From: an uncultured bacterium
GTDB taxonomy: Bacteria; Patescibacteriota; Gracilibacteria; UBA1369; PNNO01
Reading direction: 5' to 3'
Assembly (NCBI GenBank): GCA_963704705.1
Contig: OY969931.1
Location: 360,001-392,000, forward strand
Length of the DNA stretch: 32,000 nt
The translations under genes and the position numbers were made by a program. Position 1 is the first letter of the stretch, and each line of letters begins with the position of its first letter. The notes under the pieces are model-generated. The model worked only from the letters and a program-made list of their open reading frames with translations. It had not been told where the DNA came from and did no database searches. This document shows positions 1 to 32,000 of the stretch, piece after piece.

Positions 1-737
1 ACAAATGTGAACAGACCGACAATAACAACAAAATAACTTATTAAACTGTTTATACCCAACCATCCCCAGTCTTGGCCTTTATCTAAAACAAGAACTAAAG
101 CCGAAAGTGCAATACCTAAAATTATGGCACCCTTAAGGTCAAATCCCGCTATTTTTTTGTGTGATTTGGATTCTGCAATAAAAGCCATTGCCATAAAAAG
201 TCCGATTATACCTATTGGAAGATTAATCAAGAATACAGATCGCCAACCAAAAGTATCAATTAAAGGTCCGCCTATTAAAGGCCCAAAAACAGCAGCAGCT
301 GCAAATGATGCCGACCATATACCAAGTGCTTGTGAGCGTTCTTTATTGTCAGTGTAAGTAACCGCAAGAATTGCCATGGCAGTAGGATAATCAGCTGAAC
401 CCGCAATCGCCTGAATAATTCTGAAAACAATCATTGAAGATAAATTCCAGGCAAAACCAGCGAGAATTGATCCGACAATAAATATCGAAAAACCCAGAAT
501 ATATATTTTTTTTCTTCCCAAAATATCACCGAGCTTTCCCCAAACAGGTACAAAAATAGCATTTGCTAAAATATAAGCTGTTGCAATCCAGCCTGCAGAG
601 CTGACAGAAATATGAAAATCATTTATTATATGCGGTAAACCAAGGTTTACAATAGTTTGATCAAGCCTTCCCAAAAACGTACCAATAATAACGGTAAGAA
701 GAATTAATCCTTTTGGTATACCTTTTTTCTCAGCCAT
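1..737 (-). CDS. MFS transporter, DHA2 / EmrB-QacA type drug:H+ antiporter (N-terminal part only; the gene runs off the window start)
   Basis: Absent from the ORF track because it is open to the window edge. Hand translation of the minus strand from ATG (complement of 735-737) gives MAEKKGIPKGLILLTVIIGTFLGRLDQTIVNLGLPHIINDF...VPVWGKLGDILGRKKIYILGF...FRIIQAIAGSADYP...GPLIGGPLIDTFGWRSVFLINLP..., with no stop down to position 1. LDQTIVN, GKLGDxxGRK and RxxQAxxGS are MFS/DHA2 signatures. The start lies 4 nt after the stop of the adaptor gene. Confidence 0.85.
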   Translation of the reverse strand, partial: MAEKKGIPKGLILLTVIIGTFLGRLDQTIVNLGLPHIINDFHISVSSAGWIATAYILANAIFVPVWGKLGDILGRKKIYILGFSIFIVGSILAGFAWNLSSMIVFRIIQAIAGSADYPTAMAILAVTYTDNKERSQALGIWSASFAAAAVFGPLIGGPLIDTFGWRSVFLINLPIGIIGLFMAMAFIAESKSHKKIAGFDLKGAIILGIALSALVLVLDKGQDWGWLGINSLISYFVVIVGLFTF

Positions 738-740
738 ATT

Positions 741-1385
741 TTATTGTTTATAAATCCAGACTTTTGCTGACATGCCATCTTTAAAATGAGGATAATTATT
801 CTGGTTATATTTGATTTTTATATCAAAATTTTTAATTTCGCGTTTGTCAGAAATACTAAAAACAACATCGTCAGAATTACTTATTTCTTTTACTTCTTCA
901 ACAGTTCCTTCAAATTCCTCAGTACCGAATACATCAACTGTGAATTTAACTTTTTGCCCTTCATGGATATCTTTTAAACCCTTGTCTTCGGGGATGCTGG
1001 CTACAATACGCATTTCAGCAGGATCGTACATTGTTACAACAGCCTGTCCTGGATTATAGATCGCTCCAAAATCCTGTTTAACTGTTGCTATTATTCCTGG
1101 AATTTCAGCGGAAATAATGTCATAGCCAACTTTTGCGACTGATTCATGAGCCTGTACTTTTTGTCCTTCTTGTACATAAATTTCTTTAAAAACACCTTTC
1201 TCTTCAGGAGTAAGTTGAATTAATGGCACACTAACTACTGCTTTATCAGAATAAATATATTTTTGCGAATCCAGCCAATATAAAACTCCCACAACTGTAC
1301 CTATAATAATAAATAAAAGTAATATAGGAATTGCTATTTTGCGAACATTTTGCTGGCTTGATTTTGGTTTATCTTCTTGTTCCAT
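741..1385 (-). CDS. HlyD/EmrA-family membrane fusion (adaptor) protein, short form without the alpha-helical hairpin
   Basis: 214 aa with an N-terminal TM helix (IAIPILLLFIIIGTVVGVLYW). It has a lipoyl-like segment (GVFKEIYVQEGQKVQAHESVAKV ... AEIPGIIATV) and a beta-barrel segment (RIVASIPEDKGLKDIHEGQKVKFTVD...FEGTVEEV). It sits immediately upstream of the MFS pump on the same strand. Confidence 0.75.
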   Translation of the reverse strand: MEQEDKPKSSQQNVRKIAIPILLLFIIIGTVVGVLYWLDSQKYIYSDKAVVSVPLIQLTPEEKGVFKEIYVQEGQKVQAHESVAKVGYDIISAEIPGIIATVKQDFGAIYNPGQAVVTMYDPAEMRIVASIPEDKGLKDIHEGQKVKFTVDVFGTEEFEGTVEEVKEISNSDDVVFSISDKREIKNFDIKIKYNQNNYPHFKDGMSAKVWIYKQ

Positions 1386-1418
1386 AACAGTATCTGTAAC
1401 AGGATTTTTTTAGTAGCT

Positions 1419-1447
1419 AATATATAAGTTTTTTAAACATTTGTCAA
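1419..1447 (-). promoter_or_regulatory. Sigma70-like promoter for the adaptor-MFS operon
   Basis: The minus strand reads TCACTATTGACA-(17 nt)-TATATT, about 35 nt upstream of the ATG at 1385. Confidence 0.45.
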
Positions 1448-1452
1448 TAGTG

Positions 1453-1483
1453 AAAAAGCCCCTGTAATTTTACAGAGGCTTTT
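1453..1483 (-). terminator. Rho-independent terminator after htrA
   Basis: Stem GCCCCTGTA (1458-1466) / TACAGAGGC (1471-1479) has 9 bp with one mismatch and a 4-nt loop. It is flanked by A5 and T4-5, so the minus strand carries a T-run right after the stem. It lies 15 nt past the htrA stop. Confidence 0.7.
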
Positions 1484-1497
1484 ATTGATTTTAATTA

Positions 1498-2769
1498 TTA
1501 TTGATCCTCACTTTCAGTTTTTACCTCGGTTTTAGGCGGTTCTTCAAGTGTTACCTTTACATCTTCTTCCTTATCTTTATGCATTATTTTTAGTGTAACT
1601 GTGTCACCGACATTTTTTGATCCGACTATTTTAGCCAATGATTTGCCGTCATTAAGTTTTTCGCCGTCAACTTCAAGAATAATATCATTTTCAACAATAC
1701 CAGCTTTATCTGCCGGAGAACCGGGGATTACAGCCAGTTCTTCAGCTGTTTGGCCTCTCTGGACAAGATCACCATAATCAACTGTTAGATTATTCTTTTC
1801 TTTAATTGAATCAGTTATCGGAATATATCTGATTCCCAAGTAAGGTCTTATTATTCTGCCGTTTTTGATTACAGAATCAACAGCTTCTTTTATTGTATTT
1901 GAAGGAATTGAAAAACTGATATTTTCTCCGTTTGCAATTGCCACATTCACACCTATAACCTTGCCCTGTAAATTTAGCAAAGGTCCGCCTGAATTACCCG
2001 GATTAATTGCTGTATCAGTTTGAATAACATCTTCAAGACGTTCTGTTTGACCCATGAATGAAGTTCCTGCGGTAATATCCCTTGATAAACCTGAAATCAC
2101 ACCTACTGAAACAGAATTATCAAATTCCAAAAGCGGGTTCCCTATTGCAATTGCTGTCTGGCCGACTTTAATATTATTTGAATCGTCAAATTCAAGATAT
2201 GGGAAGTTGTCGCCTTCAATCTTTAGAATAGCCAGATCATTTATTGTATCTTTATCGATAATTTCGGCTTTGTATTCTGTGCCGTCTTTTGTAAATACTG
2301 AATATTCAGCTGTATCATCAGCAGCTACATGCTTATTTGTTACGATATAGCCATCTGAAGAAACTATAAATCCTGAACCTCCGCCAATTTGTTTTTTCTC
2401 TGTTTCACCGCTGTCCTGATACATAGGGATTTGAAAAGAAAATCCCTGGTTACCAAATAGTGAATTTCCAAAAGGATCATTAGCATCCTGGAAGTATTGT
2501 TTAAGTACTGGAACATCTTTGGAAATAATTATTGAAACAACGGCAGGTGAAGTTTTATCAACTGCATTGATTACGAGATCTTCCTGCGAAACATAGTCCT
2601 TGTTTTTTAAATAATCAGCGATTTGATTTGAAGAATTTGCTGAATCAGCAGTTTGGGTATTCGTTTGTGAAGGTAAACCGTTCGTTATTAATAAAGTGAT
2701 TATTAAGGCTGTAAGTCCACCCGAAATAATTGGGATTAAAACATTATTGATCATTTGTTTATTACTCAT
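1498..2769 (-). CDS. htrA: HtrA/DegP-family serine protease (S1C) with C-terminal PDZ domain and N-terminal membrane anchor
   Basis: 423 aa. Catalytic motifs TNKHV (His), DLAIL (Asp) and GNSGGPLLN (Ser) are present. The PDZ-like tail is GSPADKAGIVENDIILEVDGEKL. Confidence 0.9.
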   Translation of the reverse strand: MSNKQMINNVLIPIISGGLTALIITLLITNGLPSQTNTQTADSANSSNQIADYLKNKDYVSQEDLVINAVDKTSPAVVSIIISKDVPVLKQYFQDANDPFGNSLFGNQGFSFQIPMYQDSGETEKKQIGGGSGFIVSSDGYIVTNKHVAADDTAEYSVFTKDGTEYKAEIIDKDTINDLAILKIEGDNFPYLEFDDSNNIKVGQTAIAIGNPLLEFDNSVSVGVISGLSRDITAGTSFMGQTERLEDVIQTDTAINPGNSGGPLLNLQGKVIGVNVAIANGENISFSIPSNTIKEAVDSVIKNGRIIRPYLGIRYIPITDSIKEKNNLTVDYGDLVQRGQTAEELAVIPGSPADKAGIVENDIILEVDGEKLNDGKSLAKIVGSKNVGDTVTLKIMHKDKEEDVKVTLEEPPKTEVKTESEDQ

Positions 2770-2824
2770 GATAATTTGGTTAATAATTTTTGTTCATTAT
2801 TAATACAAATATTAATTAAAAAAA

Positions 2825-2853
2825 ATTTTATTTTTTATAAAAAAAACTTGCAA
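2825..2853 (-). promoter_or_regulatory. Candidate promoter for htrA
   Basis: The minus strand reads TTGCAA-(17 nt)-TAAAAT, about 55 nt upstream of the htrA ATG. The background is AT-rich, so a false positive is possible. Confidence 0.35.
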
Positions 2854-2880
2854 AATATATAAAATATTTTAAAACGAATA

Positions 2881-2909
2881 TTAATTGTTTCATTAATTTC
2901 TGATACAAT
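2881..2909 (+). promoter_or_regulatory. Candidate extended -10 promoter for the ICMT-family gene (would give a near-leaderless mRNA)
   Basis: TTAATT-(17 nt)-TACAAT, preceded by TGa (TGaTACAAT). The -10 ends 7 nt before the ATG at 2917. Confidence 0.35.
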
Positions 2910-2916
2910 CATTTTA

Positions 2917-3786
2917 ATGAAATTAAAAGGAATTGAAAAATTCAGGGAGAAAACCCAAATTTTTGGGGGTTGGAAAATATGGCTTATACCGTTGGTTGTT
3001 TTGTTATTGATGGCTACATATATCAAATTAATGACATTGGTATATTCACTGCCTGATTTATTTTTATCCAAAGGCATAAATTCAGAATGGCTCGCAATAA
3101 TACCTTTAGCTGGAGAAGTAGTTTTTTGTACATTTGGATTAATCCTGATTTATCAGATGTGGGCACAAAAGGACAGACTTAAAAAGAAATATGGCCAGCT
3201 TTCTTATAAATATATCTTTTTTGTTGGATTTACAGGCGTTACGGCAATGATATCAGTAGGATTGGGTTTGTTCGTTCATTACTGGATTTTTTCGCCATCA
3301 TTCTGGGCGGATTCCTCATTTAAATTTCTTGCAATTCCTTTGGACCAATATTTTATCACCTTTGCTCCGGTAATTTTTTGGGCAAAAATGATTATTTCAG
3401 TTTTGATTACTGCAACTGGCATTGCGCTTATTTTAAGGGCTCTTTTTACATTCGGATTCGACTATATGACTGTTGTTTATCTTTATTTTCCCGAAGAAAG
3501 CAAAATTCAGAATCATGAAATTTATTCTGTGCTAAGGCATCCAACTTATGCAGGGTTGTTGTTGGTTGCTTTGGGCGGAATGTATTCTACACTTACTTTG
3601 TATTCTGTTATTTTATATATTGTCTTTTTCTGTGCATTATTTATTCATATTCATTATGTTGAGGAAAAAGAGCTTATTCAAAGATTCGGACAATCTTATA
3701 AAGAATATATGAAAAATGTCCCGGCTGTTATTGTACGGCCAGCTAAAATTAGAACTTTTTTTAAATTTTTATTTTATGGAAATTGA
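2917..3786 (+). CDS. Isoprenylcysteine carboxyl methyltransferase / phospholipid methyltransferase (ICMT/PEMT) family membrane protein
   Basis: 289 aa and polytopic. The C-terminal signature is YSVLRHPTYAGLLLVALG ... HYVEEKELIQRFGQSYKEYMKNVP (RHPxY ... EExxL ... FGxxYxxY). Confidence 0.65.
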   Translation: MKLKGIEKFREKTQIFGGWKIWLIPLVVLLLMATYIKLMTLVYSLPDLFLSKGINSEWLAIIPLAGEVVFCTFGLILIYQMWAQKDRLKKKYGQLSYKYIFFVGFTGVTAMISVGLGLFVHYWIFSPSFWADSSFKFLAIPLDQYFITFAPVIFWAKMIISVLITATGIALILRALFTFGFDYMTVVYLYFPEESKIQNHEIYSVLRHPTYAGLLLVALGGMYSTLTLYSVILYIVFFCALFIHIHYVEEKELIQRFGQSYKEYMKNVPAVIVRPAKIRTFFKFLFYGN

Positions 3787-4174
3787 TATTAATAAATTTG
3801 ATGAACTTGTAGATCAGGTCTGGAATGAACTTCCTCAGGATTTTAAGGAACAAATCAATAATACTGATATTGTTATTTTAGATGAGCCAACTAAAGAACA
3901 GCTTAGAAGAATGAAAATTAAAGGGCTTCTGCTTGGGCTTTTTGAAGGCGTTCCAAAAACCGCCTGGGGCCAGATTTATTCATCAATTTTGCCTGCCAAA
4001 ATTACTATTTTCCGTAAGCCGATTTTGCTTGTATGTAAAGATTTAAAAGATCTCAAAATAACAATACATGTTGTTGTAATGCATGAGATCGCTCATTACT
4101 TTGGCTACAATGATAATGACATGTTCATTATGGACAAAAAGATGAAGGCGAGACTTTCAAAAGAAATTGAATAA
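3776..4174 (+). CDS. Zincin-like metallopeptidase family protein (DUF1025/Zincin_1-like, HExxH)
   Basis: VVMHEIAHYFGYNDNDM contains HExxH in the context typical of this small cytosolic family. I prefer the ATG at 3776 (MEIDINKFDEL...) over the track start at 3716, which would overlap the preceding gene by 71 nt. Confidence 0.6.
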   Translation: MEIDINKFDELVDQVWNELPQDFKEQINNTDIVILDEPTKEQLRRMKIKGLLLGLFEGVPKTAWGQIYSSILPAKITIFRKPILLVCKDLKDLKITIHVVVMHEIAHYFGYNDNDMFIMDKKMKARLSKEIE

Positions 4175-4176
4175 TT

Positions 4177-5178
4177 ATGAAAATCAGCAAAGAACAAGGA
4201 ATACTTATACGAGCCATAGCTATCATAATGATTGTGATTTACCACTTTCAGTATGATTATTTTGGCGGTACTTTGTTGGTTGAAAGGGGAGAAGGTGTTG
4301 TAAACTGGGTCTCTAATGCAGGATTTGGGATTTTTTTATCGATTTGTTTTATTGGAGTGAATATATTTTTCGTACTTTCAGGTTATGGGCTTGTGAAAAA
4401 ATTTTTGGAAAGAAAAACCGTGAAGATGAAAGATATGTTCAAACAAAGTTTCAAAATTTTGGTCCCTTATTGGATTGCGCATCCCTTGATTCATATTATT
4501 GACTGGATGCTTAAAAATTTACAGTACAAATTCGGTTTAATTGAATATAAGACTTATTTCGCAGGTATGCATAGTTTTTCGCAGTATATAGAAAGTTTAT
4601 TGGTAATACCGAGATGGTTTAGCGAGCAAGGTGCATTAATATTTGACGGAACATGGTGGTATGTGGGCATTATAATTCAATTTTACTTGTTATTCCCTTT
4701 GTTATTTTGGATATTCAAAAAACTAAAACCATTAAAAGCACTGTTATTATGTGTCGGGGTAAGTTTTATTTATAGATTTATTATTTCGCTTGCAACAGGC
4801 GCATCTCCGGTTGGTGTAAATGAAGCTGATATTTATTTGTTTATAATGTTTCCGGCACGGTTATCTGAATTTGCTTTGGGCATGTATCTTGCTTTTGAAC
4901 TTAGGACAATTAAATTGCAAAGTAAAATTTCATTGGCTATTCCTTTATTAATATTGGGATTTGTATTTTTAAGTTATGTACAAACAATGTTTATAAGTGA
5001 TTTCTTATTCGCCTTGGGTGGTATAATTTTTGCTTATTATATAACCAAACCTTTAAAAGGATTTGCGGAAAAAGTCTTTAGATATATAGGTCAAAAATCA
5101 TACTTAATTTATCTTTACCACGAGCCGACTTTAAAATTACTACTCAAATTTGTTTTCCCAAATAATATATCCGGCTAA
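4177..5178 (+). CDS. Acyltransferase-3 family membrane O-acyltransferase (OafA/YrhL-like)
   Basis: 333 aa with about 10 TM helices. The N-terminal motif LIRAIAIIMIVIYHF is typical of Acyl_transf_3. Confidence 0.7.
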   Translation: MKISKEQGILIRAIAIIMIVIYHFQYDYFGGTLLVERGEGVVNWVSNAGFGIFLSICFIGVNIFFVLSGYGLVKKFLERKTVKMKDMFKQSFKILVPYWIAHPLIHIIDWMLKNLQYKFGLIEYKTYFAGMHSFSQYIESLLVIPRWFSEQGALIFDGTWWYVGIIIQFYLLFPLLFWIFKKLKPLKALLLCVGVSFIYRFIISLATGASPVGVNEADIYLFIMFPARLSEFALGMYLAFELRTIKLQSKISLAIPLLILGFVFLSYVQTMFISDFLFALGGIIFAYYITKPLKGFAEKVFRYIGQKSYLIYLYHEPTLKLLLKFVFPNNISG

Positions 5179-6116
5179 ATAAAATTAAATAAATATCCAA
5201 TAATAATAATTCCCACGGCAACCGAGCTAAAGAAAATAGCCAGTAATTTAACTGACATTACTCTTTTCAAAATAATAGCTTCAGGAAGCGAAAGTCCTGC
5301 AATCGACATCATAAATGCAAGTGAGGTTCCAAGCGGTACCCCATTGGCAGTTATTCCAAAAATTAGCGGTACTACAGTTGAACAACCCGCATAAATAGGA
5401 ACTCCAACAAGTGTTGCTATCGGAACAGATAAAATGCTGTATTTTCCAATAAATTCCATAAAGAACTCCTGAGGAACAAAACCGTGAATTAATGCCCCAA
5501 CAGCGACTCCTCCAAGAACATAAGGCAATAATTTTTTAAAGGTCTTAAAGCCTTCTTTTAAAGAAAATTTCACTTTTTTATCGAATTTTTTAGGCATTTC
5601 ATTTATTTTTTTTGTCTGCAGATCGTCGTTTAGAATAATTTCCTTATCAAGCTTTAAAGATCCTAATAATAATCCACCGATCACTCCAAGCGTAATTCCT
5701 GAAAAAGCGTATAACAAGGCCAGATCCCATCCAAATAACCCACCCATAATTACAAATGCAACTTCATTTACCAGCGGAGAAGTAATTAAAAATGAGAATG
5801 CTATTCCAATTGGAATTCTTGCTTTTAAAAATCCGATAAATATTGGTATTGAAGAACATGAACAGAATGGTGTAACCGCTCCAAATAAAGCTGCAGCAAA
5901 ATTACCTGATCCGAATTTTGCTTTCTGCATGAACTTTCTTAAAGATTCATCTTTAAAAAACGTTCTAATAAAAGTAATAACTGAAACAACTAGAAATATT
6001 AAAATCAGAATCTTCAAGCTGTCGTAAATAAAAAAATGTAAGGCAGAAGCAAGTCTGTCTTCTTGAGGCAGTTTTAGTATGTTATAAACAATGGTTTCGG
6101 CAATCCAGTTAAACAT
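5175..6116 (-). CDS. Predicted permease, ArsP / COG0701 family
   Basis: 313 aa and polytopic. The conserved VTPFCSCSSIPIF (CxC) motif is present. The gene overlaps the upstream arsR stop by 8 nt. Confidence 0.75.
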   Translation of the reverse strand: MFNWIAETIVYNILKLPQEDRLASALHFFIYDSLKILILIFLVVSVITFIRTFFKDESLRKFMQKAKFGSGNFAAALFGAVTPFCSCSSIPIFIGFLKARIPIGIAFSFLITSPLVNEVAFVIMGGLFGWDLALLYAFSGITLGVIGGLLLGSLKLDKEIILNDDLQTKKINEMPKKFDKKVKFSLKEGFKTFKKLLPYVLGGVAVGALIHGFVPQEFFMEFIGKYSILSVPIATLVGVPIYAGCSTVVPLIFGITANGVPLGTSLAFMMSIAGLSLPEAIILKRVMSVKLLAIFFSSVAVGIIIIGYLFNFI

Positions 6117-6414
6117 TTAATATTTCAGTTAAATTTGTAATAAGAGTGTTTATTGATTTGTTCTTTAAAGAATAACGCTTCCATAATCCTTCTTTTTTGG
6201 CTACAACGAGACCGCTGTCGCGCAATGTTTTTAAATGATGAGATATTAGATTTTGTTTTAAGTTAAGGCCTTTTTCGATTTCACAAACACATTTGGAACC
6301 TGACGAAAGTAAGCAAAGAATTTTTAACCTGTTTGGCTCAGCAATAATCTGTAGATTATTTGCCAATAAATTTAAATTTTTAGCTTTGCAGCTATTCTTT
6401 TTGCAACTGTTCAT
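6109..6414 (-). CDS. arsR: ArsR/SmtB-family metalloregulatory repressor
   Basis: 101 aa winged HTH. RLKILCLLSSGSKCVCEIEKGLNLKQNLISHHLKTLRDSGLV includes the CVC metalloid-binding motif of ArsR-type sensors. Confidence 0.85.
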   Translation of the reverse strand: MNSCKKNSCKAKNLNLLANNLQIIAEPNRLKILCLLSSGSKCVCEIEKGLNLKQNLISHHLKTLRDSGLVVAKKEGLWKRYSLKNKSINTLITNLTEILNV

Positions 6415-6418
6415 AAAT

Positions 6419-6442
6419 CTATATCAATGACGGTTGATATAG
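6419..6442. promoter_or_regulatory. Perfect 9-6-9 inverted repeat, candidate ArsR operator
   Basis: CTATATCAA-tgacgg-TTGATATAG ends 4 nt upstream of the arsR start codon. It overlaps the predicted -10 element. Confidence 0.5.
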
Positions 6443-6467
6443 TACATGAATAAAATTTATAAATCAA
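6439..6467 (-). promoter_or_regulatory. Candidate arsR promoter
   Basis: The minus strand reads TTGATT-(17 nt)-TACTAT. The -10 overlaps one arm of the inverted repeat. Confidence 0.45.
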
Positions 6468-6535
6468 TAGTAAAAATCTATTTACTTTAATAACAAAAAG
6501 AATAAGAATTTCATTATACTTTTACTTTTTTATAA

Positions 6536-7831
6536 TTGGATAAAAAGAAATTTTTATTTGTTTCGCTATCCGGCTTAATCGGAGATATTGCCTGGCAGAC
6601 TAAGAAAGAAGGGCATAGGGTTAAGTATTATATTGATGAAAAAGCAGAAAGACACATTGCGGACGGTTTTGTTACCAAAACCAATAACTGGGAAAATGAG
6701 GTCGAATGGGCTGATGTTATTGTTTTTGATGATGTCTTGGGAGAAGGCAGAAAAGCGAAAAGACTAAGGGAACAAGGTAAATTGGTTGTTGGCGGCACTC
6801 CTTATACCGATAAACTTGAAGACAATCGTGCTTTTGGACAGGAAGAAATGAAAAGTCATAAAATCTCGATTCTTCCTTACAAAGAATTTAATTATTTTGA
6901 CGATGGAATAGAATATATTAAAGAAAATCCAGGAAAATATGTTTTAAAACCAAGCGGAGAAGCCCAGAACATTAAGAGGCTTCTTTTTGTTGGTAACGAA
7001 GACGACGGAAGTGATGTTATAAGAATTTTAACCGCTTACAGAAACACATGGAGTGAGGAAGTTAAAGAATTTCAGATTCAGAAAAAAGTAAATTCAGGTG
7101 TTGAAGTTGCTGTTGGAGCCTTTTTTAACGGTAATAAATTTATCTATCCTATTAATGTGAATTTCGAGCACAAAAAGTTGTTTCCCGGTAATTTGGGTGT
7201 GGCAACAGGAGAAATGGGAACAAGTATGTTTTGGTCGGGTCCAAATAAAATTTTTAATCAAACTCTTAAAAAAATGGAGCCAACTTTAAAAGAAGAGGGT
7301 TATGTTGGTTATATAGATATAAACTGTATAGTAAACGGAACCGGAATCTATCCCTTGGAATTCACTTCGCGATTCGGATATCCAACAATCAGTATACAAC
7401 AGGACTCAATGACAACATCTATTGGCGAGTTTTTGTATAAGTTGGCAGCTGGTGAAGATTTTGAAATTAAAGTAAAGAAAGGTTTTCACATAGGTGCGCG
7501 AATTGTTGTTCCTCCTTTTCCTTATAAAGATAAAAAAACTTTTAATTCTTTTGCAAAAGATGCGGTAATAGTTTTTAAAAAATATTCCGAAGACGGCATT
7601 CACATAGAAGATGTTAAAAGACAAAAAGGTGAATGGCTTATAACAGGCAACGCTGGTATTGCATTGGTTGTTGTGGGGTCGGGTATTACAATGAAACAAG
7701 CTCAGCAGCAGCTAGCTCAGCGAATCTCGAATATCATCATTCCAAACATGTATTACCGAAAAGACATCGGTGACAGATGGTTTGAAGACAGCGACAAATT
7801 AAACACCTGGGGATATTTAAGAGAGCAGTAA
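6536..7831 (+). CDS. PurD-like (phosphoribosylamine-glycine ligase family) ATP-grasp protein
   Basis: 431 aa with a TTG start. The segment FEHKKLFPGNLGVATGEMGTSMFW parallels the PurD DHKR..DGD.GPNTGGMG loop. The ATP-grasp body is KYVLKPSGEAQ...VEVAVGAFFNG...IDINCIV. No other pur genes lie in the window. Confidence 0.6.
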   Translation: MDKKKFLFVSLSGLIGDIAWQTKKEGHRVKYYIDEKAERHIADGFVTKTNNWENEVEWADVIVFDDVLGEGRKAKRLREQGKLVVGGTPYTDKLEDNRAFGQEEMKSHKISILPYKEFNYFDDGIEYIKENPGKYVLKPSGEAQNIKRLLFVGNEDDGSDVIRILTAYRNTWSEEVKEFQIQKKVNSGVEVAVGAFFNGNKFIYPINVNFEHKKLFPGNLGVATGEMGTSMFWSGPNKIFNQTLKKMEPTLKEEGYVGYIDINCIVNGTGIYPLEFTSRFGYPTISIQQDSMTTSIGEFLYKLAAGEDFEIKVKKGFHIGARIVVPPFPYKDKKTFNSFAKDAVIVFKKYSEDGIHIEDVKRQKGEWLITGNAGIALVVVGSGITMKQAQQQLAQRISNIIIPNMYYRKDIGDRWFEDSDKLNTWGYLREQ

Positions 7832-7834
7832 TGC

Positions 7835-8305
7835 TTATTTCTTTGAAATATTTTTAGATAAAAACACATGGCCTTCTTCTTCTTCAAAACCATTTCTTTT
7901 AAAGAAATTAAGTGCTCTGCTATTTTCAGTTGATGTATCAACCAGAATAATTTTTACTCCGGCTTCTTTAAATAAACTTGTCATTTTTTTCAAAAGCTTT
8001 TTACCAACACCCTGACCGGCAAATTTTGGACTTACTCCTGTCCAAGTTAGATAGCCATATCTCCATGCACTTCTTTTTTTTTCAACCAAGGCACCCAATG
8101 CAAAACCTATCACTTTTTTATTGTGTTTTGCAACAAGGCAGTGTTCTTTGTCTCCAATATATCTTTCGATGATTTCGTATTCATCCCAGCATCTGTAGAT
8201 ATTAATCCATTTATCAGATGTAAAAAGTTTGTTTCCGAGATTGTAGATTTCAACAATATCTTCAAACTGAATTTCGGAAATCGTTACATCATCATTTTTA
8301 CTCAT
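7835..8305 (-). CDS. GNAT-family N-acetyltransferase
   Basis: 156 aa. The acetyl-CoA binding motif VSPKFAGQGVGKKLLKKM (Q/RxxGxG/A) is present, and the C-terminal ALNFFKRNGF is typical of GNATs. Confidence 0.85.
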   Translation of the reverse strand: MSKNDDVTISEIQFEDIVEIYNLGNKLFTSDKWINIYRCWDEYEIIERYIGDKEHCLVAKHNKKVIGFALGALVEKKRSAWRYGYLTWTGVSPKFAGQGVGKKLLKKMTSLFKEAGVKIILVDTSTENSRALNFFKRNGFEEEEGHVFLSKNISKK

Positions 8306-8334
8306 ATAATTTGTTAATAAATATGCTAAATGTA

Positions 8335-8363
8335 TTTATCCTCTATTTTGATAAACTTGTCAA
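8335..8363 (-). promoter_or_regulatory. Candidate promoter for the GNAT gene
   Basis: The minus strand reads TCACTATTGACA, followed 17-19 nt later by GATAAATA, a weak -10. The 13-mer TCACTATTGACAA is identical to the one at 1441-1453. Confidence 0.35.
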
Positions 8364-8375
8364 TAGTGATGTTTA

Positions 8376-10373
8376 TTAATAAGCAGCGTTAATTTTTGTT
8401 TGTATTTTGGGCATTATCTCTATAGGAAATTTAAATTCAACAGGTGTCGAAGTATAGTTTTGATTTTTAATAAATGTTTCAAGTTCTTCGCGTTTATCTG
8501 CGGATAGTGCTGATTCAACATTTTCTTTTCTCCAAAGTCCCAAAGACATAGGGTGTTCTCCAAGAGCAGCTGAAAGACAGTGCATAAGGTAATAAGCAAG
8601 CACACTCGGATTCCAATGTTTCTTAATACGATGCAATTTATAAAAGTTTCTTAAAATATCTAAAAATTCCTTAACCTGCTGCTCGCTTGTAAGCCCGTTT
8701 TCAAATTCAACATTAGGATGCGAACTGTCAGCATTATTAAAATTCAAATCAACAATTTTCATACCTGCTTTTTTCCTGTTTTTAGCTGCTTGAGGCGAAT
8801 TAACATAATCTTCATAATCAAATGAACCCGGCAACAGGGTGTAAATAAATGGGGTAACAATGTCTGCTCCGAGCTGTTTTGCATCTTCCGCAATCTGTTT
8901 GCCGCAACCGGGTTTGTCTCCTTCAAGCCCTACAATACAAGTGTAATTTACTGCAACGCCTCTTTTTTGCCACTCACCAATTACCATTTTTGTGTAGTCG
9001 AATACATCTTGCTTTGTTACTTCTTCAAAGGGTTTATTAAAATGTCTGGCAATATGAACAATGTTTTGTTTTTTATCCATTTCCTTTAAAACTTCCGGAT
9101 CAAAGCTTTCCTGACCAAAGAAAATCATAAAAACACCGGCATTTTTGCACAAATCCATGAATTCGGTGTCAATTTCATCATTTTTAACAACTTTTAAGTC
9201 AGATTGGAACATTATATTAATTTCCGCACCTGTTTCTTGTCTTACCCTAGCCATCATCACGAGAATTTCTCTGCAATTTTTATTTCTTAAAAAATTATTA
9301 TCAGTTATAAAAATAGTTTTAATACCTTCTTCAATTGCAGCCCTGTAAACAACTTCGGTTTCTTCAACGGTTTTATATCTCATCTTTCTGCCTTCAATGG
9401 TAACTGACGAACAAAATCTGCATTTATGCGGACAGCCTCTTGAAGCCTGGAAAGTTGCCATTGCAGATGCGTAGCCTTCAATTCTGGTTGGCTTTGGTAA
9501 GGGAATATCTGAAATATTTTCAACCAATGGATATTTGTATTTAGGCTTCAATTTACCATGCAATACATCAGCAAGAATATTTGCGAATCTGCCTTGTTCA
9601 ATCTCACCCTGTACAGGAATTACCCCAATCTCGATCAATTTAGCAACCGAGGCTTCATGGGTTATTATATGGGGCCCGCCCATTAAAATTTCGATATTTA
9701 AGTTGAGTCTAAGTGCAATTGCTTTTAATTGAAGAGCTATATCGTAAGCTCGCATAAATTGATTTGTTTGTATGCTTGTTAAACAAACAGTAATTTTGCG
9801 ATCCGGATTTTTTAAAGCGTGTTGAACAATTTCTTGTACCTGAATACCGTCTCCTGCTTTATCGTCATATTCGGCAACCTTAACAGGTACTCCATCGATT
9901 TGGCTTGGTGTTGCTGCTTCAATAATAGAATTTGCTCCCTGAGGCATGAAGGCAGCTGCAAATCTTTTAACTTTCTCCGAATTTCTATAGCGGGAAGGAC
10001 TACATAAAAGAATATCCAATTGTGTAGGAAGATTATCAGTATTTTCATTGGAATGTTCAGATGTGAATTCCTCTTTAAATGTTATTTTTCCATTTGGATT
10101 TGCAATTCTTTGCGGAGTTCTTAGTTTTGGCTCATTTTCAGGTATTATGCCAAATCTTTTCCCTATATCTGAAACCCTTTCCCTTACTGCTTCAGAAGCT
10201 TCAAACAATGGAATTAACATATCTCTGCAGTTAGCCAGTCTTCCGTTTCCAACTATAAAATCACCAAATTTTTGAATCAATGGGTTATTGAATCCAGCTT
10301 TAAGGCAAAATTTTAAAATTTCTCTTTGATCAGGTATTTCAGGAAGTCTTAATATGTTTTGAATGTGTTCCAT
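8376..10373 (-). CDS. B12-binding-domain radical SAM protein (class B / COG1032-like) with about 115-aa N-terminal extension
   Basis: 665 aa. The CxxxCxxC cluster is ASRGCPHKCRFCS. Upstream of it is a Rossmann-like B12-binding region (LDILLCSPS ... ILMGGPHIT). The TIM-barrel body is IFITDNNF ... FFGQES. The C-terminal tail is long. Confidence 0.8.
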   Translation of the reverse strand: MEHIQNILRLPEIPDQREILKFCLKAGFNNPLIQKFGDFIVGNGRLANCRDMLIPLFEASEAVRERVSDIGKRFGIIPENEPKLRTPQRIANPNGKITFKEEFTSEHSNENTDNLPTQLDILLCSPSRYRNSEKVKRFAAAFMPQGANSIIEAATPSQIDGVPVKVAEYDDKAGDGIQVQEIVQHALKNPDRKITVCLTSIQTNQFMRAYDIALQLKAIALRLNLNIEILMGGPHIITHEASVAKLIEIGVIPVQGEIEQGRFANILADVLHGKLKPKYKYPLVENISDIPLPKPTRIEGYASAMATFQASRGCPHKCRFCSSVTIEGRKMRYKTVEETEVVYRAAIEEGIKTIFITDNNFLRNKNCREILVMMARVRQETGAEINIMFQSDLKVVKNDEIDTEFMDLCKNAGVFMIFFGQESFDPEVLKEMDKKQNIVHIARHFNKPFEEVTKQDVFDYTKMVIGEWQKRGVAVNYTCIVGLEGDKPGCGKQIAEDAKQLGADIVTPFIYTLLPGSFDYEDYVNSPQAAKNRKKAGMKIVDLNFNNADSSHPNVEFENGLTSEQQVKEFLDILRNFYKLHRIKKHWNPSVLAYYLMHCLSAALGEHPMSLGLWRKENVESALSADKREELETFIKNQNYTSTPVEFKFPIEIMPKIQTKINAAY

Positions 10374-10398
10374 TATATGTTTGTGAGAGGCCGGAGAT

Positions 10399-10427
10399 AT
10401 TTTATAATTTTGTTTTTAAAATTTCAA
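10399..10427 (-). promoter_or_regulatory. Candidate promoter for the radical SAM gene
   Basis: The minus strand reads TTGAAA-(17 nt)-TAAAAT, about 25 nt upstream of the ATG at 10373. Confidence 0.4.
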
Positions 10428-10454
10428 CAGTAGAATTTTTGATATTGCAGTATA

Positions 10455-10483
10455 TTGACAAATTTATAAAAAAGTGGTATTAT
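10455..10483 (+). promoter_or_regulatory. Sigma70-like promoter for the repeat-protein gene
   Basis: TATATTGACA-(17 nt)-TATTAT lies 39 nt upstream of the ATG at 10523. It is inside the longer TTG-started track ORF, which argues for the 10523 start. Confidence 0.5.
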
Positions 10484-10522
10484 TTACAATGTAAGAATAT
10501 ACCAATAATAAAAAACAAAAAT

Positions 10523-11104
10523 ATGTATAAAAAACTCATGGCATTCTTATTTTTATGGATTTTGCCAATATCAATTTTTGCAAAGGGGTATGTTGTAACC
10601 GAGGGGTATATTGTCCCTGAAAAGTTAGCGATTCTTTCAAATCATGAAGTTTCAGCAAATATTAGTCTGGGACAGGATGTTACTTATGTACGAAGTGTAA
10701 TATCTGAAGTTGTTATGGAAAAAGGCAGTTATATTGAAAAGGATGTAAATGAATTGATTTCTGAAAAAAACCTGAAACCTATAAATACGGATTATAATGT
10801 TGAAAAGTTAAATTCTGACGCAGTTCTTGATTTGCCTAAGCAACTTAAACAAATCGAAAAACTGGAAAAGGCAGAAAAAGTTCAAAAAACCGAGAACTTT
10901 GCCTTGAAAGCTTCTGTTAATAAAGTCGATAAGTCTGAAAAGGTTGAGAAAGTAGAGAAAGTTGAGAAAGTAGAGAAATTAGAGAAAGTAGAGAAATTAG
11001 AGAAGGCTGATAAAATTGAGAAAGTTGATAAAGTTGATAAAACTAACAAATCGAAAAAAACAAATAATTCCAAAAAACGGTCTAAAGGAACACATAAAAA
11101 ATAA
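10523..11104 (+). CDS. Secreted protein with a C-terminal Lys/Glu-rich tandem-repeat (EKV/DKV) region and a poly-basic tail
   Basis: From the ATG at 10523 the protein starts MYKKLMAFLFLWILPISIFAKG, which is signal-peptide-like. The C-terminus reads VDKSEKVEKVEKVEKVEKLEKVEKLEKADKIEKVDKVDKTNKSKKTNNSKKRSKGTHKK. Confidence 0.6.
   Translation: MYKKLMAFLFLWILPISIFAKGYVVTEGYIVPEKLAILSNHEVSANISLGQDVTYVRSVISEVVMEKGSYIEKDVNELISEKNLKPINTDYNVEKLNSDAVLDLPKQLKQIEKLEKAEKVQKTENFALKASVNKVDKSEKVEKVEKVEKVEKLEKVEKLEKADKIEKVDKVDKTNKSKKTNNSKKRSKGTHKK
10928..11044 (+). repeat. 13 tandem 9-bp units (GAKAARNYN), in frame, inside the CDS
   Basis: Units read gataagtct gaaaaggtt gagaaagta gagaaagtt gagaaagta gagaaatta gagaaagta gagaaatta gagaaggct gataaaatt gagaaagtt gataaagtt gataaaact. 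Confidence 0.85.
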
Positions 11105-11107
11105 AAA

Positions 11108-11668
11108 ATGAAAAAAATCATTGTGCACACAATGTTGATAGTTACGCTTGCATTATCTGTATTGCTTTTTATCCAGTATGAAAATATGCAAAATGAAGAT
11201 TTGGAAGCGAATATATTATTGGAAAAGAATGATAATTATCAGGATGAGAATATTTCGAATTATTCTGAAGAACAATTTAATGTGATTGAAAAATATGGAA
11301 AACCCGATGAATTTATAATTAATTTAAATTATAACGATGAACCCCGATATGAGGTTTGGAAATATGTGAGTTTGGGTAAAATTTTTATTTTTGAAGGAGG
11401 TAAGTACATAAGCAGTACCGATTATGATTTCAATATACCTAAAGAAATATATTTACGGGCAAAGATTTCACCAAAAGATGTTTATAATTTAAAAACTATT
11501 AATGATTTGAATTCTTTATTGGAAGTAGAACCAACCGCAACAGATGAAATAGATCAGGAATTATTAAAAAATACAGTGTATTTTGATTACGGAAATGTAA
11601 TATCAGCTGCAACTACAGATGATAATCTTATATTTATTAAGACTCAGACTTTTACAATTGGTGATTAA
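11108..11668 (+). CDS. Hypothetical membrane-anchored or secreted protein
   Basis: 186 aa with an N-terminal hydrophobic helix (MKKIIVHTMLIVTLALSVLLFI). It starts 4 nt after the preceding gene. I recognise no motif. Confidence 0.5.
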   Translation: MKKIIVHTMLIVTLALSVLLFIQYENMQNEDLEANILLEKNDNYQDENISNYSEEQFNVIEKYGKPDEFIINLNYNDEPRYEVWKYVSLGKIFIFEGGKYISSTDYDFNIPKEIYLRAKISPKDVYNLKTINDLNSLLEVEPTATDEIDQELLKNTVYFDYGNVISAATTDDNLIFIKTQTFTIGD

Positions 11669-11680
11669 TTCATCAAAAAT

Positions 11681-13828
11681 TTAAGCCTTGAATCTTTTAA
11701 CTCTAAGACTGTTTGTAATTACCGAAACCGAGCTCATAGACATTGCAAAACTGGCAATAACAGGACTTAATAATCCAAATCCGGCTATAGGTAAACCAAT
11801 TACATTATAAACGAAGGCCCAGAAAAGATTTTGCTTTATAGCTTTAAAAGTACGCTGTGATAACTTTATTGCAGTATAAACTTTCTCAGGAGAACCTCGC
11901 ATTATTACAATATTTCCGGTTTCAATAGCTACATCGGTTCCTGTACCAAGTGCAATTCCAAGGTCAGATTGAGCAAGGGCTGGAGCATCATTTATCCCGT
12001 CACCTACAAATGCAACTTTCATGCCTGTGTCCTGAAGATTTTTTATTTCTTTGGCTTTGTGTTCGGGCAACACTTCGGCAATTACATCATTAATGCCAAG
12101 TTGTTTTGCAATTGCTTCTGCGGTTTTTTTATTGTCGCCGGTTATCATCATTACATTGATTTTTATATTTTTAAGTTTATCAACCGCTTCTTTTGATTCT
12201 GATTTCAAGGTATCCATTAAACCAATTACACCGATCAAATGATTGCCGTGAGAAACATATACAGGTGTTTTTCCTTCGTTAGTTAATTTTTCTACTTGTT
12301 TTTTTGTTGTTGCCTCTATAGGAATATGGCTTTCTTCCATTAATTTTAAATTTCCAAGTCTAAGATCAGTTTTGTTTTCTTTACTTTTTGCTGTAACTCC
12401 TTTTCCTTTAATTTCCCTAAAATCTTCAAGCTTTGTTTCGTCTGAATTTTGTTTTTTACCAAATTCCGCGATTGATTGCGAAAGTGGATGGTTTGAAAGC
12501 ATTGCCAGGCTATAAGAGATTTTAAGCAGTTTGTCTTTTGCAAAATCAAATGGAATAACATCAGTTACTTCGGGTTTCCCTTCGGTTAAAGTTCCGGTTT
12601 TATCAAATATAACAACATCAATCTTGTTTGATTTCTCAAGTGTTTCACCATTTTTTATAAGTATTCCATTTTTTGCTCCAACACCTGTTCCAACCATTAT
12701 TGCTGTTGGGGTTGCAAGCCCAAGAGCGCAAGGGCATGCAATAACCAATACAGCAACCGCAGGAAGTATGCTTGTTTCAATATTTCCCGTAATTAAAAAC
12801 CAAGCTGTAAATGTTATAATACCAATTATTATTACAATAGGTACAAAAATTGAAGAAATTTTATCAGCAAGTTTTTGGATGGGAGCTTTTGACATTTGAG
12901 CTTCTTCAACCATTTGAATTATTTGAGAAAGCACTGTGTCTCCCGCTGCTTTGGTTACGGTTATTTTAAGATTCCCATTTTGATTTAATGTTGCACCAAA
13001 AACCTCATCGCCTGCTTTTTTATCAACCGGAATACTTTCTCCTGTTAACATACTTTCATCCAAAGAAGCCTCTCCTTCAGTGATTTTTCCGTCTAATGGA
13101 ATTTTTTCACCTGCTTTAATATGAAGAATATCTCCGACTTTAAGTTTTTCAACCGGAATTTCCACCTCTTTCCCATCTTTAATAACTCTGGCATTTTTAG
13201 CACCGAGTTCCAGCAATTTTTTTAGGGCATTACTTGCTTTGCCTTTGCTAATTGCTTCAAGCCATTTCCCCAGATTAATTAAAGTAATAATCGCAGCTGC
13301 AGCTTCAAAGTAGACATGATGTCCACTAAACATAGCCCAAACGCTGTATGTAAATGAGGAAAGCGTTCCAAGAGACACAAGGCTGTCCATATTTGAAGTG
13401 AAATGGATCAGCTTTTTTGCTGCATTTTTATGGAAGTGATATCCAAATACAAATACAACTATTGCAGTTAAAATCGCATAAGCCCACATTGGCAACAAAT
13501 CAGGCAAAAACATCATACTAATTACAGGGACAGTAAATATTGCTGCACCTAAAAATCTGTAAAACGCTGTTTTTACTTCTTTTTTTGTTTCAGCTTCCAT
13601 ATTTGGTTCTTTGCCGGTTATTTCAAATGCACCATAACCAGCTTTTTCAATTGCTTTAATTACCTCATCAATACTGGTTTGCTTCTCATCATATTCAACC
13701 TGTGCTTTATTATTTGCGATATTAACCTGCGCATTTTTAACACCATTTACATCAAGTATTGCGTTTTCGCTGAGCTTTGCACAGCTACCGCAGGTCATGC
13801 CTGTAATTTTTAAATTTTTTATTATCAT
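11681..13828 (-). CDS. copA: Copper-translocating P1B-type ATPase
   Basis: The protein has an N-terminal HMA domain (GMTCGSCA), a CPC transmembrane metal site (ACPCALGLATP), DKTGTLT, TGDN and GDGINDAP. I prefer the ATG at 13828 (MIIKNLKITGMTCGSCA) over the TTG at 13846. Confidence 0.9.
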   Translation of the reverse strand: MIIKNLKITGMTCGSCAKLSENAILDVNGVKNAQVNIANNKAQVEYDEKQTSIDEVIKAIEKAGYGAFEITGKEPNMEAETKKEVKTAFYRFLGAAIFTVPVISMMFLPDLLPMWAYAILTAIVVFVFGYHFHKNAAKKLIHFTSNMDSLVSLGTLSSFTYSVWAMFSGHHVYFEAAAAIITLINLGKWLEAISKGKASNALKKLLELGAKNARVIKDGKEVEIPVEKLKVGDILHIKAGEKIPLDGKITEGEASLDESMLTGESIPVDKKAGDEVFGATLNQNGNLKITVTKAAGDTVLSQIIQMVEEAQMSKAPIQKLADKISSIFVPIVIIIGIITFTAWFLITGNIETSILPAVAVLVIACPCALGLATPTAIMVGTGVGAKNGILIKNGETLEKSNKIDVVIFDKTGTLTEGKPEVTDVIPFDFAKDKLLKISYSLAMLSNHPLSQSIAEFGKKQNSDETKLEDFREIKGKGVTAKSKENKTDLRLGNLKLMEESHIPIEATTKKQVEKLTNEGKTPVYVSHGNHLIGVIGLMDTLKSESKEAVDKLKNIKINVMMITGDNKKTAEAIAKQLGINDVIAEVLPEHKAKEIKNLQDTGMKVAFVGDGINDAPALAQSDLGIALGTGTDVAIETGNIVIMRGSPEKVYTAIKLSQRTFKAIKQNLFWAFVYNVIGLPIAGFGLLSPVIASFAMSMSSVSVITNSLRVKRFKA

Positions 13829-13867
13829 TATATATATATTGATCAATTAAACTCATATATGCAAGCG

Positions 13868-13901
13868 ACAAATCTCACTTTATTATTTGAATAAGATTTG
13901 T
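13868..13901. promoter_or_regulatory. Inverted repeat in the copA / small-ORF divergent region
   Basis: ACAAATCT-(18 nt)-AGATTTGT has 8-bp perfect arms. It is followed by the direct repeat TAATCTAA at 13902-13909 and 13920-13927. Function unknown. Confidence 0.25.
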
Positions 13902-13932
13902 TAATCTAATTTAAGAACCTAATCTAAATTAT

Positions 13933-14103
13933 ATGACTACAGTAAGATATTATCGAAATGAAATTGTGAGATCGGGAATCGGTATGGGAACAGCTCTTGC
14001 AATGATTCTTAGCTGGTCCGCTAACAGCTCAATTCTATGGGCAATTATTCATGGTTTTTTAAGCTGGTTTTATGTGATTTATTTTGCTCTGTTTAAAATG
14101 TGA
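13933..14103 (+). CDS. Small hydrophobic membrane protein (56 aa), below the ORF-track size cutoff
   Basis: Hand translation gives MTTVRYYRNEIVRSGIGMGTALAMILSWSANSSILWAIIHGFLSWFYVIYFALFKM followed by TGA. Two predicted TM segments are present. It fills an otherwise empty 276-nt gap. Confidence 0.45.
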   Translation: MTTVRYYRNEIVRSGIGMGTALAMILSWSANSSILWAIIHGFLSWFYVIYFALFKM

Positions 14104-14122
14104 TTGATTCTTTGGAAAACGA

Positions 14123-14875
14123 TTAATGTACAGGCAAAAACAATAATAGAAACATAATACCTGCTCCAATAAAAATACTTATCAATTGAAATATTGATAT
14201 AGAAATTTTAGTTTCTTTATGAAGTTCCGGTATTAAATCTGTATTTGCAATATATAAAAATCCGCCAATTGTAATAGGAATAATAACACCTGTTACATCG
14301 ATATTTGCTCCTATAATTAGAACCACTAATGCACCTGCAACAGCTGTTAATGCCGATAAGAAGTTAAACAACAAAGCTTTACTTGCTTTCATGCCGGAAT
14401 GTAAAAGTACGCCGAAATCCCCCATTTCCTGAGGGATTTCATGTAAAATCACCGCGATTGTGGTAGCAATCCCTACAGGAATACTTAGCATAAAGCTACC
14501 TGCAATCAATACACCATCAATAAAATTATGAATCGCATCCCCAACAAGATTCATAAATGCCAAAGGGTGTATGTGATTTTTGCAAGCTGTTAAATGGCAG
14601 TGACGCCAATGTATAATTTTTTCCAAAACAAAGAAAATAATTATTCCCAGTAAAATAAAAAAAGATGATTTCAAATTTAAAGCTCCTTCTTCCGCTAATT
14701 CCGGAATCATGTGTATAAATACATCTCCGAGCATTGCACCAGCTGCAAAACTCACCATTATTATTAGAATCTTTTTAATAATTTGCTGTTTAATTACCAT
14801 TACAATTGCACCGATCAGAGAAATCGAACTTACAATCATTACTGCGAATAACGAATAAATCCAAATATCAATCAT
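14123..14875 (-). CDS. zupT: ZIP-family divalent metal (zinc) transporter, ZupT/GufA-like
   Basis: 250 aa with 8 TM helices. Signature motifs are HNFIDGVLIAGSF and LHEIPQEMGDFGVLL. Confidence 0.9.
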   Translation of the reverse strand: MIDIWIYSLFAVMIVSSISLIGAIVMVIKQQIIKKILIIMVSFAAGAMLGDVFIHMIPELAEEGALNLKSSFFILLGIIIFFVLEKIIHWRHCHLTACKNHIHPLAFMNLVGDAIHNFIDGVLIAGSFMLSIPVGIATTIAVILHEIPQEMGDFGVLLHSGMKASKALLFNFLSALTAVAGALVVLIIGANIDVTGVIIPITIGGFLYIANTDLIPELHKETKISISIFQLISIFIGAGIMFLLLFLPVH

Positions 14876-14887
14876 TTTAATTTTTAG

Positions 14888-15259
14888 TTAAGAGCACTTT
14901 TTGCAAATGCCTGAAATAGTTAAATTATGAGAAATATGCGAAAAATTTTTTATATTTTCAAATATATGCTTGCATGGCAGACATTCTGAATATCCGCATT
15001 TTTTACAAATAATATGATGATGCTGTTTTTTATCCAAATAATAATATTCCTTATCGTTAAGCCTTTCTTCGAAGACTATTCCTATAGTTTTAAAGAGATT
15101 TAAAATTCTATAAACTGAAGCCAAATCAATTTTCTTTTTAAGTTTATTGTGTATTTGACTCGCATTTAAAGGCATATGATTTGTTTCAAGGAGTTCAAGA
15201 ACCATTAGTCTTGGCTTTGTTAACTTATAACCTTTATTTTGAATAATTTCTTCAAACAT
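14888..15259 (-). CDS. Fur-family metalloregulator (Zur-like by context)
   Basis: The N-terminus GYKLTKPRLMVLELLE...ASVYRILNLFKTIGIV is a Fur-type winged helix. CKKCGYSECLPC ... CKKCS supplies a structural Zn site from CxxC pairs. The gene sits 12 nt upstream of the ZIP gene. I prefer the start at 15259 (MFEEIIQNKGYKLT) because the longer track ORF (start 15307) would put a perfect 25-bp palindrome and a predicted -10 inside coding sequence. Confidence 0.8.
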   Translation of the reverse strand: MFEEIIQNKGYKLTKPRLMVLELLETNHMPLNASQIHNKLKKKIDLASVYRILNLFKTIGIVFEERLNDKEYYYLDKKQHHHIICKKCGYSECLPCKHIFENIKNFSHISHNLTISGICKKCS

Positions 15260-15273
15260 ATTTAGATGGTATT

Positions 15274-15298
15274 CTAATTGCAAACAATTTGCAATTAG
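15274..15298. promoter_or_regulatory. Perfect 11-3-11 palindrome, candidate Fur-family (Zur) operator
   Basis: CTAATTGCAAA-caa-TTTGCAATTAG is 25 bp with no mismatch. It lies 15 nt upstream of the preferred start codon and downstream of an extended -10 (minus strand cTGgTAATAT, 15310-15318). Confidence 0.55.
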
Positions 15299-15310
15299 AA
15301 ATTTCATTTA

Positions 15311-15339
15311 TATTACCAGCTAATAAAATCTGATATAAT
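15311..15339 (+). promoter_or_regulatory. Candidate extended -10 promoter for the EamA gene
   Basis: TGaTATAAT at 15331-15339 has a weak -35 (TATTAC). It lies 24 nt upstream of the TTG start at 15363. Confidence 0.4.
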
Positions 15340-15362
15340 TCAATTATTGATAATTTGATTAT

Positions 15363-16259
15363 TTGAAAGGAATTTTAAAACATAAAGAAATTCAGGGTGA
15401 AATATTTATATTTTTAGACAATTCGATTTGGGCGCTTTTTCCAATCTTTGTTATTTTAACGGTTTCAAAAATATCATCGATTTTTGCAGCAGCCATAAGC
15501 ACTTTATTTGCTGCTTTATTTTTTGCAATCCTTGTAACTTATAAAAAACAATGGCACGAGATTAAAGTAAAAAAAGCCCTCAAAGATATTTTGATTATGA
15601 CCGTACTAATTGGAATATTATTTTACATATTACTTTTTATTGCAGTTGAACAGACCACAGCAGGTAACGCATCAATCATCCTTTTAATGGAAGTGTTTTT
15701 TACAATGGTGATTTTGGGCTTATGGAAAAAGGAAAAGCAAACAATAAAAAGTGTCGGCGGCGGTTTTTTAATGGTGATTGGCGCTTTTTTTGTAATGTTT
15801 AAAGGTGGATTTGTGCTTAATCAGGGCGATATCTTAATTCTTTTAGCTACCATTCTTCCGCCTATTGGCAATTATTATTCTCAAAGAGCCCGTAAATTAG
15901 TTGGTTCAAATATAATTATGTTTGTTAGGAGTATGGTCGCGGGACTTTTTATGTTAGGTCTTGCATTTATTGTTGAACAAACACCGTCATTAATTGATAT
16001 TAAGGATTCATTATTAAATTTATTTATAACCGGATTTGTAATTCTTGGTTTATCTAAGATTTTTTGGATTGAAGCAATTCACAGAATAAGTATTACAAAG
16101 GCAATCACATTAACTGCTTATGCTCCTGCTTTTACTTTGATATTTGCTTATTTTATTCTTGGAGATATTCCGACAATTTGGCAGATACTTGGCTTTATTC
16201 CAATGGTAGTTGGCATATACTTAATTACAGAAATCAAGAATTTTGCGAAGCAAAAGTAA
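15363..16259 (+). CDS. EamA/DMT-superfamily transporter
   Basis: 298 aa with about 10 TM helices arranged as two EamA-like halves. The start is TTG; there is no in-frame ATG near the N-terminus. Confidence 0.7.
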   Translation: MKGILKHKEIQGEIFIFLDNSIWALFPIFVILTVSKISSIFAAAISTLFAALFFAILVTYKKQWHEIKVKKALKDILIMTVLIGILFYILLFIAVEQTTAGNASIILLMEVFFTMVILGLWKKEKQTIKSVGGGFLMVIGAFFVMFKGGFVLNQGDILILLATILPPIGNYYSQRARKLVGSNIIMFVRSMVAGLFMLGLAFIVEQTPSLIDIKDSLLNLFITGFVILGLSKIFWIEAIHRISITKAITLTAYAPAFTLIFAYFILGDIPTIWQILGFIPMVVGIYLITEIKNFAKQK

Positions 16260-16279
16260 CCTGATATAATCGTTTTGCT

Positions 16280-17437
16280 ATGGAAGATTTTCGTACGATA
16301 TTAATATTAATGGTGGTTGTATGGGTAATGGGAAAGCTATTTAGAGCTATAAAATTACCTGTAATTTTTGGTGAACTTGCTGGAGGTATAATTGTGGGGC
16401 CTCTTGTTTTGGGTTTAATAAATCCCGATAGCCATACCATCAAGCTTCTTGCCGAACTTGGCGTTTTCTTTTTGATGCTTCATTCCGGGCTCGAAACTGA
16501 TCCCAGCGAACTTTTACAATCATCTAAAAAATCAATACTTGTAGCAGCAATGGGTATATTATTACCGTTTTTTGGAGGTTATTTTGTATCAATGGCATTT
16601 GGCAGATCTTTTGATGAATCGATATTTATAGCTATGGGACTTTCTATTACAGCAATTGCAATTTCAGCAAGATTGTTCAAAGAATATAAACTGACAAAAA
16701 CTAACACCGCACATATTACTCTTGGTGCAGCTTTAATTGATGACATTTTTGCGCTGATGATGTTTTCGATTGTTTTAAATATAGTTGAGACAGGAAATAT
16801 TGAGTTAATGCCTATTCTAATATTAATTGCTAAAGTCTCATTGTTTTTTGGAGTTGTTATTATCGGCGGATTCAAACTTCAAAAATATATTGGAAAGTTT
16901 TTAAGCAGCAAGGGATTTACATTTACATTAATAATTGCGCTTGCGCTTGGCTTAATTGCAGAAAGCATTGGCTTACATATGATAATCGGTGCATTTCTTG
17001 CCGGCTTATTTATTAGAGAAGAAGTAGTTGATTCAAAAATATTTCATAAAATTGAGGATAGGATATATGGCTTAAGTTACAGCTTTTTGGGTCCAATATT
17101 TTTTGCGAGTCTTGCTTTCCATTTGGATTTCACGGCGTTTACAGAAGCTCCTTTGTTTTTGGCTGCAATTTTACTTGTGGCAATATTAGGTAAAGTTATT
17201 GGAGCGGGAGGTGCAGCATATTTGCAAAAAGTTAATTTGAAATCTTCGCTAATCATAGGTTTGGCAATGAACAACAGAGGTGCAGTAGAACTGATCATTG
17301 CTTCAATTGGTATTCAAATGGGGATTATTGGTGCAGATGTATTTTCAATTTTAGTACTTATGGCTTTTGTTACAACTTTATTTTCAATTCTCACAATTAC
17401 TCCTTTAGCAAAAAAATTTAACAAACAATTATTATGA
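16280..17437 (+). CDS. Cation:proton antiporter, CPA2 family (Kef/NapA-like)
   Basis: 385 aa. The N-terminal region KLPVIFGELAGGIIVGP ... LAELGVFFLMLHSGLE is typical of Na_H_exchanger / CPA2. Confidence 0.85.
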   Translation: MEDFRTILILMVVVWVMGKLFRAIKLPVIFGELAGGIIVGPLVLGLINPDSHTIKLLAELGVFFLMLHSGLETDPSELLQSSKKSILVAAMGILLPFFGGYFVSMAFGRSFDESIFIAMGLSITAIAISARLFKEYKLTKTNTAHITLGAALIDDIFALMMFSIVLNIVETGNIELMPILILIAKVSLFFGVVIIGGFKLQKYIGKFLSSKGFTFTLIIALALGLIAESIGLHMIIGAFLAGLFIREEVVDSKIFHKIEDRIYGLSYSFLGPIFFASLAFHLDFTAFTEAPLFLAAILLVAILGKVIGAGGAAYLQKVNLKSSLIIGLAMNNRGAVELIIASIGIQMGIIGADVFSILVLMAFVTTLFSILTITPLAKKFNKQLL

Positions 17438-18009
17438 AAAAAACAATTGTATTAATTGCAGCTATAATGCTTTTTGCAGGCTGTACTACAACTCAAACAG
17501 ATGATACAGCCACGAATGATAAAACATTAACCGAACAAAAAATGCAAACCAATCGTCATGCAATTATCGAAACAAACATGGGAACAATGGAACTTGAACT
17601 CTTTGAAGATAAAGCTCCAATTACAACAAAAAATTTTATTGATCTTGCTGAAAAAGGTTTTTATGACGGTGTAATTTTTCATAGGGTAATTGAAGGATTT
17701 ATGATTCAGGGAGGTGATCCAACAGGAACCGGAATGGGTGGCCCAGGATATTCAATTGATGATGAATTCGGCCCTGGTTTAAAATTTGACAAAGAAGGAG
17801 TTTTGGCAATGGCAAACAGCGGCCCTAATACAGGCGGCAGCCAATTCTTTATTACTTTGGCGCCAACTGAATGGCTAGACGGACATCATGCTATTTTCGG
17901 ACAGCTTGTTAAAGGAATGGATGTTCTTGAAAAAATTGGATCTGTTGAAACAGATGCGCATGATAAACCTTTGGAAGATGTGGTTATGGAGAAGGTGACT
18001 ATTAAGTAA
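17434..18009 (+). CDS. Cyclophilin-type peptidyl-prolyl cis-trans isomerase, lipoprotein-anchored
   Basis: A lipobox LFAGC follows the signal peptide. Cyclophilin motifs are FHRVIEGFMIQGGDPTGTGMGG, AMANSGPNTGGSQFFI and LDGHHAIFG. The start overlaps the upstream stop (ATGA). Confidence 0.9.
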   Translation: MKKTIVLIAAIMLFAGCTTTQTDDTATNDKTLTEQKMQTNRHAIIETNMGTMELELFEDKAPITTKNFIDLAEKGFYDGVIFHRVIEGFMIQGGDPTGTGMGGPGYSIDDEFGPGLKFDKEGVLAMANSGPNTGGSQFFITLAPTEWLDGHHAIFGQLVKGMDVLEKIGSVETDAHDKPLEDVVMEKVTIK

Positions 18010-18451
18010 TTTGTAAGAATAGAAGCTGTAAAAGTGCTACGGCAACATTTATTAATATCATAATTATTGCTTGGATGATCATTAGTCCAATTGTTTTTAG
18101 GACACCAATATTGAATAACCTCATAATGAAAATGAAAAGAACTATTAATAAAATAGTTCCTACTGAAACAAGTATTAAGGATAAACCAGCAAAATCAATT
18201 AATAACATCATTAAAAATCCTAAAACACCTACTGTAATGCATTTATAGAATGAACTTGAAATTCCTAAAATTAATGTCCCAAAATATAAGGCAACTACTG
18301 AATCTGTAAAATTACTAATAATTACCATAGTTTTTATATAGGAAGGAATTGGATATGGTTCATTGAAGATTGCATAAGTGCTGTTAATTATTACAGCAGT
18401 AATGCTGATTAGTAAAAATATCCAGAATATGGTTTTTTCTTTATTCTTCAT
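18002..18451 (-). CDS. Hypothetical polytopic membrane protein
   Basis: 149 aa with 4 hydrophobic helices. Its start overlaps the folA stop by 11 nt, which suggests co-transcription with thyA-folA. No motif recognised. Confidence 0.5.
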
Positions 18452-18971
18452 TTTTTAGGATTAATAAAAAATCAAAATTGATACCTTTTTCTTCGCCTTC
18501 ACCGAGTTTTGTTGTTTTTGAAAAATGCTCAGGTACTTTTGGATAAAAAGCATCGCAATCGAAAACTTCGTTAACTCGTGTAATGTAAAGGCCTGTTAAA
18601 TCATCGCGGTGAATTGTGTGTTGATAAACTGAAGCGCCGCCGATTATATAAATTGTTTCAATTGAATCATCAGCGGATGCAATTGCATCTTCAATATTAT
18701 TAAATACTTCTGCTCCGTTTAATTTTAGGTTTGGATCTGTACTTAAAACAACATTAACTCTGTCTTTTAGTGGCTTATGGTTTGTGGGAATCGAATGCCA
18801 GGTAGTTTTGCCCATTATAACCATATTTTTTTTATTTGGGTCTTTTGTCTCGGTTGTAATGTCCTGAAAAAATTTCATGTCCTGTTTAAGATGCCATGGA
18901 AGCTGGCCATTTTTTCCTATTCCATGCTGATCATCAGCAGCGACTACGTGGTAGATTTTATGTTTCATCAT
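18441..18971 (-). CDS. folA: Dihydrofolate reductase
   Basis: 176 aa. Diagnostic segments are [41 protein letters not shown] and IIGGASVY. The gene overlaps the thyA stop by 4 nt. Confidence 0.85.
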
Positions 18972-19783
18972 ACTGCAATTTTAAATTTTATAAATGGTTC
19001 GTGCTTGTAATTTTCAAGAGTAAAATCTTCGAGAGTGATTTCATCAAAAGGTTTTTTTGCGAGTTTAAGTTGTGGAAGTTTATGTGAAGTTCGTTTTAGC
19101 TGCTCTTCCAATCCTTCAATATGATTTTTATAAATATGTGCATCTCCAAGTGTATGTGTAAAGATTCCAGGCTCAAGATCACACTCCTGCGCAACCATAA
19201 TCATTAATGCGCTGTAGCTCGCAATGTTATATGGAACACCAAGCGCGATATCAGCACTGCGCTGATACAACTGACAATCTAATCGACCATTTACTACATA
19301 AAATTGAAAGAAAGCGTGGCAAGGTGGCAGAGCCATTCGCGGAAGATCAGCAGGATTCCATGCGCTTACGATAATTCTTCGGGATGTTGGATTGTTTTTT
19401 ATTAGATCGAGTGCCTGTGCGATTTGGTCAACGTGGGTCATTTTGCATTTGCCTGTTTCAGGGTCCTTTTCATATCGTTCCCATTTTCTCCATTGATAGC
19501 CATAAATCGGCCCAAGCTCACCGTTTTCGTCAGCCCATTCATTCCAGATTTTTGTGTGAGGAAGCAGGCCGTCGTTAATATTTGTTGCTCCTTTTAAAAA
19601 CCATAAAAGCTCACGAATAATATTTTCGATGCTAACTTTTTTTGTTGTAACAAGAGGAAATCCATCCCTAAGATCATATTTTGTCTGGGTTCCGAAAACC
19701 GAAAGAATACCGGTACCTGTTCGATCAGGCTTTTCTTCGCCGTTTTCTAAAACATGTTTTACAAGGTCCAGATATTGCTTCAT
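18968..19783 (-). CDS. thyA: Thymidylate synthase (ThyA type)
   Basis: 271 aa. Diagnostic segments are [22 protein letters not shown], the active site [31 protein letters not shown] and GDAHIY. Confidence 0.95.
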
Positions 19784-19804
19784 GTTAAGTGGTTAGGCTG
19801 CTTT

Positions 19805-19833
19805 ATATTAAAGGGTGGGATAGTGAAAGTAAA
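19805..19833 (-). promoter_or_regulatory. Candidate thyA promoter
   Basis: The minus strand reads TTTACT-(17 nt)-TAATAT, about 20 nt upstream of the thyA ATG. Confidence 0.3.
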
Positions 19834-19839
19834 GTTTTG

Positions 19840-19861
19840 AAAGTGGTCCCGGTCCCACTTT
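19840..19861. promoter_or_regulatory. Inverted repeat enclosing a tandem GGTCCC pair in the thyA / DUF763 divergent region
   Basis: AAAGTGG-tcccggtc-CCACTTT has 7-bp arms. Its interior reads GGTCCCGGTCCC. It lies just upstream of both predicted -35 elements and no gene is available for it to terminate. Confidence 0.3.
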
Positions 19862-19906
19862 TAGTTAAATAACCACAATATTGCTATCTGTGCAACCTCC
19901 TTTGTC

Positions 19907-19934
19907 TTGCCATCTTCACTTAACCTGATATATT
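19907..19934 (+). promoter_or_regulatory. Candidate promoter for the DUF763-IMPase-umuDC unit
   Basis: TTGCCA-(16 nt)-TATATT lies 42 nt upstream of the ATG at 19976. Confidence 0.4.
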
Positions 19935-19938
19935 GGAA

Positions 19939-19956
19939 GGTGAGTGCGCACTCACC
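19939..19956. promoter_or_regulatory. 18-bp perfect palindrome at the predicted transcription start (operator or 5-prime terminal hairpin)
   Basis: GGTGAGTGC|GCACTCACC begins 5 nt after the -10 hexamer. It is GC-rich against an AT-rich background. Confidence 0.5.
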
Positions 19957-19975
19957 ATAAATAACTATTACAAAA

Positions 19976-21142
19976 ATGCGGCGAGGAATAGCAACAATGA
20001 CGCTTGATTACGGCAAATGTCCCAAATGGCTGTTCGAAAGAATGGTCAAACTTGGTCGTGAAATGATGCAGGTTTTAATTGCTGAATTTGGGCCGGATGA
20101 ATTTATTCGCCGTATTTCTGACCCTGTGTGGTTCCAGTCACTTGGAACTGTTTTGGCTTTTGACTGGAATGCAAGCGGCCTCACAACAATTTTGACTGCT
20201 GCATTAAAAGAAGCGGTTCGTGGAATGGAACGTCAATTGGGGATTTTTATTTGCGGAGGCAAAGGCAAAACTTCGCTTAAAACTCCTGACCAAATTACTA
20301 ATTGGGGAGCATGGCTAAGCCTGCCTGACCAGCATGTTAATAACCTTGTTTATAATTCAAAGATGAGCGCAAAGGTTGATACAGCCCTGATTCAGGATGG
20401 ATTTGATATTTATCATCATGCTTTTTTCTTTTCGAAAAATGGTGCATGGGCTGTTATCCAGCAGGGAATGAATAAGGTTAAAAAGTCGGCACGTAGATAT
20501 CATTGGTCATCTGACAGTGCAACTGATTTAATTGTTGAGCCTCATAAAGGGATTGTGTCGGACCCTTGGCAGCAAAAAACCCTGAATATGACTTCGCGTG
20601 ATTCCGAAGGCAATAAACAGCTTACAGTCGACATAATTTCAACCGGAAAATATTACAATTTAATGAAAGATATACAGATTTTAAGAAGACACTCGTCACA
20701 TTTGTCGCAAATGGTATCTATGAAGATTAATAAAGACCAGTTAACACTGCTTAATTTGGAGCATCGCGAATTCAAAACTCACCCTGTGATGACAGAAGAT
20801 TTTTCACGCAGCAAATATCTTGATAAAATTTTATGGAAGGTTTGCGATGAACAGCCGAGATCTTATGAATCACTTCTTGCAATGCCCGGAGTAGGACCAA
20901 AAACAATAAGAGCTTTATCGCTTGTTTCCGAGGTTGTTTATGGAGCGCCAGCTTCTTATAAAGATCCTGCGCGTTACAGTTTTGCTCATGGCGGTAAAGA
21001 TGCCACGCCTTATCCAGTTAACAGAAGGAGAATGGATAATTCAATTGAGTTTTTTAAAAAGGCTGTGGAAAAAACAGGATTTAGTTATACTGAAAAGAGA
21101 AATGCAATTAACCGTCTTAATAATCATGGACAAATACACTAA
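19976..21142 (+). CDS. DUF763-family protein (uncharacterised; contains a helix-hairpin-helix-like motif)
   Basis: 388 aa. The N-terminus RRGIATMTLDYGKCPKWLFERMVKLGREM and the C-terminal LLAMPGVGPKTIRALSLVSEVVYG ... YSFAHGGKDATPYPV match my recollection of DUF763 (Pfam PF05559). The family name is from memory and unverified. Confidence 0.65.
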   Translation: MRRGIATMTLDYGKCPKWLFERMVKLGREMMQVLIAEFGPDEFIRRISDPVWFQSLGTVLAFDWNASGLTTILTAALKEAVRGMERQLGIFICGGKGKTSLKTPDQITNWGAWLSLPDQHVNNLVYNSKMSAKVDTALIQDGFDIYHHAFFFSKNGAWAVIQQGMNKVKKSARRYHWSSDSATDLIVEPHKGIVSDPWQQKTLNMTSRDSEGNKQLTVDIISTGKYYNLMKDIQILRRHSSHLSQMVSMKINKDQLTLLNLEHREFKTHPVMTEDFSRSKYLDKILWKVCDEQPRSYESLLAMPGVGPKTIRALSLVSEVVYGAPASYKDPARYSFAHGGKDATPYPVNRRRMDNSIEFFKKAVEKTGFSYTEKRNAINRLNNHGQIH

Positions 21143-21914
21143 ATTTGCTCTGCAAATAGCCAAAAAAGCCGCGACTCGCCTGATGAAGGATTTTAAAAAA
21201 TTCGATCCATCAACGCGCGGAACTCCAAAAGAAATCAAAACCCGCTTTGACGAAATTATTGATAAAATGCTGATTCGCGAAATTTCAAAAGAGTTCCCAA
21301 AGCATTCTTTGTTAACCGAAGAGTCAGGGTGGATTCCAAGAAGCGCTGATTTTTTGTGGATCATCGACCCTTTGGACGGCACAGGAAATTTTATGAATGG
21401 CAACCCGTTTTTTGCGATTTCTATTGCTCTTTGGATTAATGGAAAACCTCACTGCGGTGTGATCGAGGCTCCTGCACTTAACGAAACCTTTGTGGCGCAA
21501 GCAGGGGATGGCGCTTACTTTTACAGAGCCGGCCAAAAATCAAAAGCAACCTTAAGCAAAACTGTGGATCTAAAAAAAGCATATTTAACTTTTTGCGAAG
21601 GCGGAACAAAAGAGAAAAAGCGTGTTCTAAACTATGTTACGCAATTTTACGATCAGGTTAAAGATATGAGAAAGCTCGGCTCAGCAGCACTTGAATGCGC
21701 ATGGGTTGGAATAGGGCGCGCTGATGCTTACATAACTCCGTGCATTTCTTTATGGGATATTGCAGCAGGAATGATTTTTGTAAAAGAGGCTGGAGGCCGT
21801 AACCTTGATTTTAATTTAAAGCCTTACACGCCAAAACAGTTAATCGAAAACTGGGAATCCATTAACTTGGTCGCAGCTAATAAAGTGCTTAAATTAAACC
21901 AAATTAAATATTAA
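21126..21914 (+). CDS. Inositol monophosphatase (IMPase/SuhB/CysQ) family phosphatase
   Basis: From the ATG at 21126 (MDKYTKFALQIAKKA...) the metal-binding motifs are LLTEESG, WIIDPLDGTGNF and WDIAAG. The longer track ORF (start 20922) is rejected because it would overlap DUF763 by 221 nt. Confidence 0.8.
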   Translation: MDKYTKFALQIAKKAATRLMKDFKKFDPSTRGTPKEIKTRFDEIIDKMLIREISKEFPKHSLLTEESGWIPRSADFLWIIDPLDGTGNFMNGNPFFAISIALWINGKPHCGVIEAPALNETFVAQAGDGAYFYRAGQKSKATLSKTVDLKKAYLTFCEGGTKEKKRVLNYVTQFYDQVKDMRKLGSAALECAWVGIGRADAYITPCISLWDIAAGMIFVKEAGGRNLDFNLKPYTPKQLIENWESINLVAANKVLKLNQIKY

Positions 21915-21957
21915 AATTACAGACGTTTATTTAGCATCTTCAAAAAAAGGCAAAAAA

Positions 21958-22332
21958 GTGCCTGTGTATGCTGGTGTGGTTGCGGGGTTTCCTTCACCGG
22001 CAGATGATTTTCTGGAAGAAAAATTGGATCTTAATGAAAAGCTTATTCGTCATCCTGCCGCAACTTTTTTTGTTCGCGTAGCAGGCAATTCAATGATAAA
22101 AGCAGGTATTCATTCAGGAGATATGTTGATTGTTGATCGCTCTCTTGAGCCAAAAACAGGCAGCGTGGTTGTTGCCGTAGTTAATGGTGAGTTTACTGTA
22201 AAACGAATCAGCAATCAGGGTGATAAGCTTTATCTGATGCCTGAGAATCCGCGTTTTCAGCCAATTCAAATAACTGATGATTCCAATTTTCAGGTTTGGG
22301 GAGTTGTCACTAATGTAATTCATACAGTATGA
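21958..22332 (+). CDS. umuD: UmuD-like S24 peptidase, the self-cleaving subunit of error-prone polymerase V
   Basis: 124 aa from GTG. It aligns by eye to E. coli UmuD: A|GFPSPADDF (cleavage site), GNSM (Ser nucleophile), GDMLIVD and GEFTVKR (Lys). It has no DNA-binding domain, so it is not LexA. Start uncertain (see findings). Confidence 0.85.
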   Translation: MPVYAGVVAGFPSPADDFLEEKLDLNEKLIRHPAATFFVRVAGNSMIKAGIHSGDMLIVDRSLEPKTGSVVVAVVNGEFTVKRISNQGDKLYLMPENPRFQPIQITDDSNFQVWGVVTNVIHTV

Positions 22333-23594
22333 CTTTTGCGCTTGTGGACTGTAATAATTTTTATGCTTCTTGTGAGCGGGTTTTTAATCCAAAACTCGAG
22401 GGCAAACCCGTGGTCGTGCTTTCAAATAATGATGGTGTGATTATTGCGCGTTCAAATGAGGCAAAGGCACTTGGAATTAAAATGGCCACACCGATTTTTA
22501 AAGTTCAGGATATTATCGACCGCTACCATGTAAATGTTTTTTCATCGAATTATGTTTTGTATGGTGATATGTCACATCGTGTGATTTCGATTTTGCGCGA
22601 CAGCGCGTCTGAGGTTGAAGTTTATTCAGTTGATGAAGCGTTTTTAAAACTTGATGGTCTTCAGGAAGATCTATCAAAATTTGGCAGTGCAATACGCGAT
22701 AAAGTTAAGAAGTGGACAGGTATTCCGATTTCAGTTGGTATAGCGGAGACAAAAACCCTAGCAAAAGTAGCCAACGAGTTAGCCAAAAAAAATCCTCAAT
22801 ATCAAGGAGTTCTTGATTTTTCAGACCTTCGCGAAGATATGATAGACAAATATTTGGTGCAACTCGACATAAGTGATGTCTGGGGAATTGGCCGCAAGCT
22901 TTCTCCTATGCTGCGAATTCATGGAATAAAGACAGCTCGGGATCTTAAGTATGCTTCTGACCAGTGGATTAGAAAATGCATTAATGTTCTGGGCTTAAAA
23001 ACAGTTCATGAGCTTCGCGGCATACCATGCATTCAGCTGGAAGAAAATCCAGCTCCAAAAAAATCAATTGCAAGTACCCGTTCTTTTGGCAGGCCGGTTT
23101 TAAGTTTAACTGAACTCAAACAGGCGGTTGCCCTTTACTGCACAATAGCTTCGGAAAAGTTAAGAGAGGCTAGGCAGGTTGCATCCGCAATTCAGGTTTT
23201 TATCCATACAAATTTTCACAGACAAGATCAAGCTCAATATTCAAATTCAGCTGCAACAATGTTTCCTCGGCCAACTTCTCATACTCCAACAATGATTAAA
23301 TCTGCACATAAATTGCTGGAGCAACTTTACAAACCCGGCTATAAATACAAAAAAGCAGGAATTATTCTTACTAAACTTATGCCAAAAGATCAAATCCAGC
23401 TGGATCTTTTTAATGAACACAAATCAAATCCACGCAACGATCGCATTATGCAGACTCTCGATAAAGTAAACGCAAAATACGGCCGCAACACGCTCAGCCT
23501 TGCCGCACTAGGAATAACAAAACCATGGAAAATGAGGCAGCTTAGAAAATCCAAAAGGTTCACAACAAGCTGGCAGGAAGTGATTACGATATAA
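22329..23594 (+). CDS. umuC: UmuC, Y-family translesion DNA polymerase subunit
   Basis: 421 aa. MTFALVDCNNFYASCERVFNPKLEGKPVVVLSNNDGVIIARSNEAKALGIKM closely parallels the E. coli UmuC N-terminus. The catalytic SVDEAFL is present. The start overlaps the umuD stop (ATGA). Confidence 0.9.
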   Translation: MTFALVDCNNFYASCERVFNPKLEGKPVVVLSNNDGVIIARSNEAKALGIKMATPIFKVQDIIDRYHVNVFSSNYVLYGDMSHRVISILRDSASEVEVYSVDEAFLKLDGLQEDLSKFGSAIRDKVKKWTGIPISVGIAETKTLAKVANELAKKNPQYQGVLDFSDLREDMIDKYLVQLDISDVWGIGRKLSPMLRIHGIKTARDLKYASDQWIRKCINVLGLKTVHELRGIPCIQLEENPAPKKSIASTRSFGRPVLSLTELKQAVALYCTIASEKLREARQVASAIQVFIHTNFHRQDQAQYSNSAATMFPRPTSHTPTMIKSAHKLLEQLYKPGYKYKKAGIILTKLMPKDQIQLDLFNEHKSNPRNDRIMQTLDKVNAKYGRNTLSLAALGITKPWKMRQLRKSKRFTTSWQEVITI

Positions 23595-23639
23595 AAAAAG
23601 GCAGTTTTAAGCCGTGCCCGGGGCAACAAAGTGAATCGA

Positions 23640-23702
23640 TTAGCAGCATCCGCCTTTACAACATCCGCCACCTTTGCAACATCCTCCTTTAGAAATTAAC
23701 AT
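23640..23702 (-). CDS. Unannotated micro-ORF encoding a 20-aa Cys/Gly/Lys peptide, MLISKGGCCKGGGCCKGGCC
   Basis: The minus strand reads ATG TTA ATT TCT AAA GGA GGA TGT TGC AAA GGT GGC GGA TGT TGT AAA GGC GGA TGC TGC TAA. The three KGG(G)CC units differ from one another only at third codon positions, plus one extra Gly codon. The ORF has its own predicted promoter, and a T7 run follows 30 nt after the stop. Confidence 0.4.
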   Translation of the reverse strand: MLISKGGCCKGGGCCKGGCC

Positions 23703-23736
23703 ATTTAAGTTGGTTAATAATATATTTGTGTATGAC

Positions 23737-23765
23737 AATATATCAAAATCCCATTAAATTTGCAA
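23737..23765 (-). promoter_or_regulatory. Candidate promoter for the Cys-rich micro-ORF
   Basis: The minus strand reads TTGCAA-(17 nt)-TATATT. The -10 ends 34 nt upstream of the ATG, and the -35 lies 6 nt after the DUF3307 stop codon. Confidence 0.4.
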
Positions 23766-23771
23766 TTGACT

Positions 23772-24296
23772 CTAAATTAAAACTACAGCGGACATGAAAA
23801 TTAAAAACCCTATGGTAAAAGCGAGTAATTTGGCATTAATCAGTTTTTTTGATTCTCTTTTTTGAATATATAAAATATCAATTACAAAAAGAATATAAAT
23901 TGCAGATAAAACACCGAGCCATATAAAATTATTTAAATAGAGTGAACCTGCAGCAAAAGTAACATTAAGTTGCGAAAGTATCAGACCTCCAATAATTAAA
24001 CTGATTAAATGAACCATTTGATCCAATAAAAACGGCAAAACATACGCTTTGCTTTTTTTGGTTAAATTGATTTTAGAAATATCCGTAATAAAGTGCACAA
24101 GACTAACGCCACCAATTACAGCCCAAGTTTGCCAAAAATCCAAATATGGAACTAAAATAATGATTGAGATAAGTGCAAAAATCATTACATGTACCAAAGT
24201 TCCAAAAGGTGATGCGTATTTCATTTTTAGCAGTCTGTTTGGCTGGAAAGTGAAATCCGCAAGGAAGTGTGCAACAATTAAATAAGTTATCGGCAT
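23772..24296 (-). CDS. DUF3307-like polytopic membrane protein
   Basis: 174 aa. The N-terminal LIVAHFLADFTFQP (HxxxDFxxQ), a second HFITD motif and a later DQMVH are consistent with DUF3307 as I recall it. It lies 11 nt downstream of the preceding gene. Confidence 0.55.
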   Translation of the reverse strand: MPITYLIVAHFLADFTFQPNRLLKMKYASPFGTLVHVMIFALISIIILVPYLDFWQTWAVIGGVSLVHFITDISKINLTKKSKAYVLPFLLDQMVHLISLIIGGLILSQLNVTFAAGSLYLNNFIWLGVLSAIYILFVIDILYIQKRESKKLINAKLLAFTIGFLIFMSAVVLI

Positions 24297-24307
24297 GAGC
24301 GTATTGG

Positions 24308-24760
24308 CTATTCATTAAAATCTTCATTGCGCATATTTTCTTTAATGCGACTTATGAACTCACTGCTTATTTGTTCGGCTAGATGTGGGTTTTCGTTAAT
24401 AAGTGTATAGAAATCGTCTTTTTTTAGTATGAAAATTTCAGATTCGGTTAATGTTTTTGCGCTGGCTATTCTTTCTGCCTCGTTTACCAAAGCCATTTCT
24501 CCAAAAAATGAGCCATCTGAAAGAGTGGCAAGTACTATTTGATCATATGGTTTGTCATCGTCACCCTGATAAATTCTAACCTGGCCTTTTTTGATAATGT
24601 ACATTGCCTCACCCTGTTCACCCTGTTTAAAAATTTGTCTGTTTGCAGGATAATACTCAAGTGTGATTTTTTGGCTTAGAAGTTCAATTGATTGAGGTGT
24701 GAGATCCCTAAATAAGGGGACCTGATTTATAATTGAAACAATTGGATTTATATCATTCAT
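24308..24760 (-). CDS. Stand-alone cyclic nucleotide-binding (CNB) domain protein
   Basis: 150 aa. Motifs are FKQGEQGEAMYIIKKGQVRIY and FFGEMALVNEAERIASAKT (a phosphate-binding-cassette-like FGE.AL ... R.A). There is no HTH or other output domain. Confidence 0.8.
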   Translation of the reverse strand: MNDINPIVSIINQVPLFRDLTPQSIELLSQKITLEYYPANRQIFKQGEQGEAMYIIKKGQVRIYQGDDDKPYDQIVLATLSDGSFFGEMALVNEAERIASAKTLTESEIFILKKDDFYTLINENPHLAEQISSEFISRIKENMRNEDFNE

Positions 24761-24771
24761 TATAAGTCGCG

Positions 24772-25131
24772 TTAAAGATAAAGAAATTCTTTGAAGTCGT
24801 TAATATTGAATAAATAGATTTCACTGTTTTCAGTGCATCTTGCGATTGTTTCACGAGGTATATCTTCTATAAGAGCCATTTCTCCAAAAAAATTATCAGG
24901 ATAATGCTTTTCAGTCTGAATTAACTGACCATTTTGATCTTTTTTAAGCATTTCAACCATTCCTGATTTTATCACATAAAAGTGCGTACTTTCATCCCCA
25001 ATTTGATATATTGAGCAATTTTTAGGATAACCCATAAGTACTGCCGTTTTTGTAGCGTCTTTAAGGTCATCTTCATCGATTTCGCTTAGGGCAGGAATAT
25101 TTTTTAGGATTTTAAACAAAGGAGAATCCAT
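24772..25131 (-). CDS. Stand-alone cyclic nucleotide-binding (CNB) domain protein
   Basis: 119 aa. Motifs are YQIGDESTHFYVIKSGMVEM and FFGEMALIEDIPRETIARC. It is a single domain only. Confidence 0.75.
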   Translation of the reverse strand: MDSPLFKILKNIPALSEIDEDDLKDATKTAVLMGYPKNCSIYQIGDESTHFYVIKSGMVEMLKKDQNGQLIQTEKHYPDNFFGEMALIEDIPRETIARCTENSEIYLFNINDFKEFLYL

Positions 25132-25156
25132 TTATTTGTGATTTTTATTTATGTAT

Positions 25157-25184
25157 ATTATACCATAAATAAGCGAAAAATCAA
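25157..25184 (-). promoter_or_regulatory. Extended -10 promoter for the CNB-CNB-DUF3307 unit
   Basis: The minus strand reads TTGATT-(16 nt)-TATAAT, with TGg immediately upstream of the -10 (TGgTATAAT). It lies 25 nt upstream of the ATG at 25131. Confidence 0.5.
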
Positions 25185-25197
25185 GTTGTGTAGCTAA

Positions 25198-26139
25198 TTA
25201 ATCTTCAATTTTCTGGCCTCTGGCAGTAGTCAATTCCTCAGATGTAAAATCAAGAAAGGTATATGTCCAGACCGAAACTGAAAATACATGTACAACCGCG
25301 GCAAGATAAGATGCGAATAATAGCAATAAGAAGCTGAAAATCGCTAAAATTATAAGCCCGTATTCAGGCAGAGAAATAGAAGCGTAATAGGTGAGTCCGG
25401 TAATAATTGCAAGTGGAATAATAATAACCAGAATTATCTGAATTAGTATTCGAATGGCTATTATCAGCATCAATATTACCAGCATAAAAGTTTGCTGAAT
25501 ATTTAAAATAACCAATGTACAGCTCTTAATTATTGCGCTTGATACACTTATTTCATCAATAATTATGTAGTATTCGGCAAAAGTAAAAAGAATGTGAAGA
25601 ATAAATGCTGCAACAGCAACAACTACAAATACGGGAATTAATCCCTGAAATACATTCAGCCCAAGGTTTCTTAAAACAAATGCGGCTTCTGCGCTAATGG
25701 AAATAAAGCTGAAAGTTCTGATTAATAATGAATATTCAAATAAAGGTAAAAATCGTAAAGCTCCGTAATTAACCCCTTCTCCCAAATTCACTTTTTGCCC
25801 GTGACGGCGTCTTGAAATTACTTGAATCATTGAAGCATCAAGCAAAACAGGTAAAAGTAAGAATAATATTAAAATAATGACGCCAATAATTATTAATGGG
25901 ATACTTATATCAAAATTATCTTTAACAAAATTTAAAATAGTTGTTGCGAGTTGAAACAAAAAGCTTTCTCCGGAATCATTAAATAGAGGAGAGGATTTAA
26001 AAGCCAATATTTGGTAGCCAACATACAGAATCCCCACAAAAGTTGTTAAAAGTGCAGGTATAAATCCATACCAGACAATTAATTTTTTATTATTCTGTGT
26101 AAATTGCCACGCTTCGTAGATGCGCTCTTTATATTTCAC
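25198..26139 (-). CDS. Hypothetical polytopic membrane protein
   Basis: 313 aa with a GTG start and at least 6 long hydrophobic helices. No motif recognised. Confidence 0.55.
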   Translation of the reverse strand: MKYKERIYEAWQFTQNNKKLIVWYGFIPALLTTFVGILYVGYQILAFKSSPLFNDSGESFLFQLATTILNFVKDNFDISIPLIIIGVIILILFLLLPVLLDASMIQVISRRRHGQKVNLGEGVNYGALRFLPLFEYSLLIRTFSFISISAEAAFVLRNLGLNVFQGLIPVFVVVAVAAFILHILFTFAEYYIIIDEISVSSAIIKSCTLVILNIQQTFMLVILMLIIAIRILIQIILVIIIPLAIITGLTYYASISLPEYGLIILAIFSFLLLLFASYLAAVVHVFSVSVWTYTFLDFTSEELTTARGQKIED

Positions 26140-26166
26140 TAAAGAGGTTTTAATACTTTCTTATCT

Positions 26167-26194
26167 ATTTTAGAACCTTCACAATTAAAATCAA
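26167..26194 (-). promoter_or_regulatory. Candidate promoter for the 313-aa membrane protein gene
   Basis: The minus strand reads TTGATT-(16 nt)-TAAAAT, about 27 nt upstream of the GTG at 26139. Confidence 0.4.
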
Positions 26195-26224
26195 GTACGC
26201 GTTTTTTTAAGTTTTGGTTTTTCT

Positions 26225-26253
26225 TTGACACACCTATAAAAAGAACTTATAGT
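26225..26253 (+). promoter_or_regulatory. Sigma70-like promoter for corA
   Basis: TTGACA-(17 nt)-TATAGT lies 26 nt upstream of the ATG at 26280. Confidence 0.5.
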
Positions 26254-26279
26254 AACCAACGGGTAAATAAAGCTTTATT

Positions 26280-27212
26280 ATGGCTATTAAAGAAGATATT
26301 ACAAAATCAGTAACTCACGATGGGCTTTTATGGCAAAATATTATTAAGCCAACAGAAAAATCAACTCAAAATTTAAGTAAAAAATATAAATTTCATCATC
26401 TTGATCTGGAAGATTGTTTGTCGAAAATTCAGAGACCTAAAATTGATGATTATGACAAATATTTATTTATCGTTTTGCATTTTCCTTATTATGACAAAAC
26501 CACGGACAGCATTATGCAGGATGAAATAGATATTTTTGTTGGGACGAATTATTTTATTACATTAAGTCCGGGCAATAAGATTTTACAGAAAATTTTCGAT
26601 AAAGTTAAAAGAAGCAAAAAACTAAAAGAGGAATTTATGGGTGAAACATCCGGATATCTTTTATATAAAATTATAGATGAGATGTTTGCGGCTTGTTTTC
26701 CGCTTCTTGATAATATTACTGCTGAAATCGATGAACTTGAAAGCGGTGTTTTTGAGCTTGAGAAACCAAAAGACATGCTTAAAGAAATACTTTCTACCAA
26801 AAAAGATATAATTAATTATAGAAGAATAATTATTCCGCAAAGAACACTTATTGCGCAGCTGGAACATAAAAACAAGAAATTTCTACCTGAAAATTTGGAT
26901 GTATATTTCGATGATGTTGTTGATAAAGTCGAAAAGCTTTATAGCAATTTGGAGAGTTTGTGGGATATTATTGCTTCGCTTCACGAAACAAATGAATCAA
27001 TTCTTTCTCATAATACAAACAACGTAATTAAAATCCTTACGATTTTCAGTGTGATTATGCTTCCTTTAACGTTTGTTACTGGTCTTTATGGAATGAATAT
27101 TACCGGGCTTCCGGTTGCCGAGCATCCAATGGCATTTTTTGTAATAAGCGGGTTTTTGGTTTTAATTGTGCTTGTGATGCTGGTGTTTTTCAGATTTAAA
27201 AAATGGATCTAG
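26280..27212 (+). CDS. corA: CorA-family magnesium/cobalt transporter
   Basis: 310 aa with a cytoplasmic N-domain and two C-terminal TM helices. The signature GLYGMNITGLP (YGMN) is present. Confidence 0.9.
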   Translation: MAIKEDITKSVTHDGLLWQNIIKPTEKSTQNLSKKYKFHHLDLEDCLSKIQRPKIDDYDKYLFIVLHFPYYDKTTDSIMQDEIDIFVGTNYFITLSPGNKILQKIFDKVKRSKKLKEEFMGETSGYLLYKIIDEMFAACFPLLDNITAEIDELESGVFELEKPKDMLKEILSTKKDIINYRRIIIPQRTLIAQLEHKNKKFLPENLDVYFDDVVDKVEKLYSNLESLWDIIASLHETNESILSHNTNNVIKILTIFSVIMLPLTFVTGLYGMNITGLPVAEHPMAFFVISGFLVLIVLVMLVFFRFKKWI

Positions 27213-27514
27213 GAATTTTTTCTGTTAATTCTTTTGGCTTCTTTTTCAAGTAAATAAAGCCGTTTTTGTTGTAATTTTGAAACTGTTTTTTGCAGATCAG
27301 TTATTAAATCCGAAATTTCAGTTATTTTAAATTTACGTTCTTTTTTTACAAAATTAATAAGTTTTCCACTGACTTTTTGAAATAATCTGTATGAAATATT
27401 AGGATGTACAATATCGTTTTTTGAATTTGAAGTACCAATAAATTTCGCACTTATATGCGTTTTTTGTTTTGGATCTTTAGCCGGTTCTTCTTTAGGAATT
27501 GGCTTCCAGTTCAT
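27209..27514 (-). CDS. Hypothetical basic protein with a coiled-coil-like C-terminus
   Basis: 101 aa. It is translationally coupled to the amidase: the amidase TAA stop and this gene's ATG overlap as TAATG. No motif recognised. Confidence 0.45.
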   Translation of the reverse strand: MNWKPIPKEEPAKDPKQKTHISAKFIGTSNSKNDIVHPNISYRLFQKVSGKLINFVKKERKFKITEISDLITDLQKTVSKLQQKRLYLLEKEAKRINRKNS

Positions 27515-29484
27515 TATTTTACATTAAAAATTAATTTCATACTTTTTCCTTCAATCCATGCAATTTGTTCAATTACAGGTGCAAAATATTCTTCGTAAAT
27601 ACCCGGATGAGACGGAGCTTTAAGGTTAAATAGAAAGTGACCTACCTGACCCGGCTCAACAGATGATTCACTTAAATATCCCATTCTTGTTGATTTTGTG
27701 AATGTACTGATTCTGTCGCGCGGATTATCAGCGCCAAGTGAAATTCTGTTCTGACCAAAGTTTTTCCATGTAATGTTTCCGGTATTTTTTAACTGAACTG
27801 TAGCAACTACTTTCTCACCAACACTTAATAGAGTTTTTGGCGCGGAAATATCAATAAATTCAAAATCGAAATGTGGATTTTCTACGATTGTTGGAATATA
27901 GAAAGGATCTTCGGAAACATGGTTTCCGTTAAATACAGGTTTAAATGGAATATAATAAAAACCTCCTTTTAATTTACTGCTTATTTTAATACTAAATGTG
28001 CCGGTTTCACCTGGCTTCACCAGTTTTTCTGATAATTTTGCACTGGTAACATTAAACGCTTCTTTAATTAAATCATCTGCATCAACGTTTATTCTTGTGT
28101 TGTTATCCCATGTTTTTGTTCCTGTGTTTTTTAATTTGAATACATATTTAATATTTTTTTCAGGTTTAAGATTGATTTCATCTAAAGTGGCAAGATATTC
28201 AAAATCGAATTCTTTTGTTTCTTTGTTTTTTGAAGGGTTATTGTAATCAAAATTACCGTTTAACTGAGCAACTTGACGTCTGATTATCGGCAGGAACTTG
28301 ATTATATTTGTTCCAGGACATGAAGTTGCCATTACTGAATTGTGTCCGATTATATTTGGTAATTTCTGACCTCTAAAATATGATTCACCCATTGGGTCAA
28401 TTCCATATAATTTTGTTTTTTCTGAAATCAATAATTCCAAAGCAGTCAGGACATTTTTATTAAGTTCCTGATCATTATAGTTACCCAGAATTGCTATACC
28501 AATAGAACCCTTGTTTCCAGGACCGGCATGCGCTCCAACCACACCTTCACCACCATATCTTCCTTCATAAATATTTCCATTTTGGTCGATTATATAATTG
28601 TATCCAATGTCTCCCCATCCTTTCGCAATAGTATGATAATAATAAATGTCACGTATTGCTTTTACAGGGTCATCCAGATCCTTAACAGAACCTGTGTGAT
28701 GAATGATTATTTTTTGCATTTTTTCCGGATACTCTAATGGCCAGGTAAGAGTTCTTCCCAGGCTATCTGTTTTTATTACTTTGTTCAATTTAAGTTCATT
28801 TGCGAATCTTGTATAAAAATCCGAAGGTAAATTTACCAATACAGGCTCAGGTTTATCATCTGTATAAAGTCTTAAATCTTCATTCGCTCCCCATTCTGCT
28901 CTTGTTATATATTTAATTCCCTTATTATTTAGTGAAGCTCCCGAAAGCTGGCTGCCGGGTTTATAAATTGCTGATGAGAGCACTTTTGGTACAAGCGGCT
29001 CATCATTCGCATTAATATAAGTAAATTTAATATTTTTAAATATAGGCGAAACGCTTTTATCTTTGGTAGTAAGTGTTACTTTATATTGAAATGATTCCGC
29101 AGTGTTTGCATTTATTATTGCATCCATATGTTCTCCTTCACCTTCATAAGCCACTTGATTCCATTCTCCCCAGGTAATCCCGTCAAAAAATCTTATTTCC
29201 ATTTGTATATCCGTCCCTTTTGGAGTTGTTTGATCCCATTCCAATGCAAGTGAGCTAAACGGGAAATCAGCAACTTCGACATCTGAAGTATAAGTATAAG
29301 TTGAATCTTTATATAATGCTTTTGCGCCATTAACGTCAGCTGATAAATGATTTTCCAATGTTATATTCACATCGTTATTCACATAGCCAAATAGCTCGAA
29401 ATCCTTTTGATTAAGCTCTGTTCCGGCCAATAAAAGCGATATTCCAAATAGAATGATAGCTAACCTTAAAGTATATTTTTTCAT
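27514..29484 (-). CDS. Secreted N-acetylmuramoyl-L-alanine amidase (Amidase_2/PGRP fold) with N- and C-terminal beta-rich accessory domains
   Basis: 656 aa with signal peptide MKKYTLRLAIILFGISLLLAG. The central amidase_2 motifs are ITRAEWGANE, IIIHHTGS, GWGDIGYNYIIDQNGNIYEGR, GAHAGPGNKGSIGIAILGNY and GHNSVMATSCPG. The C-terminal repeats KNTGxxTW resemble NBR1/Ig-like modules. Confidence 0.85.
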   Translation of the reverse strand: MKKYTLRLAIILFGISLLLAGTELNQKDFELFGYVNNDVNITLENHLSADVNGAKALYKDSTYTYTSDVEVADFPFSSLALEWDQTTPKGTDIQMEIRFFDGITWGEWNQVAYEGEGEHMDAIINANTAESFQYKVTLTTKDKSVSPIFKNIKFTYINANDEPLVPKVLSSAIYKPGSQLSGASLNNKGIKYITRAEWGANEDLRLYTDDKPEPVLVNLPSDFYTRFANELKLNKVIKTDSLGRTLTWPLEYPEKMQKIIIHHTGSVKDLDDPVKAIRDIYYYHTIAKGWGDIGYNYIIDQNGNIYEGRYGGEGVVGAHAGPGNKGSIGIAILGNYNDQELNKNVLTALELLISEKTKLYGIDPMGESYFRGQKLPNIIGHNSVMATSCPGTNIIKFLPIIRRQVAQLNGNFDYNNPSKNKETKEFDFEYLATLDEINLKPEKNIKYVFKLKNTGTKTWDNNTRINVDADDLIKEAFNVTSAKLSEKLVKPGETGTFSIKISSKLKGGFYYIPFKPVFNGNHVSEDPFYIPTIVENPHFDFEFIDISAPKTLLSVGEKVVATVQLKNTGNITWKNFGQNRISLGADNPRDRISTFTKSTRMGYLSESSVEPGQVGHFLFNLKAPSHPGIYEEYFAPVIEQIAWIEGKSMKLIFNVK

Positions 29485-29506
29485 TTTATTTTTTTATTTT
29501 CCTTTA

Positions 29507-29535
29507 ATTCTAGCATAAAAACCCAATTTTTTCAA
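29507..29535 (-). promoter_or_regulatory. Candidate extended -10 promoter for the amidase gene
   Basis: The minus strand reads TTGAAA-(17 nt)-TAGAAT, preceded by TGc. It lies 22 nt upstream of the ATG at 29484. Confidence 0.45.
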
Positions 29536-29555
29536 TCTCCGTAAGCATAAAAAAG

Positions 29556-29584
29556 TTGACACCTTATTCAATTATACGTACACT
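29556..29584 (+). promoter_or_regulatory. Candidate promoter for the 412-aa hypothetical gene
   Basis: TTGACA-(17 nt)-TACACT lies 66 nt upstream of the ATG at 29651. Confidence 0.45.
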
Positions 29585-29650
29585 AATTTTGTTAATTTCT
29601 AGCAAGGGCTTTCCCTTTAATACCCACGAAAGGCTTTTTATAAAGCGGCC

Positions 29651-30889
29651 ATGATTTACAATCTAAAATACAAAAAGCAAAACCAGCTTGGTAAGCTTAT
29701 CCTTGAGAAAGAAGGTGAGATTATAATTAATAATGATAATTTTCAGCTTAAAGGAAAAGGTGCTACCGATATTGGCGAAACAATAAACTTTTCCGACATG
29801 AAAGATTGGCGTGTTCGTGAAGAGCACGTTACTTTTACGACTATTTCAAAAGATAAATATACTATGATAAATTTGGGAAATCTTTATAAAGATTTCTTGC
29901 ATGATTTTGTTAAAGCCAGAAATACATTCTTAATGAAGGCTTTATTTATGACCGATGGCGAATTGGTTGCTGAATTTGACGGGGATTATGAGATTTTTAG
30001 TAAATATGAAAAAAGTCTTAGCAAAGGTCATGCTAAACTTGTGTTGTACGATAGAAGCATAGTTATTGTGCCATTTGAACGCGATGCATTCAGTATTTCA
30101 CTTAATTTTTTAAAGAGATTTGATATTGATGATGAATTTTATGAAATTAACCTGATATTAGATCAAGGTTTTATTATTCACTTTAAAAATTTGGGAACCG
30201 CATTTGAAGAATTTAAATCAAAGGTTGAAGAAGTTCAACAGCGGATGTATCAAGATACTATCGATAAACTTAAGGATATTTTATTGGAATTTGATTCAGC
30301 TACTTTAATTAAGCTTGGTTACGAAATGAAACGCGGTAAAGCCGTGAATATTAAAAAAATTAAAAAAATAAACGATAAACTTGTTGATAGCATGAAGGAA
30401 ATTATTCTTCATGATGATCTTGCGAAAAAACATTATGAATATTTTGAAAAAATGGCTGACCCTGAACATATTTATCTTGGAATTAGCCCTGAACCACCAA
30501 AACATCAACCAAAAGGCAACGACACGCAGTTTTCTACCTGGTTTTTTATGGGAATGCCTGATAAAAATCTGGTTGTTGCTGTAATTACAAATGGAGGATA
30601 TAGGGGGATTTATTTCTTTAAAATAATTATGGAGAAAGGTAATGCGAAAGAAAAAGTAGAGGAAAAATTACTCGAAGTTAATCAGGCATTATTGAAAATG
30701 AAATTTGTAACAACAGCATTTTATAAAGATAAAAGGGAACTTAGAAGGTCAGTTTACAGATTTGCACTCCGAAAATTGCCTTATTTGCGTTTATTACGGC
30801 GTTCATATGTTGGTCGTCTTACCCCATTTAATGAGGTGGATTGGGATAAGAGAATTAAAGATATTTTTGATAAGGCTGAACTTAAATAA
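29651..30889 (+). CDS. Hypothetical cytoplasmic protein (412 aa), no recognisable family
   Basis: A long ORF with codon usage like its neighbours. It has no TM helix or signal peptide. The N-terminal half shows two similar beta-rich segments, and the C-terminus is basic (RFALRKLPYLRLLRRSYVGR). Confidence 0.55.
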   Translation: MIYNLKYKKQNQLGKLILEKEGEIIINNDNFQLKGKGATDIGETINFSDMKDWRVREEHVTFTTISKDKYTMINLGNLYKDFLHDFVKARNTFLMKALFMTDGELVAEFDGDYEIFSKYEKSLSKGHAKLVLYDRSIVIVPFERDAFSISLNFLKRFDIDDEFYEINLILDQGFIIHFKNLGTAFEEFKSKVEEVQQRMYQDTIDKLKDILLEFDSATLIKLGYEMKRGKAVNIKKIKKINDKLVDSMKEIILHDDLAKKHYEYFEKMADPEHIYLGISPEPPKHQPKGNDTQFSTWFFMGMPDKNLVVAVITNGGYRGIYFFKIIMEKGNAKEKVEEKLLEVNQALLKMKFVTTAFYKDKRELRRSVYRFALRKLPYLRLLRRSYVGRLTPFNEVDWDKRIKDIFDKAELK

Positions 30890-30893
30890 ATTT

Positions 30894-30922
30894 TTTACTT
30901 TCCAATATTTCTGGTGTACAAT
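30894..30922 (+). promoter_or_regulatory. Candidate promoter for trxA
   Basis: TTTACT-(17 nt)-TACAAT lies 33 nt upstream of the ATG at 30956. Confidence 0.4.
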
Positions 30923-30955
30923 AACGTACTGATTTATCCTTTAACATAACTTTTT

Positions 30956-31279
30956 ATGGCTGAAGTTACTTTTACAGATGATAACTTTGAAGCAGAAGTA
31001 AAGAATGCTCAGGGTGTTGTTTTGGTTGATTTCTTTGCTACATGGTGCGGTCCTTGTAAAATGATGGCCCCTGTAATCGATGAACTTTCCGGAGAATTCG
31101 AAGGAAAAGCTAAAATCGGAAAACTTGATGTTGATGAAAACAATAAATCTGCTTCTGAATTCGGAGTACAAAGTATTCCAACTTTAATTCTGTTTAAAGA
31201 CGGAAAGGAAGTAGACAGAATGATCGGATTCCAATCAAAAGAAGTACTAAAAGAAAAGCTTGAAGGAGCTGTCGGCTAA
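30956..31279 (+). CDS. trxA: Thioredoxin
   Basis: 107 aa. It has the FFATWCGPCKMMAP active site (WCGPC) and the typical SIPTLILFKDG. Confidence 0.95.
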   Translation: MAEVTFTDDNFEAEVKNAQGVVLVDFFATWCGPCKMMAPVIDELSGEFEGKAKIGKLDVDENNKSASEFGVQSIPTLILFKDGKEVDRMIGFQSKEVLKEKLEGAVG

Positions 31280-31297
31280 TTGTTAACCCCTCTAATT

Positions 31298-32000
31298 ATG
31301 GCTGATGTTGTTGAAATTAAACAGCGATTTTTAAATGCTAATAAATATAAACTGATCGCACCTGCAGTTATCGCTCTAATCATTATATTTATTATTATGG
31401 ACGGGTTGGTTAGTGTTCCTGCGGGTCATGTGGGTGTAATTTTTGATCAGGGAAGGGGAGTTCTGGAGCAGGAGATTGGTGAAGGGCTTCACTTAAAGAT
31501 ACCGTTTTGGCAGCAGGCAACTATTATGGATGCGAGAACTCAGGAATATACTATGAGTATTGCTGAAGGAGAAGGCAGTAAATTCAACGACGATAGTATC
31601 GAAAGCAGATCTAAGGACGGCCAGGTTATTTGGGTTGATGCAACAATTCTTTATCATATCGATAAAAATGAAGCTGATAATATTAAAAGAACTTTAGGTA
31701 CAAAAGAAGAATATAATACTAAAATTGTAAGACCGCGTGCTCGCGAAGTGATTCGTGAAGTTGTTGCGCAGTACAATGCTTTGGATTTAGTTTCGGAAAA
31801 ACGTGCTGAAATTGTTGAAGTTATGAATAATGATTTAAAAGAAGCATACGCAAAACATGATATTGTTCTTGAAGAGGTTGTATTAAGAAACGTAACCTAT
31901 TCTGCTGATTTTGCTGATGCTATTGAGCAAAAAGAGGTAGCAAGACAACTCATTAAAACTTCTGAATATCAAAAAGAACAGGCAACAGAACTTAAAGCAA
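31298..32000 (+). CDS. SPFH/band-7 (prohibitin/HflC-like) membrane protein, C-terminus beyond the window end
   Basis: Hand translation from the ATG at 31298 gives MADVVEIKQRFLNANKYKLIAPAVIALIIIFIIMDGLVSVPAGHVGVIFDQGRGVLEQEIGEGLHLKIPFWQQATIMDARTQEY... It has an N-terminal TM helix plus an SPFH core (VPAGHVGV, HLKIPF) and is open to position 32000. Confidence 0.85.
   Translation, partial: MADVVEIKQRFLNANKYKLIAPAVIALIIIFIIMDGLVSVPAGHVGVIFDQGRGVLEQEIGEGLHLKIPFWQQATIMDARTQEYTMSIAEGEGSKFNDDSIESRSKDGQVIWVDATILYHIDKNEADNIKRTLGTKEEYNTKIVRPRAREVIREVVAQYNALDLVSEKRAEIVEVMNNDLKEAYAKHDIVLEEVVLRNVTYSADFADAIEQKEVARQLIKTSEYQKEQATELKA

Follow-up and report, generated by a model that had tools for sequence, protein, structure and literature searches.

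The locus and its transcription signals

The window, by which we mean the whole 32,000-nucleotide stretch of DNA that was analyzed, belongs to a host with a GC content of about 33%, a low-GC member of the Patescibacteria that is Peregrinibacteria/Peribacteria-like. Between the gene for a DUF3307 membrane protein and a convergent umuC lies a micro-ORF of 20 codons. With a promoter, a leader that has no Shine-Dalgarno sequence, the ORF itself and an intrinsic terminator, it makes up a mini-cistron of about 140 nt that is complete in itself. The features of this region are listed below; the lineages mentioned are those of the related loci described in the next section.

23772-24296, minus strand: gene for the DUF3307 membrane protein (Pfam PF11750, E = 1.4e-19), the constant upstream neighbor of the micro-ORF
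23765-23760, minus strand: -35 hexamer TTGCAA, from a promoter scan; TTGAAA in two lineages
23745-23737, minus strand: extended -10 element TG-A-TATATT (TG at 23745-23744, TATATT at 23742-23737), with a 17-nt spacer to the -35 hexamer
23730-23703, minus strand: putative 5' untranslated region of about 28 nt without a Shine-Dalgarno sequence, counted from an inferred transcription start
23717-23713, minus strand: TTAAC(C) motif at -15 from the ATG; TTAACC is invariant in the aligned lineages
23702-23640, minus strand: micro-ORF, from ATG (23702-23700) to TAA (23642-23640), 20 codons plus stop, product MLISKGGCCKGGGCCKGGCC
23619-23593, minus strand: intrinsic terminator, stem GGGCAC/CTGCCT (23619-23614 with 23604-23599), T7 run at 23599-23593
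22329-23594, plus strand: umuC, convergent with the micro-ORF, stop codon at 23592-23594

After its first four codons (ATG TTA ATT TCT) the micro-ORF consists of three Lys-Gly(2-3)-Cys-Cys units, encoded by AAA GGA GGA TGT TGC, AAA GGT GGC GGA TGT TGT and AAA GGC GGA TGC TGC, and ends in TAA. Our re-reading of the sequence agrees with the first-pass annotation, which had described the units as differing at wobble positions and by one additional Gly codon. Among the ATG ORFs of 8-60 aa in the window, the micro-ORF alone has at least two CC pairs, and it also has the highest Cys fraction. Block shuffling gave some ORF of at most 30 aa with at least 6 Cys in 6 of 200 trials. The strongest argument against a chance origin is comparative, namely the conservation of the ORF in nine lineages.

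The promoter TTGCAA-17-TATATT that had been proposed for this gene was recovered by the scan, is conserved, and has in addition the TG of an extended -10 element. In the seven aligned lineages, AATTG[C/A]AA is invariant, and both the TG and the TATATT are conserved while the base between them varies (A/T/A/G/C/C/C). In L011 and L012 a perfect TGATATAAT lies equally far upstream and overlaps the stop codon of DUF3307. The run of seven T residues noted after the stop codon is likewise present; it is preceded by a hairpin, and the terminator as a whole is conserved. Its 9-nt loop, GGCUUAAAA, is conserved, and across lineages 88% of the cells in the stem alignment are paired, with two compensatory pairs (G-C to A-U in L001, A-U to G-C in L013), a result reached by 15 of 500 shuffles. 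The T7 run shares bases with the stop codon of umuC on the opposite strand. A conserved TGnTATAAT-like element at a fixed distance, together with a GC hairpin followed by a T-run, suggests that the micro-ORF is an independent transcription unit. The promoter looks constitutive, and neither a metal-sensing regulator gene nor a recognizable operator was found attached to it.

The leader region is predicted to be unstructured. Motifs resembling a Shine-Dalgarno sequence are absent upstream of 30 of the 32 window genes, and the remaining two have only a weak AAGG. TTAAC occurs within 30 nt upstream of 8 of the 32 genes, where 1.3 would be expected, and seven of these motifs start at -12 to -16. 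With TTAACC at -15 and no Shine-Dalgarno sequence, the initiation region of the micro-ORF therefore resembles that of ordinary genes of this host.

A longer, 32-aa form starting at an upstream in-frame TTG had also been suggested. Such a TTG exists in the window (23738-23736), but it overlaps the -10 hexamer, and the extended frame is broken elsewhere: in L006-8 a 1-nt indel brings a TAA into it, and in L011 and L012 a stop stands two codons ahead of the ATG. We discard this form. The seeming conservation of a "TNLNM" extension is that of a conserved DNA leader.

A Fur-family half-site had been noted in the promoter as well. The shared 10-mer, AATTGCAAAT, does exist, both at 23758-23767 on the minus strand and within the palindrome at 15274-15298 (CTAATTGCAAA-caa-TTTGCAATTAG). 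The true start codon of the Fur-family gene is probably downstream of the palindrome, given an internal ATG at 15259 and a Pfam match that does not begin before residue 25. The link of the micro-ORF to Fur, however, is weak and not supported statistically. Only one arm is present at its promoter, the second arm matching by eye at 5 of 9 positions, and the window shows no significant enrichment of the 10-mer (5 copies found against 2.0 expected, a number reached in 9 of 100 shuffles). The conserved bases at the half-site are accounted for by the -35 element.

Conservation and genomic context

A search with the micro-peptide joined to itself, an artificial doubled query, matched one protein, P0001, a 38-aa call ending in ...LNMLISKGGCCKGGGCSKGGGCC. 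It lies on a 1.2 kb JGI contig on which a cyclic-nucleotide-binding protein, DUF3307 and the micro-ORF follow one another in the same order as in the window. A concatenation of all variants gave no match in the protein homology search. As an unbiased route, we used the DUF3307 protein as the query and inspected the contigs of its homologues for the micro-ORF. This yielded eight homologues with identities of 100, 84, 72, 65, 59, 59, 53 and 50%. The set was completed by a Candidatus Peribacteria MAG found among the reference genomes; the scans of genome and metagenome contigs by DUF3307 alignment that yielded it gave only L013, L014 (the record of L011 again) and L015 (again the contig of L001). 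The nine lineages are all members of one clade, defined by DUF3307 orthology.

An intact Cys/Gly/Lys-rich micro-ORF directly follows DUF3307 in every one of the nine lineages, over a range of DUF3307 identity from 100 to 50%, and each locus has one such ORF, never more. Neither a disrupted or missing frame in relatives nor a repeat scattered as a non-coding element, two of the observations that the first-pass annotation had named as speaking against its gene, was encountered. The peptides are as follows.

Window and L002-5: MLISKGGCCKGGGCCKGGCC
L001: MLISKGGCCKGGGCSKGGGCC
L006-8: MLISKGGGGCCGGDCCKGGGGCC
L009: MCDGDKKGGGCCKDGDKKGGGCC
L010: MFDGGKKGGGCC
L013: MLDGDKKGGGCC
L011: MFKGGGCCKGGGCCGGDCDCDLKGGC
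L012: MFKGGGCCKGGGCCGDNCGCELKGGGGC

The ORFs range from 12 to 28 codons. Their C-terminal residue is Cys in all nine lineages, and in seven of the nine the peptide ends in CC on a Gly linker. At one extreme, the 12-aa forms of two lineages have 2 Cys and exactly one CC pair; at the other, the peptides of L011 and L012 have 7 Cys in 26-28 aa, with both CC and CXC motifs.

The gene downstream of the micro-ORF is umuC in the window, in L002-5 and in L012. In L010 umuC follows after an additional 57-aa call, and in L006-8 the downstream gene is an inositol monophosphatase. Since the downstream gene differs between lineages while DUF3307 stays upstream, the micro-ORF travels with DUF3307. DUF3307 is a possible functional partner of the micro-peptide. 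Its sequence has three invariant motifs (H10xxxD14, H68xxxD72 and D92xxxH96), and these His/Asp pairs fall in predicted helices. An AF2 model of the protein reached a pLDDT of 65, and Foldseek gave no fold match against the PDB; our literature search on DUF3307 returned a single, unrelated mention.

DUF3307 is itself preceded by two cyclic-nucleotide-binding proteins that stand alone, by a membrane protein of 313 aa and by corA in divergent orientation, and CorA shares conserved synteny with the micro-ORF. The metal-handling genes to which the earlier annotation had drawn attention are indeed present in the window: an HMA P-type ATPase, Fur with ZIP, ArsR with ArsP, and CorA. The window also contains a thioredoxin gene at 30956-31279, a radical-SAM gene at 8376-10373, beyond the conserved synteny, and a gene for a PEMT/ICMT-like methyltransferase about 20 kb from the micro-ORF.

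Searches for kin outside these loci returned little. Seven peptide variants matched 0 Pfam families at E <= 10, no variant matched NCBIfam, and the PDB sequences gave only insignificant defensin-like matches. An exact look-up of seven peptide forms and of the 29-aa L007 call in a collection of 15 billion proteins found none of them. An exhaustive HMMER search of 1.84e9 representatives, with the extended ORF and P0001 as input, returned only P0001 and P0010. The latter owes its match to the non-coding extension; it is a spurious repeat protein and lacks CC. P0001 is the sole call of the micro-ORF family in the protein collections, and its start is wrong. A scan of viral contigs for KGGGCC followed by a stop codon gave 21 chance matches, most without a start codon and none with the repeat architecture. 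In the literature we found nothing on such Cys-rich micro-peptides in CPR bacteria. The family stands out by being extremely short and built of K-Gn-CC modules, by an invariant Cys at the C-terminus and by the lineage of its hosts.

Evidence for translation

Between the window and L002, 6 of the 63 bases of the ORF differ, and all six differences are at third positions and synonymous. Synonymous changes make up 22% of the possible single changes, and by Monte-Carlo simulation the probability of this outcome is about 1.5e-4; the comparison of relatives for synonymous substitutions that the first-pass annotation had recommended thus came out in favor of its gene. L001 differs by a further five synonymous changes, by the replacement of one Cys codon by Ser and by the insertion of one Gly codon. 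Shifts in the distance from ATG to stop (+3, +9, +9, -24, -24, +18 and +24 nt) amount to whole codons every time. Seven bases differ between L011 and L012, and here every Cys is retained while the intervening residues change. Among the three closest relatives, the DNA identity of the ORF (0.83-0.90) is no lower than that of the DUF3307 gene (0.72-0.83).

Codon usage gives the same picture. The Gly codons GGA, GGT and GGC are in near-equal use and Cys is encoded by both TGT and TGC, so that the amino acids are conserved and not the DNA words. The excess of synonymous changes, the in-frame indels and the retention of start and stop codons in nine orthologs point to purifying selection. The proposal of selection on the peptide, and not on the DNA repeat, is thereby sustained, by divergence that is synonymous only, by length changes in whole codons and by Cys residues that are kept in nine lineages. 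We conclude from these comparisons that the micro-ORF is very probably a translated gene. The suspicion of a genuine gene that annotation had passed over is supported: the gene is very likely real, conserved in nine lineages and almost never called.

A possible thiolate-based metal binder

Pooled over the variants, the peptides are composed of 38% Gly, 25% Cys and 14% Lys, together with Asp, Ser and Asn. His, Tyr and Trp are absent from the nine variants, and the sole aromatic residue is a Phe at position 2 in three of them. With 12-28 aa and 17-30% Cys, all nine variants have the low mass and high Cys content of metallothioneins. They also have no His and almost no aromatic residues, and they carry the typical Cys motifs: CC occurs in all of them and CXC in L011 and L012. 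The metallothionein-like composition described for the window peptide thus extends to the family.

The reading we favor is that the micro-peptide is a thiolate-based binder of soft metals or metalloids, similar to metallothioneins and phytochelatins. This reading is tentative, drawn from composition and analogy, and we give it somewhat less than even weight. The product would be a hydrophilic peptide in which a Lys-Gly(2-4)-Cys-Cys module occurs one to three times or more and the C-terminal residue is invariably Cys. Its vicinal thiol pairs would sit on flexible Gly linkers, and Lys would lower the thiol pKa and keep the peptide soluble. The thiol pairs would chelate thiophilic metal or metalloid ions such as Cu(I), Zn(II)/Cd(II) or As(III). 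In the longer forms, with 5-7 Cys, chelation could be intramolecular, like that of the fungal Cu-metallothioneins with 7 Cys, and in the 12-residue forms with two Cys it could take place between molecules, like that of phytochelatins. Such a peptide might act in the cytoplasm as a metal buffer, chaperone or detoxifier, and the metal would possibly be passed to or from the adjoining DUF3307 protein with its three invariant HxxxD/DxxxH motifs.

Several known systems offer partial precedents. Fungal family-I Cu-metallothioneins, from Neurospora crassa and Agaricus bisporus, are gene products of very small size that are rich in Cys and have small or charged residues as spacers. They have 7 Cys, as do the L011 and L012 variants, and bind about 6 Cu(I); in a CCC run the adjacent Cys all coordinate Cu(I), and nearby Lys can stabilize thiolates (PMC13107397). 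No sequence relationship between them and the micro-peptide is detectable, however, and the latter is bacterial (CPR), is built of a variable number of K-Gn-CC modules, goes down to 12 aa with 2 Cys and ends in Cys. Phytochelatins, (gamma-Glu-Cys)n-Gly, are enzymatic products made from glutathione, and the short ones bind metal between molecules. They too are modular thiol peptides with a varying number of units, comparable to the series of one, two and three modules found here. Unlike phytochelatins, the micro-peptide would be ribosomal, and it has vicinal CC pairs and Lys/Gly spacers.

The bacterial precedents are larger. Metallothioneins of the SmtA/BmtA type have about 55 aa, a zinc-finger-like fold and both His and Cys as ligands. 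Like the micro-peptide, bacterial metallothioneins (SmtA/BmtA, Pfam Metallothio_Pro; PmtA) are small and Cys-rich, and they serve in metal homeostasis (PMC10612145, PMC11237414). The micro-peptide differs from the SmtA/BmtA type in that it has no Pfam match, no His and half to a fifth of the length. ArsD from E. coli R773 has vicinal Cys pairs at its extreme C-terminus, Cys112-113 and Cys119-120, and these are implicated in metalloid sensing (PMC4562236). The analogy extends to the window in that it carries a pair of ArsR and ArsP, but neither an ArsD nor an ArsA gene was found there. Moreover, with about 120 aa ArsD is large enough to be folded and has its chaperone site at the N-terminus, whereas the micro-peptide corresponds to the tail-like sequence alone.

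Several observations weigh against metal binding. No relationship to any curated metallothionein family was found in Pfam. A metal-thiolate cluster within a single molecule would need more than the 2 Cys that the 12-residue peptides of two lineages contain. Of the metal genes, CorA alone lies in the conserved synteny, and its annotation is that of a Mg2+ transporter and not of a carrier of thiophilic metals. Finally, no metal-responsive operator is evident at the promoter, the Fur half-site not being significant.

Alternative explanations

The same vicinal thiols could instead belong to a ribosomally made low-molecular-weight thiol or redox peptide, whose CC pairs would cycle between the dithiol and a strained eight-membered disulfide and which would buffer the redox state or shuttle electrons. 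We consider this unlikely. Some flavoprotein disulfide reductases have flexible C-terminal Cys-Cys or Cys-Sec tails, which are a parallel for such a role, and the pattern of conservation would suit it: the C-terminal Cys is kept in nine of nine lineages, the terminal CC in seven of nine, and the 12-aa forms keep one CC. The window also holds a thioredoxin gene (30956-31279). A host with little biosynthetic capacity would be in keeping with a redox peptide as well; compare the Peribacteria, which are without many cofactor and amino-acid pathways (PMC4736985). However, the micro-ORF has no linked gene for a reductase or oxidoreductase, the thioredoxin gene being 7 kb away and outside the conserved synteny, and both the varying number of modules and the CXC motifs of L011 and L012 suit metal clusters better.

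It is also improbable that the micro-ORF encodes the precursor of a modified peptide (RiPP-like, a cofactor precursor, or a peptide with a lipidated or otherwise modified C-terminal Cys), with DUF3307 as the modifying enzyme, protease or exporter. The strict association with DUF3307 while the downstream gene varies would fit such a pairing, as would the invariant C-terminal Cys, and a membrane metallo-enzyme could have invariant His/Asp pairs in predicted helices such as those of DUF3307. Elsewhere in the window there are genes for a PEMT/ICMT-like methyltransferase and for a radical-SAM protein, but these are about 20 kb and 13 kb away, respectively, and both lie outside the conserved synteny. 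SCIFF and other Cys-rich RiPP precursors are likewise short, ribosomal and Cys-rich; they come with a leader peptide and with a maturase, radical-SAM or other, encoded next to them. The micro-peptide has no leader: 0-5 residues stand ahead of the first module or, by a second count, Met plus 1-6 residues ahead of the first Cys module, and the upstream extension is refuted. No recognized maturase (radical SAM, YcaO, LanM or other) is adjacent, the neighbors being DUF3307, two cNMP-binding proteins and umuDC, and no precursor family in NCBIfam or Pfam matches. The hypervariable length of the core is also unlike that of most cofactor precursors.

A third explanation draws on the adjacency to DUF3307, which is constant in nine lineages. 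The peptide might be a small subunit or regulator of that protein, with its Cys pairs as a contact or sensing site, in the manner of the enterobacterial small proteins that modulate transporters. A separate strong promoter would permit a stoichiometry or regulation different from that of DUF3307. Against this, the peptide is fully hydrophilic and has no transmembrane segment, unlike most transporter-modulating small proteins, and a fixed interface would not be expected to show a 2.3-fold variation in length and module number beside a well-conserved DUF3307. We regard a role of this kind as quite unlikely.

Very unlikely is a non-coding element in which the frame stays open by accident, be it a small RNA (such as a CsrB/RsmZ-like sponge that binds a protein through GGA motifs) or a conserved repeat of the DNA. 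In its favor, the flanks are well conserved too, the repeat can be read through in another frame as well (a 93-aa ORF), and each repeat in the window has a GGAUG, which resembles CsrA-type GGA motifs. Against it, the differences between the window and L002 are confined to wobble positions and the length changes between the conserved ATG and stop to whole codons; the number of GGA motifs is not conserved (the third unit of L002, for instance, reads GGT GGT TGC); the element has no Rfam match at E <= 10; its fold is weaker than that of shuffles (z = +1.8), with the terminator as the only robust element of the consensus fold; and the motif is not scattered, there being one copy per locus and nothing but chance matches in viral contigs.

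Implications

We can also conceive of the peptide as a gene-encoded stand-in for enzymatically made thiols of low molecular weight (glutathione or phytochelatin) in a biosynthetically minimal CPR cell, acting between molecules as a redox buffer and a buffer of thiophilic metals, with DUF3307 as a dedicated transporter of the metal or of the peptide-metal complex. In other words, it would be a modular K-Gn-CC thiol whose module copy number evolves rapidly. This combined role is speculative and on balance improbable; if it is true, the 12-residue form would rank among the shortest functional, independently transcribed gene products of bacteria.

The locus also exposes a blind spot in annotation, as a promoter, leader, ORF and terminator that are conserved in nine lineages have remained essentially uncalled by gene callers. 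The peptide is cheap to synthesize, which makes the central claim directly testable. Should the micro-peptides bind metal, they would be, at 12-28 aa, the shortest gene-encoded metallothionein-like family known, and to our knowledge no metallothionein-like peptide has been described before in the Candidate Phyla Radiation. The DUF3307 family would in that case gain a testable partner and a hypothesis, that of a metal site formed by its HxxxD motifs.

Variable flank downstream of the micro-ORF

A umuD-umuC pair (window 21958-23594) separates the micro-ORF, which encodes a Cys/Gly/Lys-rich peptide, from an inositol-monophosphatase gene in the window and in the related loci L002-5, L010 and L012. 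In the group L006-8 the pair is missing (region compared: L006 3531-3719) and the inositol-monophosphatase gene lies directly 3' of the micro-ORF. Because of this pattern of presence and absence, umuDC looks like a cassette that has been either inserted or deleted. Between 20 and 24 kb of the window, GC content is raised (0.38-0.40 versus about 0.33). At locus L010 (GCA_054920355.1) the interval separating the micro-ORF from umuC contains an additional 57-aa gene call, on the opposite strand (3837-4010), that the window lacks.

The T-run of the micro-ORF terminator, on the minus strand, shares bases with the umuC stop codon (23592-23599); umuC is convergent and lies on the plus strand. As no T-run follows the hairpin on the plus strand, the terminator looks unidirectional.

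Conserved neighbours upstream

Among orthologues of the DUF3307 membrane protein (window 23772-24296) the pairs H10xxxD14, H68xxxD72 and D92xxxH96 are invariant and located in predicted helices, and this i,i+4 arrangement of His and Asp is suggestive of a metal or catalytic site within the membrane. The AF2 model of the protein (pLDDT 65) matched no fold in the PDB. The cyclic-nucleotide-binding-domain pair carries no DNA-binding or effector domain, and its synteny with DUF3307 and the micro-ORF is kept in most lineages.

24308-25131, two tandem stand-alone cyclic-nucleotide-binding-domain proteins of 150 and 119 aa

Other genes of the window

14888-15307, minus strand, Fur-family ORF as called
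14123-14875, ZIP gene, its partner in a Fur/Zur and ZIP operon
2917-3786 and 3716-4174, PEMT/ICMT-like membrane methyltransferase and overlapping Zincin-like metallopeptidase gene
8376-10373, unusually large radical-SAM protein of 665 aa

The Pfam FUR match begins only at residue 25, and for this reason the true start of the Fur-family ORF is probably the internal ATG at 15259. A start at that position places a perfect 11-3-11 palindrome, CTAATTGCAAA-caa-TTTGCAATTAG (15274-15298), in the 5' region of the gene, and the palindrome is likely to be an auto-regulatory operator of the operon.

The methyltransferase scores above the Pfam cut-off for PEMT and below it for ICMT. ICMT-type enzymes in eukaryotes act on C-terminal modified cysteines. 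The methyltransferase gene lies 20 kb from the micro-ORF, whose peptide ends in Cys. Only the core domain of the radical-SAM protein is recognised by Pfam.

Possible translation-start signals

Shine-Dalgarno sequences appear to be missing from this genome; 30 of 32 window genes lack an SD-like motif upstream, and the remaining two have only a weak AAGG. The motif TTAAC occurs within 30 nt upstream of 8 of the 32 genes, against 1.3 expected, and in seven of those eight it starts 12-16 nt before the start codon. Examples lie in these upstream regions:

14876-14905
24761-24790
30926-30955

We propose that TTAAC could be a translation-initiation or promoter-proximal motif specific to this lineage.
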